In this document: one piece after another, positions 1 to 64,000 of the stretch
How the letters are laid out: each line of letters starts with the position of its first letter
Numbering within the stretch: the stretch's first letter is position 1
Sequence record: MN101225.1
DNA: 64,000 bases
Direction: 5' to 3' (one strand)
Source: Klebsiella phage KMI11
Translations under genes and position numbers: made by a program
The notes under the pieces: generated by a model
What the model was told of the DNA's origin: nothing
The model's database searches: none
The model's input: the letters and a program-made list of their open reading frames with translations, nothing else

Positions 1-144
1 TATAATTGTCACCGTGCAGTTTTCTATAGTAGACGACCCTGATACGCTAGAACGTATACGCATACAGATGCGTAGTAATGCTAACTCTAGCAGTAGAGTA
101 TAATGGGACTAGTCCTTCCCAAGAAACAGTAGAGTGGAGATAGA

Positions 145-561
145 ATGAGATTAGAAGAATTACAAGATGAATTGGATAATGATTTGATTATCGACCAGAC
201 TAAACTACAGTATGAAGCGGCTAATAACCCCGTTCTGTATGGTAAATGGGTGCGTAAGCACTCGACTTGTCGAAAAGAGATGTTAAGATTAGATGCCCTC
301 AAAAAGCAAAATCTTAAAGCACGATTGGATTATTACACTGGCCGTGGCGAGGTTGGTGGTGAAGTATGCATGGATGTATATGAAAAATCAGAAATGAAAA
401 CTGTTTTAAGCGCTGATAAAGAAATCTTGGGTGTAGATACTAAATTGCAATATTGGGGAATTCTTTTGGAGTTCTGTAGTGATGCAATGGATGCTATCAA
501 GTCACGAGGTTTTAGCATTAAGCACATTATTGACCTTCGTCAGTTTGAAGCTGGCGCGTAA
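145..561 (+). CDS. uvsY: UvsY recombination mediator protein
   Basis: 138 aa; agrees with recalled T4 UvsY along its length (MRLE.LQ.EL...KLQYEAANN...LKARLDYY.GRG...YEKSEMKTVLSADK...QYWGILL.FCS...AIKSRGF.IKHI). Confidence 0.9.
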   Translation: MRLEELQDELDNDLIIDQTKLQYEAANNPVLYGKWVRKHSTCRKEMLRLDALKKQNLKARLDYYTGRGEVGGEVCMDVYEKSEMKTVLSADKEILGVDTKLQYWGILLEFCSDAMDAIKSRGFSIKHIIDLRQFEAGA

Positions 562-591
562 TAAATAAACTTGTAAACTAAGGAGACAATC

Positions 592-759
592 ATGTCGAAT
601 ACGGTATGTGTCGTCTGTAAAGGACCAATCGATGAAGCATTGGTTGTCCAAACAGACAAAGGCCCGGTTCATCCCGGAGCTTGCTATAATTATGCGATTG
701 AATTGCCTGTCACTGAAGACACAGAAGAGCAATTACAAGAAACGCAGCTTTTAATTTAG
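592..759 (+). CDS. small Cys-containing protein (uvsY.-1/-2-like position)
   Basis: 55-aa ORF with AAGGAGA RBS 6 nt upstream; CxxC...C..Y pattern; position matches small ORFs between uvsY and uvsW in T4. Confidence 0.4.
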   Translation: MSNTVCVVCKGPIDEALVVQTDKGPVHPGACYNYAIELPVTEDTEEQLQETQLLI

Positions 760-818
760 TCTAGTGTTGATGTAGCCAATTGGCTTTGCCCCTTCCTTTC
801 GGTTGGGGCTTTTTTATA

Positions 819-1061
819 TCAGAAGTCTTCGTCTTCGTCATCTTCAGAATCAGCTTCAAGAGCTTGTCTACGCCCCGCCAAAGCATCCCGCACAATGATA
901 TCGTCAGAATCAGCAAGAGTAGTTTCTTTAGAGCGCTTATCGTAATACTTCTCGAGTTCTTCCAGACCATCTAAGGTCTGGCAAGCATTAATTTTACTCA
1001 TGAAGTTATCGATAGTAGCCTCACGAATTGTGGCTTCGTAAATATCTTCAAATTTAATCAT
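819..1061 (-). CDS. uvsW.1: UvsW.1 small acidic protein
   Basis: 80 aa, acidic C-terminal tail, directly downstream of and start/stop-overlapping uvsW, as in T4. Confidence 0.7.
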   Translation of the reverse strand: MIKFEDIYEATIREATIDNFMSKINACQTLDGLEELEKYYDKRSKETTLADSDDIIVRDALAGRRQALEADSEDDEDEDF

Positions 1062-2590
1062 AGATTTACCGTTTTCATTACGTAGTTAAATTTTTCATCA
1101 GCATATCGTTGAATACGCTCTAATGCATGTTTTAAGCAATAATTCAAATGCGTGTATTTCTTTTTAGCATTGGCTGACTTCGGCTTTACACCCAGGTCGT
1201 CGCAAATATCCCAGACAGTAGCTAATGATTTATCTTTATGCTTACGAAGAACACGACCAATAGTTTGGAGTACGATAATCTTCGATTTAACTGGATGGGC
1301 TAAAATTACATGATGCAGGTTTTTAACAGAAATACCGGTAGAAAATACACCGTAACTTGCGACGATAATAATTCCCTTTCCGTTTTCTGCCATAGCCTTT
1401 AAAGCATTACGTGTTTCGGTATTAACTTCGCCTGACACATAATAGACATGCTCATGACCAGCAGCTTTAATCATCTCGAACAGCTCTTTACCATGAGCCA
1501 CATGTTTAAACATCACAAAGGCATTTTCGTCACGCGCTGCAAGTTTAGTAGCAAGATTAGCAATCCAACGATTTCTTTTCTTAACATTGGTGATGAATTT
1601 AATTTCTTCTTGATACGTTTTGCCTTTTAAAGCGTTTGCGGCTGCATCTGGATATCTTAAGAAGATTGTATTAATTTTAAGCTCAGTTACTTGTCCGTCT
1701 TCCATTAACTTAGAAGTTGATACTGGACGGAAGATTTCACCAAACATGCCAACATATTGCATGATATTAGCTTTGCCGTCTTTAAGAGAACCAGACAGTC
1801 CGTACTTAAACATGCAATTGGTGAGACCCGCAATGATTGTTGAAATTGACTTACCCGTTGCAAGATGGCATTCATCATTCATCATCATGCCGAATTGAGA
1901 AAACCATTCTTTAGGCTGCTTAACAGCGGTCTGCCAGGTAGATACATAAACTAATGCGTTGGAATCACGAGCAGTACCACCTCGAATACCCAACATAGCA
2001 TTGCGAGGAAATAAACGATAATCACAAAAATCATCAATCATCTGGTCAACTAACGCTGTAGTAGGAACGATGATAAGAACCTTGCCTTCGTAATTTTCTA
2101 CATAATAACGAGCAAGTAATGCCTGAATAAGAGACTTACCAGCAGATGTTGGAAGATTAAGAATTCTACGTCGATTAACTAGACCTTCATATACAGCATC
2201 TTTCTGATACCAGTGAGGTTCAATCTTAGTTAATCCTGAATAAATTTCTTTAGTTGATAACCAATTATCAAAATCCTCCCGCGAAAGAGTTTCTTGCTCG
2301 AATATAGCTGGATCGAAATAAACCTTATATCCGAATTGGTCAGCGAATTTTCTGATTTGGCCAACAAGACCAAACGGTAAGAGACGATTATAATCTAGCA
2401 GACGAATTCGTCCATCCCAATGTCCATAGCGATATTTCGGGTTGAATCTGTATCCATCGGCTTCGAAGCTAAAATAGTCTCTGAGTTCATAGAAAATCGA
2501 GTCATCACACTCAATATGAACATGACTAAAATCTTTAAATTTGACTTGGATGTCGTGCACTGTACTATCCTCAGTTATAAATACAATCAT
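1058..2590 (-). CDS. uvsW: UvsW SF2 DNA/RNA helicase
   Basis: 510 aa; strong full-length agreement with recalled T4 UvsW (FHELRD.FSFEADGYRFNP..RYG.WDGRIRLLDYNRLLPFGLVGQI, Walker A LNLPTSAGKS, MMMNDECHLATGKS, C-terminal FNYVMKTVNL). Confidence 0.93.
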   Translation of the reverse strand: MIVFITEDSTVHDIQVKFKDFSHVHIECDDSIFYELRDYFSFEADGYRFNPKYRYGHWDGRIRLLDYNRLLPFGLVGQIRKFADQFGYKVYFDPAIFEQETLSREDFDNWLSTKEIYSGLTKIEPHWYQKDAVYEGLVNRRRILNLPTSAGKSLIQALLARYYVENYEGKVLIIVPTTALVDQMIDDFCDYRLFPRNAMLGIRGGTARDSNALVYVSTWQTAVKQPKEWFSQFGMMMNDECHLATGKSISTIIAGLTNCMFKYGLSGSLKDGKANIMQYVGMFGEIFRPVSTSKLMEDGQVTELKINTIFLRYPDAAANALKGKTYQEEIKFITNVKKRNRWIANLATKLAARDENAFVMFKHVAHGKELFEMIKAAGHEHVYYVSGEVNTETRNALKAMAENGKGIIIVASYGVFSTGISVKNLHHVILAHPVKSKIIVLQTIGRVLRKHKDKSLATVWDICDDLGVKPKSANAKKKYTHLNYCLKHALERIQRYADEKFNYVMKTVNL

Positions 2591-2617
2591 ATTTATACAT
2601 CACACGAGGCACAACTA

Positions 2618-3412
2618 ATGCTAGATAAAGACTATATTAAAGAAATCCAGGCACTCGATAAAAAAGAAGCTAAAGACAAGCTCGACGAGTATGCCCAAAC
2701 TTTCGGTATTAAACTGAAAAAGACCCGTTCATTTGACAATATGGTTGCTGACTTAGAAAAAGAACTGGCTAAATTGGCTGATGAGCCTATGCCAGAAGAT
2801 AATGATGGGCTGTCAATTGCTGATTTAATCCAAGCAGATGATGAAATTGAGGGTAAAGCAGTATTTAAAGATGAAGCGTCTGATGAGGCAAAACTACTGT
2901 TTGACGCTCCAGTTAATGTTGGTATTAAAATTCATGATATTGACCCAGGTTTCTATAAAGAAACCCCTAAGGTAAATGACCCAGGGTTTGAAGTAAAAAC
3001 ACCTTCTATCAATGATAAAGGATTTTATGCTGAAGCTCCTATTGGAGACAGCGTTATTCATATAGATGATGAAGGACAAGTTACCAATATTCCGGTTAGT
3101 ATCACGGACCCCGAAGAATTTTTCAAAGCAATGGACAAAGTAGTTAAAATTGTTAAAACTGATGAAACCATTGAGCTTCCTAAAAACTTTAGTCCAAACA
3201 TGCAATTGCTAGGTAAGAACCCAGGATATATTACTCTTCCATGGTGGATTTACCAATGGATTAAAGATAACCCGGACTGGAAATCTCGGCCAACGTCGTT
3301 TGAACACCCATCAGCACACCAGACATTGTTTAGTTTAATCTATTACATCAAAAGAAACGGGTCTGTTATGATTCGTGAAACACGTAATTCTTCATTTGTA
3401 ACTTTAAAATAA
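2618..3412 (+). CDS. hoc-adjacent acidic protein, possibly Inh (prohead protease inhibitor) homolog
   Basis: ATG at 2618 after GAGG RBS (the track's 2420 start overlaps uvsW); acidic protein immediately upstream of hoc where T4 has inh; sequence identity to Inh not verifiable by eye. Confidence 0.4.
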   Translation: MLDKDYIKEIQALDKKEAKDKLDEYAQTFGIKLKKTRSFDNMVADLEKELAKLADEPMPEDNDGLSIADLIQADDEIEGKAVFKDEASDEAKLLFDAPVNVGIKIHDIDPGFYKETPKVNDPGFEVKTPSINDKGFYAEAPIGDSVIHIDDEGQVTNIPVSITDPEEFFKAMDKVVKIVKTDETIELPKNFSPNMQLLGKNPGYITLPWWIYQWIKDNPDWKSRPTSFEHPSAHQTLFSLIYYIKRNGSVMIRETRNSSFVTLK

Positions 3413-3421
3413 GGAACACCT

Positions 3422-4828
3422 ATGGCTTATAGCGTATCTATTGCTCCTTTGGCTGCTTCGGCAGTCATTGGAGCAACAACCAATTTTACTGCAACAACTT
3501 CTGGAGCCGCAGCTGAAGGCACAGAAACGTTTGTATGGACAGTAAATGGCGTAAAACAATCTTCTGTTACCGCAGCTATGAATTATGTTGCTGCAGGACC
3601 TGCCGGCAGTAAGACTGTTAAAGTAGTTGCTACTGTTACCCCAGCAGAGGGCGAGGCAGAAACTGCTGAGGCAGAAACCACTCTTACAGTTCAGAACAAA
3701 ACTATGCCTGCGATTACTTTAACTTTGAGCCCGACTTCTGTTTCTAAAGAAATTGGACAATCACAAGTAGTCACGGCTGATGTTACTGGCGCCCCGTCAG
3801 GAGCAAGCATTGCTTATGTTTGGAAACGCGGCTCTTCTGTTATTTCTGGCCAAACGGGTAAAACAATTACCATAACTGAACCTGCGGAAGCTAATTACAC
3901 ATTGAATTGTGAAGTCACAGTTTCTGCAGCAAATTACAACCCGGCTACTGCAACTAAAGGTATTGCTGTTGCTTTTACTAAAAAGACCATGAGCGGCGTT
4001 TCAGTTGCTCTGACACCTAGTTCAATTACCGCTGAAAAAGGAGCAGAAGCATCTTTTAAAGCCGATGTTACTGGAGCGCCGGCGGGAGCATCTGTAGCTT
4101 ACTCATGGACCAAAGACGGTTCTCCTGTAGAAGGCTCAACAAGCACTCTAGAAATTGATACATCCACTATCGGGTCTCAAGTAATTGAGGTTTCGGCTGT
4201 TGTTTCTGCTCCAGATTATAAACCTGTTACAGTTACTAAAACTGGTAATGTAACTATTACCAAAAAGACCATGAGCGGTGTTTCTGTTACTTTGACTCCT
4301 GAGTCTATTACGACCGAACAAGGGTCTGAAGCATCTTTTAAAGCCAACGTTATCGGTGCTCCAGAAGGTGCAACTGGGGTTTATTCTTGGACCAAAGACG
4401 GTTCTCCTGTAGAAGGCTCAACAAGCACGTTAGTGATTGACACGTCTGATATAGGGTCTCAAGTGATTGAGGTTTCTGTTGAGGTTTCCGCAGAAGATTA
4501 CACCCCGATTACAGTCACTAAAACTGGCGATGTAACCATTACTAAAAGGGTAGCCCCGGAGCCAGACGGAGAACTTCCGTATATTCATCCTCTACCGTTC
4601 CGTGGAACAGCCTATATCTGGTGTGGATGGTGGGTAATGGATGAAATCCAACGAATGACTGTTGAGGGCAAAGATTGGAAACTCGACGACCCTGATAGCG
4701 ATTATTACCTGCATCGGTATACTCTGGCTAAAATGCTAGATGATTATCCAGAAGTCGATGTACAAGAATCTAGAAATGGATACATTGTTCATCGTACTGC
4801 GCTGGAAGCAGGTATTATCTATCCTTAA
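3422..4828 (+). CDS. hoc: Hoc highly immunogenic outer capsid protein (Ig-like repeats)
   Basis: 468 aa; repeated Ig-like modules (VTGAP.GAS.AY.W.K.GS..V.G.T); C-terminal capsid-binding region close to T4 Hoc (PEP.GELPY.HPLP.R..AYIWCGWWVMDEIQ.MT.EGKDWK.DDPDS.YYLHRYTL.KM..DYPEVDVQESRNGYI.H.TALE.GIIY). Confidence 0.9.
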   Translation: MAYSVSIAPLAASAVIGATTNFTATTSGAAAEGTETFVWTVNGVKQSSVTAAMNYVAAGPAGSKTVKVVATVTPAEGEAETAEAETTLTVQNKTMPAITLTLSPTSVSKEIGQSQVVTADVTGAPSGASIAYVWKRGSSVISGQTGKTITITEPAEANYTLNCEVTVSAANYNPATATKGIAVAFTKKTMSGVSVALTPSSITAEKGAEASFKADVTGAPAGASVAYSWTKDGSPVEGSTSTLEIDTSTIGSQVIEVSAVVSAPDYKPVTVTKTGNVTITKKTMSGVSVTLTPESITTEQGSEASFKANVIGAPEGATGVYSWTKDGSPVEGSTSTLVIDTSDIGSQVIEVSVEVSAEDYTPITVTKTGDVTITKRVAPEPDGELPYIHPLPFRGTAYIWCGWWVMDEIQRMTVEGKDWKLDDPDSDYYLHRYTLAKMLDDYPEVDVQESRNGYIVHRTALEAGIIYP

Positions 4829-4833
4829 TATTC

Positions 4834-4856
4834 GGGAGCCTTCGGGCTCCCTTTTT
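4834..4856 (+). terminator. rho-independent terminator after hoc (GGGAGCC-UUCG-GGCUCCC-UUUUU)
   Basis: perfect 7-bp GC-rich stem, UUCG tetraloop, T5 run. Confidence 0.8.
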
Positions 4857-4906
4857 GCTATTCACGGATTGGTTTATTATGTCCTCGTCACATAGATGAG
4901 GTTATT

Positions 4907-5134
4907 ATGAAAGCATTACAAGCTCACTTGATGCATGAAAGCGGAAAAGATTTTCAAGAAATTGCAAGAGCGTTAGATATCACTCCAGCCGAAGCCGCTA
5001 AGCTGTGGGTCTCTGTTGAGAAAGCACATGAGCGGTTTAAACAAAAAGAGAAAGTTGTATATCGAAAACGCTTAACAAACGTTGATATAAAATCTCGTCA
5101 TAAGAAACTTGTTAAACACATGAGGACTTTATAA
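4907..5134 (+). CDS. small basic protein with HTH-like segment
   Basis: 75 aa; DFQEIARALDITPAEAAKLW resembles a helix-turn-helix; start overlaps next ORF (ATGA). Confidence 0.45.
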   Translation: MKALQAHLMHESGKDFQEIARALDITPAEAAKLWVSVEKAHERFKQKEKVVYRKRLTNVDIKSRHKKLVKHMRTL

Positions 5135-5460
5135 TGTCTAAAGTAGATAAAAAGGTAGAAGAGAAACTTGAGATGTTCCTAGAGCGCAAGTTTGCTCCTG
5201 CGGCGAGCAATATTAATGATTGGCGTTCTGCATCAAGATTTGTTGATAATATGATGGCTCGAATATTCGATAGCACTTATTATAAAAATGGCGCACGCAA
5301 AATCTCAGATTTGATTAAAGAACGGTATGGAAAAATTGATTGGATGCTAATGGATGTAAATGTTCCGTTAGTATTAGAAGTTGGACCTAAAAACCAGTTT
5401 GAAATCATGCGAAATAAACACGACCAATTAATGTATCGCTTTGTTCCAAGCGGATATTAA
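5134..5460 (+). CDS. hypothetical protein
   Basis: 108-aa ORF translationally coupled to the upstream ORF. Confidence 0.45.
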   Translation: MSKVDKKVEEKLEMFLERKFAPAASNINDWRSASRFVDNMMARIFDSTYYKNGARKISDLIKERYGKIDWMLMDVNVPLVLEVGPKNQFEIMRNKHDQLMYRFVPSGY

Positions 5461-5463
5461 TTG

Positions 5464-5494
5464 CTTTAAAAATCGATGTGGTATAATGGGCTCA
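5464..5494 (+). promoter_or_regulatory. MotA-box middle promoter candidate (TTGCTTTA ... TATAAT)
   Basis: aTTGCTTTA matches the T4 MotA box consensus (a/t)(a/t)TGCTT(t/c)A, followed about 13 nt later by TATAAT; upstream of ORF 5574. Confidence 0.5.
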
Positions 5495-5573
5495 GGGGAA
5501 ATCCTCTGATACCATTACCCTTGTCCAAAATAGATGGACTCCTGGTTTTATTTTATTTATTGAGAGAAAAATT

Positions 5574-5831
5574 ATGAACCTTGCCGATAGAATGGCTAAT
5601 ACAGCCATCAATATTGCTACAGAAGAATTGAGTGCAGCAAAAGAAGAAGTATTAACTCAGATTGAGAAAACCGCTTTAGCGGGTCAACGTGAGTTAATTA
5701 TGTATCCTAGCAGTTTAGTTAAAAAACACATCACAAACGTTCTTAATTATTTGCATGACGAAGGATTTGTTACAAATTATACCAGTGCCCAGCGTAATGG
5801 TGATACTGACTTTATGAAAATCACATTCTAA
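5574..5831 (+). CDS. hypothetical protein
   Basis: 85-aa ORF after the promoter-like region. Confidence 0.45.
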   Translation: MNLADRMANTAINIATEELSAAKEEVLTQIEKTALAGQRELIMYPSSLVKKHITNVLNYLHDEGFVTNYTSAQRNGDTDFMKITF

Positions 5832-5841
5832 GGAAATTATA

Positions 5842-6849
5842 ATGTTTGCAAAATATTCTAGTCTCGAGAACCACTACAACAATAAGTTCATCGAGAAGAT
5901 TCGTGGTGCTGGTTTTGATATGCACACTGTTGAGTGGGTAGCTCGTGAGAAGATTCATGGCACTAACTTTAGTGTGATTATTACTCCTACCGAAATCGTT
6001 CCGGCTAAGCGTACTGGACCTATTTTAGAAAGTGAAAGTTTCTTTGGTCATGATATTATCATGAAGAAGTATAAGGATTCTTTCGTTAAGATGCAGAACA
6101 TGCTGAACGCCATGGATTTAGTATCTGTTCAAATCTTCGGCGAATTTGCTGGCGGTGGTATTCAGAAAGGCGTAGATTATGGTGAGAAAGATTTCTACGT
6201 ATTTGATATCTTGTCGGATTCCGGTAACGAAAAAGTTTATTGGGACGATTATGTAGTAGAATCGTTTGCTACTGGTCTTGGTCTTAAATTGGCTCCACTG
6301 CTTGGTCGTGGTTCATTCGCTGAGCTATCTCAGTACGTAAATGACTTTAAATCTATTGTCAATTACTACAATGAACTTGTTGACACGACTGACCTTGAAC
6401 ATGCAAATAAACATGTGTTCGGTCCACAGGCTTCTTCTGAAACTGGCGTAGCTGAAGGCTATGTTCTTAAGCCGGTTCATCCTAAGTTCTTCAATAATGG
6501 TACTCGTGTTGCTATTAAGTGTAAGAACTCTAAGTTCAGTGAGAAGGCTAAATCCGATAAGCCTATTAAAGCGAAGGTTGAACTCACCGAGAATGATAAG
6601 CGTGTTCTGGAAATCTTTTCTGAATATGTAACCTGGAACCGTGTAAGTAACGTTCTGTCTCATATTGGTACTGTAACTGCTAAAGATTTCGGTCGTGTTA
6701 TGGGTCTGACTATGAAAGATATCATTAACGAAGCAGCACGTGAAGGTCATGACATGCTATTCGCTGATAATCCTTCTGCTGTTAAGAAAGAAATCACTAC
6801 TTTAATTCAAAACACTATTCGTAGTAAATGGCATGAGGTTTTAGAATAA
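5842..6849 (+). CDS. rnlB: RNA ligase 2 (Rnl2)
   Basis: 335 aa; near-colinear with recalled T4 Rnl2 (MF.KYSSLENHYN.KFIEK...EWVAREKIHGTNFS.I..., KRTGPIL, FGEFAG.GIQK.VDY..KDFYVFDI, VAIKCKNSKFSEK.KSDKPIKAKVEL). Confidence 0.9.
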   Translation: MFAKYSSLENHYNNKFIEKIRGAGFDMHTVEWVAREKIHGTNFSVIITPTEIVPAKRTGPILESESFFGHDIIMKKYKDSFVKMQNMLNAMDLVSVQIFGEFAGGGIQKGVDYGEKDFYVFDILSDSGNEKVYWDDYVVESFATGLGLKLAPLLGRGSFAELSQYVNDFKSIVNYYNELVDTTDLEHANKHVFGPQASSETGVAEGYVLKPVHPKFFNNGTRVAIKCKNSKFSEKAKSDKPIKAKVELTENDKRVLEIFSEYVTWNRVSNVLSHIGTVTAKDFGRVMGLTMKDIINEAAREGHDMLFADNPSAVKKEITTLIQNTIRSKWHEVLE

Positions 6850-7397
6850 TGAGATTGGCGCTTATTGGTTCACGAGAAGCGCCACGCAGAGTTCTGAGTC
6901 TAATGACTACAATAGGTCAACGCCTCTCGGAAGAGGGGCATTTTTCATATTCAGGTGGAGCTCCGGGTTCAGATGAAGCGTGGTTGGCGAAATACGATAG
7001 GTCAAATTCTTGTAGGATTATTCCTTATTCTGGCTTTTGTGGTCACTTTCCTGATACAGGTGTTGTTGTATGGTCTGAGTTATCAAACGAAGCCAAAATC
7101 AAAAGCATCATTAAGGCGAGAGAAGTTACGTCGTACTGGGATGAATGCTCGAAGATAGTGCAGACTTTATTCGCACGGAATTCTATGCAGGTATTGGGCC
7201 TAGAATGCACTGAGCCTGTAGATAAGGTATTATATTGGGCGCCTGAGAAAAGATGCGGGAGTGTATCTGGAGGGACGAGAGTAGCTGTTGATATAGCTCG
7301 CAGGCACGGGATAGAATGTGTTAATCTATATGATAAGAAAGTGTTTAAATCCCTCGAGGAGGAATACTCTCCGAAGTTTGACATATTTAGTTTATAG
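6849..7397 (+). CDS. SLOG/DprA(Smf)-like Rossmann-fold protein (T4 24.3 position)
   Basis: 182 aa; ALIGSRE...(20)...SGGAPGSDE matches the DprA/SLOG GSR...SGGA.G.D signature; translationally coupled to rnlB. Confidence 0.5.
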   Translation: MRLALIGSREAPRRVLSLMTTIGQRLSEEGHFSYSGGAPGSDEAWLAKYDRSNSCRIIPYSGFCGHFPDTGVVVWSELSNEAKIKSIIKAREVTSYWDECSKIVQTLFARNSMQVLGLECTEPVDKVLYWAPEKRCGSVSGGTRVAVDIARRHGIECVNLYDKKVFKSLEEEYSPKFDIFSL

Positions 7398-7403
7398 CAA
7401 AAA

Positions 7404-7421
7404 GGGAGCCCGAAGGCTCCC
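7404..7421. terminator. bidirectional intercistronic hairpin GGGAGCC-CGAA-GGCUCCC between convergent 24.3-like ORF and gene 24
   Basis: 7-bp GC stem; reads UUCG tetraloop on the minus (late mRNA) strand. Confidence 0.7.
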
Positions 7422-7426
7422 ATAAA

Positions 7427-8707
7427 TTAGTCCGCAATCAGCTTAGGTAACTTAACACCGAGCATAACAGACATCTGACTTCTTCCTGCCATCTTATCCA
7501 TATCCGCAGCATTAATCACACGAGCTTCGTCCTCGTCCAATCCTACAGTATATGGGTTAACCGACAGCGCGTAACGAACCAGTAAAGCTACAGAAGGCTG
7601 CAAGCTAGCTGGGTCAACAATAACTTTAAATGCACCAACATGCTCAGGGTCGTCTAAATCAAGACCTTCGGTATACGGCGCATAGAATAATGAACCTACA
7701 GTTTCCTTCCCACCAAATTCTGCCTTAACACCAACAATAACGTAATCAATCGGACTGTTAGTATCACAATACAGTGGAAGGCCGTTATTCAGAATGCCAT
7801 ATGCGTTTTCTGGAATAGTCCCATCGTTCTTCTGCATTAACCAACCAGAAGCTGCCAGCACCGCCGCGCAACGAGTAGATGCTACTGCATAAGTACCAGA
7901 ATAAGAAGTATTACGTTGAACTGCTGAATTCATTTCACAAATGAAACGATACAGAGTACGACCTTGTTCCGGAGCAGAATCCTGCTTAGTTAAATCTAAT
8001 ACACCTTTATCGGATACACCAGTTACTTTAAACCGAGAAGAAACTGTAATCAATGATTGCAGGATGTCTTTATTAATGTCTTCTGCCATTTCAGTAGCAA
8101 GTAAATCATCAATAAGCTCTGGAGCATCGAACCCGTTAGCTTCTAAGTCTTGAGCTAATTCTACAGTTAAATCCGTTTTAAGCTTACGCGATTTAACAGC
8201 TGTTTGCCATTTATCAATTTTAAAACTGGCTTCGGTGATTGGGTCTGAATCAGGTCCTTCGAATTTTTCAGTGACTGCAGCATCTGACATCATACGAATA
8301 TTATTAGCTGCTACTGCTTCAGATACAATTCCAAATTCGTCGGTTTCAGCTGTACCAGTAAACGGCCCGTCTTTAAGTACTTTAAAGACTACGTTCTGGT
8401 ACTTAAACATGTCATCTTTATTAAAAGAATCTTTATTCGCCATAGTGAGTTCTTCAATTGACTCACGTTCCGGGGCGCCGATTTGACCTGCATAGGTTGC
8501 ACCTGTATTAAACGTCAGGTCACCATTAGGGTTAAGATATTTAATACCATACAGTGCTGCTACAGGCTGTTTAGTACGCTGTGTAGCAACAAGATCGGTA
8601 TAGATTAATTTAGTGGTTGCGCGCGTTAATGCAACGAGATTAGGGCGACCAATTAAGTTGCTACTCGTTGTAGTTGACTCGCGCAGAAGTTCGTTGATTT
8701 TAGCCAT
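7427..8707 (-). CDS. 24: gp24 head vertex protein
   Basis: 426 aa; N-terminus MAKINELLRESTTT.SN.IGRPNLVALTRATTKLIY.D.VATQRT.QPVAA.YGIKYLNP matches recalled T4 gp24; C-terminus LLVRYALS.NPYTV. Confidence 0.93.
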   Translation of the reverse strand: MAKINELLRESTTTSSNLIGRPNLVALTRATTKLIYTDLVATQRTKQPVAALYGIKYLNPNGDLTFNTGATYAGQIGAPERESIEELTMANKDSFNKDDMFKYQNVVFKVLKDGPFTGTAETDEFGIVSEAVAANNIRMMSDAAVTEKFEGPDSDPITEASFKIDKWQTAVKSRKLKTDLTVELAQDLEANGFDAPELIDDLLATEMAEDINKDILQSLITVSSRFKVTGVSDKGVLDLTKQDSAPEQGRTLYRFICEMNSAVQRNTSYSGTYAVASTRCAAVLAASGWLMQKNDGTIPENAYGILNNGLPLYCDTNSPIDYVIVGVKAEFGGKETVGSLFYAPYTEGLDLDDPEHVGAFKVIVDPASLQPSVALLVRYALSVNPYTVGLDEDEARVINAADMDKMAGRSQMSVMLGVKLPKLIAD

Positions 8708-8735
8708 TGCGCTTTCCTCTGTGGATTTATAAGTT

Positions 8736-8743
8736 TATTTATA
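8736..8743 (-). promoter_or_regulatory. T4-type late promoter TATAAATA for gene 24
   Basis: TATTTATA on plus strand equals TATAAATA on the coding strand, 29 nt upstream of the gp24 start. Confidence 0.7.
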
Positions 8744-8761
8744 TCCATTAAAACAACTAAA

Positions 8762-8779
8762 GGGAGCCCGAAGGCTCCC
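8762..8779. terminator. intercistronic UUCG-tetraloop hairpin between 23 and 24
   Basis: GGGAGCC-CGAA-GGCUCCC, identical to the hairpin at 7404. Confidence 0.65.
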
Positions 8780-8788
8780 TTATTGGTA

Positions 8789-10348
8789 TTAGATACCTTT
8801 AACCCATACACGACGGAAGTAAGCATTCTTACCAACAGAGTTGACGATAGAAGGCATACCAGAGGTAATACGACCTTTCGGCTGTTGAGCAGCAGAATCG
8901 GCGAACGGGTTAATACCGATACCGTAACGGGTTTTGAACCCCATGACCGGTTGGAAGTTCTTCGGATCGGAACCACGCAGCGGGGTCAGTGCAACATACG
9001 GAGCATAGTAGATACCAGCATCCATTTCGTTAGCACCTTTATAACCGATGGTGAAGTAATCCTGACGAGCATACTGGTCGATGTATACACGGTAGCGACC
9101 ACCCAGAACACCAGCAAATACTGCTTTAGTGGTGTCGGTATTATAACCACGACCCAGACCCTGAGCTGCCGGAGATACGTTGGTATCAACAGCTGCCAGT
9201 ACGTTAACTACGTTACGGGAAGCGATAATGAAGTTACCTTCACCGCGACCGGTCTGACGAGCGATTTCAGCGGATTCTTTGTCAATCTGGAACAGCAGAG
9301 CTTTAAAGCTTTCACCTGCCCAACGAGCACCGCGGATATCAATCGGGTCTTGGAAGTCGAATACACCGGCTTTAGAACCAATAGTCTGGGTCATACCAGA
9401 TTTACCAACCTGAGCGGAGTAGTTAATCCAGTCAACAACTTCACGGTTGATTTCCAGCATAATTTCGGTAGCCAGGATTGAACTCAGTTCAGCATCAGCG
9501 TCCATGCCATGAACAGCACGGAGGTCCTGAGCCAGTTCGATGGAATACTGTGCTTTCAGCTGACGAGATTTCGCTTCGATAGTTTGTTTATCGATACGGA
9601 AGCCCATTTCATTCCATGGGTTATCTTTAGAACCGTTAAATGCTTCTTGCAGTTCAGCAACGGAAGTAGCCATACCTTCGGCGATTTCAACTACTTTACC
9701 AGCTTCCAGAGCAGCAGTAACTGCAGCGTCCAGTTTAGCAGCATCAGTAGCGCCAGCGTCTACAGTGAAATCTTCAACAACCTGCAGATGAGCACGACCG
9801 GTCTGTGCGAAATCGTGAACAACGATATCACCAACAGTCAGAGCATCACCAGCTTTAACTGCTTCGAACTTCTCAGTTGCACCCTGACCGGAGAACATTG
9901 CATCCGGAGCGTACATCGGATGGAAAGCTTCTTTAGCACCAGCAGCCAGAGGGTCTTTGCCGTAAACAGCGCGGAGAGCGAATACCTGACCGGTTGGGTT
10001 AGACATCGGCTGTACACCACAGATATCGAAAGCAATCAGGTTAGGGATAGCACGACGAACCATACCCATAACTGCCGGGCCAATCTGGGTTACAGCACCA
10101 GAGGTCTGACCAGCTGCGATGTTCTGTGCATCATAACCATGGTCACCGCCAATTTCTGCTTCAGACAGGAAAGAACCAAATGCTTCAGCGATTTTTTCAT
10201 CGCGGTATTCCGGAGCCTGATTAATATCAGCTTCCTGGTTTTCAAAAATCTTAGCGATCAGAGCTTTTTTGCTAGCGCCAACAATTTCCGGCAGAGCTTC
10301 GTTCTCAAGCAGCGGCTGCCATTTTTCGATAAGTTTATTCTTTTTCAT
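8789..10348 (-). CDS. 23: gp23 major capsid protein
   Basis: 519 aa; MKKNKLIEKWQPLLENEALPEI...AIPNLIAFDICGVQPMSNPTGQVFALRAVYGKDP is near-identical to the recalled T4 gp23 precursor. Confidence 0.95.
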   Translation of the reverse strand: MKKNKLIEKWQPLLENEALPEIVGASKKALIAKIFENQEADINQAPEYRDEKIAEAFGSFLSEAEIGGDHGYDAQNIAAGQTSGAVTQIGPAVMGMVRRAIPNLIAFDICGVQPMSNPTGQVFALRAVYGKDPLAAGAKEAFHPMYAPDAMFSGQGATEKFEAVKAGDALTVGDIVVHDFAQTGRAHLQVVEDFTVDAGATDAAKLDAAVTAALEAGKVVEIAEGMATSVAELQEAFNGSKDNPWNEMGFRIDKQTIEAKSRQLKAQYSIELAQDLRAVHGMDADAELSSILATEIMLEINREVVDWINYSAQVGKSGMTQTIGSKAGVFDFQDPIDIRGARWAGESFKALLFQIDKESAEIARQTGRGEGNFIIASRNVVNVLAAVDTNVSPAAQGLGRGYNTDTTKAVFAGVLGGRYRVYIDQYARQDYFTIGYKGANEMDAGIYYAPYVALTPLRGSDPKNFQPVMGFKTRYGIGINPFADSAAQQPKGRITSGMPSIVNSVGKNAYFRRVWVKGI

Positions 10349-10368
10349 GTGTTGTATAACCTTTTAAA

Positions 10369-11181
10369 TTAAGAAAGACGAGCCGCTTGGGCCACATAAG
10401 CATCCATAACGGATGGGGTTTTAGTCGCAGGAGTTTCTTCTACTGCTTCAGTTGTGAAGTTTAAACCGTCTGCTTCTTTGTCGATAGTATTTATATCGGC
10501 AGATTCCGTTACAGACTGCTCTACAGAACCCTGCACCATTTCAACAATAGCTTTCAGCTTAGTTGAAAATGCGTCAGAATAATCCATGCCCTCTGTCAGA
10601 GAAACTACTTTCTCTTTTTGGGTATCAGTCAGTTCACGGGTTGCTTCTTGAATAGCATACTCGCGTTGGGCGTAATTGATATAAGCATCACGCTTAGAAA
10701 CTTCTTCAAATAAACGAGCAGTTTCTTCTTTTTGCTCAGCAAGTTCTTCTTCCATTTCAGCGACCACGTCTACTGATTCTTCAGGAATTACAACATTGTG
10801 CTCAACAAACAGTTCTTTCATACCGCTAAACATGGATTCAAACAGGTCAGCTTTAATACCGCGGTCAACCGCCAGCTGGTTTTCTGCCATCCATTCTGCA
10901 GCGATATGGTCAAAGTATTTAGAAGCAGCTTCTTTCAGCTCTTCACGAGCTTCTTCTTTAGCTTTTTCTTTTTCTTCTTCTACTTTTTCTTCTGCTTTCT
11001 CAGCAATCTTTTCAATGTGAGATTCTGCCAGAGCTACGGCGTGTTTTTTGACTGTTGCTTCGAATACAGTGCTGAAGTTAGCTTTAGCTTCCGGAGAAAG
11101 CTGAACTGATTCGAAAATACTGTCAAGAGCGACGGAAGCATCGATAGTTTTAGCTTCGGTCATTAAAAGTTCTTTAAGCAT
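10369..11181 (-). CDS. 22: gp22 prohead core scaffold protein
   Basis: 270 aa, highly charged coiled-coil protein between 21 and 23 as in T4. Confidence 0.9.
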   Translation of the reverse strand: MLKELLMTEAKTIDASVALDSIFESVQLSPEAKANFSTVFEATVKKHAVALAESHIEKIAEKAEEKVEEEKEKAKEEAREELKEAASKYFDHIAAEWMAENQLAVDRGIKADLFESMFSGMKELFVEHNVVIPEESVDVVAEMEEELAEQKEETARLFEEVSKRDAYINYAQREYAIQEATRELTDTQKEKVVSLTEGMDYSDAFSTKLKAIVEMVQGSVEQSVTESADINTIDKEADGLNFTTEAVEETPATKTPSVMDAYVAQAARLS

Positions 11182-11210
11182 TTTTGATGTCCTGTGTTAA
11201 GTTACATAAT

Positions 11211-11218
11211 TATTTATA
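11211..11218 (-). promoter_or_regulatory. late promoter TATAAATA upstream of gene 22
   Basis: TATTTATA on plus strand, 30 nt upstream of the gp22 start. Confidence 0.65.
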
Positions 11219-11864
11219 ACGCTTTTAACTTCTCTGCGAGAGCCATAAAAGCATCATCAGCACTATTGGCAACTTGTGCCGAGGTATTTTCCGAAATTTG
11301 TTTCGGTTGTACCCATGCATCCGGAGCACTAGGACCCCAAACTGCGTCTACACCAACAGTCAGGCGAAAGCCTTCTTGTACGATGTTATATCCTTTTCCT
11401 GAGTCTTTTAAAGAACCGAGTCCACGGCTTGATACACCAGGAATCCAACCAGCACGGATGTTAGCGGCTAATTTATCACCTGGACCGTGGTCTCCTTCGA
11501 TGATTCTTGCACGCCCATAAACATCGTTGCCTTTCCACCACATATCTTCGATAATGATTGCGGCTTGCATCGGGTCAACATTTGCGCGAGGTGGATGGTT
11601 TAATTCTCCTAGAGCCTGACGAGTAGCAACCTGCTCCTTAATATAACGACTTACCGCAGTCTCAAGAATGCGTTTTGGATAAAGACGTTTATTACGGTTT
11701 ACTACTTCTGCCTGCATAAAAACACCTTCAATATACAGACCAGGTTTTAAGCCAGATTCATTTTCGCCTTCAACGATAATAGATTCTAGCATTGGTTTAC
11801 CATCAATTACATCGCCCGGTTGACCCCAATGCTCAATTAAAAGTTGTTCATTGAGGTTTTCCAT
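11214..11864 (-). CDS. 21: gp21 prohead core protease
   Basis: 216 aa; EVVNRNKRLYPKRILE, GELNHPPRANVDPMQAAIIIEDMWWKGNDVYGRAR.IEGDHGPGDKLAANIRAGWIPGVSSRGLGSL match recalled T4 gp21. Confidence 0.93.
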   Translation of the reverse strand: MENLNEQLLIEHWGQPGDVIDGKPMLESIIVEGENESGLKPGLYIEGVFMQAEVVNRNKRLYPKRILETAVSRYIKEQVATRQALGELNHPPRANVDPMQAAIIIEDMWWKGNDVYGRARIIEGDHGPGDKLAANIRAGWIPGVSSRGLGSLKDSGKGYNIVQEGFRLTVGVDAVWGPSAPDAWVQPKQISENTSAQVANSADDAFMALAEKLKAL

Positions 11865-12289
11865 TAACTTAGCCCCAGAGCCTGACGGCGTTTAAGTGCT
11901 TTCTTACGTTTACGTAATCCACGAGTTTGAGCCGATGGATTAGCACGTTTTGATTTTACTGCTTTACGCGCGATTTGACGGCGTTTAGCTTTAGAAAGTC
12001 CAGTTGTTTGGAACGCGTTACGCTCACGTGTTTTACGATCCTTAGTACGTGTAATAGTACCTTTAGAATCAACATGTTTAACGATAAATTCATTTAGTTG
12101 TAGAGATTCATTGATTGAACCTAAAGCAATTGCTAAATCAGGCTCAGAAACAACAAGATTCTCTACAATTTTATTTATATCATCTTTAGAGAGCGCTGCG
12201 GACAACTTATCAAAACGTGCCTGGGCTTCAGGAAGAAGAGCTTCGACAGTGTCGATAACTAATTCATGATTTTCAGGCAGTATAAGCAT
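11864..12289 (-). CDS. 68: gp68 prohead core protein
   Basis: 141 aa, basic C-terminal half, same size and position as T4 gp68. Confidence 0.8.
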
Positions 12290-12513
12290 TACTCGTCCTC
12301 TTCGTCGTCTTCGTCTTTATCAGACTTATCTTCGTCTTCGTCGTCTTCATCTTCGTCCTCATCGGGCTCTTCACCCTCAATCATGACAGACGCTGCGATA
12401 ATTTTTTTGCGCTCTTCAATTAAACCAGATGTCCGTTCAGCCATAATTGCACCAAAAGCTTTTTTGGCTGCTACGAGGTCTCTGGATTCAATTGCGGAAA
12501 TATAATTTTCCAT
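12289..12513 (-). CDS. 67: gp67 prohead core protein
   Basis: 74 aa with poly-acidic (D/E) C-terminus; T4 gp67 position. Confidence 0.8.
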
Positions 12514-14081
12514 TAGAAATCCTCTTCATTTTCTTGGTCTTGGAAGCGAGCCTCTTTAGACTCTAATTCAATTTGCTTGGCTTCTTGTTCAATTTCTTCA
12601 TCTGACATCTGAAGGAAATCTTTCATTGCTGTCTTATGAGAAATATACTTGCCGATAAACTGTTCAGCCATTGTGAGCATATTGATTCTACGCTCCATAA
12701 CTTCAGCATCTTTCAACTCGGTGAAATATGAATCTTTATGGAACACAATCTTAATATTATTTATTTCGTCTTCCCACTCATCTTTAGACAAAACTTTTTT
12801 AAGAATTAGATTAGTGCGAAGTGGATCAAGCATAATCTCTTCAAATTTATGCTGTAATCTACGAATAAATTTGGCAAAATCAAGTTCATCACGTGTGATT
12901 GATGTACCAGCATCAAACTGCACACCACCTTGATTATTTGCATCTGGCATGCGCGAAAGAGGAACTCGCAATGCCATGTATAACGCTGTTCTAAAGTAAC
13001 GGACGTCATCCATATCACTCATACCGGACATACCAGGAAGAGTATCTACTTCAGTAACTGCTTTACCATCTCTACGCTGCAACCAATAGTCTTCTGTCAT
13101 TGACATATTATGTTGCTGATTTTTAATCTTACCGGTTGATGCATCATATACAACGCGATTTTTCATCGTGTTCATAATATGTTGCATATGAGCTGCCGCT
13201 TTACGAGAAGGCATATTACCAGTGTCAATGTAAAACACACGACGGTCAGGAGCACGAGTAATACGATAAATTACCAACGCATCTTCTAATAGCTTTAACT
13301 GGTTGGCGGGTTTAACGGCTCGGTGTAAATAACCGATGATGTTTTGACCTGAACAATCAACTAGTCCAGAATGTGCATATACGATAGCATCGCGTGGAAT
13401 TTTAATTTTCGTTCCGGCGGAATATAATCTGCCATCTGCGTAATAACTTTCTTTGCCAGTATCGTAAATGAAATACTCTTTGTACCCCTTAACGATTTTA
13501 GTACCAGCGTCATCAGCGGTAACGATTTCACGGATGAATTGTAAGTTGCGCGGGTCAAGACGTCTCAGTTCCTGAATTCCGTCTTTCATTTTCTTTGTGT
13601 TGACGATTTTATGGAAGAATATTCTTGAGTCAACATACCAACGGCGGAAATGGTCGGCTCCTTTTCGCTCGAAATTAAGGCATGTTAAAACTATATTAAA
13701 TTCTTCAAGAATGCGGTCTTTAATTGCTTGACTGAAGTCGGTAGAATCTAAATCAAGAGAAACTACTGGATGACCGTCTTCGTATACAACTGCGTCAGAA
13801 ACTATTTCTTCAACAGCATTGTCAACTTCGTAGTTATTCATTAAACTACGATAAGTGTTGATTAAATCAGCAGTTGTTTTCATTCCAGGTTCATTGGAAC
13901 CAAACATCATTTGGTTGAATGAATTGTACTGGATTTCGTTTTCGTTTGATTCAACTTCACGAGCTCCATCATCAAATTTTGGAGCAGTGATTGACTCTAG
14001 GTCATTGTTGATTTGTTGCTTATATTCAGCTTCGTCGCGTTTTTCCCACGGAGCGAATAAGTCCAAAATATGAAAGGCCAT
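12513..14081 (-). CDS. 20: gp20 portal vertex protein
   Basis: 522 aa; long colinear agreement with recalled T4 gp20 ([57 protein letters not shown]-terminal EARFQD...EDF). Confidence 0.93.
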
Positions 14082-14107
14082 TGGAGTCTCCGAAATTATC
14101 TATAAGT

Positions 14108-14115
14108 ATATTTAT
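14108..14115 (-). promoter_or_regulatory. late promoter TATAAATA upstream of gene 20
   Basis: TATTTATA on plus strand, 27 nt upstream of the gp20 start. Confidence 0.65.
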
Positions 14116-14185
14116 ATCGAAGTTTTGTCAGATATTTAAGCAAATAACTCACAGAACTTCGATACGGGGCCGAAGCCCCATAGCA

Positions 14186-14677
14186 TTATTCCCACCAGTC
14201 GATGGCAAAGGTAGTTTCGAACGTTTCTACCTCATTATTACTGTCCCAGTCCATCTGTACTTCACCAACGTTAGTTGGCCACAGACCGGTAATGGTGTGT
14301 TCATTTGTGATAGTTTTGCCATCACGACTAAACTGGCGTACCGTAGCAACCTTTTTGTAATCGGCTGGAGTCATACCAGAGATATCATTGCCTTGAGCGT
14401 GGGCCTGAGCCTGCCAAGCAATAATTGCCTTACGTACTTCATGTTTATCATCGTTATAGATGGTAACAGTCCAGTCGTCATAAGTACGGTCACCGGCGAC
14501 GTTAATCTTACGGTTCATATACCCGACTGGAACTTTTTCTACGATACCTGCCGGCATCGGTGCTGCTTTACATTTGAAACTGAAGTTACGACCCAGATAA
14601 GGAATTTCTACCTCAAACAGGTTAGGACGCGCAAAGTCACCAGATTCAAACGCACGAGTGATGTCTGTTAATTCCAT
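14186..14677 (-). CDS. 19: gp19 tail tube protein
   Basis: 163 aa; TRAFESGDFARPNLF.VEI.YLG.NF.F.CKA...PAGIVEK.PVG.MNRKINVAGDRT.DDWTVT matches recalled T4 gp19. Confidence 0.93.
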   Translation of the reverse strand: MELTDITRAFESGDFARPNLFEVEIPYLGRNFSFKCKAAPMPAGIVEKVPVGYMNRKINVAGDRTYDDWTVTIYNDDKHEVRKAIIAWQAQAHAQGNDISGMTPADYKKVATVRQFSRDGKTITNEHTITGLWPTNVGEVQMDWDSNNEVETFETTFAIDWWE

Positions 14678-14693
14678 CGTTGTTTCCTATAGA

Positions 14694-14701
14694 TATTTAT
14701 A
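14694..14701 (-). promoter_or_regulatory. late promoter TATAAATA upstream of gene 19
   Basis: TATTTATA on plus strand, 17 nt upstream of the gp19 start. Confidence 0.6.
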
Positions 14702-14803
14702 TAGCCTCTCGATTGACTACATCATCGTAGAGGCTATTAAAGTGTGCGGTAATATAATTTATCATCTAAAGGTTAGATGACCCAGAATGTCCTGGGGTTC
14801 ATA

Positions 14804-16777
14804 TTACTGTGGTCCGATTAACTCATCGAAATCTGCACCAGTTGCCGTAGCAACGAAGTTCAGAGTGATATAGTTAATTGAACGTGCCGGCTTGATGTAG
14901 AAGCTCGCTACAAACTCGTTGCGGTCGATAACTGCTGGAGTGTTGTTCGTGGTATCACATACAACTCGGAAGTCATATACACCACCCAGAGCTTTAATAC
15001 CTGCGAGGTATTGGCTGGTTTCCATACGGAAAGAACTACGGGTAAAGTTATCGTTTAATTCAAACAGCTGCCACTTAGAAGAATCACCGATGTTGTTCTT
15101 CAGCATGTTAAACAAGCGACGAACGTTAATTCGGTCAAACGGAGTTGGAACAGTGGTTGCAGTCTTATCACCAAACAGAATGAAACCTTCACCTGTACCT
15201 TGACCAGTCACTGGGTTAATACCTGCTTGGTACATGCGGTCACGATGTGCCTGACGCGGTTCAATTGCCAATTTGATGCAATTTAAAATCTGACCACGAC
15301 GATATCCAGCCGGTGACATCCAAGGCTGAGCAATATCATCAGTACGAGCACACAGGCCTGCAATATCAGCAGCTAACGGAACCCAACGGTTTACGTCGTT
15401 ATATTTATCATACTGATATTTATAGTTACCATCAATTGCCGCGTACGTGGTATTAATGTTCATATTGGCAGAATCATAAGTTCCATCGCCTTGACGCCAG
15501 TCGATTAAATTATCAACAGCACGAGTCAGAGGAATATTTACAATCGTTGACCTTGGAGGCGAAATGAGTGCTAAACAGTCTTGACGCTCATCTGCAATAG
15601 ACGAAACGTGTTTTTGTACTGTGCTTGCGATTTCATCTGTTTCACCGGCACAAGCACCAGCAATCAGAAGGTTTACACGCAATGCTTCACGGTCACCAAA
15701 TAAATCCCAACCTTGAATTAAATCGCCAGCAGTAACTGATTCATTAGCTGAAACCCCACCACCCAGACGAATAACACCGGAAAATCCTTCAGGCCATCCT
15801 TGCGCAGTAGCAAATATATAACGTGAAGAACCTTTGGAGAAATAATCGTCCATAAAGATGTTATTTCCGTAGATGTCTTTATCTTGACGGTTTGTTGATA
15901 ACACCGTTGATTCAACTACCGCGCCATCTCTACGAACAATGATAGCGTACTGAGTATCGGACTGAGGACCATATCCAAATACGGCTTTTGCGGTTGATGC
16001 ACGCTGTCCACCACTCGGATAAATCGTCAGTTGTTCGCCTTTATCAAAAGCGGCTTTTGATACAATTTCAATTTCCAGTTGGTTTCCGAGCTCGCCCGGA
16101 TACGCAGCTACAATTCCAGGCATTTTATATTGCGCAAGCGCAGTCTGGAATTCGGTTTTTGTCATTTCTTCATGGGCAGTTTCATGCTCAGTCAGTAAAA
16201 CTGTAGACTCAGAAATAATTTTACCTAAAGTAATGACAGCGGAAACACCAGAACTCTGTGAAGTAATGGTAGTTGTCCACGAAGACCCTAAATCTGGGTA
16301 CTGATTAATGCTTTTTGCATATGCAATAATCTTCGATGTCGGAATGAACACCGACTTAATTTTTCCGTCACTATCTACTTCAGTAACTGAACCGGTGTCA
16401 TCTACAGTTTGGTCTGCATATTTAACCGTAATTTTATCACCAACTTCATAGTTACTACCAGCAGTAGTGATAGTCCATTCAATATTATCAACCAGCGGAG
16501 ATGCGTTTTTAGCAGCTTCACGGTTAACTACACGGACGGTGCGTAGATCATTACCATATTGCAGAAAGTTCATTGCTGACATAAAGTAATCAGCAGTTTG
16601 GTTATTAGGGCCGCCAAACATATCAACCAGTTCAACTTCATTAGTGATTTGAGTAACTTGATATGCAGGACCCCATTGGAACTTCCCGACAATTGCGGCA
16701 CGACCTGTAGCGTTAAGTACTACCGTGCTCTGTACGCTCGTTTCTTTGAGCTCAATTCCAGGAGAGACTAAAGGCAT
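14804..16777 (-). CDS. 18: gp18 contractile tail sheath protein
   Basis: 657 aa, between 17 and 19; size and position of T4 gp18 (659 aa). Confidence 0.9.
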   Translation of the reverse strand: MPLVSPGIELKETSVQSTVVLNATGRAAIVGKFQWGPAYQVTQITNEVELVDMFGGPNNQTADYFMSAMNFLQYGNDLRTVRVVNREAAKNASPLVDNIEWTITTAGSNYEVGDKITVKYADQTVDDTGSVTEVDSDGKIKSVFIPTSKIIAYAKSINQYPDLGSSWTTTITSQSSGVSAVITLGKIISESTVLLTEHETAHEEMTKTEFQTALAQYKMPGIVAAYPGELGNQLEIEIVSKAAFDKGEQLTIYPSGGQRASTAKAVFGYGPQSDTQYAIIVRRDGAVVESTVLSTNRQDKDIYGNNIFMDDYFSKGSSRYIFATAQGWPEGFSGVIRLGGGVSANESVTAGDLIQGWDLFGDREALRVNLLIAGACAGETDEIASTVQKHVSSIADERQDCLALISPPRSTIVNIPLTRAVDNLIDWRQGDGTYDSANMNINTTYAAIDGNYKYQYDKYNDVNRWVPLAADIAGLCARTDDIAQPWMSPAGYRRGQILNCIKLAIEPRQAHRDRMYQAGINPVTGQGTGEGFILFGDKTATTVPTPFDRINVRRLFNMLKNNIGDSSKWQLFELNDNFTRSSFRMETSQYLAGIKALGGVYDFRVVCDTTNNTPAVIDRNEFVASFYIKPARSINYITLNFVATATGADFDELIGPQ

Positions 16778-16807
16778 GATATATCCTCAATGTTGTTTGC
16801 TTTTTAT

Positions 16808-19132
<2,325 letters not shown>

Positions 19133-19136
<4 letters not shown>

Positions 19137-19957
19137 TTTTCACCTCTCGGTCCAGGAGCCTCCGGATTTACCGGAATAGGAATATCGTGAGAATAAGTTT
19201 GTTTACTAGAACCGTCCCAATTTTCGTGTTGAACATCTCGTGGAGTAACTTCGCTATCCACAGATTCAAAGTTTCCTTCTGGTGTTAATTCTTTACTATT
19301 AGCGAAGAAATCCAAATAAATGGTTCTAATTTCGCCGTCAACCTCGGCAACAGGAGGATATAGCCATCCGTTGACTTCAAACATCAATGACCATTCTAAT
19401 CTACGACGAGTAATATTATCTCCGTCAACAGCTTCATCCTGAGAAAATGATTGTAATACAATTCTAACATCACGGTTAAAGCTCGTGTCTTTGTCGTAAA
19501 GTTCAGTTATAGTCGTGTTAAAATGCGGCTGAAAATAAGGAACGATTTGCTCGATGATTTGATACATATCATCTTGGTTCCGTGTATAAATCCCCAACTC
19601 AAAAATCATCTTAATCGGAGTAGGATTATACTGAGATGTAATTTTTGAAGGGGTTTTATATGATTTGGTTCTGTTTAATTGTGATGTTTTATACATCGCG
19701 TTGTATTGCATATCAACCAAGTGCAAATTCATTCTTGGCAAAACAGTTTCTATTTTTGCTTTATTCTCGGTAGACTGAATAGCAGTCCATTTTCCGAGTT
19801 GAGAAAGGAACTTTTCCTTTGAAGCGTAAGTGATAGGTACTTTAATATATTTTAGTCCAGTGTCTTCACGCCAGCGTGCGATTTGTATATGAGAAAACAA
19901 GTCTCCCATCAGCACGATGTATCGGCGTAAGGACGAATTATACCAATGTCCAAACAT
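19133..19957 (-). CDS. 15: gp15 tail sheath stabilizer/terminator
   Basis: start reassigned to MFGHWYNSS (matches T4 gp15 MFGYFYNSSFRRY..LMGDLFS.IQI); the track's extra N-terminal MGPLGPLGEI is just the upstream GGGACCC-AAAG-GGUCCC hairpin translated. Confidence 0.88.
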
Positions 19958-19998
19958 GATTTCTCCTAAGGGACCCAAAGGTCCCATCTTTATTTTAT

Positions 19999-20775
19999 TT
20001 ATTCGAAGAACCCGTCATCAAACGAATCTGCTTTAGGAGGAGACTCAAGTCCTCTTCCGTTATTAACATAATACGGATGAACATATTCAGCGGCTTCTTT
20101 ATTGATTGCGTCGCTTTCTGCGTATTGCACGTCAGAAATATCAGCAAGAGAATCAATGTTTTTGATTGGTTCTAAATCAAGCTCAGAAAATTCAGGAATA
20201 TTAATGCCTTCATTACGTTGCAATTCTGGCTGAAGCTGCTCACCAGAATAAATGTATTTCTGCGCAGTAATCTTGCGCTGAACATTTTGACCTAACTGAT
20301 AAAATGGATCGTATGGCTGAACCCAGTTAATTTCGAATAATGAGTTATCCATAGGAAAATAAATTAGGTCACCGGCTTTTGGTTCAGAATTATTAGTTTG
20401 ATGCTTGAATAAATTAGGATTAATAGTCAGATTGACTTCATCATTAACCATCATACCAAACTTACTAAAGAATGTATTATCACCAGAATAACCGTCAAAG
20501 GAATCTAAGTAAGCTGCAAATTTCCAAGCCTTGGTGAATTTACTTGATGGGTCTTCTCCAAAAAGCAAATCTGGGTTGTTGTATTCACGAGGAAGGAAAT
20601 AAAACTCAATTCCTCTCATTTGAATAGCCTCAGCTGATAAAACATCTGCCAGGGTTTGGCTATTTCTGTGATTATAAAAATTCACATAAGGATTGAGAAT
20701 TTCGGTTTCATTAGTTTTATTGTATCCTCGATAATCTTCGAGTTTAGCGAAGAGCCTAGAATCAAATGTAGTCAT
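19999..20775 (-). CDS. 14: gp14 neck protein
   Basis: 258 aa; [79 protein letters not shown] match recalled T4 gp14. Confidence 0.93.
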
Positions 20776-20778
20776 CTT

Positions 20779-21720
20779 TTACCCCAACAGAATAGGACAA
20801 CCCGGGTCAAGTAAATCAAGTTCCTCTCGGAGCTTCTCGATTTCTTCTTGGGCCTCTACTTTAAGTGTTTGACCATCAACTGTAACGCCGCCGGCTAATT
20901 GTAGCCCTTGGTGTTTAAACAGAATTTCACCCCACAATTTTTTAGTCAGTGCTGTAGCATAATCTTTTACCCAACGATTATTATAAGCACCTTCTCTATT
21001 TGTATTACCTTCACCTGCATATTGGCCGTTATTGCGAAGGTTAGGATTCTGATACCTATCTCCTAAGCCCCAATGGTCGGAAGTTTGTTCACCAGCGAAG
21101 CCGTAACCTGCCGTATTGCCTACCATCACATCTGTATTCATAAATGATTTGGTCCAGCATTCACAGACAATGATGTCTCCCTTCATGAAGTTGCCCATTA
21201 CTTTAAGCATTTCATTATCAGAGTTATACCAATAGTCTGGAAGTGGGGCAAGCAAATCCTGCATCATTGACCAATAAGTCATTAATTGAGTAAAATAGCC
21301 CAGGTCAGCACCGAAAGCGTTTGGTCCATAACTCTTATTACAGCTTGACCCCATTCCGCCATTAATTCCGGCCATTCCCATTAAAAAGTCAGTAAACCAC
21401 GGATAGGTAGCATTACCATCCATTGAAGTTAATGAACCTACATTTGTTCTAACGATTTGAGTGACAGCAAATACATTACGACCACGCAAATCAAACACAC
21501 CATTTAAAAATCTTGCGTTGTCAGCTTCATCTTTTCCAATATAAAAAACTTGATAGCCTTTATTCAATCCGTTAAAGTGGTATTCACCATACAACTCTAA
21601 TGCTCGTTGAATACAATCATAAATTTGGTCTTCAGTTACTTCGACATTAATTACCGGCGCTCCTAGACGTCGAAGTATAGCGTCTTTAAGCGTTTTTGGG
21701 TTGTATGTGTTGTATGACAT
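20779..21720 (-). CDS. 13: gp13 neck protein
   Basis: 313 aa; [80 protein letters not shown] match recalled T4 gp13. Confidence 0.93.
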
Positions 21721-21740
21721 ATAAGCTCCTCTTTATATTC

Positions 21741-21748
21741 TATTTATA
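21741..21748 (-). promoter_or_regulatory. late promoter TATAAATA upstream of gene 13
   Basis: TATTTATA on plus strand, 21 nt upstream of the gp13 start. Confidence 0.6.
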
Positions 21749-21755
21749 CGAAAAA

Positions 21756-21771
21756 GGGACCCGAAGGTCCC
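21756..21771. terminator. UUCG-tetraloop hairpin between wac and 13 (GGGACC-CGAA-GGUCCC)
   Basis: 6-bp GC stem flanked by A/T runs. Confidence 0.6.
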
Positions 21772-21776
21772 TTTCA

Positions 21777-23543
21777 TTATACTGCTGGATGAATAGTAAT
21801 ATCCAATGATTTAATACTAACAGGAACTTTTGATTCTTCTGAAGCAGCTCTATACACAATTTTGATTGCATCGCCAGACGAAAACTTAATAAGTTTCTTG
21901 GTTTTCAACAGTTTCTCGCCGGTTACTGCTTTAACACCTAGGCTATAAGTAAACACCTCAATGTTATTGACGAGAATAACAATTTGGACGGCTTTATCTG
22001 AATCAGAAGCTTCGATAACTGTATCAGTTTCTACACAAAATACGCCATCGTCATCAACAATAATATCATCAACAATACGAATGCCAGCATTAAATGAAGC
22101 AGCGACCAATGAGTTAGGATTTACCAATGCATCAGAACTTAAATCAACAGTGAAATCTTCTTTACTGAATTCACCTATTGATGAAGGCTTCTTAAACCAT
22201 TCGCCCCGTTTACGGAGGTATGCTCCATCTTGTTCTACGTCAGTAACTGCAGTAACAAATTTATCCTGTAATTCTACTACAGTGGCATACACACCATCCC
22301 GCTGAACCGGATTTTCTGATGAAAAATCACCGTTCATTTGAGTCTGCAATGTAAATACAGAACCCTTTAGGCCTTCACTGTTATTACCAAGTTCTACTTG
22401 AATGTCCTGGATAGCAGACTGCTGAGAGTTTTGCATCCCTTCAACATTGGTCATTCTCGCTAAAATTGACCCCGGAGGAATCGGCTGTCCGCCAGGAACA
22501 ATACCAACTTGCTGATTTATCCATGCTACTTGACCCTGAAGCCCTGATGAAGTATCACGTCCTACAACATCAGAAATGTATCCTTGGTCAGTTGAAAGAG
22601 AACTAATTTTTCCTTCAATAGTATCAGGCTTATCAGAAGACCCCAAACGAGCATCAATATTATTGACACGAGGAACTAACCCGGTTTGTGCAGAGTTAAG
22701 TGTTGCGTCAACTATACGATAATCGTTTTCTAATTTAGTAGTACGAGCTCCAATTTTTACCGGATTGGTAAAATCAATGGCCTGGTTAATAGCAAAGATT
22801 TCATTATTAGCTGCGGAAATAGCATCAGCGTTATTCACAAGCCTTGCATAAATTGAAGCTGACGTAGCTCCGGATTTAGGACCAACTTCTTTACGCAGGT
22901 CATTTACTTCAATAGTCAGAGAACCTACGTCTGAATCATTATATGCATCCTCTAGCGCTTGAATACGCTCGTCATGTTTTACTATAGCTGACGCGTTATT
23001 AATGATTCGGTATTTCATACCAGAACCTGGAGCGTCTTGCTTAGGCTGTCCGTTAACATCTTGCCCAGGATATGCCCCAATTTCCCGTTTAACCCAAACT
23101 ATATTATCACGAACTGTTCTGTAATAGTCATCTTTACTAGAATCATAAACACCTACATCCTCTTCGAGAAAATCAAGGTCAGTTCGAAGTTTTTCGGTGT
23201 CTTCTTCTAATTTAAGAATTTGTCCATCATGCTTTTCAATATTCTTTTTATTGATATAAACCTGCTCAATGGCGTCAGAAGAACCTGTAATTTCTAACGA
23301 TTTTTTGATTTGGTCTACATCTACTTGAATATTTTCTACAGCAGTTCCAACGTTGTTCAAATCGTTATGTACCTGAACCACATTTTTCTGAATCTGCACA
23401 GAAGCTCTATTCAGTTCTCCATCATTTCCATAGCGGGTTGAAGCCCCATTAAGAGGCTCTGTATTTTTTATCCAGTTAATTCTCTGTTGAAAATCGTCTG
23501 GAATTCCGTCTACAAACGGAAGCGAATCTACTAGTTTGGTCAT
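21777..23543 (-). CDS. wac: fibritin (whisker antigen control) with extended coiled coil
   Basis: 588 aa; N-terminal MT.LVD.LPFVDGIPDDFQQRINWIKN is fibritin-like; heptad-rich middle; sits between 13 and 12; about 100 aa longer than T4 fibritin (487 aa). Confidence 0.85.
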   Translation of the reverse strand: MTKLVDSLPFVDGIPDDFQQRINWIKNTEPLNGASTRYGNDGELNRASVQIQKNVVQVHNDLNNVGTAVENIQVDVDQIKKSLEITGSSDAIEQVYINKKNIEKHDGQILKLEEDTEKLRTDLDFLEEDVGVYDSSKDDYYRTVRDNIVWVKREIGAYPGQDVNGQPKQDAPGSGMKYRIINNASAIVKHDERIQALEDAYNDSDVGSLTIEVNDLRKEVGPKSGATSASIYARLVNNADAISAANNEIFAINQAIDFTNPVKIGARTTKLENDYRIVDATLNSAQTGLVPRVNNIDARLGSSDKPDTIEGKISSLSTDQGYISDVVGRDTSSGLQGQVAWINQQVGIVPGGQPIPPGSILARMTNVEGMQNSQQSAIQDIQVELGNNSEGLKGSVFTLQTQMNGDFSSENPVQRDGVYATVVELQDKFVTAVTDVEQDGAYLRKRGEWFKKPSSIGEFSKEDFTVDLSSDALVNPNSLVAASFNAGIRIVDDIIVDDDGVFCVETDTVIEASDSDKAVQIVILVNNIEVFTYSLGVKAVTGEKLLKTKKLIKFSSGDAIKIVYRAASEESKVPVSIKSLDITIHPAV

Positions 23544-23551
23544 ATTATTCC

Positions 23552-24898
23552 TTACGGTCTATTTGTACAGAATGTAAGCATGCAGTCATAAAATATAATA
23601 CGACTGTCTTCTGTTGGTCTTATTTGAACAGTGGCATTTGGAGGAATGTTATTGAAGAAAAAGTTGCTAGATGCGTAAGCTTCAAATCTCCATGAATGAC
23701 CATTTCGTCCGCCTTTAGTATTTTCGATGTTAAGAGTAAGTTCACCGCCCCATTGGGAACCGTTAACTATTAAAACAAATTTGAAAATACGATTGTCATA
23801 TCCGTCGTTGTTACGCTCAAATTTTACATTAACATTTAGAGCTAATCTACTAGAAGCTTCCCATGGTGCATTACATGTAAACGTTGCACCTCGACTAATC
23901 CAAGATTGTCCTTCAACCCAAGTAACATTACCTACTCTGGTTCCAGCTGGCATGTAACGCCCGTCAGATTCTTGTCTTGTATAACAATTAATATCATTAT
24001 TAGTAATTGTTATGTCATTGTCAAGAGTTTTTCCGTTTATTCTACGGGTTTTAAAAACAGCATCTGTTGCCGCAGCTGCCAGTGAAGCATCAGTAGTTGG
24101 AGAACCTGATAATCTGGTTAATCCATATTTATCCTTGGTGGATTTTAGCGCTTGAAGACTTTTTGGAGTAACAGCCAAATTGTTAGAAGTAGCTGAAGCC
24201 ACATCTGAGTCTTTAGCAAATTTTACTATACCAAATACACTGTCAGACGCTTTTGATGCCATGAAGGTTTTTGGAGTTACTGCGTATCCATCGTGAACAG
24301 CACCTGCTGCTACCTGGGCTTGGGTTGCGACACGAACTAATCCCAAGTTGCTTTCTGTCGCAGAGGTATAACTAGGAGGACTGACACTGAACTTTCCAAT
24401 CATTTCTACAACACGCTTAGGAGTTACTGCGGTAGTTTCGTCAGTTCCTGCTTGTGCTTGAGCCGCAGTAGTTAACCTAACAGTTCCATCTACGTTTTCT
24501 TGGGCTTTCACAGTTTTAAACACATGACCGAGAGCCGCCGCGGTAATAGTTCTATTTCCTGCAGTTAATGCTGCGGCTTCAGTATTAGTAGCATACCGTG
24601 TTAAGCCAAGAATTGCTGTAGTTGCTTCAGGACGGGTAACTGTGGATTTTAATGTAGCAGGAGTTACCGCAGCATTACCAATAGTTCCAGCATCAACTTC
24701 AGCCTGTGTTGCTGTGCGAATTACACCGGCTACTGTAGGAGATGCTACAGGTAATCCAGTATCAGTTCTTGCCCAGCTTCCAATCAGCGCTAGCGCTGAT
24801 TGGACGTCTTTTGTAGCAACTGGCCATTGTGTATTTGTTGGGTCAAATATCGTATATTTGGCCAAATCACTGTAGTGATTATAGTTATTCTGGGCCAT
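23552..24898 (-). CDS. 12: gp12 short tail fiber
   Basis: 448 aa; N-terminal MAQNNYNHYSDLAKYTIFDPTNTQWPVAT and A/T/G-rich repeat body; position between wac and 11. Confidence 0.85.
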   Translation of the reverse strand: MAQNNYNHYSDLAKYTIFDPTNTQWPVATKDVQSALALIGSWARTDTGLPVASPTVAGVIRTATQAEVDAGTIGNAAVTPATLKSTVTRPEATTAILGLTRYATNTEAAALTAGNRTITAAALGHVFKTVKAQENVDGTVRLTTAAQAQAGTDETTAVTPKRVVEMIGKFSVSPPSYTSATESNLGLVRVATQAQVAAGAVHDGYAVTPKTFMASKASDSVFGIVKFAKDSDVASATSNNLAVTPKSLQALKSTKDKYGLTRLSGSPTTDASLAAAATDAVFKTRRINGKTLDNDITITNNDINCYTRQESDGRYMPAGTRVGNVTWVEGQSWISRGATFTCNAPWEASSRLALNVNVKFERNNDGYDNRIFKFVLIVNGSQWGGELTLNIENTKGGRNGHSWRFEAYASSNFFFNNIPPNATVQIRPTEDSRIIFYDCMLTFCTNRP

Positions 24899-25569
24899 TA
24901 TCCCATCCTTCTAAAATAGTGGAATGTAAATGTGTTTGCACCGAAGGTTTTAGTTTCGTTACCAATAGCGTCCCATTGTCCATAACCCGCTTTAGCAGGT
25001 GAAGTAACAGTAAACTCAACAGTTAAACCATATTTTTTATATGTTTCAAAATTATGGTTCTGATAATCCAGATGAATAATATCAACATACTGAGGAGTTG
25101 CAGGTGATTGAGTAACCTGTTGAACCACCTTTCCAACAGCTTCTAATTCTTTTACCTTATCATACCACCTGGTAGCTACAGCTGCGAAGTCATCACCATT
25201 CGCAATTCTAATCGGCAATCCGAGAATATGAATTATTACTGGGTCACCATCAGAACCGTCTTCTTTAGGTTCTAACGAAACTACGCCTGAAAAAGTAGCA
25301 CGCGTAATTTGCTGTGCTGGTTGTGGAGATATTCCGGTGTCATTACAAATAATAGTTCCAATTTCTGCTGACTGTAATGACATTAAATCATTAATAGCAG
25401 CTTCTGCGTTTGGATACCAAACACCTAAATCCATTTGTTCAAAGGTTAGGCTCCCTATAGGAGCCTTATTTCCCACAGCGATATTCTGCGGGTCTACACG
25501 ATATTCTGAAAAAGCAGTTAATCTTGAATTAACTTTAGCTCCTTCACGAGTTTTAGTTTCAATAGTCAT
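24898..25569 (-). CDS. 11: gp11 baseplate wedge / short-fiber attachment protein
   Basis: 223 aa, size and position of T4 gp11 (219 aa), start/stop coupled to 10 and 12. Confidence 0.85.
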   Translation of the reverse strand: MTIETKTREGAKVNSRLTAFSEYRVDPQNIAVGNKAPIGSLTFEQMDLGVWYPNAEAAINDLMSLQSAEIGTIICNDTGISPQPAQQITRATFSGVVSLEPKEDGSDGDPVIIHILGLPIRIANGDDFAAVATRWYDKVKELEAVGKVVQQVTQSPATPQYVDIIHLDYQNHNFETYKKYGLTVEFTVTSPAKAGYGQWDAIGNETKTFGANTFTFHYFRRMG

Positions 25570-25570
25570 T

Positions 25571-27394
25571 TTAACCTACCCTAATCCAACGATAAACGGT
25601 GATTGTTGGCTGAATTTTAGTGATGTCATTTGGAACTACACCATTGTTTACTGCAACAGTGTCTTCACGGTATTTAGAATAACCTGGACCTTGTGCATCT
25701 GGGTCTAATTGACATCCGCCAATAACTACGCTGCCATGTTCAGGGTCTGAAATTAGAACTTTGTCCCTTGACATTAACTCAGGAATGTGTTCTTTTCCTA
25801 ATGTAAATGTCAAATCACCAACTGTTCCACCTGCTGTTAACGATGGTTGCCCGTTTTCGTTTAGGTTATTATTGTTACGCGCAAAATAAGGGTCAGATGA
25901 ATCATTATTCCAACCCGCAGTAACACGACCCTGAGAGTAAAGCTTCCATACACCAAATCCCATGTAATCGGCAGGGTTTGCATGGTTATGAGCGTTTTCA
26001 TAAATCGTACCAATCGGATAAATTACGTCAAAGAATGCTGCAATGTTATTGACTTTAATCATAACATCATCAGCGACAGGACGCATATTTTTCTGATTTG
26101 GTTCATCATAGTTAGTGTATTCAATGCGATTTTTTAGAGTTACTAATTGCTCAGCATTCATATACACTTGGTCGGTTTCTGCCATGATATCATCGATGTT
26201 CATAGTAGTACCGATGTTGTTGTTGAACCAACGAACAGTAAGAAGGTCTTTATCCTCGAACGCTTCGCCAAAAATAATAGCTTCTACGTTAATACCAGTC
26301 GAGTCAAATTCCAGTCTGTAATCTTGGTTAGAATTTACCCATTGACCACCGTTGTTTATACAGTCTTCTGCATATCCGCCTTCCGCGCCTTCACAATAAA
26401 ATAAAGGAAGACCTGCAGTTCCAGCTTCGAGTAATTCCTTTCCGTTCAATGAAATTTCAAGCGAGTTAGGATTTACCCCTACGCCTGGAAGTACACCCAT
26501 GTCATCCAGAGTGATTCTGCGGAGAGTAGCAAGGTTATCTACTATCATTGACCCAGGAATCGTCTGGGATGCAGTCTGGGCTGAATCTCGTATCTGGATA
26601 GCTAACTTGTTGTATGAAGAACGATATACACCAATTCCATCTAAGAAGGTTTCAAATGTTATCACTTCCCCTTCAACACATGGAACTTTTAAACGAATGT
26701 CTTTACCGTTTAATTCTACCAATTGACCCGCTACCGTTCCAGGAGAACCGTAATCAGCATTGGCTTTATCCATAACGCTGGTTTCACCGTAATATAAAAT
26801 ATTACCACGACGATATACATTAAGCGAGTCTTCGTTATATTCTACGCCATCAAAAATGTTAAGAAAGTCAGTCTGACCCGCAGTAGCAATAATTGATTTT
26901 TTCGCTACAGTACTTAAGTTACCATTAGTTAGCTTATCTACAGTTTTATTTTCAATATATTCCCAGCGGCCAGGGGCGCAATAAACCAATTCCAAATCTT
27001 GGAAGTTAGTATTGAAAATTTTAGGAGAAGCTGAACCTTTTAATGTATCGCCTTGAGCAGGAATAACTGTGATTGGGCTTAATCGCCAGGTTGACCAAAC
27101 ATCACGAAGTTTAATAACTTTGTTATAGTCGTTGGCTGTACCCTTTGGAAGCTGAACGTTAACTCTTGCTGCCTGGGTATTAATAGCAAAGGCCTGACCA
27201 AACTTAGCATTTAAAGTAGTTCCAGTAGGGCTAGCTTTAAAAGTTTTCCATGCACCTGCTGCGAATGGAACTGAACCATCACCTAACTCTGAATATAAAT
27301 CATCAAAGTTGTTATTAATTTTAAGACCACCTTTACGGAGGTAATCACCAGACCCATCATCTACTGATTGGCCTACTATCAAATTTTGTTTCAT
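25571..27394 (-). CDS. 10: gp10 baseplate wedge protein
   Basis: 607 aa versus T4 gp10 602 aa; position. Confidence 0.85.
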   Translation of the reverse strand: MKQNLIVGQSVDDGSGDYLRKGGLKINNNFDDLYSELGDGSVPFAAGAWKTFKASPTGTTLNAKFGQAFAINTQAARVNVQLPKGTANDYNKVIKLRDVWSTWRLSPITVIPAQGDTLKGSASPKIFNTNFQDLELVYCAPGRWEYIENKTVDKLTNGNLSTVAKKSIIATAGQTDFLNIFDGVEYNEDSLNVYRRGNILYYGETSVMDKANADYGSPGTVAGQLVELNGKDIRLKVPCVEGEVITFETFLDGIGVYRSSYNKLAIQIRDSAQTASQTIPGSMIVDNLATLRRITLDDMGVLPGVGVNPNSLEISLNGKELLEAGTAGLPLFYCEGAEGGYAEDCINNGGQWVNSNQDYRLEFDSTGINVEAIIFGEAFEDKDLLTVRWFNNNIGTTMNIDDIMAETDQVYMNAEQLVTLKNRIEYTNYDEPNQKNMRPVADDVMIKVNNIAAFFDVIYPIGTIYENAHNHANPADYMGFGVWKLYSQGRVTAGWNNDSSDPYFARNNNNLNENGQPSLTAGGTVGDLTFTLGKEHIPELMSRDKVLISDPEHGSVVIGGCQLDPDAQGPGYSKYREDTVAVNNGVVPNDITKIQPTITVYRWIRVG

Positions 27395-28305
27395 TATTGA
27401 GATACCCCTACGGTCTGTGTAGCAATAACTTTAACTGCCAAACGTGCGTTTCCATAAGATGTTGAAGCTGTGCATATTAAATCTTTCTGCGCGTTAATAG
27501 AGTATGAAATAGAATACATCTTTTCATTTTCAGATGATTCACCGCTTCTTAACACTGCATATTCAGTGTCAAATACTCTTCCGTTTGGCGCTGATGAAGT
27601 AATAGTCGGATCAATCATAAGCATAACTTCAGATGATTGCCTTTTGATGGTTTGACCACCCGGATTTGCACTGAAGCTTAATAACAATTTAACGGTGGAG
27701 TAATCATCATTATATCCAATGCGGATATTAATAGGAGAACTTGTTAAATTATATGTAGCTTCTAATGGCGAATATGTGCTGCCAAACATACTTGAAATTG
27801 AATAATCCCAAACAGCAGCACCGTTAGCTTTTACCTCAACACACCATAGCTCAATTCTGCATCTTGGGGTATTAATAACTAACTCTCGCGATCCATCTTT
27901 AAATGCATCTGCTACGCCTTCACCATTTGTTGTTATTTTTATGGGTCTAGCTTTTGACGCTGATCCATTACTATTTACAATGAATACAGCTTCTCCCGCT
28001 TTACCCTTTGAAAGACGTATTTGAACTGCACCTTCTGAACAATCTGCGTCTAAACATGCTCCCATTGGAACTGTTCCTGCAGAGTTAGCATCACCAAATT
28101 TTACCTTTTGATAATAGCTTGTTGCATGAATTTTTTGACTTCCTTTTCCAGACCCTGCAGCAAATAACCTTTGATCTCCAAATGCGTTATAAATGGCGTC
28201 ATAGTTTTGATTTATTTTGACGCCGCCAGCATATAAAATGTCGCCCGTAGAAGCATTACCTACTTCACCGACGTCAATAACCTTTTTACCTTCATCTACA
28301 TACAT
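27394..28305 (-). CDS. 9: gp9 baseplate socket (long tail fiber attachment)
   Basis: 303 aa versus T4 gp9 288 aa; position. Confidence 0.8.
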   Translation of the reverse strand: MYVDEGKKVIDVGEVGNASTGDILYAGGVKINQNYDAIYNAFGDQRLFAAGSGKGSQKIHATSYYQKVKFGDANSAGTVPMGACLDADCSEGAVQIRLSKGKAGEAVFIVNSNGSASKARPIKITTNGEGVADAFKDGSRELVINTPRCRIELWCVEVKANGAAVWDYSISSMFGSTYSPLEATYNLTSSPINIRIGYNDDYSTVKLLLSFSANPGGQTIKRQSSEVMLMIDPTITSSAPNGRVFDTEYAVLRSGESSENEKMYSISYSINAQKDLICTASTSYGNARLAVKVIATQTVGVSQ

Positions 28306-28334
28306 AGTAGTAACCTCTTATCAAAGTATAGTCC

Positions 28335-28342
28335 TATTTATA
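28335..28342 (-). promoter_or_regulatory. late promoter TATAAATA upstream of gene 9
   Basis: TATTTATA on plus strand, 30 nt upstream of the gp9 start. Confidence 0.6.
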
Positions 28343-28349
28343 TAAAAAT

Positions 28350-28368
28350 GGGGAGCCGAAGGCTCCCC
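28350..28368. terminator. UUCG-tetraloop hairpin between 8 and 9 (GGGGAGCC-GAAG/UUCG-GGCUCCCC)
   Basis: 8-bp GC stem. Confidence 0.6.
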
Positions 28369-28372
28369 ATAA

Positions 28373-29401
28373 TTAAAACTCGAAAATTAAGTTTAATTCT
28401 TCCGTTTGGTCCATTGAACGAATAATAGGTTGCCGATTTTCCATGTAAATCATTTCACCTGACTGTCTTTCAAGACCAGAAGCACTATACCAGCCTTTTT
28501 CAGCCTTAACGTTAGGAGAATTTGGCATTGGCTTAACTTCAAGCGGATTAGTTATAATTGATAGCTGTCTAAATCCGGTATTTCCTGGAAGACTGAACTC
28601 CGGAAAATAAACCGCATCAAGATACGCTTTAAATCTAATCGTATTACACTTCATACGATAGATTAGGTTAAAGTCGTTTTGTTGCCAAGTTAAGTTGTTT
28701 TGAAATCCCCATCGAGCTGGAGATTCTTGAATCTCTTCTGGCCAAGGAACTACAATATATTCATTTGTGCATCTATTGATTGATACATCAGCTGGGATTT
28801 CATATAGATATTCCCAAAGATATCCATCACCTAAATCGACAGTACCATTTGCATCACCACGACCACGAGGAGCTGAACCTGAAATAGCTGATGGTGTCCA
28901 TTTACCCCCAAGCTTAATACATTCGTCTTTGCTTGTAAGATTTCCAATTGAACACATTCCGTCTTTTGGAACATCAATACATCTATATACCATCCATCCA
29001 AATCCAGCGTCAGTTCTGTTATATGGCGCAGAGTTAGCAACAACAATGTCGCCAATCAAAAATGTACGCGGGTTAGGATATCTAGTATCACCCCAGTCTC
29101 TTCTTGGAACAACACAATCAAGCATTGATGATTCAATTTTGACCGCGCCCATCATATTTGTCCAAACATCAACCACACCGTCTTCATTATCGGCCGGGTA
29201 TGGAGGTGCAAATCCGGGTTCAGATTCGTTATCTGACCACGGAGTGCTTTTACCAAATGAAACATACAACGTGTTTTGGTCCGTTCCCGGACCAATTGAT
29301 TTATAAAATGTGTACATCTTTTCAGTTCTAAACTTAGATGTAATGATAGCACGATAAATCGTGCTACGCGTTGAACTTGCTCTTGTTGAATTACTCATCA
29401 A
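28373..29401 (-). CDS. 8: gp8 baseplate wedge protein
   Basis: 342 aa versus T4 gp8 334 aa; position. Confidence 0.85.
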   Translation of the reverse strand: MMSNSTRASSTRSTIYRAIITSKFRTEKMYTFYKSIGPGTDQNTLYVSFGKSTPWSDNESEPGFAPPYPADNEDGVVDVWTNMMGAVKIESSMLDCVVPRRDWGDTRYPNPRTFLIGDIVVANSAPYNRTDAGFGWMVYRCIDVPKDGMCSIGNLTSKDECIKLGGKWTPSAISGSAPRGRGDANGTVDLGDGYLWEYLYEIPADVSINRCTNEYIVVPWPEEIQESPARWGFQNNLTWQQNDFNLIYRMKCNTIRFKAYLDAVYFPEFSLPGNTGFRQLSIITNPLEVKPMPNSPNVKAEKGWYSASGLERQSGEMIYMENRQPIIRSMDQTEELNLIFEF

Positions 29402-32400
29402 TTTTTACCTGTGTCGGATTTTCAGGATCGCGAGGATTACCTGCATCGTCTTTAAGACGTTGGTTAACTAAATCGCGATAATTAGCAAACGTTACTGCTG
29501 ATTGGTCAAACGTAGGACTTAACGGTTTACGTCGTTGTCCAGGGTTTTGTCCAGCGATAACACTATTGTTATTTTCTTGATTATAGTTAGCAGGTAACGG
29601 GAAAGGTTCACCAGCTTGAGTCCGTGAAGAATACCTAGGCTCATTGGTTATTGGGTCTCTTTCTATTGTATCATCTGAAGCGATAATAGCAACTCTATCA
29701 GGATAAACTGATGGCAGTCCTGCATCCCATTTATAGTTCTTGAGTTTATTTATGATAGTCTCAACATGCTTCATATTTAAGCCACTATTGATAAACATTG
29801 TCAGCAATGTTATACCAATGAAACCGAAACCTACCGGATGAACAAACCTTAATACATCGTCGCGGAAACGAGAAGTAGGAAGCTGAGACTTAATTTTCAT
29901 AACATAGTAAGAACGGCTGCGGTTTATATAATCAATGTTATTACTCAACATATCCTTTCCGCGGACACCTTGAACTATAATACCCTCAAAGTCCGTACGC
30001 TCTGATTTAATTTCCTGGCCTTCAATGAACCGTCCTGATAAGTTATGAATAGTAATACGCCATAACAGACGACCATCCCAGTATTCTCTCTCGATATAAG
30101 TCACATTGCTACGACCGGAAGCAGTATAAATCGTACGACCAACTAAATCGTCAGAAATATTTGTGCTTTCAACAATAATGTCATATTCGGTAGTGTTCTT
30201 TGACTCAATATCGATTTCAACATCTTCGTTATAAAGAAGCTTAAACAGGAACTTATATGAGTCTTCAATTCCTTTAGTAGCATAGAAATCATTCTTGCGT
30301 GCTTCAAAGAAACGGACGACAGCGTCACGAGCGTCTTTACTCAGATAAATGTTGCGTTTATAAACTTCTGACCACAGATATTCCCATGCATTTTCTTCGC
30401 GAGGATATTTGTTCTTAACAAGATTAACGAGACTGTTGTAATGTGTTCCATTTCCATCTGAAAGGAATTGGAGATAGTACTTACAAAAGTGTTCAAAATT
30501 ACTATCTTGTAGCAAGTAACTATCCGGCATCATTTTAGTAAGATACGGACGTAAATCTGGGTCACGTAAGCCTGGAGTATGTTCAGGTGTCCAGTCTTCT
30601 TCCCGTGTTTGGTTCTGTAGAAATGCCTTAAACATTACATCAGTTGGTTTCCAGTTAAGCGTTACCTGGTCACGAACACGGTAGTCAAATGCGTAATAGC
30701 CTATCAGTTTTCCGTCTGGTTCGTGAAACATGATGCCAGAAGCATACTGCAAAAATCCATTAAATGAAACTGGAGGGCAATAAAACGTTGCGTCACCTTT
30801 ATCCCACACTTCCGATAGAATACGCTCGGTAGTTCCCTGCGCCGCTGCATCTACTCTTTTTTGATAAAGAATATCATTATAAATGACAACTGCATGGTCA
30901 GCTGTACTTATCCAGCATCTGTTGCCTTCACGAGCCATCCAGACAAACCAAGGTTCAGCATAAAACCTCATAGGTCCAGGAACAAATGTTTCCCATCTTG
31001 AAAATTCATCTGCTCTGAAACTCATCATGTGATAATGCTTATCAGAGTGATACTGAATTGGGTTAACATTTTTAACTGCGGTAGAAATTAGTTCTGGATA
31101 TTTCGTCTCAAGCTCAATATCCTGAGCGTACTCTGTTGTCTTAAAATTAGCTGATGAAAAGAATATTTCCTTTCCGTCAGTTGACATAGAAGTCCATAAA
31201 TGCTCTATACGACGTTTTTCTTCATCTGTATTACCGAATACACGTTTCCATTTATTTGTGTCTTCCTGGTAAACATAGACGCCTTTAGTTGCAGAATCCA
31301 CAACGTTCCTTGGGTCTGTTGGGTCTAATCCTAAGGTTTTAACTTCCCCGGTAATAAGGGCAAAGATTTTGCCTCCAACGGAATCCATTTTAAAGCATAC
31401 AGATTTAGGATTGCCTGTTATATGAGATACTTCCTTTTCAAACACCTTTTCACCAAATGTAGGACTTAAAGGGTCAGTATCTATTGGAGCATCTTTTAAT
31501 TTAACTTTACGGACAGTGTCTTTTGCAACAACGTACAAATAGTCATCATTACATGTAAACGCTTCAGCATATTTGGTAACGTCAGCGGGCAATGATGCAT
31601 ACGTTCCGAATAACTCTACTTCAAAGCCAAGCTTTAACTGGTCTCCCAATTTAGCAAATGTAACTTCGTTATCGCTAAACTTAACCTCGTTTGATGACCA
31701 GCGTACGTCAGATGATTTCCTTCCGTAAAAGATTTTATCATATCCTAAAACATAAGAAGTAGTTTTAGATTGATAAATGACTACTCGTGAAACCGGATTT
31801 CCGACGCGGTCATTAAATAACTGAACGTATTGCCAATTCTGTCCTTTGTCATTTGATACTTTAACCATATGTTGGAATCTTTCAAACAGATACAAAATTC
31901 CGTCTATTTCTCCCAGCATAGTTCTATTTTTATCAACACACACTGCTTCAATAGGTCCCTGAATTTCATGATATCCAGATTCACCTACAACGAAGTTTTC
32001 GATAGCTGATAAATGAGAATATTCAGGACTAAACTGAAAAGACTCAGTCATCAAAGACGCCATCATGGCAGATGTGTTGAAGTTAACATACGACATGTTG
32101 TTTAAAGAAAACTTCTGTTTAATGAATTCTTTCACTAAACTGAATTCTTGCATATGCTCAAATGTGTATGCGTTTTCTTCAAAAGTTTGGAACTCTTCTG
32201 TTTCAACCCATTCAGACGGTTCAAATCCTGCTGACGTAGTTTGAACACGCATTTTATAATAAGTAAGCGGTTCAATACGATTTTGTTCGAACCAATCATT
32301 ATCCGCGGTATAACCCAGTGAAGACCAACTCAAGTTATCAGCGGGGATAATTTCCCCCGCTCTGTTTCGAGTTTCGGCCAGTTCTACAAAATAGTAGAAG

Positions 32401-32489
32401 TTTGCACCAACGTCATCCCAACGAATATTGACCTGATTCGCAGATAGCTTATGAATTCGTAAGCTGGTGACGAACGGTGCAATTGTCAT
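29391..32489 (-). CDS. 7: gp7 baseplate wedge initiator
   Basis: 1032 aa, the same length as T4 gp7; position. Confidence 0.88.
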   Translation of the reverse strand: MTIAPFVTSLRIHKLSANQVNIRWDDVGANFYYFVELAETRNRAGEIIPADNLSWSSLGYTADNDWFEQNRIEPLTYYKMRVQTTSAGFEPSEWVETEEFQTFEENAYTFEHMQEFSLVKEFIKQKFSLNNMSYVNFNTSAMMASLMTESFQFSPEYSHLSAIENFVVGESGYHEIQGPIEAVCVDKNRTMLGEIDGILYLFERFQHMVKVSNDKGQNWQYVQLFNDRVGNPVSRVVIYQSKTTSYVLGYDKIFYGRKSSDVRWSSNEVKFSDNEVTFAKLGDQLKLGFEVELFGTYASLPADVTKYAEAFTCNDDYLYVVAKDTVRKVKLKDAPIDTDPLSPTFGEKVFEKEVSHITGNPKSVCFKMDSVGGKIFALITGEVKTLGLDPTDPRNVVDSATKGVYVYQEDTNKWKRVFGNTDEEKRRIEHLWTSMSTDGKEIFFSSANFKTTEYAQDIELETKYPELISTAVKNVNPIQYHSDKHYHMMSFRADEFSRWETFVPGPMRFYAEPWFVWMAREGNRCWISTADHAVVIYNDILYQKRVDAAAQGTTERILSEVWDKGDATFYCPPVSFNGFLQYASGIMFHEPDGKLIGYYAFDYRVRDQVTLNWKPTDVMFKAFLQNQTREEDWTPEHTPGLRDPDLRPYLTKMMPDSYLLQDSNFEHFCKYYLQFLSDGNGTHYNSLVNLVKNKYPREENAWEYLWSEVYKRNIYLSKDARDAVVRFFEARKNDFYATKGIEDSYKFLFKLLYNEDVEIDIESKNTTEYDIIVESTNISDDLVGRTIYTASGRSNVTYIEREYWDGRLLWRITIHNLSGRFIEGQEIKSERTDFEGIIVQGVRGKDMLSNNIDYINRSRSYYVMKIKSQLPTSRFRDDVLRFVHPVGFGFIGITLLTMFINSGLNMKHVETIINKLKNYKWDAGLPSVYPDRVAIIASDDTIERDPITNEPRYSSRTQAGEPFPLPANYNQENNNSVIAGQNPGQRRKPLSPTFDQSAVTFANYRDLVNQRLKDDAGNPRDPENPTQVKIDE

Positions 32490-34444
32490 TGAGTAATAGG
32501 CTCCAATTTAATAGTTGTGTATTGAGGACGAAGGTCATTCTCAAATACGATAAGTGTTCCATCGCGGGCGAATATGATATCCTGAGTAGGAGTAGAGTAA
32601 AGCTCAATACTCTGGTCTTCAAATTGAAGAGGATCGGCTCCAATAGCTCCAAGGCTCCAGTAAATATTATCACCATAATAATCTACTTCACCGATTTTGT
32701 ACCAACGAGTTCTTTCGCCGACGGTATTTCTATCAAAATCGTTTTCAGTATATGGCTGGATATGAGTATTCTCTTTAATGTCACCTGGCTTAAATGGTCC
32801 AATGACCATATTTCCTTTACCATTTTTATCTGGGTCAGTTCCAACGATATTAACTGAATACGGTTCAGCAGTTGGGGTAACAGTAAAGACCAAATCACCA
32901 GAACGTAACGTCCGCGGAGTAATAGTATTATAGTATTTAATACCTGCGCTAGGAAGAGTGAAATAGTTGACAATTTCACGAACCATCTGAATATCCACAG
33001 AAGAACCGATGATTGAGTGGTCAGTGTCATCAATGTAAGTCAACAACTTAGATTTACTGAAATTTTTGTTGAACATTTCAACTTCATCAACGTAATATCT
33101 ATTAATCGAGTCTATAATTTTTGACTGTAACCACTGCTCTGATTCTTGCAACTTATTCAATGCATAAGAAGCTTTAATATTATGACGAATGAATAAGTAA
33201 TCTGGGCTCATTACCGAAGGAGTAATCGGAGCAAGACAGAAAGGTTTTAGATAATCCTGAATGTCTTCTCTTTGAACAGCGGTTAACTGCAACCCAGATT
33301 TTGGTTTAATTGCGATAAATGCATATCCGGGTTTGTCCTGATCAGTAAAGCATTGTACTGCTTGTACGATAGAACCAAAGCGTGAACTAACGAATGATTC
33401 ATAGTCAGTTTTAGACACGCAACGCATTTGAGATTCGCGCTTAATCTGGGCTAGCTCACGAATACGCTCTATGTCTTCAGGTTCACCACCGCCATCAGCG
33501 CCAACATAATCAGGAGAATCTGACCAGTTTTCAATGATTCTATTTACTACGATATATTGCAGAGTATCCGCATAACTAAATTCAGTCGCGCCGTTAGCAG
33601 CTTCACCGTCAGTACGAATATATTCAATAACGACTTGCGCGCCTTTAGTGGGTTTTAATCCACCAATGAAGTTGCTTTCAAGAACTCCTCCTGCCACAGA
33701 TGCTTCTGCCACACCTTCACCAAAGAAGAATTCTGTATTTCCATCGACGGTTTCACGCATATAATAAATTGTTGAAATAGACGAAGCATGAACCATTGAT
33801 CGGTCTGTCCAGTTAGTCCATTCAGCGCCATCCACCCACAGCTTAACCTGCTTGCGGTCAATTGACTGATCGCGAATAACAATAGGTTTCTTCGGGTCAT
33901 ATGACAATTGAGTACGAATAATACGTCCTTGTGCCAAATTAACAATGGGCCAATATTTCTGGTCGTTATCACGAATAGCCACAACGTTTTCAGTAACAAC
34001 GAAGTTATATGGGTTGGCTTTATCGGATTTTGAGTATGCTAAAAATTTAGTTCCTCGTGGAATTACAACTCTCAGCGTGCTGCTCGGGTTCATGTGAGTT
34101 ACCTCAAGCATAATAGATGCAGTAGCCGCTGATTTGGAACTTGGCAAATACCCGTTTTGTTGAGCTGCTTGAACAACGGAACTTCTCAAGTTAGCTGTTC
34201 CAATAAAGCTTTCGTATAAAGCAGTATTACTAAATTGCTGTATGTAAAGCGTGTTATATGCTAATAAGTCTAATAGCACGTTTAAACGCGAACCAGCAAA
34301 ATCAAAGTCCTGAAACTCTTTTTGACCGCTAAGCCAGTTAATAAGCTGATTTTTAATTTCATCGAATGTTGCTCCAGTAAATGCGTCTGGGATAGCGTTT
34401 GCAGTACGCGTTAACTGATAATTTAAAGGTTCTTTAATAGCCAT
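32486..34444 (-). CDS. 6: gp6 baseplate wedge protein
   Basis: start reassigned to [22 protein letters not shown] (T4 gp6 begins MANTPVNYQLTRTANAIPEIF); 652 aa; overlaps the 5.4 stop as TAATG. Confidence 0.88.
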   Translation of the reverse strand: MAIKEPLNYQLTRTANAIPDAFTGATFDEIKNQLINWLSGQKEFQDFDFAGSRLNVLLDLLAYNTLYIQQFSNTALYESFIGTANLRSSVVQAAQQNGYLPSSKSAATASIMLEVTHMNPSSTLRVVIPRGTKFLAYSKSDKANPYNFVVTENVVAIRDNDQKYWPIVNLAQGRIIRTQLSYDPKKPIVIRDQSIDRKQVKLWVDGAEWTNWTDRSMVHASSISTIYYMRETVDGNTEFFFGEGVAEASVAGGVLESNFIGGLKPTKGAQVVIEYIRTDGEAANGATEFSYADTLQYIVVNRIIENWSDSPDYVGADGGGEPEDIERIRELAQIKRESQMRCVSKTDYESFVSSRFGSIVQAVQCFTDQDKPGYAFIAIKPKSGLQLTAVQREDIQDYLKPFCLAPITPSVMSPDYLFIRHNIKASYALNKLQESEQWLQSKIIDSINRYYVDEVEMFNKNFSKSKLLTYIDDTDHSIIGSSVDIQMVREIVNYFTLPSAGIKYYNTITPRTLRSGDLVFTVTPTAEPYSVNIVGTDPDKNGKGNMVIGPFKPGDIKENTHIQPYTENDFDRNTVGERTRWYKIGEVDYYGDNIYWSLGAIGADPLQFEDQSIELYSTPTQDIIFARDGTLIVFENDLRPQYTTIKLEPITQ

Positions 34445-34737
34445 TAGTGTATGAATACCTTTGAGCTTGATTGCGCGACAGTGTCGCCACAAGAAATTGG
34501 ATCGGCCATTTGAACAGCTTTTTTGCCTGTTACAAATACCTTGGATGTGCGAGGTTGAACAACTCCTCCATGCGTATCATGAGGGTCAACCGTCTTGGTG
34601 TGTGGGGTAATTGAGTCGCCATCAACTAATACCGCTATTCCACCAGTGAATACTTTACTTTGTGTAGCATTTACTTCTGTCGGAGGATACGCACTATGCC
34701 CGGCAGTTAAGCATTTATTAAATGATAGTCCAGCCAT
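34444..34737 (-). CDS. 5.4: gp5.4 PAAR-repeat spike-tip protein
   Basis: 97 aa, the same as T4 gp5.4; three SKVF/KVF PAAR-like repeats with His/Cys ([16 protein letters not shown]). Confidence 0.85.
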
Positions 34738-35241
34738 TTAGTTCCCCGCATATACATAAGCACGAAGTTGGTCGCCCCATCTGCTCCAGTTACCTTTAAC
34801 GGTTTGAGAGTAAACCTTTTGCTTTTTATATTCTGTTACGATTGGAGCGCTAGAACCTCCGGATGAACCTCCAGACGATTCTTCTGTCACTGTATATATT
34901 ATCTCAACTGTATAGGTAAATGTCTTCTCTAGTGTTCTGGGGGCTTTCCACAGATATAAATCAGCAGTTTTGGGATTAGGTAAATCCTCCCACGCTGAAG
35001 CGGACTTCAGCTCATCGCCTTCACGGTATTTAAGCACATCGTTTCCAAAAGTAAAAACTGAGTTATAATTACCTTTATAATAGGTTTCAGACACAGAGAT
35101 ATCAGATACTGGTTGATAGTCGATAATATTTATTGATTTTAATGTTTCGTTGGTAGATAATTGAGCAGTAAAGTACTGCTCAACATATTCACCTTCTATT
35201 ACTTCACGTAACGTAGTATTGATTGGGAGTATATCAGCCAT
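34738..35241 (-). CDS. 5.1: gp5.1-like protein
   Basis: 167 aa between 5 and 5.4, as T4 5.1. Confidence 0.6.
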   Translation of the reverse strand: MADILPINTTLREVIEGEYVEQYFTAQLSTNETLKSINIIDYQPVSDISVSETYYKGNYNSVFTFGNDVLKYREGDELKSASAWEDLPNPKTADLYLWKAPRTLEKTFTYTVEIIYTVTEESSGGSSGGSSAPIVTEYKKQKVYSQTVKGNWSRWGDQLRAYVYAGN

Positions 35242-35243
35242 GA

Positions 35244-36974
35244 TTAACCTACATCAATTCGTGAACCATCAACAGTGTATTGACCTTGGGCGATTGAGCT
35301 CATAGAAGCCATTGTTTCAGTCCAAGCACCACCAACATTCCAATTCACAGTACCTGCTACCTGCCAAGTTAAATTACCACCGACGGTCACGTCGTGGTTG
35401 CCATCTACTTTAGTAGTGGCATCACCATTGACTTGGATATCAGCATTTCCTTCAACGACTATCTTAATGTTACCCTTGACAAAAATAGTACCATTGCCTT
35501 CAATCGTTTTAGTTTCATTTCCACGTACGTAAAGCGTGTTATCGCCATCAATTTGCTGTCGACGATTATACATGTTATAATAGGTCTCGTTCCCTCCAAC
35601 GTTAACCTTCTTATCCCCAGAGATTAAAATATTTCCATCACCCTGAGTCATGTCATATAAATCAGCTACAGTTTTTCTGGTACGACGTCCATCAGGAGCA
35701 ACTTCTTCATATGAACCTGTTGGATGAACAATACGATAGCGTTCATAGCCAGGTGTATCATCAAATTCTTGGATATGGCCTGATTCTGTTTCCATCGTAT
35801 GAACATACGGATATTGACCGTTATATGAAGATTCGGGTTCTTTGAAAAGAATTCTTGAATCCTCTGGGGTCCACGGGTCTTCAGGATTACCACCAGACTT
35901 CGGTTCTACGTAAGCCGCAGACAGTGTTTTTCCTTCAGGCTTTGGAGCAGGAACTCCATATGATTCCATGTTACCCGTTAGAATAATCATAGAAACACGA
36001 GAAGCACGACCTTTTGTTTGATTAAACCACACGGAGTTTCTTGCTTCAGTATAGGCGGTTTTCCAATCACCAATGAGCATGGCATCAAGCATTTTACCAA
36101 ATTTTGCTAATCCACCTACACCCATTTGAAAACTCATATTTTCTAAAGCCATCTGCCTTGACTTGTTGACTTTAGCATATACAGGTCCTACCCGTGAATT
36201 TGTTTTAATGTCAGAAAGCATTTTATCACGATCTTTCTTAAATAGTGCAACTGCTTCGTCCATTGTAATGATACCGGGATTTCCTGTAACAGTACGACCA
36301 ACCTGATTAGATAAAGTTTTATTAATGACAGACATATCACGTACTTTTTGTGCCATGATAAGGTGTCCAATACCGACTGTAGGATATCCTTCTGTATCCC
36401 AATAGACTTTCAATCTAAGACCTTCATCCCTATTAAGCATATCTGTTATTGTAATTGCAGGATTTGGGTCTTCAGGAATATCGCTTAGGTCAGCATCGTC
36501 AGGATTAATGCCAATATCCAAGTTTCTATCTTGGATGATGTTTGGTATAGCACTATACCCAGTTTCATCGCCTTGAACTAGTGGGTTGGTATCTGACCCA
36601 ACCTGTCTAGGATATTGACCTGTGGGGTCAGAAAAACCTTCCGTGTAGTTTGGCTTAGTTTTTCTGTGCGCAGAATATGTTCCTATTACTAATCCTGCTG
36701 TTTTGAATTCATCAAGCCATAAGCCAAATACAGATGTTCCTTCAACCATTCCGGTTATAGATGAGCCAACTCCGGAAATTCCAGCTGAGTTTGTAGGCTG
36801 AATCACTGACATCCAAGGAAGGTCTTCGGTAGGAAGACCAGTTATAGCTCCTTGCACCTTTTCAAACGGATGAAGCCCGTAAACGCGTACTCGCACTCTT
36901 CCTTGTTTCAACGGGTCTTGTCTGTCTTCAACAACACCGGTAAACCATTTCAACGAATCATTCATTTCAATCAT
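35244..36974 (-). CDS. 5: gp5 baseplate hub / cell-puncturing device with lysozyme domain
   Basis: 576 aa (T4 575); N-terminal OB domain; central T4-lysozyme-like domain (GYPTVGIGHL...FQMG.GG...W.....N); C-terminal beta-helix VxGxxxxx repeats. Confidence 0.93.
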   Translation of the reverse strand: MIEMNDSLKWFTGVVEDRQDPLKQGRVRVRVYGLHPFEKVQGAITGLPTEDLPWMSVIQPTNSAGISGVGSSITGMVEGTSVFGLWLDEFKTAGLVIGTYSAHRKTKPNYTEGFSDPTGQYPRQVGSDTNPLVQGDETGYSAIPNIIQDRNLDIGINPDDADLSDIPEDPNPAITITDMLNRDEGLRLKVYWDTEGYPTVGIGHLIMAQKVRDMSVINKTLSNQVGRTVTGNPGIITMDEAVALFKKDRDKMLSDIKTNSRVGPVYAKVNKSRQMALENMSFQMGVGGLAKFGKMLDAMLIGDWKTAYTEARNSVWFNQTKGRASRVSMIILTGNMESYGVPAPKPEGKTLSAAYVEPKSGGNPEDPWTPEDSRILFKEPESSYNGQYPYVHTMETESGHIQEFDDTPGYERYRIVHPTGSYEEVAPDGRRTRKTVADLYDMTQGDGNILISGDKKVNVGGNETYYNMYNRRQQIDGDNTLYVRGNETKTIEGNGTIFVKGNIKIVVEGNADIQVNGDATTKVDGNHDVTVGGNLTWQVAGTVNWNVGGAWTETMASMSSIAQGQYTVDGSRIDVG

Positions 36975-37609
36975 AAAACTTCTCCGATGGTAGTCTGGGA
37001 TTTGTACCGGCCTGATTCGTATTCGCTGTCAGGTGCTTTTTCCATTTCTCGTATAATATCAGAAAGAAATGCCTCAATATCGCTAGGATTGATAATGTTT
37101 ATTTGGCGCAGTTTTTCATTTTCTATGATAGAGTCTTCATAAATGTCAACACCCGCCAAAGCACCAGTATATTGAGGATACTGATGATTAAAGTCCCCTT
37201 TATCATACCAAACACCTGAATTTTCAGGATATTGCTCGAGATTGTAATAGCGATTGCCGTACGCATCCACGTGATAGAGTATTTGGTCTCCACCTACATC
37301 TGCATATTTTTGCTGCGCAAATTGATAACATGCGTCTTGTGTTTTAATCCAATCTCTGAATGGGTCATATACATTATTACACATTAAAAGAATCCAGTAC
37401 AGCTGACTATTTCCATAAAGAATATACGCTAATTCTTCTGGTCTAGGAGCTCCACTTATGTAATATGTTTGTAAAAGATAGTTTTCTGCTACAGTGTCGA
37501 AGTATTTGCGGTAGTTGCGAAATATATCAGCGGTTGGGATAGCTTTTGCCTTAGCACCTTTTACGGTCTTTGCAGAATAATCTATCGGACTAAAAAATGA
37601 GAAGAGCAT
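36971..37609 (-). CDS. 53: gp53 baseplate wedge protein
   Basis: 212 aa; N-terminal MLFSFFSPIDY resembles T4 gp53; position between 5 and 4. Confidence 0.8.
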   Translation of the reverse strand: MLFSFFSPIDYSAKTVKGAKAKAIPTADIFRNYRKYFDTVAENYLLQTYYISGAPRPEELAYILYGNSQLYWILLMCNNVYDPFRDWIKTQDACYQFAQQKYADVGGDQILYHVDAYGNRYYNLEQYPENSGVWYDKGDFNHQYPQYTGALAGVDIYEDSIIENEKLRQINIINPSDIEAFLSDIIREMEKAPDSEYESGRYKSQTTIGEVL

Positions 37610-37620
37610 AGTTTATCCTC

Positions 37621-37646
37621 TTATAAATATTAATAACAGTATTTAT
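37621..37646. promoter_or_regulatory. divergent late promoters: TATAAATA (plus, for gene 4) and TATTTATA (minus-strand TATAAATA, for gene 53)
   Basis: TATAAATA at 37621-37628 is 31 nt upstream of the gp4 ATG; TATTTATA at 37639-37646 is 30 nt upstream of the gp53 start on the other strand. Confidence 0.65.
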
Positions 37647-37658
37647 AAGGAGGCCACT

Positions 37659-38108
37659 ATGGCATATTCCGGCAAATTCATGCCGCAGAATCTCCACAAA
37701 TATAAAGGCGACTTCAGAAAGATTACTTATCGTTCTACGTGGGAACAGTACATGATGAGATGGTTAGATAACCATCCTGATGTAGTTCAATGGAATTCGG
37801 AGGAGGTCGTAATACCTTACTTCAGCAATGCTGATGGAAAGAAACGCAGATATTTCATGGATTTCTGGGCTAAGTTTTCTAATGGTCAACAGTTCTTTTT
37901 TGAAGTTAAGCCGAAGAAAGAAACTAGACCTCCGGTCAAACCCACAAAGTTGACGACATCAGCGAAGAAACGGTACATTGATGAAATTTACACTTGGTCT
38001 GTAAACGTTGATAAGTGGAAAGCAGCTCAAGCTACCGCCAACAAAATGGGTATAGAATTTAGGTTAATTACTGAAGATTCACTTAAAAAATTAGGATGGA
38101 AAGGCTGA
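37659..38108 (+). CDS. 4: gp4 head completion protein
   Basis: 149 aa; MAYSGK..P.N..KY.GD..KITYRS.WE.Y...WLD..P....[45 protein letters not shown]...[15 protein letters not shown] closely matches recalled T4 gp4. Confidence 0.92.
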
Positions 38109-38935
38109 TGGCTATATTTGAATTTATCACTGAAGCTGCAGAATCGCCTAAAGCTAAATCCCGTAGTGAAAATCAATGGGTAGCATTAGGAGTTGAATAC
38201 TCTGCTGCTCGTAAAAAAGGCATGACATCAAAATCATTTGCTGAAAGTAAAGGAATAAATCCTGCTACGTTTAGTAAAGCAATGGCTCGTCATGCGTCAA
38301 GAATTAAAACGGCAATTAAAGTAGCAGAAATTGAGAAAAAACCTGCTAATAAAATGACCAAGAAAGAGCGCGCTCTTGTGATGGTAAATTCATTTCGTAG
38401 TTCTATCAAAGATAAAATTCGTAATGAAGGCGCAGCAGTAAACAATAAATCTGCAAAATGGTTTGCTGAAACCATGAAGAAAAACATCAGAGGTCATTCT
38501 GTAACCAAGCCTCAACCTGGAAAGCTATATGCTTACATGTATGATGCTAAACATAAAGACACTCTTCCATTCTGGGATAAATTTCCTTTGATAGTTTATC
38601 TCGGTCTAGGAAAGCAAGGTACAACCACACTGATGTATGGGTTAAACCTTCACTACATTCCGCCAAAGGCTCGTCAGCAGTTTTTAGAAGAACTTCTGAA
38701 ACAGTATGCTAATACTCCAGTGATATCTAATAAGACCAGGTTAAAGATAAACTGGAGCCAAGTTAAAGGATTCGCTGGTGCTGATAAAATGATTAAAGCG
38801 TATATTCCTGGTAATATAAAGGGTGCTTTAATCGAGATAAAACCAGCTGATTGGGCAAATGTAGTCATGCTACCAACTCAGCAGTTTATGTCGAAAGGCA
38901 AACGTTATTCTGCTACTTCTGTATGGAAATCATAA
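38096..38935 (+). CDS. 2: gp2 DNA end-protector protein
   Basis: 279 aa (T4 gp2 274 aa), basic; position between 4 and 3, translationally coupled. Confidence 0.8.
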
Positions 38936-39537
38936 TGTCTACTGGACTGTTTAATCAAACTAACACAACTAACTTTATACTAGAGGTCCCCGATGGGGGC
39001 CTCACTCAGGCCTTTAAGGCTAATCTTCAAACGGCGGTAGTTCCTGGAATTCATATTCCTGCTACTGATACTGTGGGTTCTCCACAAGGCATGCACCGTG
39101 CTAAATTGCCTGGGTCTACTTTTGAGTTTGACGCTGTTCCTGTTAGATTTTTAGTAGATGAAAATCTTGATTCATGGGTACAAATGTACAAATGGATGTT
39201 AAGCTGTCAAAACTACATTGACCGAGACAAGTCTGGATGGAATAACGGCGGTGAAGGATTTCCTGGTGCAGTTTTAATGCATGTTCTTGATAACGATAAA
39301 CATGATATAGTATTAACTGTCCGCTACATCGGGGGTTGGGTGAGTGATTTGTCAGAAATTGAGTATTCTTTAACTGAAGAATCTGACCCTGCCATGGTAT
39401 GTGTAGCAACTTTGCAGTACAAATACATTGAAGTTGAAAAAGATGGTATAATAATTACTGGTAGACCTTCTGTCAATGATACTCGTGAATCTCAGTATCA
39501 GCAAAAGGTCATGGGAATGCATCCTTCTATGAGGTAA
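38935..39537 (+). CDS. 3: gp3 tail tube terminator / sheath stabilizer
   Basis: start taken at the ATG overlapping the gp2 stop (ATAATG); about 200 aa; position before gene 1 as in T4. Confidence 0.75.
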   Translation: MSTGLFNQTNTTNFILEVPDGGLTQAFKANLQTAVVPGIHIPATDTVGSPQGMHRAKLPGSTFEFDAVPVRFLVDENLDSWVQMYKWMLSCQNYIDRDKSGWNNGGEGFPGAVLMHVLDNDKHDIVLTVRYIGGWVSDLSEIEYSLTEESDPAMVCVATLQYKYIEVEKDGIIITGRPSVNDTRESQYQQKVMGMHPSMR

Positions 39538-39541
39538 TAAT

Positions 39542-40275
39542 TTGAAGCTTTTATTTTTGATTGGTAAAAAACGCAGTGGCAAAGACACTACTGCTGATTA
39601 CATTATGGATAACTACAATGCAACAAAGCATCAGTTAGCGGGTCCAATTAAAGATGCGTTGGCTGATGCAATGCTTACTGAGTGGTATCGCGATACGTCT
39701 CGTGAGTTTCCGCGCATTACTCGGTCAATGATTGAAGGTATTGATTACGATCGTGAGCAGGATTTAAATCTGTCTACTAAAGACGTGATTCGTATTATGG
39801 CGAATGCTATTGAATATGTCCATCATGATTTGCCTTTACCTGGGGTGGTTTATGATAGCAAGCGTAAAATTCTTGACGGCGATACGATGGAAGTCATCCG
39901 TCAAGTTGTAATAAATAAACCTGTTGAGCCATGGTCAATTCGTCGTCTCATGCAGACCCTTGGGACTGACATTGTCTGTGATAAGCTCGATCGCATGTAT
40001 TGGGTAAAACGATTTACTTTGGTTATGGCTGATACTTTTGGTGATTATGATTATTTCATTGTCCCAGATACTCGTCAAGACCATGAACTTGATGTAGCCA
40101 GGGCGATGGGTGCTACAGTTATTCATGTAGTTCGTCCTGAGCAAGAAGGTTCTAAAAAAGATACTCACGTCACAGAGCGTGGACTTCCGATTCGCGAAGG
40201 CGATATCGTAATAACTAACGACGGTTCTCTAGAAGAACTTTATTCAAAAATCAACACTATATTAGGAATTCAAAA

Positions 40276-40279
<4 letters not shown>
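39542..40279 (+). CDS. 1: gp1 deoxynucleoside monophosphate kinase
   Basis: 245 aa, TTG start after AGGTAA RBS; P-loop IGKKRSGKDT; T4 gene 1 position and size (241 aa). Confidence 0.85.
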
Positions 40280-40967
<688 letters not shown>

Positions 40968-40980
40968 GAATTTATTTCAC

Positions 40981-41030
40981 AAAGTTGTTTACAACGGGTT
41001 GTAGTAGTGATACTATAACCCTATCAACTT
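40981..41030 (+). promoter_or_regulatory. early promoter with stem-loop over the -10 (PeSL-like): AAAGTTGTTTAC-N18-TACTAT
   Basis: GTTTAC at 40987-92, TACTAT at 41011-16; GGGTT...AACCC stem brackets the -10; one of five copies of the same cassette in the window. Confidence 0.6.
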
Positions 41031-41042
41031 GAGGAGAATAAA

Positions 41043-41222
41043 ATGAAACGTTGTGAATTAATTAGAAATGTTGCATCAACTATCTGCATGGGAGCGTTAG
41101 GTTTTGGCATTATAGGTGCAGCCTTTATGTCTCTTCCTGAAACAGTATCAGTGTTAAGTGTTGCATTTCTAATGGGTATCATTTCTTTCATAATGGATAA
41201 AATAGCACATGAAAAAGATTAA
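41043..41222 (+). CDS. small membrane protein (1 TM)
   Basis: 59 aa with hydrophobic core ICMGALGFGIIGAAFM; follows the early promoter. Confidence 0.45.
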   Translation: MKRCELIRNVASTICMGALGFGIIGAAFMSLPETVSVLSVAFLMGIISFIMDKIAHEKD

Positions 41223-41388
41223 GCAGTGGTTCATCAAAAACTATGATTTAAACCGTGAAGAAGTAACTAAGTATGATTATGTTACTTTGGGTGTAGGACT
41301 AGGTGCACTACTGGCAGCATTGCATTCATCACTACTTGCCATTGCAGTGCTTCTTATTTTGGCTCACTACAGCTGGAAACGTAAGTAA
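41209..41388 (+). CDS. small membrane protein (1 TM)
   Basis: 59 aa; TLGVGLGALLAALHSSLLAIAVLLILA hydrophobic helix; stop overlaps the next start (TAATG). Confidence 0.45.
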   Translation: MKKIKQWFIKNYDLNREEVTKYDYVTLGVGLGALLAALHSSLLAIAVLLILAHYSWKRK

Positions 41389-41573
41389 TGTACGCACTTT
41401 TAACTTGGTCTAATTATTATCCTGCTCCTGGCTCTGACCAAATCAGAGGTGTATACTCTACGGTAGAAGAATGCTATGAAGCACTCCAGGGAACGTATCA
41501 AGACTATTTTGAGATACTGAATTCTCGGTTTGAGACCGTTGCTAAAGGTTCAACTGAAGCATACAAAGATTAA
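41388..41573 (+). CDS. hypothetical protein
   Basis: 61-aa ORF, coupled. Confidence 0.4.
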   Translation: MYALLTWSNYYPAPGSDQIRGVYSTVEECYEALQGTYQDYFEILNSRFETVAKGSTEAYKD

Positions 41574-41589
41574 TTGTGAGGAAATTGTG

Positions 41590-41940
41590 ATGAATATCAG
41601 AGCTGCGTTTAATACTTTCTATCAAGAGAATTATAAGCTTCTTGCCCATGAATACCATGATGCACAAGGCGTTCCAATTCCTAATGATTTAGTTACGCCT
41701 AAGCATGTCAAAACCGATTCTCTTGACAATGAAATCCAGCCTGGTGATTTGGTATCATACTATTGCGGCGGGTCACTTTCTGCAGCAAGCGTTGGTATTT
41801 TGCTAGGATTTACTCCTAAAGGTTATCGTGTGGTTCCTTTCCATACAAGTCCAATTCCTGAGCACCGGGTATTGCTCTCTCATATGGATTCACCACATAG
41901 GGTATTCCTGGTTAAATCAAAGAGCTCACCGATTGTGTAA
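41590..41940 (+). CDS. hypothetical protein
   Basis: ATG at 41590 after GAGG; 116 aa. Confidence 0.45.
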   Translation: MNIRAAFNTFYQENYKLLAHEYHDAQGVPIPNDLVTPKHVKTDSLDNEIQPGDLVSYYCGGSLSAASVGILLGFTPKGYRVVPFHTSPIPEHRVLLSHMDSPHRVFLVKSKSSPIV

Positions 41941-42002
41941 TATGCTTTAGGTTTTCTTTGTTATTATTAATCTATCAACTGCTCTGATTAATTTCAGGGC
42001 AG

Positions 42003-42010
42003 TATAAATA
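42003..42010 (+). promoter_or_regulatory. late promoter TATAAATA immediately upstream of the first tRNA
   Basis: exact TATAAATA 13 nt before tRNA-Tyr. Confidence 0.6.
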
Positions 42011-42022
42011 AAATTACCCATT

Positions 42023-42109
42023 GGGGAGTTAGACCGTAGGGGTAGCGGGACAGACTGTAAATCTGTTGCTCAAAAGGCTCGAGTGGTTCGACTCCATTAC
42101 TCCCCACCA
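42023..42109 (+). tRNA. tRNA-Tyr(GUA), class II (long variable arm)
   Basis: acceptor GGGGAGU/ACUCCCC, anticodon stem ACAGA/UCUGU loop cuGUAaa, T-arm GGTTCGACT, A73, encoded CCA. Confidence 0.85.
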
Positions 42110-42115
42110 AATTTA

Positions 42116-42192
42116 GGGATACTAGCTCAGTTGGTTAGAGCACCGGACTTTTAATCCGGGTGTCCGAAGTTCGAGTCTTCGGTGTCCCACCA
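42116..42192 (+). tRNA. tRNA-Lys(UUU)
   Basis: acceptor GGGAUAC/GUGUCCC, anticodon stem CCGGA/UCCGG loop cuUUUaa, T-arm CGAAG-TTCGAGT-CTTCG, CCA. Confidence 0.85.
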
Positions 42193-42197
42193 AATTC

Positions 42198-42282
42198 GGG
42201 TCGTTGGCTGAGAGGGTAAGCGACGGACTGTTAATCCGTGTCAGAAATGACTAGGCAGGTTCGATACCTGCACGGCCCGCCA
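42198..42282 (+). tRNA. tRNA-Asn(GUU) with unusual 15-nt variable arm and 3-bp D stem
   Basis: anticodon arm ACGGA-cuGUUaa-UCCGU is identical to the E. coli tRNA-Asn anticodon arm; acceptor GGGUCGU/ACGGCCC, G73, CCA; extra GUCA-GAAA-UGAC hairpin in the variable region. Confidence 0.7.
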
Positions 42283-42536
42283 AATGAAGAAGTCAGAAGA
42301 CGTTCTGATAAAATCGTCGGCACAGAAATCCCTGGCATGGCGTTTGTATTAAGGAGTATGATTTCATCCTGCTTAATGCTTGTTCATGTTATAATTTCTT
42401 ACGGCGTTGAAAGTTCGCTTTCAGGGATACATCTTAGAGCAGAGTGTTAAACAAGATTCATCTGGTACCAAGGTGATGAGAGCCCTGTTCCCCTTTGCTT
42501 CGGCATCGTGCCAGAGTATCTCTGAAAGCGAATTAT

Positions 42537-42613
42537 GGACCTATAGTTTAGTTGGTTAAAATACTCCCCTGTCACGGGAGAGAGCACGGGTTCGATCCCC
42601 GTTAGGTCCGCCA
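42537..42613 (+). tRNA. tRNA-Asp(GUC)
   Basis: acceptor GGACCUA/UAGGUCC, anticodon stem CUCCC/GGGAG loop cuGUCac, G73, CCA. Confidence 0.85.
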
Positions 42614-42774
42614 AATAAGAACGTGGCAGTTCTTGAAGATGAGTTTGAGTCCTATAAGATAATGCCGAGGACGAAGCTGTTTGTTCCCACGGAATAAGCT
42701 CTATATTCGTAAGATTATATCTTTAGCGTGTTCTACATCAAGCTACTTGTTAGTACTTCAAGAACCCGGATAAA

Positions 42775-42851
42775 TGCGGAGTAACTTCAGTTGGTAGAAT
42801 GTTGGGCTCATATCCCGACACGCGCAGGTTCGAGTCCTGCCTCCGCCTCCA
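42775..42851 (+). tRNA. tRNA(CAU), initiator-like (fMet-type features)
   Basis: anticodon loop cuCAUau on a stem with three consecutive G:C pairs (GGG/CCC) next to the loop, as in initiator tRNA; 1:72 is a U.C mismatch; T-arm GCAGG-TTCGAGT-CCTGC; CCA. Confidence 0.65.
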
Positions 42852-42856
42852 ACAAT

Positions 42857-42931
42857 TGGACTATAGACAAGCGGTTAAGTCACCGGCCTTTGACTCCGGT
42901 ATCTCTGGTTCGAATCCAGATAGTCCAGCCA
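42857..42931 (+). tRNA. tRNA-Gln(UUG)
   Basis: U1-A72, CAAGCGGUAAG D-loop and CACCGG as in E. coli tRNA-Gln; anticodon loop cuUUGac; G73, CCA. Confidence 0.85.
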
Positions 42932-43026
42932 AATTAATATTCATTCAACGCGTCTACAGGGGTTGAACTGATCATTCTTCTCTTAATTTCGTATGAAGTC
43001 CTCATGATGGATGGAGTGAATATTGA

Positions 43027-43103
43027 TGTGGCCGTAGTTCAGTTGGTAGAACTCAGCATTGTGATTGCTGTCGTCGACGGTTCAAATCCGTCCGGTCACC
43101 CCA
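43027..43103 (+). tRNA. tRNA-His(GUG)
   Basis: anticodon stem CAGCA/UGCUG loop uuGUGau; acceptor GUGGCCG/CGGUCAC, C73, CCA; no encoded G-1. Confidence 0.8.
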
Positions 43104-43199
43104 ACAATGAAGGAATGGTGGAAAAATACACGGCCCGCAAAACGCTGTGGCTGTCGCTAAGCGAATTGTGTCTATATGACACTTCCTTCACCAAATACT

Positions 43200-43284
43200 G
43201 GAGAGTAGCGCTAGTGGTAGCAAACCGGACTTGAAATCCGGGCCATCGGAAACGGTGAGGGTTCAACTCCTTTACTCTCCGCCA
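43200..43284 (+). tRNA. tRNA-Ser(UGA), class II
   Basis: acceptor GGAGAGU/ACUCUCC, anticodon stem CCGGA/UCCGG loop cuUGAaa, long variable arm, G73, CCA. Confidence 0.85.
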
Positions 43285-43350
43285 AATTTATGAAAGTTAA
43301 ACGCTGCCCATAGCAGTGGTACATCAACAATTAGATGATTAGCTTTCCAT

Positions 43351-43426
43351 GGGAGTATAGCTCATTTGGTAGAGCTCTCGACCGATAATCGAGCGGTGAC
43401 TGGTTCGAGTCCAGTTACTCCCACCA
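43351..43426 (+). tRNA. tRNA-Ile(GAU)
   Basis: acceptor GGGAGUA/UACUCCC, anticodon stem CUCGA/UCGAG loop ccGAUaa (C33), A73, CCA. Confidence 0.8.
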
Positions 43427-43432
43427 AATAAC

Positions 43433-43507
43433 AGGTTCTTAGTATAACGGCTATTATGCTGGGCTCCAAACCCAGTGATGAGGGTTCGATTCCTTCAGGG
43501 CCTGCCA
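43433..43507 (+). tRNA. tRNA-Trp(CCA)
   Basis: acceptor AGGUUCU/AGGGCCU, anticodon stem CUGGG/CCCAG loop cuCCAaa, G73, CCA. Confidence 0.8.
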
Positions 43508-43512
43508 AATTT

Positions 43513-43587
43513 GCATCCATCGTATAACGGCTATTATAGGTGACTTCCACTCACTTGATAAGGGTTCGATTCCCTTTGGATGCTCCA
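43513..43587 (+). tRNA. tRNA-Gly(UCC)
   Basis: acceptor GCAUCCA/UGGAUGC, anticodon loop cuUCCac, T-arm AAGGG-TTCGATT-CCCTT, U73, CCA. Confidence 0.85.
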
Positions 43588-43592
43588 AATTA

Positions 43593-43669
43593 CTCCGTAT
43601 AGCTCAGTCTGGTAGAGCGTTCCATTTGGGATGGAAAGGTCGAATGTTCGAGTCATTCTATGGAGACCA
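43593..43669 (+). tRNA. tRNA-Pro(UGG)
   Basis: anticodon stem UUCCA/UGGAA loop uuUGGga; T-arm GAATG-TTCGAGT-CATTC; A73, CCA. Confidence 0.85.
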
Positions 43670-43675
43670 AATTAA

Positions 43676-43819
43676 CGGTATGACACAATACAAGATGGCG
43701 TAAGCTGAGTAGCGGGATTGCAGTCTCGTTCAGATATGCTATCGAGTATGGGTGATATATTAAACACATGGATTCTGCAAAGTCCATGTGACTCGGTTCG
43801 AGGCCGGGCATACCGTCCA
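43676..43819 (+). ncRNA. tRNA-like stable RNA candidate (about 144 nt; perfect acceptor stem, T-arm and CCA but oversized core)
   Basis: 5' CGGUAUG pairs 7/7 with 3' CAUACCG, followed by U73 and CCA; T-arm CUCGG-TTCGAGG-CCGGG; 7-bp hairpin ACATGGA/TCCATGT immediately 5' of the T stem; starts 6 nt after tRNA-Pro, matching the cluster spacing. Confidence 0.5.
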
Positions 43820-43844
43820 ATCACTTGCCATTGAGAAATATATT

Positions 43845-43997
43845 ATGAAATATTACGGCTTCAAAACATCCCATTTCGGGAAAGCATATCGTACAGAAAA
43901 CATTGATAGACGTCGAGCATATTACGAATCACTGCATAAAGCAGGACGTTCTCGTGCACGACAAGAAGGCCAAAAACAAGCGAAGGAAATAGAATGA
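43845..43997 (+). CDS. small basic protein
   Basis: ATG at 43845 (MKYYGFK...) chosen because the track ORF's earlier portion overlaps the tRNA-like element; basic C-terminus. Confidence 0.35.
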   Translation: MKYYGFKTSHFGKAYRTENIDRRRAYYESLHKAGRSRARQEGQKQAKEIE

Positions 43998-44359
43998 ATA
44001 TTTTTATTGGTGTTGCAAATAACGTAAATGCTATTACGGTGAAATTACAATGGAATCGTCCAACTAATTTTGCTTTAGGATTATGTAAATCTGAACGTGA
44101 TTTAATGCTTCATGCTGATTTTGCATACACTTTTGATGAACGCAAAGGTATGTGGGTCTGGATTAAATGCAGATACGAAGCATTAATCAAATATGAGTAC
44201 TTCAGTGAGCGTGATATTCAAGAAGTTATTGCTTATCATTCTGGCTGTAAAGTAAGTAAACTGCGTCAAGTTATTCCGTTTACTAATGCTTCAAATGTAG
44301 AAGAGCTAATTACTGATTTTAAACGAATTTATCAGGCGAAATATGATGAAAGATTCTAA
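43994..44359 (+). CDS. hypothetical protein
   Basis: 121-aa ORF, ATGA coupling. Confidence 0.45.
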   Translation: MNIFIGVANNVNAITVKLQWNRPTNFALGLCKSERDLMLHADFAYTFDERKGMWVWIKCRYEALIKYEYFSERDIQEVIAYHSGCKVSKLRQVIPFTNASNVEELITDFKRIYQAKYDERF

Positions 44360-44576
44360 AGGTCGAGACGTACAAGTTGGTGATATCGTTTTCTACGGAG
44401 AACGTACATATAATAAAGGTGGTCGTGGTTCTATGCGCTGCGGTCGTATTACAGATATTGCTTCAGGATTGGCTAAAGTAGATAACGACTACGTTGCAAT
44501 GCGAAGCAAATCATTCGTTAAGGTTTCTCCTATGTTCGCAACAATGTGGGAAAACGGAACGATTTTCGAGATTTAA
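44343..44576 (+). CDS. hypothetical protein
   Basis: 77-aa ORF. Confidence 0.4.
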   Translation: MMKDSKGRDVQVGDIVFYGERTYNKGGRGSMRCGRITDIASGLAKVDNDYVAMRSKSFVKVSPMFATMWENGTIFEI

Positions 44577-44630
44577 TGCTACAAGAATAACCTGTTATTA
44601 TTACTACATCAAAACAAACAAGGAAAAAGA

Positions 44631-44855
44631 ATGAAACGTATCGCACTGATTGTTGACCAAGAAGCTATGTTCGCTGCTACCGGTAAATTTCATCCGGTGA
44701 GTAAATTTGTTGCTCGCAGCGAGAAAATCGTTGGTCTGGTAGAAACTGTCGCAGGTGATGTAATTGTTTCTATTAAAACGTCTGAAATTTCTCCAGTAGT
44801 TAAAGTAGCAGTTGAAAATGACTTCTGGGAAGTAGCTGATTTTATGTGTGAGTAA
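44631..44855 (+). CDS. hypothetical protein
   Basis: 74-aa ORF with AAGGAAAAAGA RBS; followed by a terminator. Confidence 0.45.
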   Translation: MKRIALIVDQEAMFAATGKFHPVSKFVARSEKIVGLVETVAGDVIVSIKTSEISPVVKVAVENDFWEVADFMCE

Positions 44856-44888
44856 TTCTGCCTAGCAGGTGGATAAGCCCGACAAGGC

Positions 44889-44908
44889 GCCCTCTTCGGA
44901 GGGCTTTT
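44889..44908 (+). terminator. rho-independent terminator GCCCUC-UUCG-GAGGGC-UUUU
   Basis: 6-bp GC stem, UUCG loop, T4 run. Confidence 0.75.
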
Positions 44909-44933
44909 ATAAAAGTCATAAGATTTCTATAAA

Positions 44934-45010
44934 GGCCCTGTAGCTCAATTGGTAGAGCGTTCCCCTCATAAGGGATTGGTTGCATGTTCGAGTCTTTGCC
45001 AGGGTCACCA
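44934..45010 (+). tRNA. tRNA(CAU), elongator Met or Ile2(k2C)-type
   Basis: acceptor GGCCCUG/CAGGGUC fully paired (G1-C72), anticodon stem UUCCC/GGGAU loop cuCAUaa, TTCGAGTC T-loop (8-nt loop or imperfect stem), A73, CCA. Confidence 0.65.
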
Positions 45011-45029
45011 AATTAATGAGGAAAATATT

Positions 45030-45230
45030 ATGATGCGATTAGTTAAAGTAGTTGTAGAAGAATCTGAATACATGGGCGATAGCCGAATGATTGAAGAATT
45101 CGTTACTGTTGAGGCAGATTCTGAATCTGAAATCGCTGATAAAGTTTATCGTCATTTTGATAATATGTCTGATTCGTATGGCACAATGTATAACATTTAT
45201 CGTTTAGATGTAATAGTACATATCAACTGA
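45030..45230 (+). CDS. hypothetical acidic protein
   Basis: ATG at 45030 after GAGG; the track's upstream extension overlaps the tRNA. Confidence 0.45.
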   Translation: MMRLVKVVVEESEYMGDSRMIEEFVTVEADSESEIADKVYRHFDNMSDSYGTMYNIYRLDVIVHIN

Positions 45231-45240
45231 GGAAATTGAA

Positions 45241-45798
45241 ATGCATATTAAATTTGGACAAGTTATTCCTAAAGGCTTAGCAATGGCAATTACCACTTGG
45301 GAAAACGATGCTGATCGGTATTCTACCCAAATGGTTTATGGCTTAGAAAAAGAAGAGATTAATCAAGTAATTCACGTTCTTGAATGGTTCTCTTCTAATG
45401 GTCGGCGTGGTGAATACCTTGGAAATAATGATTACAACCATGAAGCAATTCTTGAAAAGCTTCATACTGAACAGAAGTATGTAACTCCTGAATTTTCCAA
45501 GAAATTCTTTGGCGTTGATGTTCCTGCATATGATTGTTCAGACGAAGAGTTTGATGCTTATTTAGATAACCACTATTCTTGTTCAAATGAAGTTATGTAT
45601 GCTATTCAGGCTTGGTTGGGTAATCCAATTGAATATGATTATGATTTCATGCGAGTATTTGAGAAAGTTGAAATCTTTGATATTAAAGAAGAAATTCGTA
45701 TTCCTGATGCTCCGGTTGCATTCCATATTGGAATTACGTATAAGCAGAAAGAAAGCCCATTAAAAGTTGATTGGTTGAAATACGTGAAGGAAAAGTAA
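45241..45798 (+). CDS. hypothetical protein
   Basis: 185-aa ORF. Confidence 0.5.
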   Translation: MHIKFGQVIPKGLAMAITTWENDADRYSTQMVYGLEKEEINQVIHVLEWFSSNGRRGEYLGNNDYNHEAILEKLHTEQKYVTPEFSKKFFGVDVPAYDCSDEEFDAYLDNHYSCSNEVMYAIQAWLGNPIEYDYDFMRVFEKVEIFDIKEEIRIPDAPVAFHIGITYKQKESPLKVDWLKYVKEK

Positions 45799-46248
45799 AT
45801 GGATATTGGTTCAGGTAGTTCATATCCATCATGTGCTTTGAGCAACTTTGCTCCTCATAAATTTATCTATGATGGCGTAGAATGTGCATCAATGGAGGGA
45901 TTCTTGCAGTCCCTCAAATTTTCTTCGCCTGAAATGCAAGCACATGTATGTACATTAGTTGGTAAATCGGCTAAGTTCAAAGGTAAAAAGAAACGGTGGT
46001 GGCCAACTCAAACACTTTATTGGAAAGGCGTGCCAATCCATCGTGCTTCAGAAGCGTATCAGAATTTACTGACAGGAGCATACGATGCACTTAGTAAAAA
46101 TGAAGGATTCAGAAAAGCTTTGGCTGCTACCCGGAATGCTACGCTCACTCACAGTATGGGCAAAAACAAAATTTCTGAAACGATTTTGACTGAACGCGAA
46201 TTCTGTAATCAACTTTATCGTTTGAGAAATGCTATAAATAATCAGTAA
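45799..46248 (+). CDS. NADAR/YbiA-like (DUF1768) domain protein, putative ADP-ribose N-glycosidase
   Basis: 149 aa; N-terminal block LSNFAPHKFIYDGVECASMEGFLQSLKF matches the NADAR core (LSNF..PF....F.S.EH.FQA.KF); translationally coupled to the upstream ORF. Confidence 0.5.
   Translation: MDIGSGSSYPSCALSNFAPHKFIYDGVECASMEGFLQSLKFSSPEMQAHVCTLVGKSAKFKGKKKRWWPTQTLYWKGVPIHRASEAYQNLLTGAYDALSKNEGFRKALAATRNATLTHSMGKNKISETILTEREFCNQLYRLRNAINNQ
46233..46240 (+). promoter_or_regulatory. late promoter TATAAATA upstream of the second tRNA subcluster
   Basis: exact TATAAATA 20 nt before the tRNA-like element at 46260. Confidence 0.55.
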
Positions 46249-46259
46249 TATAATTATCT

Positions 46260-46387
46260 TGTTCAGTGTTGAAATCGGTAGACATGGTGACGGACACCTT
46301 TTGAGCTCGCATATTGCATCATATGCTGGCGACGGTGGTAAATCGCTGACGGAATCAGTCGTGCAGGTTCGAGTCCTGCCTGAACAA
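46260..46387 (+). ncRNA. tRNA-like stable RNA candidate (about 128 nt) fused 3 nt upstream of tRNA-Arg
   Basis: 5' UGUUCAG pairs 7/7 with 3' CUGAACA; canonical T-arm GCAGG-TTCGAGT-CCTGC; D-loop-like AAUCGGUAGAC; about 55 nt of extra core including a GCATAT-TGCATC-ATATGC hairpin; no clean anticodon arm found. Confidence 0.5.
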
Positions 46388-46390
46388 TCT

Positions 46391-46467
46391 CGGGGCATAG
46401 CTCAGTTGGATAGAGCAGCGGACTTCTAATCCGCAGGTCGAAGGTTCGAATCCTTCTGCCTCGACCA
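46391..46467 (+). tRNA. tRNA-Arg(UCU)
   Basis: acceptor CGGGGCA/UGCCUCG, anticodon stem GCGGA/UCCGC loop cuUCUaa, T-arm GAAGG-TTCGAAT-CCTTC, A73, CCA. Confidence 0.85.
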
Positions 46468-46471
46468 TTTC

Positions 46472-46556
46472 GCATCGATGGTGGAACTGGTATACACAGG
46501 AGACTTAAAATCTCCCGCCGCAAGGATTGAGGGTTCGAATCCCTCTCGGTGCACCA
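46472..46556 (+). tRNA. tRNA-Leu(UAA), class II
   Basis: acceptor GCAUCGA/UCGGUGC, anticodon stem GGAGA/UCUCC loop cuUAAaa, long variable arm, A73, CCA. Confidence 0.85.
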
Positions 46557-46566
46557 AATTAAGACC

Positions 46567-46652
46567 CCGGGAATAGTTGCTTAAACTTAGTGAGGAATTC
46601 AACGGCAGATACGTCTGTGCAACTACATAAGGTTCGAATCCTTATTTCCGTC
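46567..46652 (+). ncRNA. tRNA-like element (86 nt; T-arm and 6/7 acceptor pairs, noncanonical core) abutting tRNA-Thr
   Basis: T-arm TAAGG-TTCGAAT-CCTTA; 5' CCGGGAA versus 3' UUUCCGU (C1.U72 mismatch); internal long-range AGTTGC...GCAACT helix and GCAGA-TACG-TCTGT hairpin; no CCA. Confidence 0.4.
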
Positions 46653-46656
46653 TTAA

Positions 46657-46732
46657 GCCGATTTAGCTCAGCTGGTAGAGCGCTTCACTTGTAATGAAGA
46701 TGTCGCGGGTTCGACTCCTGCAATCGGCACCA
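46657..46732 (+). tRNA. tRNA-Thr(UGU)
   Basis: acceptor GCCGAUU/AAUCGGC, anticodon stem CUUCA/UGAAG loop cuUGUaa, T-arm GCGGG-TTCGACT-CCTGC, A73, CCA. Confidence 0.85.
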
Positions 46733-46934
46733 AATTCGAAGGGAAACTTGCGTATGCCCTCGTTGAGTCGTCAGATAGAAGAGAATGGTTCGTCCATTGC
46801 CGCTAGTCGGTTGTTCCCTGTCGCAAGCATAACCTCCTGACGCTATACTCCTTTGGATGAGACTGATGCCTCCGAGTTCAAAGGAATGAATTTAGCAGGT
46901 CATCTGCCAGTAGGTGATGCTGTCGATTCTCAGA

Positions 46935-46959
46935 GCCCTGTCTTCGGACGGGGCTTTTT
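46935..46959 (+). terminator. rho-independent terminator GCCCUGUC-UUCG-GACGGGGC-UUUUU closing the tRNA transcription unit
   Basis: 8-bp stem, UUCG loop, T5 run. Confidence 0.8.
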
Positions 46960-47100
46960 AGTATACAATAATACCGCAATTATAGCCCAGATACCTTCTA
47001 GAGGTCGTCTGGGCATTTCTATATCCCCAGCTGTATAAATCCATTCTACTCTCTAGAAAGTCCTTCCAGATTCCCTAAAATTATTTGAAAATTTGTGCAC

Positions 47101-47150
47101 AAAGTTGTTTACATCAGTAGTCAACTAGGTTACTATAGCTACATCGAAAC
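47101..47150 (+). promoter_or_regulatory. early promoter cassette AAAGTTGTTTAC-N18-TACTAT (second copy)
   Basis: 13-nt block CAAAGTTGTTTAC is identical to the copy at 40981; -10 TACTAT at 47131. Confidence 0.6.
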
Positions 47151-47173
47151 AAAACAGAGTAACGGAGAATAAA

Positions 47174-47464
47174 ATGTCTAAATTCAACTTTATCCAAATT
47201 GAACGTGGTTATAATCAATATGGTACTCCTGATCGTTATCGTGCAGTTTGGATTAAAGGTGAACACGAGAATGCAGTATTCAACGTAGCAGAAACCCGTG
47301 AACTGAAAGATTTGATTAAGCATGTTCGCAAAGATTGGCCTGCTGTTGAAGAGTACTACGTTCGAGTTTACCATGAAGAAGCTGCTACGGTTCAAATGGC
47401 TATCAAGTTTGCTAAAACCGTTCCTGCTTTGGTTAAACGAATTGAAGCGGTAATTAACTGCTAA
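47174..47464 (+). CDS. hypothetical protein
   Basis: 96-aa ORF, GGAGAATAAAATG RBS. Confidence 0.5.
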   Translation: MSKFNFIQIERGYNQYGTPDRYRAVWIKGEHENAVFNVAETRELKDLIKHVRKDWPAVEEYYVRVYHEEAATVQMAIKFAKTVPALVKRIEAVINC

Positions 47465-47482
47465 TAATTTTGGGGAGTTATA

Positions 47483-47746
47483 ATGAACTCCCCGCCTACT
47501 GAGGAAATTGATATGTATCAGGATAAGTTGAGATTAGTAGCGCAAACTTATTTTAAATCTTTTGCTAGGCTGTTTGGTGAAACTCCAAATTTTCCATCCG
47601 GTGAAGAACGAATGGCTGCTCTGAAAACTATTGAGAACCTGGTGATTTCAACTTACAATGAGTTTGCCGATGACCCGGCGGTTAATCGTCTTGTTGATAT
47701 CGCAGTTTTGGACAAAATGGAGGAACTCATTAATGCATACAAATGA
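47483..47746 (+). CDS. hypothetical protein
   Basis: 87-aa ORF, GGGGAG RBS. Confidence 0.45.
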   Translation: MNSPPTEEIDMYQDKLRLVAQTYFKSFARLFGETPNFPSGEERMAALKTIENLVISTYNEFADDPAVNRLVDIAVLDKMEELINAYK

Positions 47747-47960
47747 AGTTCCAAAAACCCTTGCTGATATTCGTCTTGAAGCTAAAATAGCCATCGAGCG
47801 TTTAATTAAAGCAACAGTAGAAGAAGGCAAAGAGTCTGTACTTATTCTCGGATTAGAATCATATGTTACTGATTACATCGAGATATTCGAGCGCAGCAAA
47901 AATGAACAGGGTCTAATCATTAAACCATATGTTTATGATTGGATTAATCCGTACGAATAA
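47733..47960 (+). CDS. hypothetical protein
   Basis: ATG at 47733 after GGAGGAA; 75 aa; overlaps the upstream stop. Confidence 0.4.
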   Translation: MHTNEVPKTLADIRLEAKIAIERLIKATVEEGKESVLILGLESYVTDYIEIFERSKNEQGLIIKPYVYDWINPYE

Positions 47961-47990
47961 AACCACCCATAACTATTGAAAGGAAATAAA

Positions 47991-48584
47991 ATGTCTATTC
48001 TGAAAAAACTTGTTGAATTCATCCGTTCTAAATTCGGTACCTTCGTTGCACAGAACACTTCTGTTGAAGACCAGTACACCACTGCAGCAAATCGTATTAT
48101 TGATGAAATCACTAAACTGCGTACCACGCATGTTAAATCAGTAAATGAAGAAAAGCGTCTGCTGAAACTTGCTGACGAAAAAGACCAGGCAGGTGCTTCC
48201 AAAGAGCGTGAAATTCGTCGCTTGATGGCAGAAGGTATGAATGTAGAAACCCATGCTAAACTGGGTCTTCTGTATCGTCGTACTGCTAAGGCTTTACGTG
48301 ATAAAGCTGCCGAATATAAAGAAATGCGGGCCCAAATTGAAGAAACTGTAGTTAAGCTTGATGACCAGCGTCTTGATTTGGCAGTGAAACTCGAATACAT
48401 CCGTGAGACCCGTAATGCTTCTGCTCTGGGTATTACCTCTGCTGATGACGTGATTGAAATCGCGGAACTCGCTAAAGTAGATGTACAAGACATCATGATG
48501 AAAGTTGAAACCTTCAGCGGTACTCAGCCTGGTATTGAAACCACCACTGCTGATGTCCATGAATATCTGGAAAGTCTGAAGTAA
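47991..48584 (+). CDS. PspA/IM30(Vipp1)-like coiled-coil protein
   Basis: 197 aa all-helical; MSILKKL...EDQ...[12 protein letters not shown]...[15 protein letters not shown] follows the PspA N-terminal pattern (MGIFSR...EDP...LMIQEMEDTLVEVRST...AEKKQLTRRIEQ); AAAGGAAAT RBS. Confidence 0.4.
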
Positions 48585-48591
48585 TTTTACC

Positions 48592-48607
48592 GGGGCCTTC
48601 GGGCCCC
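48592..48607 (+). terminator. UUCG-tetraloop hairpin GGGGCC-UUCG-GGCCCC (no T-tract)
   Basis: perfect 6-bp GC stem immediately after the stop codon. Confidence 0.45.
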
Positions 48608-48623
48608 TAACTTGGATAATAAA

Positions 48624-49214
48624 ATGTTATATGAATGCGCTGGAGATATTCCAATGGCAACACCTCAAATTAAAGAATTAATTGCAGCAGGATTCCCAAC
48701 AGAAATCACTGATGTTCTCGAAAAATTTGCTTATCCTGATACTCGGCCTGAAAATTGGAAAACTCGCTATAACGGGTATAACACCACAGTTTTGCCGCGG
48801 GCTATCGTTCTTAAAGACTATTCCAAGCTGAAAAACTTAATTTCTAATATTTCGTCTATTTCCGACGGAGTTAAGCTTGTAGATATCTTTGCACTTCGGT
48901 ACGGAATTTATTCTTTCAACGATTCTCCGTCAAATCTAACATCAGCTCGTGCTAATGCCGATGGATATTTTACCTCTAGCTCCACAACATATACAGTAGT
49001 TATCGAGATTATCTATAATAAAACTAGTTATCGTCTCGGTATTAACCTGGTTAAATACGTGACATCTCAGGATGATTATAGCAATTATTTAAATTACTGC
49101 GTCAATGAATTGCCCCAAAAAGTCATGGGTATGTTTGACTCTAACAACATGGTAGGCAAACAATTAATCATTGATGAATTTATCAAATATTGCCGTAAGA
49201 GGGTGCAGAAATGA
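48624..49214 (+). CDS. hypothetical protein
   Basis: about 196-aa ORF; start ambiguous (TTG 48612 or ATG 48624). Confidence 0.45.
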   Translation: MLYECAGDIPMATPQIKELIAAGFPTEITDVLEKFAYPDTRPENWKTRYNGYNTTVLPRAIVLKDYSKLKNLISNISSISDGVKLVDIFALRYGIYSFNDSPSNLTSARANADGYFTSSSTTYTVVIEIIYNKTSYRLGINLVKYVTSQDDYSNYLNYCVNELPQKVMGMFDSNNMVGKQLIIDEFIKYCRKRVQK

Positions 49215-49570
49215 GTAATTTATATCTGCCAAGTGAACCTCCCGTTTATAATTATGTCTATAAATTTGACCAAATTGATTATGCCCTTGTTCCTGGTATT
49301 GGTGCAACTGTCGGCGCAATGTGTACCTTTACCGCGATTGGTATCATGCAGTTAACTGATATTACACCGGCAGTGTTATTCGGAATTCTGCTTGCATGGT
49401 GGGGAACTAGTTTGCTCATCATGGGATTAATTGAATGTTCCCGATGGGTTAAATGGTCTCGCAATAATTATAAGCGTAAAGCTGAATGGAAAGAACAGTG
49501 CAAGAATTTAACTCTTGAATGGAATCGCAAAAAGTCGTTTGAGTTTATTAAAGAGGTGAGAAGAAAATGA
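49211..49570 (+). CDS. small membrane protein (2 predicted TM helices)
   Basis: 119 aa; hydrophobic stretches VPGIGATVGAMCTFTAIGIM and AVLFGILLAWWGTSLLIMGLI; ATGA coupled. Confidence 0.5.
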   Translation: MSNLYLPSEPPVYNYVYKFDQIDYALVPGIGATVGAMCTFTAIGIMQLTDITPAVLFGILLAWWGTSLLIMGLIECSRWVKWSRNNYKRKAEWKEQCKNLTLEWNRKKSFEFIKEVRRK

Positions 49571-49863
49571 ATGAATATAAACCCGACGGATTTTGGAATC
49601 AAGATGGGCTCGCGCCAGGTTTTGGAATTGTGACATGGATTTTATATTGTGCTTTTGTAATTGTTGGAGGGACATTCTTTGGATTGAACGTCTCAGAGTT
49701 TATGATTATGCTTTTATTTTTAGGTGTTTTCGCATTCAGCCTCATGTGGATGCTAATTATCGCGTTGATTAATTGCTGCACATTTTTAGCTTACCGTATG
49801 AAATACAAGAAGTGGAAAGAAAAAGAAGATTTCAACACCTGGATTAGGAGCTGCAGAAAATGA
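49567..49863 (+). CDS. small membrane protein (2 predicted TM helices)
   Basis: 98 aa; VTWILYCAFVIVGGTFFGL and MIMLLFLGVFAFSLMWMLIIALI; ATGA coupled. Confidence 0.5.
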   Translation: MNEYKPDGFWNQDGLAPGFGIVTWILYCAFVIVGGTFFGLNVSEFMIMLLFLGVFAFSLMWMLIIALINCCTFLAYRMKYKKWKEKEDFNTWIRSCRK

Positions 49864-50186
49864 TTAAAACTTGTTATCGTGGAATGATTAAAGACGATGA
49901 GCCTGGGTATTTTTTCCTATTTCTGCTTATCTGGTTTTCATTTTCAGCTTTTGTTGGATTTGGGACTTTTTGGGGTTTTTACTTCTTTTCACCAATCTTT
50001 GGAGATACTTTGTTCTATTTAGGTTGGATGTCAGGTGTTGGAACTTGGTTTGCAATGCTTGCTCGTTGGTTGCAATTCGTTTCCCAGCGACAGCGGGGTG
50101 TATTTGATAAGCCCAAAGTAAAGAAAGAAAAATCTAAAGATGATTCTCGTAATGAAACTTTATCCTGGATTAAGGAGATGAAATAA
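49860..50186 (+). CDS. small membrane protein (2 predicted TM helices)
   Basis: 108 aa; FFLFLLIWFSFSAFVGFGTFWGFYFF and LGWMSGVGTWFAML; basic C-terminal tail. Confidence 0.5.
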   Translation: MIKTCYRGMIKDDEPGYFFLFLLIWFSFSAFVGFGTFWGFYFFSPIFGDTLFYLGWMSGVGTWFAMLARWLQFVSQRQRGVFDKPKVKKEKSKDDSRNETLSWIKEMK

Positions 50187-50422
50187 TGGCTGTTGCAGTG
50201 CATGTAAAATTTGAAAACGGTGATACTCGCCTTCTGTGTTACAGTGATAACGAATCACTGAGCGGTATCGAGATTTCACTTAAAGAAGAACTGCTTGGTA
50301 TTAATGGACCTATCTGTGATTTCTCAGTAGAGGGTTCATATAATTGTGATGGTGTACTAGAGTCTATGGTCTATACTGCCATGGAAGATATTCTTGAAGA
50401 AAGTTGGAATGAATGCCAATGA
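50186..50422 (+). CDS. hypothetical protein
   Basis: 78-aa acidic ORF, ATAATG coupling. Confidence 0.4.
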   Translation: MAVAVHVKFENGDTRLLCYSDNESLSGIEISLKEELLGINGPICDFSVEGSYNCDGVLESMVYTAMEDILEESWNECQ

Positions 50423-50865
50423 AAGAGCTCAGTGCAGGAATCTTATTCTTTACCGATGACAAACGGCTTTTCATGGGTCGTATGACAAATACATATGTCA
50501 AGGGCAGAGGCTCTAGATGGGATATTCCGAAAGGTCATGTTGAGCCTGGTGAAACACCGAAAGAAGCTGCTATTCGTGAATGCCAGGAAGAAACAGGGTT
50601 TACTGGGTTTGACCAGGACTTCTTATATGACCTCGGACGACACGATTATGACAGCAATAAGGATATTCATTTGTTTGGATATATGCTCCCTGTGAACCCA
50701 GAAGTGTTTAAGAATTGCTGTTGCACAGCTTACCATAAAGATGAAAATGGAATTTCTTTCCCGGAAACCGACGCATTTGCTTTAATTAAACCTTCTCAAT
50801 GGAAATATGTGATGGGACCAAGTTTGTATAAAATCATGACACAAATGTATAGCACAGCTCAGTGA
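50413..50865 (+). CDS. nudE: Nudix hydrolase
   Basis: Nudix box GHVEPGETPKEAAIRECQEETGF (G.5E.7REUxEExGU); adjacent to e as T4 nudE (e.1). Confidence 0.8.
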   Translation: MPMKELSAGILFFTDDKRLFMGRMTNTYVKGRGSRWDIPKGHVEPGETPKEAAIRECQEETGFTGFDQDFLYDLGRHDYDSNKDIHLFGYMLPVNPEVFKNCCCTAYHKDENGISFPETDAFALIKPSQWKYVMGPSLYKIMTQMYSTAQ

Positions 50866-50872
50866 GGTTATT

Positions 50873-51181
50873 ATGGAAGAAGCCATTGAATTAGGCATTC
50901 CACACATTTATAAGCATGAGCTACGATTTATTCACGATGGAAAATGGGTTAGCATATTTCATCCTAGAGATAAAATGTCGCGTATACTAATGAAATCACG
51001 ATACGTCTTCGGTGACGGCGAGTATACAAAATCAGCATATTACATAGCAGAACAGCTATATCCGGGATTTAGTGAATTGCCCGAGGACGATAAAAGAGAT
51101 TATGTATGGTGGAAAGATAAATGGACGCCGTATGAAAATTGCAGCATTGACATGTTTATAGCCAAGTGTAGGGCCAAATAA
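50873..51181 (+). CDS. hypothetical protein
   Basis: 102-aa ORF between nudE and e. Confidence 0.45.
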   Translation: MEEAIELGIPHIYKHELRFIHDGKWVSIFHPRDKMSRILMKSRYVFGDGEYTKSAYYIAEQLYPGFSELPEDDKRDYVWWKDKWTPYENCSIDMFIAKCRAK

Positions 51182-51210
51182 ATACTCCTATAATTTAATA
51201 GGAGGTCCTT

Positions 51211-51705
51211 ATGGATATTTTTGGCATGCTGCGTATTGATGAAGGATACGATAGCAAAATTTATAAAGATACCGAAGGGTATTGGACCATTGGTATTGGC
51301 CACTTACTGACTAAAGACCCGTCAAAATCTTTGGCTATTTCTAACCTGGACAAGCTAGTAGGTCGTTCTACAGGTGGACAAATTACTCAGGCTGAGGCAG
51401 AAGTAATTTTTGCCAAAGATGTTGAGAAGGCAATTAAAGGTATTGTTGCTAATGCTACATTAAACCCGGTATATAATGTATTAGATGATGTTCGTAGAGC
51501 TGCTCTGGTTAACATGGTATTCCAAATGGGTGTGTCTGGTGTAGCCGGGTTCCCAGCTTCAATGAAGTTATTACTCGCTAAAAAGTGGGAAGCTGCTGCC
51601 AAGGAACTTGCAAATTCACGTTGGTATCGTCAGACGCCAAATCGTGCTCGTCGTGTAATTGAAACAATGCGGACCGGAACTTGGTCTGCTTATCAAGGAA
51701 AATAA
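51211..51705 (+). CDS. e: endolysin (T4 lysozyme, muramidase)
   Basis: 164 aa; M.IF.MLRIDEG...[21 protein letters not shown]...NMVFQMG..GVAGF...W..A...LA.SRWY.QTPNRA.RVI.T.RTGTW.AY closely matches recalled T4 e. Confidence 0.95.
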
Positions 51706-52185
51706 ATGAAAACTTATCAAGAATTTTTAAATGAATCCCGTTTAGCAACAGTTGGCGTAATGACTGAGTCTGTTGGAAGTAATCTTCTGAAATTTAAAAA
51801 AGGTCAGAAGATGACCGCCACGTTAGAAGATGGTACAGAAATTGAAATGGACGTTGTTGGATATAACTACGTAGTAGACGGCAAGTTATATAATAAGAGC
51901 CATGCCAAGTTTGATTCATTTGATGATTTCACCTCTTCTATTGAAGATGAGTCTTCTCGCAAAGCAGTAGCATCTGGCGATGCACGCTCCTTAATGGCAC
52001 TTGGTCATGAGCGTATTAAGTCTAAGCAGAACAAACCTGGCGAAGATAACTTTGCATTAGTAGGTTATCAGTCTGGCAAAACTTCTAACGGTTACCAACG
52101 TACTGTCACTATGTACATGCGTAATGGTAAAATTGCATTCGTAAACGATCGCGGCGCTATTCGTTACGCTAAATCAATTAAGTAG
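51706..52185 (+). CDS. internal protein with capsid-targeting sequence (novel IP)
   Basis: N-terminus MKTYQEFLNE matches the T4 IP CTS consensus MKTYQEFIAE with an L-x-E gp21 cleavage site; 159 aa, Lys-rich; starts on the e stop codon. Confidence 0.75.
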   Translation: MKTYQEFLNESRLATVGVMTESVGSNLLKFKKGQKMTATLEDGTEIEMDVVGYNYVVDGKLYNKSHAKFDSFDDFTSSIEDESSRKAVASGDARSLMALGHERIKSKQNKPGEDNFALVGYQSGKTSNGYQRTVTMYMRNGKIAFVNDRGAIRYAKSIK

Positions 52186-52240
52186 TTTACATTGAGACGG
52201 TAATGTGGTATAGTAGCCTTATTAAATGAAGGCTACTATG
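52185..52240 (+). promoter_or_regulatory. early promoter cassette GTTTAC-N18-TATAGT with GTAGCC...GGCTAC stem-loop over the -10
   Basis: GTTTAC 52185-90, TATAGT 52209-14; 6-bp stem flanking TTATTAAATGAA loop. Confidence 0.55.
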
Positions 52241-52266
52241 ACACGCATTAACTTAAAGGATATAAA

Positions 52267-52839
52267 ATGAAAACCTATAAAGAATTTATCACCGAAGCTT
52301 CTGTAGGAAAGGTCCAAGGCATTAATAAAGATGAGTGGACCTACCGAGGAAACGGTTTTGACCCTAAAACAGCTCCTATTGAGCGGTATTTAGCTACAAA
52401 GGCTTCCGACTTTAAAGCCTTCGCCTGGGAAGGACTTCGCTGGCGTAACGATCTAAATATTGAAGCCGATGGGCTTAAATTTGGTCATATTCAAGATGTT
52501 GTTGCTAGTAACTTAGACGCAGCTTTTGTTAAAGCCGATGCAGACCTTCGCCGTTGGAATTTAAAACTATTCTCTAAACAGAAAGGCCCGGTATTTGTAC
52601 CTAAAGCAGGTAAATGGGTTATTGATAATAAATTGGCTAAGGCTGTCAACTTTGCAGGCCTCGAATTCGCCAAGCATAAGGCAGCCTGGAAAAATCTTGA
52701 CGCCATGGCTTTCCGTAAAGAATTCGCCGAGGTTATGGCTAAAGGCGGATTTAAGGCAGATTTAGATACCACTAAAGGTACGTTTAAAGACGCTAATGTT
52801 CAATACGCTTACGCCGTTGCTAATGCAGCCCGTAATTAA
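52267..52839 (+). CDS. ipIII: internal protein III-like (CTS-bearing)
   Basis: 190 aa; MKTYKEFITEA CTS; LRWRNDLN, RRWNLKLFSKQKGP.FVPKAGKWVIDNKLAKAVNFAGLEFAKHK and C-terminal YAYAVANAAR match what I recall of T4 IPIII. Confidence 0.75.
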   Translation: MKTYKEFITEASVGKVQGINKDEWTYRGNGFDPKTAPIERYLATKASDFKAFAWEGLRWRNDLNIEADGLKFGHIQDVVASNLDAAFVKADADLRRWNLKLFSKQKGPVFVPKAGKWVIDNKLAKAVNFAGLEFAKHKAAWKNLDAMAFRKEFAEVMAKGGFKADLDTTKGTFKDANVQYAYAVANAARN

Positions 52840-52980
52840 AACTAATTCCTAATAAAGCTAAACACGACCTCTCCTCATGAACGTCGAGTCCTCTGAGTGA
52901 AGTAGCTTTCCCTACCTGTAATAAGGTCGAGCGCAAGTGCGGTAAGGGGTTTACATAGTGTGTCGATGGATTAAACATGT

Positions 52981-52996
52981 GCCAAGGAATGGCCCC
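52981..52996 (+). repeat. 16-nt direct repeat GCCAAGGAATGGCCCC, copy 1 (upstream of the third IP gene)
   Basis: exact 16-mer repeated at 53383-53398; the two copies bracket the IP gene 53032-53337. Confidence 0.8.
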
Positions 52997-53031
52997 ATTT
53001 AATTTAAAACTTTACCATTCTAGGATATAAA

Positions 53032-53337
53032 ATGAAAACTTATAAAGAATTTATCACCGAAGCAAAAGCACCAAAAGTATTCCAGATCTGTACCCAAGGA
53101 AATTTGGATAAAGAATTCGTCGATGCTATTGTGTCAAATCTTCGTAAGGAAGGCGTGCAAGTAGATTCAGTTGAATGGACCAAAGGCAGTGATAATTTTA
53201 TTATTACTGTATCTAAAGGTTCTTTGGCTAAAATTAAAAAGTCTTGGGGTGTAATGCGTGCTTATGATTTAAGCCATGACGGCGATCAAGCCAAAGTACG
53301 AATGAATACCCTTAAGGGAGGCCGGGAATACGTTTAG
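53032..53337 (+). CDS. internal protein with CTS (novel small IP)
   Basis: 101 aa; MKTYKEFITEA, the same first 11 residues (about 33 nt near-identical DNA) as the IP at 52267. Confidence 0.75.
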   Translation: MKTYKEFITEAKAPKVFQICTQGNLDKEFVDAIVSNLRKEGVQVDSVEWTKGSDNFIITVSKGSLAKIKKSWGVMRAYDLSHDGDQAKVRMNTLKGGREYV

Positions 53338-53382
53338 ACTTATTGCCTATACTTATCAAAATATTACACGGACTAAGCACGC

Positions 53383-53398
53383 GCCAAGGAATGGCCCC
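53383..53398 (+). repeat. 16-nt direct repeat GCCAAGGAATGGCCCC, copy 2
   Basis: exact match to 52981-52996. Confidence 0.8.
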
Positions 53399-53415
53399 TT
53401 TAACTGGAATCTAAA

Positions 53416-53949
53416 ATGAAACACTTAACTCCCATTTATTTGACCCTGATGCATGCTTTCAGAGACGCTGCAGACAGACGATTGAATAATCCCAACTACA
53501 GTTTTTATGAACCGTCTTGCCTTATGCGAGAGTACGGTACCCTTCGTCTAGACGGTGGAAGACAAACCGGAAAGACTGCAGCCTTATGTCAATTCGCTAC
53601 CGATTGGTTGCTTGAAGATGGTTCGGTTATAATCTTATCTACTCGATACACACAATCATCTGAATTGATGGAAGGTATTCTACGAGAATATAATTCATCG
53701 CATTTAATTAATAAATTACCGGCTAACGAGATAGCTAAATCAATTGTTCCGATGACAATCAGGGAATTTCTATCCAATGATTCCTCTTACAAGTTTAGGG
53801 GAAGAAAGTTTGGAAGAGCATTAATTATCATTGAAGAACCAATGAAAGTTCCCGATATGATGAAGTTCTATGATATGTACCAGGAAGCTATCAGATGGTC
53901 TATGCCTAATGATACCTTACCTTTATTTTTCGTGATAGGAATGCAATGA
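53416..53949 (+). CDS. P-loop NTPase (Walker A/B) protein
   Basis: 177 aa; Walker A DGGRQTGKTAA; Walker B-like ALIIIEEP. Confidence 0.5.
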   Translation: MKHLTPIYLTLMHAFRDAADRRLNNPNYSFYEPSCLMREYGTLRLDGGRQTGKTAALCQFATDWLLEDGSVIILSTRYTQSSELMEGILREYNSSHLINKLPANEIAKSIVPMTIREFLSNDSSYKFRGRKFGRALIIIEEPMKVPDMMKFYDMYQEAIRWSMPNDTLPLFFVIGMQ

Positions 53950-54257
53950 TGACACAGACAGAAATTGTTGATATGATTACAGTAATGGAAAATACAGGAT
54001 TTGCCGATATGAAGCAATTAATAACAATGGTTACGGCTGGCAACCTGCTTGAGTACAAGCGCTACAAGTTTCTGTCTGGTCCGTTTAAAGGTGCAGAATT
54101 CATTTCTAACGCTCCTAACACGAAGTGGATGAATCGCTATCCTAATTTTAGAATTGAGTTTATATCCGGTAAGCTCAAAGGCGTGATTAGTTCAAGCTTA
54201 ATCACATATGACCAACGCATTCAAGAGAAAACAATGCAATGGCTGAAATTGTTATAA
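53946..54257 (+). CDS. hypothetical protein
   Basis: 103 aa, ATGA coupled to the P-loop protein. Confidence 0.45.
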   Translation: MMTQTEIVDMITVMENTGFADMKQLITMVTAGNLLEYKRYKFLSGPFKGAEFISNAPNTKWMNRYPNFRIEFISGKLKGVISSSLITYDQRIQEKTMQWLKLL

Positions 54258-54730
54258 AGTGTCCTCCACATTTAGTTGAAAGCTTCTGCGATTGGTTCAG
54301 TAATTCTGGCGAGCAAGATTTCTATGAAGCCCATCAGAATGGAACTTGGAATGAAACCACAAAACAGTGGGAAGAAGCTACAACGTATATAGGCACTCGC
54401 GGATATGGAGTTGACGAGCCTATTGAAATTGTAGAGTACGATAAAGAAACTGATGAAGAAATACTTTATGCTAATGATACCAGAGAACGTTTATGGCGAG
54501 AATCTGAATTAGAAGCAGAAGTTATTCGTCTTAAAGAAGAATTAAAAGGACCAACGGGTTTTGCTACGTGGAAAGACGCTGCTATTTCTGAACGTTTAGC
54601 ACGGGTAAAATTGATGCCAGAGGGTAAAATCTCGTACTTACAAGCTGCATCCAAGTTCCATTCTACTGAGTGGAATACTATGGACGTAATTACCGCATAC
54701 ATGCATGGTTGGAATAAAGAATCTAATTAA
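54239..54730 (+). CDS. hypothetical protein
   Basis: 163-aa ORF. Confidence 0.45.
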
Positions 54731-54738
54731 GAGGAAAT

Positions 54739-55101
54739 ATGAAAGCATATCAAATTCTTGAAGGTGAACTTAAAGGCACCATTTACATCGAAGATGGTGA
54801 TGACGCACGAGTAATCGTTTCAAAAGTTCTTAAAGAAGATACTATTACGGATGCTGAAACTTTTTATGGCTACAAGGCTCGTGAAGTAGAAATTGAATAC
54901 CAGCCAACGGTAAAAATTGAAGGCGGTCAGCACCTGAACGTTAACGTGCTGCGTCGCGAAACCCTGCTGGACGCGGTTGAGCATCCGGAAAAATATCCGC
55001 AGCTGACCATTCGTGTTTCTGGCTACGCGGTACGCTTCAACTCCCTGACGTCGGAACAGCAGCGCGACGTTATCGCTCGTACTTTCACAGAGGCACTATA
55101 A
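54739..55101 (+). CDS. grcA: GrcA/YfiD-like autonomous glycyl-radical cofactor protein (chimeric composition)
   Basis: C-terminal 60 aa ([58 protein letters not shown]) nearly identical to E. coli GrcA with the glycyl-radical RVSGYAV motif; DNA composition switches from AT-rich to GC-rich host-like codons around 54905. Confidence 0.8.
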
Positions 55102-55376
55102 TGTCAATTGAAGATATTAAAGGATATAAGCCACATACCGATGAAAAGATTGGTAAAGTGAATGCTATCAAAGACGCAGAAGTCCGTCTTGGTCTTATCT
55201 TTACTGCTCTTGAAGAAGAGGCATTAATTAATTACCAAGTGTCAGTCAATGAACCTAAGCAGGTACTCGATGAAGCATACGAACGTATTGCCCAGATTCG
55301 TACAGCAAAACAGAAACTGAAGGAAGCTTCTATGTGGGCTTGCCGTGCAGTGTTCTGTCCAGAAGAAAAATATTAA
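55101..55376 (+). CDS. hypothetical protein
   Basis: 91 aa, ATAATG coupling. Confidence 0.45.
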   Translation: MSIEDIKGYKPHTDEKIGKVNAIKDAEVRLGLIFTALEEEALINYQVSVNEPKQVLDEAYERIAQIRTAKQKLKEASMWACRAVFCPEEKY

Positions 55377-55380
55377 AAAG

Positions 55381-55425
55381 TAGTTTACTTTCCTTACGGG
55401 CCATGATACTATGGCCCTACAAATA
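55381..55425 (+). promoter_or_regulatory. early promoter cassette AGTTTAC-N17-TACTAT with GGGCCAT...ATGGCCC stem-loop
   Basis: GTTTAC 55384-89; TACTAT 55407-12 sits in the loop of a 7-bp perfect inverted repeat GGGCCAT/ATGGCCC. Confidence 0.6.
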
Positions 55426-55439
55426 AAGGAGAATGAACT

Positions 55440-55898
55440 ATGTCAACTAACCCAGAAGTATTCATTCGCAGAACTAAACTGCGTCGTAAGTTTGAGGAAG
55501 CTTTTCGCTCTTTGAATTTATCAGTTCGTGCCCGAGCTAAGGCTGAGGGCAAAGAGCCTTTCTTCACTAAGTACTCTGATCATTTGTTGGACCGTGCTAT
55601 CCAACGTGAAATTGATGAAGAGTATGTATTCTCTGTTCTTTCCAAAATTCCTAATCATCTTAAAGAAATTAATGAATTTTTAGCAATGCCTTGGCTTCCA
55701 ATTGACCCAAAAGACATTGATGAAAATATCGAGTATAAGCCAATGCGGTTAGAAATTACGGATGGAAATCTGTGGCTAGGATTTACCATGGATATTCCAA
55801 GACCAGGAAAAGGACCTAGTATAAAGTGTCGTATGGCATTCGTTAATGATAAACGTTTGAAAGGTAAAATCAGCACAAAAGTTATACACATTAATTGA
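55440..55898 (+). CDS. hypothetical protein
   Basis: 152-aa ORF after the promoter cassette, GGAGAATGAAC RBS. Confidence 0.5.
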   Translation: MSTNPEVFIRRTKLRRKFEEAFRSLNLSVRARAKAEGKEPFFTKYSDHLLDRAIQREIDEEYVFSVLSKIPNHLKEINEFLAMPWLPIDPKDIDENIEYKPMRLEITDGNLWLGFTMDIPRPGKGPSIKCRMAFVNDKRLKGKISTKVIHIN

Positions 55899-55905
55899 GG
55901 TAAAC

Positions 55906-56451
55906 ATGAAAAAAGCGCTTATCGGTCTAATGGCCTTGTGTTCAACGGCCTTTGGGTCTGAGCCAACTTTCAGTAATGTTCAACTTGACAACTTACATTA
56001 CGCATATAATTTTGGTGAACAATATCAAAAATCCGGAAAGGAAAAATCTCCGCATAACCGATACGATAATAACGGCTTAGGATATATAATGGCTGCTATA
56101 TCATGGAAAGAATCTTCGGCAGGAGCCAATTTAAAAGCAGGAAAGGGGCATCATTCTTATGGGGTTTTTCAAAATTACTTACCCACCGTTAAGGCCAGAG
56201 CTAAACTGGAAGGTAAAAACCTTAGTGATTCTGAAATAAGAAAAATGCTTAAATCCAGACGTAATTCTGCGGAGTGGGCATATATTGAGCTTTCATATTG
56301 GTTAAATATACATAACGGCAATATGCGAAAAGCTCTTGCTAGTTATAACGCAGGATGGAATGTCAAAAGAGGAAACTCTTATGCGTCAGATGTCCTAGAG
56401 AAAGCTCATTTCTTAAAGAAACATAAAATGCTACATATAAAGGTGGAATAA
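55906..56451 (+). CDS. secreted lytic transglycosylase (SLT-domain)-like protein
   Basis: 181 aa; signal peptide MKKALIGLMALCSTAFG; SLT motifs in order: E-S (AISWKESSAG), GVFQ (GLMQ-like), SYNAGWN (AYNAG-like). Confidence 0.5.
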   Translation: MKKALIGLMALCSTAFGSEPTFSNVQLDNLHYAYNFGEQYQKSGKEKSPHNRYDNNGLGYIMAAISWKESSAGANLKAGKGHHSYGVFQNYLPTVKARAKLEGKNLSDSEIRKMLKSRRNSAEWAYIELSYWLNIHNGNMRKALASYNAGWNVKRGNSYASDVLEKAHFLKKHKMLHIKVE

Positions 56452-56771
56452 TGATAAAGTACGCCGCGCTTCTTGGATTAGTATTGGCATTCTCTGTTAA
56501 TGCTGAAAATTCAATGTCGGATTCACTTCGTATTGCTAAAACATTTTGTAATACGAATTCTGAATGTGTTGATATATTAGCGCTTGAATTAGATTCGGCA
56601 TTCAGCGATGGAGTAAAAGATTCACGTAGCCCGGCTCAGTGGACAACACTAATAAATCGTAAGGCTAAGAGCATGAAAGATTTATGTGTCAATGCTCCTA
56701 ACGAAAATATATGTTTAATGTATCGTGACCAATTAATGGCTCGTTATATGTCAGGACTATCGTCAAAATGA
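56451..56771 (+). CDS. secreted/periplasmic small protein
   Basis: 106 aa; signal peptide MIKYAALLGLVLAFSVNA; 4 Cys; ATGA coupled. Confidence 0.45.
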   Translation: MIKYAALLGLVLAFSVNAENSMSDSLRIAKTFCNTNSECVDILALELDSAFSDGVKDSRSPAQWTTLINRKAKSMKDLCVNAPNENICLMYRDQLMARYMSGLSSK

Positions 56772-57160
56772 AAAAAGCAGCTATTTTATTATGCTGTGCA
56801 TTTTCAGTTAATGCCTGGGAAAAGCTCCCAGGCTATCCTGAACCTGTACTAGCGGCGCAGGGGACTAAAATAGAAAGCAACGGTCCATTCAAGAACAATA
56901 TTGAAATAGCATTTGTGCCTAGTAGTAGAAAACTGCTAATGTCATTTTATAATTATCAAGATAAAGATGACCAGGTGATAGTTCCACATGTTGAGTATAA
57001 TGCTCGCGGATGTGGAATGCAGAGTGACGGTGTTTCTGTTGATGGAGTAATGCATCCTAAAGAACAAGGAGTGCTGAACCCTATCCTTAATTGTAACAAT
57101 GCTATATTTTTAAGAGTATACAATAATCTTAATGAATATGCAACATATAAAATTCCATAG
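56768..57160 (+). CDS. secreted/periplasmic small protein
   Basis: 130 aa; signal peptide MKKAAILLCCAFSVNA; ATGA coupled. Confidence 0.45.
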   Translation: MKKAAILLCCAFSVNAWEKLPGYPEPVLAAQGTKIESNGPFKNNIEIAFVPSSRKLLMSFYNYQDKDDQVIVPHVEYNARGCGMQSDGVSVDGVMHPKEQGVLNPILNCNNAIFLRVYNNLNEYATYKIP

Positions 57161-57168
57161 GTGAATAA

Positions 57169-57636
57169 ATGATTACTGGATATATTAAGGGTAATATTGT
57201 AGAATTATTCATGAAGCATGAATGCGATATCGCTCATGGGTGTAATTGCTTTACTACAATGGGTGCTGGTGTAGCAGGACAACTTGCTAAAGCATATCCT
57301 CCAATTCTCGATATTGACATCGATGAAGACCGTTATTATGACAACAATTTAGCTAAGCTTGGAACTCATACTCGAGCCATTCACAAAAAAGGCACTGCAT
57401 ATTGCTATAATTTGTATACTCAGTATGCTCCAGGTCCAAATGTTGATTACGGCGCAATTTTTAATGCATTCCATGAACTAAATTCTGGTCGTATTGTTTA
57501 TAATCGTCCTCTATACATTCCAAAAATTGGAGCTGGTATTGCTGGCGGTGATTGGGAACTAATTGAGAAATTAATCAATTTAGCAACACCTGATATTGAC
57601 ATTATGGTGGTAGAATATGAAGAAGCTAAAAGCTAA
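57169..57636 (+). CDS. macro domain (ADP-ribose binding/processing) protein
   Basis: 155 aa; HGCNCFTTMGAGVAGQL and KIGAGIAGGDW resemble macro-domain Gly-rich ADP-ribose-binding loops. Confidence 0.5.
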   Translation: MITGYIKGNIVELFMKHECDIAHGCNCFTTMGAGVAGQLAKAYPPILDIDIDEDRYYDNNLAKLGTHTRAIHKKGTAYCYNLYTQYAPGPNVDYGAIFNAFHELNSGRIVYNRPLYIPKIGAGIAGGDWELIEKLINLATPDIDIMVVEYEEAKS

Positions 57637-57660
57637 ATCCGTCTTGTTAGAGGTAAATAG

Positions 57661-57828
57661 ATGATTACTGAAGAGCAAAAAACTAAACTGTGGCAGTTGA
57701 TTGACGATTATGCAGGTGCCGAGCAAGTAGTAGCTATTAGTGCCATTTACGGAAATGGTCTACCTGAAGAATACGATGAACTCATTCGTTCTAAGAATGC
57801 TATTTCTGATTTTATGGAGACACTTTAA
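57661..57828 (+). CDS. small acidic protein
   Basis: 55 aa, AGAGGTAAATAG RBS, stop overlaps the tk start (TAATG). Confidence 0.4.
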   Translation: MITEEQKTKLWQLIDDYAGAEQVVAISAIYGNGLPEEYDELIRSKNAISDFMETL

Positions 57829-58427
57829 TGGCACAGCTTTATTTCAACTACGCGAGCATGAATGCAGGCAAATCGGCTAATCTTCTTACCGCGGCGCATA
57901 ATTACAAAGAACGAGGAATGGGAACTCTCATTCTTAAACCTGCTATTGATACTCGTGATTCTGCCACCGAGGTAACATCACGTATTGGTCTTCGTCATGA
58001 AGCTAATACAGTAGACGAATCTATTGATATCCTTGAGTTTTTCAAGTGGGCACAAACACAACGTGATATTCATTGTGTGTTCGTTGATGAAGCCCAATTT
58101 TTAACTACTGAGCATGTTGTTCAGCTGTGTAAGATTGTTGACCTGTATGATGTTCCGGTAATGGCATATGGTCTTCGCACTGATTTTCGCGGAGAGTTAT
58201 TCGAAGGTTCTAAAGCACTGTTGGCTGTTGCTGATAAACTGGTCGAGCTTAAGGGGGTTTGCCATTGCGGCCGTAAAGCTACTATGGTTGCTCGTATTGA
58301 TGAAAACGGAAATGCTATTACCGATGGTGAAGTAGTAGAACTTGGTGGTGAAGATAAGTATGTTTCTCTTTGCCGTAAGCATTGGTTTGAACTAATTGGT
58401 GTTTATAATGAAGCCAAGAACGTATAA
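57828..58427 (+). CDS. tk: thymidine kinase
   Basis: 199 aa; Walker A MNAGKS, VFVDEAQF, zinc ribbon CHCGRKAT...LCRKHW; matches recalled T4 Tk. Confidence 0.93.
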   Translation: MAQLYFNYASMNAGKSANLLTAAHNYKERGMGTLILKPAIDTRDSATEVTSRIGLRHEANTVDESIDILEFFKWAQTQRDIHCVFVDEAQFLTTEHVVQLCKIVDLYDVPVMAYGLRTDFRGELFEGSKALLAVADKLVELKGVCHCGRKATMVARIDENGNAITDGEVVELGGEDKYVSLCRKHWFELIGVYNEAKNV

Positions 58428-58602
58428 CACTATCCTGATGCTAATCGTAGGTATGCTATTCATTTGGATTGCTGCAGCAGCGTCTGTACAAAGCGACAGA
58501 CGAGAAGAAGCACAAAATCGTCTTGATTCTAGCTGTAAAGTATTAGCACAAGGTAAAGACTTTATTGCTAATATGAATGGGTGTTATATTAAACATGAGT
58601 AG
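58408..58602 (+). CDS. small membrane protein
   Basis: 64 aa; ILMLIVGMLFIWIAAAA TM helix; overlaps the tk 3' end. Confidence 0.35.
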   Translation: MKPRTYNTILMLIVGMLFIWIAAAASVQSDRREEAQNRLDSSCKVLAQGKDFIANMNGCYIKHE

Positions 58603-58688
58603 CTTATTTGCCATAGCAAGTGGTATAGTACTAGTACTCATAATTGGATTCTTGCTGTACGTAATATTGCTTTCGTTGATGGTTTAAT

Positions 58689-58823
58689 ATGAAAAAATAT
58701 GTGATGTGCTACCGTTGTCTTCATGTATATGATTACAACACTGCTCCAAAGACAGCTACCAAGCGTCTTAAGAATAAAGAACCTGAATGCCCCAAATGTA
58801 AATGTAAGGTAATCTATTCATGA
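58689..58823 (+). CDS. small zinc-ribbon protein
   Basis: 44 aa; CYRC...CPKCKC (CxxC-x26-CxxC). Confidence 0.35.
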   Translation: MKKYVMCYRCLHVYDYNTAPKTATKRLKNKEPECPKCKCKVIYS

Positions 58824-58886
58824 ATATTAAATTTTTTAAATCAGGATTTTACTATCGTTGAGGTACTTTAACTTAGCGAGGTAATA

Positions 58887-59270
58887 ATGTCTAGAACAAT
58901 TCGCCGTAAAGGCTGGCATGTAGTAAAATCTTCCAAATGGAACGATCAGAATAATAACGAATTTGCTTATATTAAAAGCTATAACGAATACGTTAAAACT
59001 CAGAAAGATAAAGAAACCCAACAGAAATATGTTGAACTGCGTATTTCTGAAAATCGGGAAAGACCGCTAGAGGCCAAGAAACTGATTGCTAAATCAAAGC
59101 GCGATGGATTCTGGAAAACTCTACGTTGGACCCGTTATGCTATGCCGATCCCACGTCTATTTCATAAAGCCGAAATTAAACGCGCATTGAAGTATGACGA
59201 AGAATATAACTGGGACGAAGCTGGTGCTAGAACTATTGAGCAAGGCATCTGCGAATGGCTTTGGGATTAA
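58887..59270 (+). CDS. hypothetical basic protein
   Basis: 127-aa ORF, GCGAGGTAATAATG RBS. Confidence 0.5.
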   Translation: MSRTIRRKGWHVVKSSKWNDQNNNEFAYIKSYNEYVKTQKDKETQQKYVELRISENRERPLEAKKLIAKSKRDGFWKTLRWTRYAMPIPRLFHKAEIKRALKYDEEYNWDEAGARTIEQGICEWLWD

Positions 59271-59284
59271 GTAACACATACTTA

Positions 59285-59292
59285 TATAAATA
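59285..59292 (+). promoter_or_regulatory. late promoter TATAAATA
   Basis: exact TATAAATA 19 nt upstream of ORF 59311. Confidence 0.5.
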
Positions 59293-59310
59293 CTATTACT
59301 AACTGATGAG

Positions 59311-59529
59311 GTGTATATGCAGCATTTAAGTGAAAAGCAACTTCGTAATCTTACTGTAGAACAACTGGACGAACTTCGTCGTGAGATTGGGCATGGTATT
59401 TCGCACCTTCAGGAAGAAATTCGTCAGCACAGTTCAAAAGCAGATTATACCCGTAAACGTAAGCTGGAAAAATACCTCAAAGAAGTTAAGGCTGTACTTC
59501 AGCACAAACGTAATACTGGACAAAAATAA
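59311..59529 (+). CDS. hypothetical protein
   Basis: 72-aa helical basic ORF. Confidence 0.45.
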
Positions 59530-59540
59530 TAGGAGGCCGT

Positions 59541-59828
59541 ATGGCCTTTAAACCAATTTGCTTAGCCCTAGTGTTGGGCTGCGGGATTTCATTCCCAGCT
59601 GCATCACACGACGACATTTCGGATTATAACTCGTATGTTGAGGGAGCTCTACAAGTTTATGCTAAATTTAAGGAGCCTAGTAAGCAAGAGTCTGAACAGT
59701 TCTATTCTTTCATACAAAGTAAATGGAAGAGTGAGTCTTGTTCTAAAGATTGTGATTCTTTAGGACGTTCAGCAGGTGAAGAATATGCTAACCGCATGAG
59801 GATACAACTCGATAATGAAGTTCAATGA
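59541..59828 (+). CDS. secreted small protein
   Basis: 95 aa; signal peptide MAFKPICLALVLGCGISFPAAS; AGGAGG RBS. Confidence 0.5.
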   Translation: MAFKPICLALVLGCGISFPAASHDDISDYNSYVEGALQVYAKFKEPSKQESEQFYSFIQSKWKSESCSKDCDSLGRSAGEEYANRMRIQLDNEVQ

Positions 59829-60201
59829 TTTTGTAAAGGACGGTAAACTTACTCCACAAGATGAATTCATCGGTTTACTTATGGCGTCTCAGGCGTATTT
59901 TCATTCAGCGCATTTTGATACCAAATCGTATGCCAGACATAAAGCGTATGAAGTTTTCTTTAACGAGATTCCAGATTTGATAGATGCTTTTGGTGAGCAG
60001 TGGTTAGGATTCTCAGGTAAGAGTTATACACCGGCTTTACCATCACAGAAAGAGCTGCCAAAGGACACCATTGAAATGCTAGACCTCATTCTGGCTAAGG
60101 CCGATGGTATCTACAAGTCAGTTCCTGCCGCCCTCCAAAGTGTTCTGGATGACATTACAGGTCTATGCTACAAGACTAAGTATTTGTTATCATTGCAGTA
60201 A
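59815..60201 (+). CDS. hypothetical protein
   Basis: 128-aa ORF. Confidence 0.45.
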   Translation: MKFNDFVKDGKLTPQDEFIGLLMASQAYFHSAHFDTKSYARHKAYEVFFNEIPDLIDAFGEQWLGFSGKSYTPALPSQKELPKDTIEMLDLILAKADGIYKSVPAALQSVLDDITGLCYKTKYLLSLQ

Positions 60202-60209
60202 TACCCTCC

Positions 60210-60235
60210 GCCTCCTTCGGGAGGCATTTTCTTTT
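60210..60235 (+). terminator. rho-independent terminator GCCUCC-UUCG-GGAGGC-AUUUUCUUUU
   Basis: 6-bp stem, UUCG loop, T-rich tail; directly followed by an early-promoter cassette. Confidence 0.7.
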
Positions 60236-60240
60236 CAAAA

Positions 60241-60280
60241 AGTTGTTTACTTCCCTTCATTACATGATACTATAGACATA
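60241..60280 (+). promoter_or_regulatory. early promoter cassette AAAGTTGTTTAC-N17-TACTAT (third exact AAAGTTGTTTAC copy)
   Basis: GTTTAC 60245-50, TACTAT 60268-73. Confidence 0.6.
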
Positions 60281-60305
60281 TCAACAACCAAACGAGAAAA
60301 ACATT

Positions 60306-60794
60306 ATGATTAAGTTAACTACCGAGCTTCAACCTGGAAAAATCTTTTATCACGTGTGTGGTGTTAATCGCACAGAAACTAAAAGCGGCGAAATAACGCG
60401 TTACATTGTTGCATCAGGCACGTATGATGTTGAACTTGGTCTTCGTGGTGTGTATTCGCGAAAATCTCCTTTCTTCCAGGTGATTTGCGAATATGAAAAC
60501 TATGCTGGCCAAACTGAAAGCTATTCAACTGAGCGTTCTGCACATGATATGGGCGTATTCAAGCCAGGTGAAAAACGTTCGGTTCATAATCTTAATCGTG
60601 GGTTTTGGACACGTGAAGAAGCTGAACAGTTCATTAAAGAATTGCAAGAAGATAAGTTCAGCGATCCAGATGATCAAGCATATGCAGACAGACTGACCCC
60701 TTCTGAAGATTTCCGCCGTCAACAAGAATTTATGGATTCTTATCTTGACAGTTGTGATTATGATTACTACGACTTTGATGATGGCGAAGAATGA
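60306..60794 (+). CDS. hypothetical protein with acidic C-terminus
   Basis: 162-aa ORF after the promoter; DYDYYDFDDGEE tail. Confidence 0.5.
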   Translation: MIKLTTELQPGKIFYHVCGVNRTETKSGEITRYIVASGTYDVELGLRGVYSRKSPFFQVICEYENYAGQTESYSTERSAHDMGVFKPGEKRSVHNLNRGFWTREEAEQFIKELQEDKFSDPDDQAYADRLTPSEDFRRQQEFMDSYLDSCDYDYYDFDDGEE

Positions 60795-60885
60795 GAAACG
60801 TTTTACTTATCATCTATATTGTGGTACAATACCAGCATCCGATGTTTACATATAATTTGGTGCAAATGATTCTGGAGAGTTTGAA

Positions 60886-61152
60886 ATGAATGGATGGGGT
60901 CCATCAGATGACGGATTTGCAACTCGTGAAGCTACAATAGCTGACGGGATTGAATGGGCCCGTCTTCAGAAACAACTCCAAGAACAGCGGGAATCCGAAG
61001 AGTTCTGTGTTGATTGTGATGAGGAAATCCCAGTAGCTCGTCGTCTGTTGGTTAAAGGCTGTCAACGGTGTGTAGAATGTCAAGGAAAGTGGGATACAGT
61101 AATGACTTCTGCCTATAATCGTCGCGGTTCAAAAGATTCACAATTGAGGTAA
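60886..61152 (+). CDS. DksA/TraR-family C4 zinc-finger protein
   Basis: 88 aa; CVDC-x17-CQRC...C pattern typical of DksA/TraR C4 fingers; acidic N-terminal half. Confidence 0.5.
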   Translation: MNGWGPSDDGFATREATIADGIEWARLQKQLQEQRESEEFCVDCDEEIPVARRLLVKGCQRCVECQGKWDTVMTSAYNRRGSKDSQLR

Positions 61153-61154
61153 TT

Positions 61155-61346
61155 ATGGAAAGTATTCTTGATAGTACCAATTTAGATAATCCGTACAGCG
61201 ATGTGCATGTAAAGGTTGTGAATTCGTATTTCACTAAAAAGTTGAGTCGTATCGTGCTAAAACAAGGCAATGATATAATTCATCTTGACACTAAACAAAT
61301 TGATTCATTAATTCAATTCTTGATAGAGGCAAAAGATGGCGAGTAA
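61155..61346 (+). CDS. hypothetical protein
   Basis: 63-aa ORF coupled to the upstream gene. Confidence 0.4.
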   Translation: MESILDSTNLDNPYSDVHVKVVNSYFTKKLSRIVLKQGNDIIHLDTKQIDSLIQFLIEAKDGE

Positions 61347-61560
61347 ATTAGTATGGGACGGAAAATCCCGTAAAGGCGATGCAGTAATTGAAGATGAAAG
61401 CCCGCATGTTATTGATTTGTATCTTACGGTATTCCACACGTATGAACATAATACTATCATCGAAATTGAACGTGGCGCAGCTTGTGTAGCTATTGATAAA
61501 AGCGACGCTATTGAACTGGTCAAATATCTTACCGCAATGATTCCAACTATGAAGGACTGA
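61336..61560 (+). CDS. hypothetical protein
   Basis: 74-aa ORF. Confidence 0.4.
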   Translation: MASKLVWDGKSRKGDAVIEDESPHVIDLYLTVFHTYEHNTIIEIERGAACVAIDKSDAIELVKYLTAMIPTMKD

Positions 61561-61562
61561 TA

Positions 61563-62063
61563 ATGAATATTAATAAAAACTCTTGGCATTTCAAAATGAA
61601 CCTGTGGTTTAAATCTGACAACATGTGGAAAATGCCAAAAACTCTATGTGGATACTTCTGGACAACAGTACTTCATGTTCTATTCTCTTCAGCGATTATC
61701 ACATTCATCGGTTCTGTTGCATGGATGTTCGGTTGGCCGATTGTGGCAGAGACAGGAATTCTCGCTTGGATAGGTATTAGTTTATCCGCGTTTTGGTTAA
61801 ACGTTGTGGCAGTACCAGTTGGCGCAGTGGTTATAGCAGCATTTGTGCTTTTATTTGCAGCTATAGCGTTTGGATTTATTTTTGGTTTAGAAAAATTTAA
61901 ACACTACCGCAATCAGAAACAGTATACCAAAAAACTGGCTCGAGTAAAAGCGGGTCTTCCGGCAGAAGCCGAACCATCGGTATTTGTCCAGTATTTAAAA
62001 GCCCGTAAGCGGAAAGTCTGCCCAATGATTGATTATGTAGAAGGTAAAACTAGTGAAGAATGA
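61563..62063 (+). CDS. membrane protein (3-4 TM helices)
   Basis: 166 aa; hydrophobic helices (VLHVLFSSAIITFIGSVAWMFGW, ILAWIGISLSAFWLNVVAVPVGAVVIAAFVLLFAAIAFGFIFGL). Confidence 0.5.
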   Translation: MNINKNSWHFKMNLWFKSDNMWKMPKTLCGYFWTTVLHVLFSSAIITFIGSVAWMFGWPIVAETGILAWIGISLSAFWLNVVAVPVGAVVIAAFVLLFAAIAFGFIFGLEKFKHYRNQKQYTKKLARVKAGLPAEAEPSVFVQYLKARKRKVCPMIDYVEGKTSEE

Positions 62064-62274
62064 TCAAGTTTATATCGTGAACGGCCTTCGGGCCGTATTT
62101 CGTGCTAAAACCGAACGTGGTATAATTTCTACATACCCTATTGCCGAATTTACTTTTGATGACGGCGAAAAGGTTACAGTTAAATTTATTCCTTTGACTG
62201 GCAAGTACAGCGGCAAAGATAACATTGATTTAGACATATATTATGAGGGCGGGTCATGGAAATTGAACTCGTAA
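62053..62274 (+). CDS. hypothetical protein
   Basis: 73-aa ORF. Confidence 0.4.
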   Translation: MKNDQVYIVNGLRAVFRAKTERGIISTYPIAEFTFDDGEKVTVKFIPLTGKYSGKDNIDLDIYYEGGSWKLNS

Positions 62275-62678
62275 CTACTAAGAAAAAACTTAGTATGAGC
62301 ATTGTGAAACAGATGCCATTAGCTTCAGCCGAAAACATTAAATTCGCAATGATGGACCCGGAATCACGGGTACTAGGATATATCAATGCATTTCGCTGGA
62401 ACAGACTTGACATTCAGGTGGCAATCATTAGCACAGGAATTGATTGGGCATTAGTTCCTATGTATGAAACAACATTACGCGAAGAAACCTGTCGTGAGCA
62501 GCATCCTGATGGACAAGAGTATCATACTCATGAGGTAGTGTATTATTACACCAGTCAAAAAATTGGTAATGTTTATCGTACATCAAAAAGAACTACAGAT
62601 AAAACTCGAGCAGAAGAAGCCGCCAAGCGTTCTAATGCATTAGTTAAATTCGCTAAAGGGAATCATATTTACTTATGA
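62256..62678 (+). CDS. hypothetical protein
   Basis: 140-aa ORF. Confidence 0.45.
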   Translation: MEIELVTTKKKLSMSIVKQMPLASAENIKFAMMDPESRVLGYINAFRWNRLDIQVAIISTGIDWALVPMYETTLREETCREQHPDGQEYHTHEVVYYYTSQKIGNVYRTSKRTTDKTRAEEAAKRSNALVKFAKGNHIYL

Positions 62679-63685
62679 AAACAATCGTAAAATCTTATTT
62701 TGGTTCACATCTGTATGGTACTTCAACTCCCGAGTCAGATGTGGATTTTAAAGAAATCTTTGTACCTCATCCGCGTGATATTCTGTTGTGTCAAGCGATG
62801 AATCATACTAATCGTAATACTAATAACAGCGCAACCAAAAATACGAAAGACGACGTCGACCATGAGCTGTTCAGCTTAAAGTATTTCTTCAAGCTCGCTG
62901 CTGACGGTGAAACTGTCGCGTTGGATATGCTGCATACTCCACCGGAATTGGTAGTTGCATCTGACCTTCCTGAAGTATGGAAATTCATTCAAGACAACCG
63001 AGCTCGTTTCTATACTACTGACATGAAGGCTTATCTTGGATATGTCCGTAAGCAAGCAGGTAAGTATGGCGTTAAGGGTTCTCGTTTAGCCGATTTACAT
63101 AAAGTCCTGGATGTTATCAGAGATGTTCCTGAATGGAAATATGACGATCGTCCTCAGCAGAAGGGTATCAATGAGCGTTGGAAAGTACAGGATATCGCAG
63201 AGAAACTTCCTCTCGGTGAATTCCTCGAATGGACCACCTTCGTTGACCACAAATCAGGCGAGCAGAAGTTTTATAACGTTCTGGGTCGTAAATTCCAGAC
63301 GACTATCACTATCAAAGAGATGAAGTATTCTCTTGAGAAACTTGATGCTGAATATGGTGAACGTGCTCGTAAGGCAGAAGCTAACGAAGGCGTTGACTGG
63401 AAAGCACTGAGTCATGCTCTTCGTGCAGGTCTGCAGCTTCAGGAAATCTATATGACTGGTGACCTTCAATTCCCTCTGACCCATGCTAAAATGGTCAAGA
63501 TGGTCAAAGCAGGTGAGTTACCGTTCAAAGAAGTACAGGAGCTTCTCGAGTCTGTAGTAGATGAAGTAGAAATTCTAGCTCATACTGCTGAAAAGAACGG
63601 AATGCCTAAGAAAGTAGACATGAAGTTCTGGGACGATTTCGTCGAGAAGGTTTATCTTGAAAACCACAATTCTTACTACAAATGA
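62675..63685 (+). CDS. minimal nucleotidyltransferase (Pol-beta-like NTase fold) protein
   Basis: 336 aa; N-terminal GSHLYGTSTPESDVDF = GS-x9-DxD NTase signature, later acidic DDVDHE; long helical C-terminal domain. Confidence 0.5.
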   Translation: MKTIVKSYFGSHLYGTSTPESDVDFKEIFVPHPRDILLCQAMNHTNRNTNNSATKNTKDDVDHELFSLKYFFKLAADGETVALDMLHTPPELVVASDLPEVWKFIQDNRARFYTTDMKAYLGYVRKQAGKYGVKGSRLADLHKVLDVIRDVPEWKYDDRPQQKGINERWKVQDIAEKLPLGEFLEWTTFVDHKSGEQKFYNVLGRKFQTTITIKEMKYSLEKLDAEYGERARKAEANEGVDWKALSHALRAGLQLQEIYMTGDLQFPLTHAKMVKMVKAGELPFKEVQELLESVVDEVEILAHTAEKNGMPKKVDMKFWDDFVEKVYLENHNSYYK

Positions 63686-63878
63686 TACAATGAAGGTCTT
63701 CTTGAATTACGGAAGACCTCATAAAGGTAGACGATGGTATTTGGAAGCAGTTTGTAGAGAGACTGGTCGTAGAGAGAATGCTAAGTTCTCTGCTCGACCT
63801 ACTCGAAAACAAGTACATCGTTTTATGTCATGGGCCGGAGAAACTCTTCGGTTCTCACTTTACTGGGCTGAAATATGA
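63657..63878 (+). CDS. hypothetical basic protein
   Basis: 73-aa ORF overlapping the NTase 3' end. Confidence 0.35.
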   Translation: MKTTILTTNDTMKVFLNYGRPHKGRRWYLEAVCRETGRRENAKFSARPTRKQVHRFMSWAGETLRFSLYWAEI

Positions 63879-64000
63879 TTTTACTTTGGAGCATAGTAGT
63901 GCCAATCGTTGTTGCAATAATTTACTTTATCGTAGGTTGGTCTGTCTGCAAACATCTAATCAAAAACGGAACTATTGAGAAGGTAGGAGAGTATTGGTTC
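63866..64000 (+). CDS. membrane protein, 5' fragment (runs off the window)
   Basis: MILLWSIVVPIVVAIIYFIVGWSVC hydrophobic N-terminus; no stop before the window end. Confidence 0.35.

Follow-up and report, generated by a model that had tools for sequence, protein, structure and literature searches.

Is the interval between the lysozyme gene e and vs.8 in this T4-like phage built from exchangeable gene cassettes and, if so, at which sequences does the exchange occur and what do the cassettes encode? Here, the window denotes the whole 64-kb stretch of DNA that was analyzed; it is 99.4% identical to Klebsiella phage JD18, and the phage is a JD18-like, T4-like member of Jiaodavirus. The reading that we favor, to which we assign a probability of roughly 0.85, is that this is a T-even ipII/ipIII locus with separate gene modules that are exchanged at repeated short segments acting as crossover points.

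The locus and its three internal-protein genes

The locus is the Jiaodavirus counterpart of the T-even ipII/ipIII locus and lies between two conserved anchors:

51211..51705, + strand: lysozyme gene e, conserved left anchor (Pfam Phage_lysozyme, E=2.4e-14; T4-like position)
53416..53949, + strand: vs.8 homologue, 177 aa, conserved right anchor (phrog_1488; synteny)

The anchors show 63% and 37% amino acid identity to T4 e and T4 Vs.8, respectively. The gene order e, internal proteins (IPs), (denV remnant), vs.8 ... grcA, regB is that of T4, and the genes of the window conform to the arrangement that characterizes T-even IP loci (e - ipIII - ipII - denV - vs.8). The interval contains three internal-protein genes with small, mutually unrelated products:

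51706..52185, + strand: IP-A, 159 aa, DUF7412, 'Ip4'-like (leader; PF24183, E=4.9e-94; phrog_3155 'internal virion protein')
52267..52839, + strand: IP-B, IpIII orthologue, 190 aa (phrog_5341; similarity to T4 IpIII)
53032..53337, + strand: IP-C, 101 aa, payload between the 16-mers described below (leader; phrog_2667, E=1.9e-39)

The earlier note on this DNA had pointed to three consecutive genes with a common leader, and the open reading frames starting at 51706, 52267 and 53032 are indeed consecutive and the only such frames in the window. Their N-termini (MKTYQEFLNES in IP-A, MKTYKEFITEA in both IP-B and IP-C) share Y4, F7, L/I8 and E10 in three of three cases, in agreement with the capsid-targeting sequence of T4, where genetic analysis assigned positions 4 and 7 to targeting and positions 8 and 10 to processing by gp21 (L/I-x-E) (PMC9026906).

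All three proteins are homologous to a named internal protein. The IpIII that had been recognized among them is the middle gene, IP-B, which is 88% identical to T4 IpIII at both the amino acid and the nucleotide level, the block of similarity spanning positions 52253-52859. The ATG of IP-A directly follows the stop codon of e, and one homologue of IP-A is called 'lp4 protein' by its source; its AF2 model was of too low quality (pLDDT 58.8) to be used in a fold search. IP-C has 18 homologues, one of them named 'putative internal head protein', and its model (pLDDT 72.6) has a beta-alpha-beta-beta-alpha-beta fold for which the search returned only generic ACT/ferredoxin-like matches (best PDB E=3.9e-3). 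PDB sequence searches with all three IPs yielded no match below E=0.5. The suggestion that the 159-aa and 101-aa proteins are novel did not hold up: phrog_3155/DUF7412 and phrog_2667 ('internal head protein') already cover them, and judging by these profile matches, IP-A and IP-C belong to families that are already annotated as internal proteins.

Repeated segments within the locus

Two kinds of direct repeats were identified in the window:

52257-52298, + strand: RBS-plus-leader repeat, 42 nt, copy 1 (98%, 41/42, identical to copy 2)
53022..53063, + strand: RBS-plus-leader repeat, 42 nt, copy 2 (98% identical to 52257-52298)
52981..52996, + strand: 16-mer copy 1, left edge of the IP-C slot (35 nt before the IP-C ATG)
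53383-53398, + strand: 16-mer copy 2, right edge of the IP-C slot (45 nt past the IP-C stop, 17 nt before the next ATG)
53370..53401, + strand: diverged second copy of the 3' end of a conserved element, holding 16-mer copy 2 (32 nt, 84% identical to 52968-52999)

The first repeat, AGGATATAAAATGAAAAC(C/T)TATAAAGAATTTATCACCGAAGC, comprises the RBS and the leader and is common to genes 2 and 3; the corresponding segment at gene 1 (51696-51737) is merely 76% identical. For two of the genes, some 33 nt of shared 5' DNA plus an identical upstream context had been described. The 16-mer, GCCAAGGAATGGCCCC, is exact at two sites, on either side of IP-C, as previously noted; the repeat extends into the longer 32-nt homology, in which the differences on the left-hand side are all transitions.

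The idea that an AT-rich genome produced these repeats by chance deserves next to no credence and is refuted by the comparative data. About 0.5 exact 16-mer pairs would be expected per 64 kb of random sequence by our estimate, so that one such pair would not by itself be very surprising, but the two copies are only 402 bp apart, both are intergenic and they surround one gene; with up to 3 mismatches allowed, the 16-mer has 3 hits where 0.17 are expected, a count attained in 0 of 100 shuffles. Furthermore, the junctions recur in many independent genomes.

Variable slots and their junctions in related phages

Across approximately 35 related loci, about a dozen unrelated leader-bearing families are found in this interval. 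The set of internal proteins is not fixed among relatives, as the cassette proposal demanded, and the 16-mer, whose absence elsewhere would have spoken against that proposal, is present in other genomes. An open reading frame together with one copy of a repeat distinguishes Hyena_ER38, 17-11 and 15882-3-1 from JD18. Hyena_ER38 lacks IP-C and retains a single 16-mer, whose left flank is that of copy 1 and whose right flank is that of copy 2; the gap, of approximately 402 bp, is shared by about ten other isolates. Altogether the IP-C slot is found in four states: with IP-C, with an IP-C allele of 73% identity (pKp20), with IpII (pzk-kv4) or empty. In pzk-kv4, the IpII gene is accompanied by a second, whole and chimeric copy of the element that ends in the 16-mer. 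A seemingly chimeric IpII/IP-C gene in ValerieMcCarty05 has a run of N at the junction and was taken as an assembly artefact.

A second slot, upstream of IpIII, contains nothing, IpII or denV. In the window, the following features were identified there:

52186..52214, + strand: early-type sigma-70 promoter-like site TTTACA-17-TATAGT with TG (10/12 matches)
52205..52244, + strand: hairpin-type inverted repeat; overlaps the -10 hexamer and the ATG of the denV remnant (16-nt arms, 88% complementary, 8-nt loop)
52238..52255, + strand: denV remnant, first six codons, ATGACACGCATTAACTTA = MTRINL (alignment with pKp20)
52238..52298, + strand: single copy of a 61-nt unit (denV remnant, RBS and leader), duplicated around IpII in JIPh_Kp122 and 17-11

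Phage pKp20 has an intact denV at the site of the remnant, and the deletion junction lies at AACYTAA. JIPh_Kp122 and 17-11 carry an extra IpII bracketed by the 61-nt repeats, RBS and leader included; in locus L002, where they lie 392 bp apart (2739-2799 and 3131-3191), the copies agree at 58/61 positions. The IpII of these sister phages is 95% identical to T4 IpII. The promoter-like site at 52186-52214 is the best of the region. The T4 late-promoter consensus (TATAAATA) is absent from positions 50000-54500, although prohead assembly needs late expression, and no terminator-like site was found on the + strand.

IpIII is far closer to its T4 counterpart, at 88%, than its neighbors are to theirs (e 63%, nudE 53%, vs.8 37%, regB 57%), and its block of similarity starts at the RBS/leader, at 52247-52253, in comparisons with both T4 and HMGUkp2. 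On its right side, the block of similarity to HMGUkp2 stops inside vs.8 (around position 53630 of the window) and not at the 16-mer; the repeats are thus frequent but not exclusive crossover points. Exact repeat junctions at which genes are present or absent and payloads alternate, and a high similarity to other genera that is limited to the cassette, are all observed at this locus. The junctions do not tell gain from loss, for any event.

These observations support the proposed cassette swapping, with corrections. The payloads of the slots do vary at repeat junctions; the 16-mer, in contrast, was not left behind by recombination, as explained in the next section. Likewise, the payloads do differ between relatives, but in no case does a single cassette run from a leader to the 16-mer: each insertion or deletion is bounded by two copies of one repeat.

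The 16-mer terminates a conserved noncoding element

Copy 1 of the 16-mer is the last part of a much longer conserved segment:

52850..52996, + strand: conserved noncoding element, candidate structured RNA, preceding vs.8 in T4-type phages (near-invariant across genera)
52903..52960, + strand: three-way-junction core of the element (CM R1, 78.5 bits, E=9e-24; single copy in the window)

The element, of approximately 140 nt, is matched in 885 phage records, T4 included. Given that the 16-mer is its conserved 3' end, located before vs.8 across genera, the 16-mer is not a remnant of recombination; rather, the sequence comparison indicates that recombination uses the conserved 16-mer. That the two copies have stayed exactly identical is probably due to selection acting on the element and not to recent recombination.

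In the junction core, 92.7% of the cells are paired, a value that 0 of 500 shuffles match, and the closing pair is represented by 6 pair types among 44 distinct sequences. This covariation lends some support to a three-way-junction RNA; the thermodynamic stability of the element (z = +1.2) gives no support by energy alone. The predicted core would consist of ACCU-GUAAUA-AGGU followed by CGAGC-N4-GYGCG, closed by the covarying stem, and copy 1 of the 16-mer has the form of a GCCA-AGGAA-UGGC hairpin plus CCC. In T4, as in hundreds of T4-type phages, the candidate RNA would be situated after denV (or the IP genes) and before vs.8; its core is also found beside tRNA clusters in Vequintavirinae. 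At the IP-C slot, the element contains TTTACA with a weak -10 hexamer (TAAACA), and a better -10 (AATTAT) can be read from the alignment in other genera.

Searches of Rfam returned no match over the element (E<=10 in the window, E<=5 in T4 and in Vequintavirinae-type loci), and no similarity to the T4 stable RNAs rnaC and rnaD was detected. BLAST of the element against complete E. coli genomes returned nothing, so that it is not a detectable mimic of a host sequence or a prophage feature. Among bacterial genome contigs there were 8 hits, about the chance level for a 19-mer and none with the downstream GCGGTAA, which were discarded. In IMG/VR, 47 contigs contain the 16-mer, mostly in unrelated GC-rich genes, and the true context is found only in T4-like contigs. 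In the T4 RefSeq record, vs.8 is annotated from an upstream ATG such that the gene covers the element. A coding role was considered and rejected: the 16-mer falls in three different frames in the gene calls of other phages, and frame shifts and stops in close T4 relatives also contradict it.

Two ways of accommodating the conservation of the 16-mer have to be weighed. Under the first, the duplicated 16-mer is a functional cis-element, an RNA hairpin or a protein site before the next gene, and no mechanistic cassette boundary, gene content having changed through other recombination or illegitimate events. The 16-mer does occur, with at most 2 mismatches, right before vs.8 in distant genera where the flanking proteins are only 37-65% identical; it terminates a conserved element with covariation; divergence is seen immediately to the left of copy 2 but not within the 16-mer; and the similarity to HMGUkp2 passes through the 16-mer into vs.8. 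Nevertheless, the empty slots hold exactly one 16-mer with the outer flanks, as expected from a crossover inside the repeat, the same two edges are used for four payload states, and T4 deletes between much shorter repeats (PMC9391042). Moreover, a cis-element is compatible with cassettes, conservation explaining why the repeat persists and recombination explaining the junctions, so that as a replacement for crossover at the repeats we regard this possibility as unlikely. Under the second, which goes further and which we put forward tentatively, as somewhat better placed but still doubtful, the 16-mer may form the 3' hairpin of a structured RNA of approximately 140 nt that is widely conserved and as yet undescribed and that also serves as a linker for the exchange of IP cassettes between genera. 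The element is possibly the sole new item at the locus; if it is a functional RNA, it would be an unannotated feature of T4 itself and could outweigh the cassette finding.

A direct repeat around one gene and its clean presence or absence might also suggest a mobile origin for IP-C, as a small element that entered through a site-specific or transposition-like reaction, with the 16-mer as target-site duplication. This appears very improbable: there is no recombinase, transposase or homing endonuclease in or adjoining the 402-bp unit, the repeat extends as a diverged 32-nt homology and is not a sharp duplication, and genomes and genera that lack the insert have the site too, within a longer conserved element. 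In addition, the second copy in pzk-kv4 is a whole chimeric element, and the 47 IMG/VR contigs include no IP-C flanked by the 16-mer at an unrelated site.

Proposed mechanism and function of the cassettes

Under the favored reading, exchange between modules would proceed as follows. Each gene opens with a near-identical RBS-plus-leader segment, and reusable regulatory spacers separate the genes, namely the early promoter, hairpin and denV remnant in one case and the structured element ending in the 16-mer in the other. Because T4-type recombination is efficient at short homologies, the repeated segments would be the places where crossovers occur: in a single genome, exchange between two copies would delete or duplicate the intervening gene, one copy remaining, whereas between co-infecting relatives crossovers would swap payload for payload.

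From the 10-residue capsid-targeting sequence that each carries, IP-A, IpIII and IP-C are predicted to be built into the prohead core, trimmed by gp21 after Glu10 and injected with the DNA. Like its T4 counterpart, the IpIII of this phage may block a type IV restriction enzyme of the GmrSD type; for IP-A and IP-C, the example of T4 Ip1-3 (PMC12373910) makes a counter-defence role after injection plausible, and diversity of host defences would then drive the turnover of the locus.

Alternatively, the IPs could be purely structural, DNA-associated components of the head core whose turnover reflects neutral drift. T4 IPs are abundant, basic and DNA-contacting, and IpIII mutants have head-assembly defects (PMC9026906, PMC3012670); also, the PDB sequence searches and the IP-C fold search provided no link to known inhibitors. 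However, Ip1, Ip2 and Ip3 of T4 are each directed at a specific GmrSD, and leaderless IpIII acts in the cytoplasm (PMC12373910, PMC9391042), and the 88% identity of IpIII across genera, with diverged neighbors, points to selection and transfer and not to drift. We therefore consider a purely structural role improbable and retain counter-defence as the preferred function.

If so, the IP locus would set the injected counter-defence repertoire of a therapeutic Klebsiella phage. Sister isolates that are more than 95% identical differ by whole genes here, and accordingly their host range with respect to type IV restriction may differ. With the crossover repeats known, the IP repertoire should be easy to predict, to detect by PCR or to engineer.

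Comparison with known systems

The closest precedent is the polymorphic T-even IP locus (Repoila et al., 1994, EMBO J 13:4181, as presented in PMC4122927, PMC3012670 and PMC12373910), with which this one shares the order e - IP genes - denV - vs.8, a conserved leader on unrelated proteins and variation in the number, order and identity of IPs. Shuffling was already proposed in that study, though 'without detailing a mechanism', as PMC4122927 puts it. The present case differs in that it comes from Klebsiella phages of the genus Jiaodavirus and in that the junctions, at the exact 16-mer within its 32-nt homology and at the 61-nt repeat, are resolved.

The promoter-early stem-loop (PeSL) cassettes and mini-circles (Arbiol et al., 2010, PMC2839356; Comeau et al., 2014, PMC4122927) also involve variable small genes between repeated intergenic regulatory modules, with a gene plus two modules alternating with a single module among relatives. 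Excision of a PeSL cassette leaves one chimeric element (PMC2839356), and pzk-kv4 has a chimeric module. The TTTACA-N17-TATAGT promoter-like site followed by a hairpin at 52186-52244 may be a PeSL, the site agreeing with the T4/PST PeSL consensus TTTACW-N17-TAYWAT (PMC4122927). Unlike PeSLs, the repeats described here are partly coding, as they include the leader, and the repeat of the IP-C slot ends a long cross-genus element with a three-way-junction core. The PeSL form is a simple GGGG-loop-CCCC stem plus a promoter, from which the IP-C-slot element differs, its promoter-like part being weak.

With respect to function, Ip1, Ip2 and Ip3 of T4 are injected inhibitors, each acting on a GmrSD of its own (Silas et al., 2025, PMC12373910), and for Jiaodaviruses glucosylated hmC DNA, a GmrSD-type substrate, is predicted at the genus level (PMC9960720). 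IP-B is orthologous to IpIII and the IpII of sister phages is nearly that of T4; IP-A and IP-C, by contrast, resemble Ip1-3 in the leader alone. As to the recombination itself, microhomology mediates both deletion and amplification in T4, the deletions, ipIII included, occurring between microhomologies of 6-10 bp with one copy kept (Srikant et al., 2022, PMC9391042), and the deletion products seen here also keep one repeat copy; the difference is that ipIII was lost in the laboratory in that study, whereas here natural isolates are involved and the repeats are longer (16 nt exact, 32 or 61 nt near-exact). The analogy with integron gene cassettes, drawn in PMC2839356, extends to a single-gene array with units added and removed at repeated boundaries, but not to an integrase or an attC-type site, and the exchange would instead proceed via general phage recombination. 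Thus, the gain, loss and swap of cassettes at repeats is a pattern already known in T4-type phages, of which this locus is a clear, ordinary example; it adds a junction-level case to the T-even model proposed in 1994 and 2010 and leaves the model unchanged.

Genomic setting of the internal-protein locus

Over the 3.2 kb around the internal-protein (IP) genes, the window shares 99.4% identity with Klebsiella phage JD18 (Straboviridae, Tevenvirinae, Jiaodavirus), and 382 phage records in total match this region. On the plus strand, a nudE-like gene, an ORF and lysozyme e are followed by three leader-bearing ORFs, a 177-aa gene (the vs.8 homologue, with 37% amino acid identity to that of T4) and, further on, a grcA-like gene and regB. 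This is the order e - ipIII - ipII - denV - vs.8 ... vs.6 - regB of T4, so the IP genes make up the ipII/ipIII locus of a phage related to T4.

Features of the locus (window coordinates unless a relative's locus is named)
51211-51705, plus strand: lysozyme e, left neighbour of the three leader-bearing ORFs
51706-52185, plus strand: IP-A, 159 aa
52238-52255: denV relic MTRINL, six codons joined to the IpIII RBS; intact denV at the same spot in pKp20
52267-52839, plus strand: IP-B, 190 aa, IpIII orthologue
52850-52996, core 52903-52960: conserved noncoding element; also L132 4433-4583 (T4), L124 8440-8760 and L118 540-830
52981-52996 and 53383-53398: 16-mer copies bounding the IP-C slot
53032-53337, plus strand: IP-C, 101 aa

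The vs.8 homologue (53416-53949) shows a weak match to the P-loop/terminase-large-subunit N-domain (PF03237, E=8e-6; phrog_2, E=1.5e-6), and 'terminase large subunit' is listed among the features of the vs.8 region in several deposited genomes (Roth series); this name is likely misleading for a putative small NTPase-like protein. The grcA-like gene (T4 vs.6; 54739-55101) is 82% identical to that of T4, far exceeding its neighbours vs.8 (37%) and regB (57%), and forms a second high-similarity island, possibly a gene that was likewise transferred or is under strong constraint. Sixteen tRNA genes are clustered on the plus strand at 42023-46732, ~5 kb upstream of the IP locus. The T4 late-promoter consensus TATAAATA is absent from 50000-54500, which takes in the IP genes and their surroundings, although prohead assembly requires internal proteins late; only one good promoter of the early type was identified (52186-52214).

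Repeats and slot contents

Each feature described in the earlier note is present. The three genes start with MKTYQEFLNE, MKTYKEFITE and MKTYKEFITE, all with the residues for targeting (positions 4 and 7) and gp21 processing (8 and 10, L/I-x-E; PMC9026906), and no further ORFs in the 64 kb carry an MKTY-type leader. The near-identical 5' DNA of genes 2 and 3 is a 42-nt repeat comprising RBS and leader (41/42 identical; the gene 1 counterpart is 76% identical). The 16-mer GCCAAGGAATGGCCCC is exact on both sides of the third gene, at 52981 and 53383, with a match count reached by no shuffled sequence, and lengthens to a 32-nt repeat at 84% identity.

The proposal that payloads are swapped at these bracketing repeats is clearly supported, at junction resolution, by the sister phages, the comparison that the earlier note had suggested. 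Hyena_ER38 is without the third gene and retains one 16-mer, with the left flank of copy 1 and the right flank of copy 2; the same ~402-bp gap is found in about ten other isolates. When slot contents were mapped in ten loci by tblastn and motif search, the payload between the 16-mers was found to differ among relatives: IP-C in JD18 and JIPh_Kp122 (Kp122), an IP-C allele of only 73% identity in pKp20 and L052 (a relative's locus), IpII in pzk-kv4, and nothing in Hyena_ER38, 17-11 and 15882-3-1. An apparently chimeric gene in the IP-C slot of ValerieMcCarty05 (OR354874.1; L137 3365-3667), with an IpII N-terminus and an IP-C C-terminus, was discarded because an N run separates the two parts; it probably arose as an artefact of scaffolding, and the lysate may have been polymorphic for the slot.

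Between IP-A and IpIII lies a second slot. It is unoccupied in the window, contains IpII in Kp122 and in 17-11, and is filled by intact denV in pKp20. The inserted IpII segment of 392 bp lies between 61-nt direct repeats (58/61 identical) made up of the first denV codons, RBS and leader, of which the window keeps exactly one copy (52238-52298). Given this composition and the intact denV of pKp20, ATGACACGCATTAACTTA in the window is a six-codon denV relic; the deletion junction lies at the short homology AACYTAA.

Transferred blocks in a wider comparison

Some 35 IMG/VR loci, located by their lysozyme e gene, have 1-4 leader-bearing genes and denV in variable order between e and vs.8. The mature IP parts cluster into 14 families, about a dozen of them within this interval; IP-B and T4 IpIII fall into one family and the Kp122 insert and T4 IpII into another, the IP-C family (99-104 aa) is common outside Tequatrovirus, and the IP-A family (157-159 aa) is small. 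IP-B is 88% identical to T4 IpIII, in protein and DNA alike, versus 63% for e, 53% for nudE, 57% for regB and 37% for vs.8, and the IpIII gene alone gives 87-90% megablast matches in many coliphage records. HMGUkp2, taken as a member of another genus given its e (65%) and vs.8 (44%) identities, is 86% identical to the window across a block spanning 52247 to about 53630, in which IpIII and IP-C are each 95% identical at the amino acid level; on the right this block ends within vs.8, not at the 16-mer. The T4 IpIII similarity starts at 52253, fourteen bases 5' of the ATG, and the two starts together, as judged from these alignments, mark the RBS/leader as a left boundary that recurs among transferred blocks.

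A conserved intergenic element

The 16-mer, whose absence elsewhere the earlier note would have counted against cassettes, is not limited to the genus: distant T4-type phages have a copy with <=2 mismatches, 15-35 nt before vs.8 begins. It makes up the final block of a ~140-nt intergenic element, which is better conserved than the proteins on either side and was found (156-nt query) in 885 phage records including T4, mostly without an annotated feature. This element is the most novel lead of the analysis.

The element is unlikely to code for protein: the ORFs called in other phages run through the 16-mer in three different frames. T4 RefSeq vs.8 (219 aa; L138 2254-2913, NC_000866 64253-64912) is annotated from an upstream ATG and covers the element; its N-terminal extension is broken by stop codons and frame shifts in phages close to T4, vs.8 starts about 40 codons later in relatives, and the RefSeq start is probably too far upstream. 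Some deposited genomes also carry a ~50-aa minus-strand 'hypothetical protein' over the element (window 52820-52978, L003 3316-3474, L135 1725-1874), which, given that the conservation is at the nucleotide level, is probably spurious.

The element is a candidate new structured RNA. RNAalifold and pair counting back a three-way junction, with a closing stem around ACCU-GUAAUA-AGGU and CGAGC-N4-GYGCG, in which 92.7% of cells pair across 44 distinct sequences (0/500 shuffles as high). A G-U pair in 32 of these sequences restricts the proposed structure to the gene-sense strand. Strong covariation is seen at one pair only, the closing pair (six pair types); both inner hairpins of the core are invariant, and the stability of the fold is not exceptional (z = +1.2). 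The GUAAUA hexaloop has the same sequence as the loop of 23S rRNA helix 44. The element has no Rfam match, is unrelated to T4 rnaC and rnaD, and is absent from E. coli genomes.

The core occurs once in the window, the second 16-mer belonging to a diverged copy that covers just the final ~32 nt of the element, and is also found upstream of tRNA clusters in FV3/slur12-type phages of 135-139 kb, in one record of which the organism name begins 'Vequintavirinae'. The second copy in pzk-kv4 (L134 2233-2436) is whole but mosaic, with a T4-type 5' half and a 3' stem arm of the type of L073 (another relative's locus), so that neither the closing stem nor the ACCU/AGGU hairpin is intact; it looks like the product of recombination inside the element.

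Predicted functions of the internal proteins

The T4 proteins Ip1, Ip2 and Ip3 are inhibitors, each of its own GmrSD-type enzyme (PMC12373910), IpIII does not need its leader to act in the cytoplasm (PMC9391042), and glucosylated hmC, the substrate of such enzymes, is predicted for Jiaodaviruses (PMC9960720); IP-B is therefore a probable inhibitor of a GmrSD-type enzyme. In the case of IP-A and IP-C, a counter-defence role would be only an analogy, and their proposed novelty was not borne out, both families being already annotated as internal proteins. The IPs had no sequence matches in PDB, and the IP-C model is a generic beta-alpha-beta-beta-alpha-beta domain with no specific structural match; the model obtained for IP-A was poor.

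Probable recombination mechanism and known systems

The junctions are those expected of crossovers within direct repeats, with exact 16-mer identity presumably maintained because the element is under selection, and exploited by recombination. When a PeSL cassette is excised between the modules that flank it, a single chimeric module stays behind (PMC2839356), the same logic and one explicitly tied to the 1994 IP-locus observations (PMC4122927). In laboratory-evolved T4, segments including ipIII were deleted between 6-10-bp microhomologies with one copy left (PMC9391042); the repeats of 16-61 nt found here are ample by comparison. The locus adds a new, well-resolved case to a phenomenon with a long record in T-even phages and is not a new kind of system.

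Follow-up and report, generated by a model that had tools for sequence, protein, structure and literature searches.

How does a gene come to carry, within one reading frame, DNA that resembles the rest of a phage genome and DNA that is nearly identical to the chromosome of its host? A grcA-like gene of Klebsiella phage KMI11 raises this question. It lies in a stretch of 64 kb that was analysed as a whole and that we refer to as the window. A preliminary description, made from the sequence of the window, had taken the gene to be a phage-type 5' half fused to an E. coli-type 3' half. We find that the gene is old in the phage, that the host-type DNA is a short tract with sharp ends, and that the donor is Klebsiella. 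Phages related to T4 that infect E. coli have the E. coli version of the same tract.

The grcA-like gene of KMI11

The gene, its putative ribosome binding site and the codon for its predicted active residue are located as follows.

54739..55101, + strand: grcA-like gene (orthologue of T4 vs.6, product Y06I), an open reading frame of 120 aa for a predicted autonomous glycyl-radical cofactor
54731..54734, + strand: putative Shine-Dalgarno sequence GAGG of the grcA-like gene, read from the sequence, 4 nt before the ATG
55021..55023, + strand: codon for Gly95, the predicted radical-bearing glycine in RVSGYAV, which aligns with the conserved glycine of GrcA (6OWR) and PflB

Across the 1.66 kb around the gene, identity is 100% to the Klebsiella phages JY1 and phi1_146043, and 99% to JD18. 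By this identity the window is that of a Jiaodavirus (JD18-like), a T4-like Klebsiella phage of the Tevenvirinae, and the relevant host is therefore Klebsiella, not E. coli. The DNA of grcA itself is 100% identical in JY1, phi1_146043 and Roth01, and 137 phage records are at least 95% identical to it across its full length. The copy in JD18 is labelled 'autonomous glycyl radical cofactor GrcA' in RefSeq. The KMI11 gene is syntenic with T4 vs.6, near vs.4 and regB. Its Shine-Dalgarno sequence immediately follows the stop codon (54728-54730) of an upstream 163-aa open reading frame, and its own stop codon TAA (55099-55101) overlaps the ATG (55101-55103) of a downstream Acb2-like gene, as TAATG.

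The sole Pfam domain in the 120-aa product is Gly_radical (PF01228; aa 61-101, E 9e-18). In phmmer searches, aa 20-120 match the NMR structure of E. coli GrcA (6OWR) at E 1.5e-38, and aa 57-119 match PflB residues 696-758 (1H16/1CM5) at E 1.5e-27, a match far stronger than that to other glycyl-radical enzymes (next best 1e-11). The RVSGYAV motif that had been noticed in the C-terminus is present, with its glycine at residue 95. From these matches we conclude that KMI11 grcA is the phage's own copy of grcA, predicted to encode a 14-kDa 'spare part' with the glycyl-radical loop of pyruvate formate-lyase (PFL). Like bacterial GrcA/YfiD (E. coli P68066, 6OWR; Klebsiella), the product is a small stand-alone glycyl-radical protein with RVSGYAV. 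It differs in being 7 residues shorter, in having an N-terminal half that is only about 21% identical and phage codon usage in its 5' half, and in its location, since it lies in a lytic phage operon whereas bacterial grcA adjoins ung.

The ancestry of the N-terminal half is visible only to sensitive comparison. The 5' half of the gene has no nucleotide match to host genes by blastn or megablast in 5,426 E. coli genomes, and BLASTP between the N-terminal halves of phage and bacterial GrcA gave no alignment. Profiles built from nine phage N-halves and eleven bacterial GrcA N-halves, compared with hhalign, matched with a probability of 96.5% (E 8.5e-10, 48 columns, 21% identity). The 5' half is also 72-74% identical to that of T4 and RB69. 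Given the profile match, the whole gene is an old GrcA homologue, and not an unrelated phage domain joined to a host fragment. The matches to 6OWR and between the N-half profiles thus bear out the earlier reading of the protein as a full-length GrcA homologue. The word chimeric holds in one sense, in that the two halves differ in age, but not in another, in that they share the same ancestry. As judged by these comparisons, KMI11 grcA is chimeric in age, not in ancestry.

A Klebsiella-type tract within the gene

Three segments of the gene can be told apart.

54739..54918, + strand: phage-type 5' half (codons 1-60), AT-rich (GC3 0.23) and encoding the diverged GrcA N-terminal region
54919..55082, + strand: probable host-derived patch (codons 61-115; gene nt 181-344), encoding the glycyl-radical domain and delimited by maximum chi-square against Klebsiella grcA
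55083..55101, + strand: phage-type 3' end of grcA, in which 8 of 19 nt differ from Klebsiella grcA

The composition break within KMI11 grcA is real and is extreme for this genome. An AT-rich 5' part followed by a GC-rich 3' part had been described, and both the base counts (GC 0.36 and GC3 0.24 in gene nt 1-165, versus GC 0.54 and GC3 0.58 in nt 166-363) and a sliding-window plot agree with it. GC content in 90-nt windows rises from about 0.37 to 0.53-0.57 between 54880 and 55089. The patch itself has a GC3 of 0.64, compared with 0.23 in codons 1-60 and 0.67 in the patch region of Klebsiella grcA. The most GC-rich 150-nt segment of the 64 kb (0.587) sits inside grcA (window mean 0.40, SD 0.044).

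The window has three further GC-rich spots: one at 8.8-10.0 kb, and two, at 42.0-43.1 kb and 46.3-46.8 kb, that coincide with the tRNA cluster. None of the three had a megablast match in the 5,426 E. coli genomes.

To find the limits of the host-type DNA, we scanned the gene by maximum chi-square against L087, the chromosomal grcA of a K. pneumoniae-complex genome. Inside 54919-55082 the phage gene is identical to this allele at 161 of 164 positions (98.2%), and outside it at 81 of 196 (41%). The chi-square for the patch is 131, and the maximum in 200 permutations was 16.8. Identity to the host that was uniform, or uniformly low, had been set beforehand as the result that would count against a junction; what we found was 98.2% versus 41%. 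The idea of a recombination junction with the host gene is upheld by this identity and by the sharpness of the break, with the donor corrected to Klebsiella. The position of the 5' junction had been put at about 54905, and the scan moves it to about 54917-54919. Nor does the host-like DNA continue up to the stop codon, as had been thought, since the final 19 nt are of phage type. Over its last 180 nt the gene is 93.9% identical to L087, with 3 mismatches in the first 160 nt and 8 in the last 20.

Several comparisons identify the donor. The patch is identical to E. coli grcA at 144 of 164 positions. In blastn searches of the 5,426 complete E. coli genomes, the match was confined to gene nt 179-353, was always to grcA, and was at 86-87% identity. 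When the whole 64 kb was used in megablast against the same genomes, the sole matching tract was 54917-55085, and the rest of the window gave no match. This collection consists of E. coli, and Klebsiella grcA references were taken from a protein search (P0122, named Klebsiella variicola, in a cluster that includes K. pneumoniae and K. quasipneumoniae) and from contig sequences (L086-L088, L179-L180). Klebsiella has the closest grcA among about 85 GTDB bacterial species sampled plus E. coli, a set without K. aerogenes, K. oxytoca or Raoultella grcA identified by name; other Enterobacteriaceae match at 142-150 of 164 positions. (K. pneumoniae was absent among the best 80 loci of the first GTDB scan.) We defined as diagnostic the 16 patch positions at which E. 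coli differs from all three Klebsiella reference alleles, and KMI11 has the Klebsiella state at 15 of them. The C-terminal 60 aa are identical to Klebsiella GrcA (P0122) at 59 positions and to E. coli GrcA at 56, and the sole difference between the Klebsiella and E. coli host types in the radical domain is LLDAVEH versus LEDAVKH. By all of these comparisons the donor of the patch is the host genus Klebsiella, not E. coli. The codons and C-terminus earlier called E. coli-type are indeed host-type, but they are of the Klebsiella type, and E. coli grcA DNA is only 86.9% identical.

The phage-type 3' end might be explained by the needs of the downstream gene. The last codons are ACT TTC ACA GAG GCA CTA TAA in the phage versus ACC TTT ACC GAA AGC CTG TAA in the host, and the protein ends in TEAL in KMI11 versus TESL in Klebsiella GrcA. 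Within this 3' end, GAGG (55090-55093) is the putative Shine-Dalgarno sequence of the downstream Acb2-like gene, 7 nt before its ATG (55101), and the record of phage Mineola marks the corresponding GAGG as the ribosome binding site of the downstream gene. It is plausible that the patch ends short of the stop codon, and that the protein ends in TEAL and not TESL, because this ribosome binding site is needed.

Patches of other phages and their age

The T4 and RB69 vs.6 genes are orthologues of KMI11 grcA. T4 vs.6, like the KMI11 gene, encodes 120 aa within the same neighbourhood (vs.4/Acb2, regB and vs.1). DNA identity between the two is 78.5% in an alignment that covers 97% of the gene, and protein identity is about 82%. 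T4 vs.6 also has the same two-layer structure, with a host-identical 3' patch. However, the T4 patch is from E. coli grcA and extends over gene nt 179-356, almost to the stop codon, whereas that of KMI11 is from Klebsiella and ends 19 nt before it. In addition, T4 has vs.5 between vs.6 and vs.4, whereas the Acb2-like gene of KMI11 comes directly after grcA.

The comparison with other T4-like phages that the preliminary description had suggested revealed the E. coli version of the same patch in T4, RB69 and the Mosigvirus moha. The last 180 nt of T4 and RB69 vs.6 are 97.2% identical to E. coli grcA. In maximum chi-square scans the T4 patch matches E. coli strain D9 at 175 of 178 positions, and that of moha matches at 175 of 175. 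In 2,419 E. coli genomes, grcA is 99.4% identical to the T4 tract. The diagnostic sites are synonymous or near-synonymous; all 16 are in the E. coli state in T4, RB69, moha and LF82-1, and 13-15 of them are in the Klebsiella state in Klebsiella phages. GenBank contains 489 phage records that match E. coli grcA at 95-99%, and 141 that match Klebsiella grcA at 90% or more; among the matches listed, the latter are all Klebsiella phages. Phages of different hosts carry the grcA allele type of their own host.

Two further candidates were rejected. BLAST to E. coli grcA suggested a longer patch in Mosigvirus, starting from gene position 155, but the chi-square scan placed it at 179-353 and the additional stretch is weak similarity. 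The E. coli states of CC31 (12 of 16) are a composition effect of A/T-ending codons, and its overall identity to E. coli is 83%.

In a survey of 80 IMG/VR loci and reference phages, a host-identical patch was found only in lineages of the Jiaodavirus, Tequatrovirus and Mosigvirus types. The grcA genes of Karamvirus, Slopekvirus, T5-like, jumbo and other phages are low in GC3, and their best identity to a sampled bacterial grcA is only 71-86%. In Slopekvirus phiKp_11 the protein of the domain is 100% Klebsiella-type, and its DNA is 81% identical. The grcA genes of T5-like phages (Demerecviridae) and of other phages belong to the same family as that of KMI11, with an MKAYQ start and a glycyl-radical C-terminus, but they are without a fresh host patch, and their 3' part is 71-79% identical to any bacterial grcA sampled, again with low GC3.

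The patches appear to be recent. Identity between T4 and RB69 is 90% in the 5' half and 98.2% in the patch. Between KMI11 and T4 it is 72% and 86% in these regions, and the latter value is near that for Klebsiella and E. coli grcA themselves in the patch region (145 of 164 positions, 88%). From the patch identities relative to those of the 5' halves, it follows that the patches are far more recent than the phage lineages that carry them and were gained independently, each from its own host. The same identities exclude a single ancient chimera that diverged together with the hosts.

Within Jiaodavirus, diversity is also concentrated in the patch. Among 8 Jiaodavirus genes, the patch has a pi of 0.048, 2.4 times that of the 5' half (0.020). 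Flanking genes were tried as a baseline and dropped, as their ungapped pi of 0.22-0.30 is probably inflated by gene-content differences and indels. A degenerate-pattern scan of metagenomes for host-type grcA provided 33 host patch haplotypes. The patch of Mineola is identical at 164 of 164 positions to one of these metagenomic Klebsiella chromosomal alleles (L190), whose contig is collinear with the Klebsiella ung-grcA-helicase region (96.8% over 1.8 kb). Other Jiaodavirus patches differ from the patch shared by Mineola and L190 at several sites. Nispero matches the same host group as L190 at 162 of 164 positions, and the best match of Roth17 (158 of 164) is to L212, a different and more distant host lineage. 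Variable sites among the 8 Jiaodavirus patches coincide with the 19 variable sites among 15 haplotypes of the K. pneumoniae complex in 13 of 22 cases (hypergeometric P = 0.0018), although shared third-position polymorphisms may partly reflect mutational hot spots, as third-position transitions recur. In the Roth17 and Boboto patches, non-host bases are mostly GC-to-AT changes (8 of 9 and 6 of 9, respectively), which could equally be the result of decay since one older transfer or of donors missing from the sample. Mineola and JIPh_Kp122 differ at 4 of 180 positions in the 5' half and at 6 of 164 in the patch. Host grcA alleles have a pi of 0.037 and 0.038 in the two halves of the gene, and this equal diversity gives no sign of flow from phage to host. 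On moderate evidence, from a small sample of 8 phage sequences, the balance tends towards several conversions from different host alleles within Jiaodavirus.

Origin, function and significance of the patch

We consider it very probable that this gene is an old phage grcA, for a PFL spare part, whose 3' tract has been overwritten by the grcA of the host, from Klebsiella in Jiaodavirus and from E. coli in the T-even coliphages. An ancestor of the T4-like phages would have acquired a whole grcA long ago, and the 5' half would have drifted to phage composition, leaving 21% protein identity. The constrained domain encoded by the 3' part could have kept enough DNA similarity for homologous recombination with the host chromosome during infection. 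In the Jiaodavirus lineage the 164-nt tract would then have been overwritten by Klebsiella grcA, and in Tequatrovirus and Mosigvirus the same tract by E. coli grcA. Its 5' end would lie where similarity runs out and its 3' end where the ribosome binding site of the downstream, translationally coupled gene needs phage sequence.

Homologous recombination (gene conversion) with the host chromosome during infection is the probable source of the patch. Homologies as short as about 50 bp suffice for recombination in T4, which also rescues markers carried on cloned DNA. T4-like phages break down host DNA early in infection, and this might limit exchange with the chromosome. Extreme constraint on the protein, which would keep phage and host DNA recombinable, is probably the reason that grcA has the sole E. 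coli-matching tract in the window. Once converted, a tract is nearly identical to the host gene and further conversion would therefore be easier, so that the patch may well be refreshed again and again from the host alleles that a phage meets. We also propose, tentatively and as a possibility that falls just short of what we would call likely, that the 3' patch evolves in concert with host grcA, being repeatedly re-copied from the chromosome of the infected host during lytic T-even-type infection.

Repeated conversion would not be required if there had been one transfer per host genus, into a Jiaodavirus ancestor and into an ancestor of the E. coli T-even phages, followed by vertical descent, recombination between phages and GC-to-AT decay. 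The limits of the patch are identical in 8 of 8 Jiaodavirus genes, the GC-to-AT changes of Roth17 and Boboto are as amelioration predicts, and Mineola and JIPh_Kp122 differ at similar rates in the two parts of the gene, all of which would fit such a history. It is harder to reconcile with a Mineola patch that equals a bacterial allele throughout while other Jiaodavirus patches differ, with phage and host polymorphisms that coincide above expectation, or with a pi that is higher in the patch than in the 5' half. In addition, the 5' halves of T4 and RB69 differ by 10%, yet the patch of each phage is at least 98% identical to present-day E. coli alleles. On balance, we think it unlikely that single transfers account for the patches.

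We considered four further explanations. If the whole gene had been captured recently, its halves would differ by constraint alone, with a fast N-half and a conserved C-half; and the C-terminal glycyl-radical domain is indeed nearly invariant in protein across bacteria, with a variable N-half. However, constraint on the protein does not protect synonymous sites, yet the patch is host-identical at all but 3 of its positions and has a GC3 of 0.64 versus 0.23. Moreover, lineages without a fresh patch keep the domain at 71-86% DNA identity, even phiKp_11 with its 100% identical protein, and the break is abrupt. We regard recent capture as very improbable. Convergence on host-preferred codons in a highly expressed domain, without transfer of DNA, would be in line with the CTG, CGC and GCG codons of the patch. 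Host grcA is a highly expressed gene with biased codons. Codon preference cannot produce the allele-specific states of the Klebsiella and E. coli phages or the complete match of one phage, Mineola, to a Klebsiella allele, and the 5' half of the same mRNA is without such bias; we give convergence a slighter chance still. That bacterial grcA 3' halves were instead derived from phage copies seems as improbable as recent capture. Two-way exchange has been reported for cyanophage psbA (PMC1484495), but the patch here is host-like in composition and an outlier in the phage, and its phage-type 3' end was found in no host allele. Host grcA is uniform in diversity and composition along its length and lies in the conserved chromosomal context ung-grcA-helicase. 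Finally, phage preparations contain host DNA, and a host-like patch could in principle reflect host reads merged into a phage contig. The same in-frame structure is found in hundreds of independently sequenced phages (137 + 489 records), including the T4 reference genome, with the reading frame, both junctions and the phage-type 3' end conserved, and an assembly or contamination artefact is scarcely credible.

The function of the gene can be approached through T4. One published account names T4 Y06I and E. coli YfiD as the two biochemically validated PFL spare parts (PMC8683613). According to the same account, both proteins are activated by PFL activase, and they restore activity to PFL in which oxygen has cut the chain at the radical glycine (Wagner et al. 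2001, via PMC8683613). A comparative paper of 2006 proposed instead a role in nucleotide metabolism (PMC1524935). The identity of 59 of 60 aa to Klebsiella GrcA and the specific similarity to PflB 696-758 lead us to suspect the same role for the KMI11 protein; by orthology with T4 Y06I, KMI11 GrcA would repair oxygen-cleaved PFL. The host activase PflA would install the radical on Gly95, and the small phage protein would dock into PflB that has been cleaved by oxygen at its own radical glycine. Restored PFL activity could then maintain fermentative energy metabolism during infection at low oxygen.

The gene and its function are already known, and the closest analogue of the host-specific patch is host-phage recombination in cyanophage psbA. 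In the literature covered, we found no description of a host-identical patch in vs.6 or grcA; the T4 genome review (PMC150520) lay outside this coverage, and an earlier notice is possible. In cyanophages, psbA and psbD are patchy in G+C content, and statistical tests point to exchange of segments between the phage and host copies (Zeidner et al. 2005; Sullivan et al. 2006, PMC1484495). They are, like KMI11 grcA, host-derived metabolic genes with signs of segmental exchange in T4-like phages. In contrast to psbA, T-even grcA has a single short tract of 164-178 nt with sharp ends and 98-100% identity to the present host gene, and divergence in the remainder of the gene is much greater. The tract occurs in enterobacterial T-even phages, T4 among them, and only the direction from host to phage is supported.

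The patch bears on how phage sequences are handled. It tracks the genus of the host, and possibly the allele, and could help to assign hosts to T4-like contigs from metagenomes. For Straboviridae, grcA has been put forward as a qPCR marker (PMC12845203); primers placed in its 3' half would also match the chromosomal grcA of the host. Similarly, filters that remove host reads could clip the patch from phage genomes.

T4 itself carries a 178-nt tract that is 99.4% identical to the E. coli chromosome, and its Klebsiella relative has the Klebsiella version. These host-identical patches indicate that homologous exchange from host to phage occurs in phages that degrade host DNA, and T4-like grcA is a tractable system in which to study it. 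The difference between LLDAVEH and LEDAVKH raises the question of whether the radical domain must match the PflB and PflA of the host exactly. If the patch is repeatedly re-copied during infection, then a phage would carry within its genome a mark of its recent host that could be read to the level of the allele, and short homologous tracts would allow routine recombination from host to phage even in phages that destroy the DNA of their host.

Host-type variation in phage GrcA

Codon 105 of KMI11 grcA is TCG (window 55051-55053), encoding serine within LTSEQQ, whereas most relatives and most Klebsiella GrcA proteins have proline at this residue (LTPEQQ). Serine is also found here in phage Boboto and in P0122, a rare Klebsiella GrcA variant (4 contigs). 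Ser105 in KMI11 GrcA could reflect a polymorphism held in common with the host or a parallel C-to-T change.

A second observation concerns a Slopekvirus:

L004 251-613: grcA of Klebsiella phage phiKp_11 (Slopekvirus)

The C-terminal 60 amino acids of phiKp_11 GrcA show 100% identity with the type of GrcA that is common in Klebsiella (LLDAVEH...TESL); the DNA, written in AT-rich codons, is only ~81% identical to Klebsiella grcA. The gene may have been transferred long ago and decayed since; alternatively, selection may be holding the protein matched to that of the host. P0015, a related protein associated with E. coli, carries the E. coli-type LEDAVKH.

Genes surrounding grcA

Four genes near grcA are as follows.

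53416-53949, + strand: 177-aa protein, phrog_1488 (function not assigned)
55101-55376, + strand: Acb2-like gene, 91 aa (Acb2/Tad1 hairpin domain PF24729, E 5e-17)
55440-55898, + strand: RegB endoribonuclease (PF10715, E 1.6e-65)
55906-56451, + strand: 181-aa protein at the T4 vs.1 position, 3' of regB (phrog_600)

The Acb2-like gene lies directly 3' of grcA and corresponds to vs.4 of T4, whose product acts as an anti-CBASS nucleotide sponge. The start codon of the Acb2-like gene overlaps the stop codon of grcA (TAATG), and its ribosome-binding site (GAGG) is within grcA. In T4, vs.5 separates vs.6 from vs.4, whereas KMI11 is without vs.5 at that place. Around regB, the genes follow the order of the vs-regB region of T4. 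The phrog_1488 protein contains a P-loop-like motif (GGRQTGKT) and weakly matches the ATPase region of the terminase large subunit (phrog_2, E 1.5e-6).

Other GC-rich stretches of the window

Two other GC-rich stretches are accounted for by the tRNA cluster, and the remaining region contains a long open reading frame.

42023-46732, + strand: tRNA cluster, 16 tRNA genes
8789-10348, - strand: 519-aa ORF

In the region of the ORF, 150-nt windows reach a GC content of 0.55. A search for nucleotide matches between the ORF and E. coli genomes found none, and its size suggests that it is a candidate major capsid protein.

Database labels and grcA as a typing marker

Two records with grcA carry questionable names. 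NZ_JBQPOM010000029.1 (locus L019), labelled as the Gram-positive 'Vagococcus sp. WN89Y', contains an Enterobacteriaceae-type grcA whose product clusters with Klebsiella/Kluyvera proteins. Contamination or mislabelling of this assembly is the probable cause. MG065642.1 (H204), the 113-kb record of 'Campylobacter phage A148', has a T5-type grcA that is as identical to E. coli grcA as are those of Salmonella and E. coli T5-like phages, and its Campylobacter host label looks doubtful.

In a 2026 paper, grcA was picked as a conserved PCR/qPCR typing marker for Straboviridae coliphages (PMC12845203). The 3' 175 nt of the phage gene share 98-100% identity with the chromosomal grcA of E. coli. Use of this marker therefore calls for caution, since primers placed in the 3' region would co-amplify the host gene.
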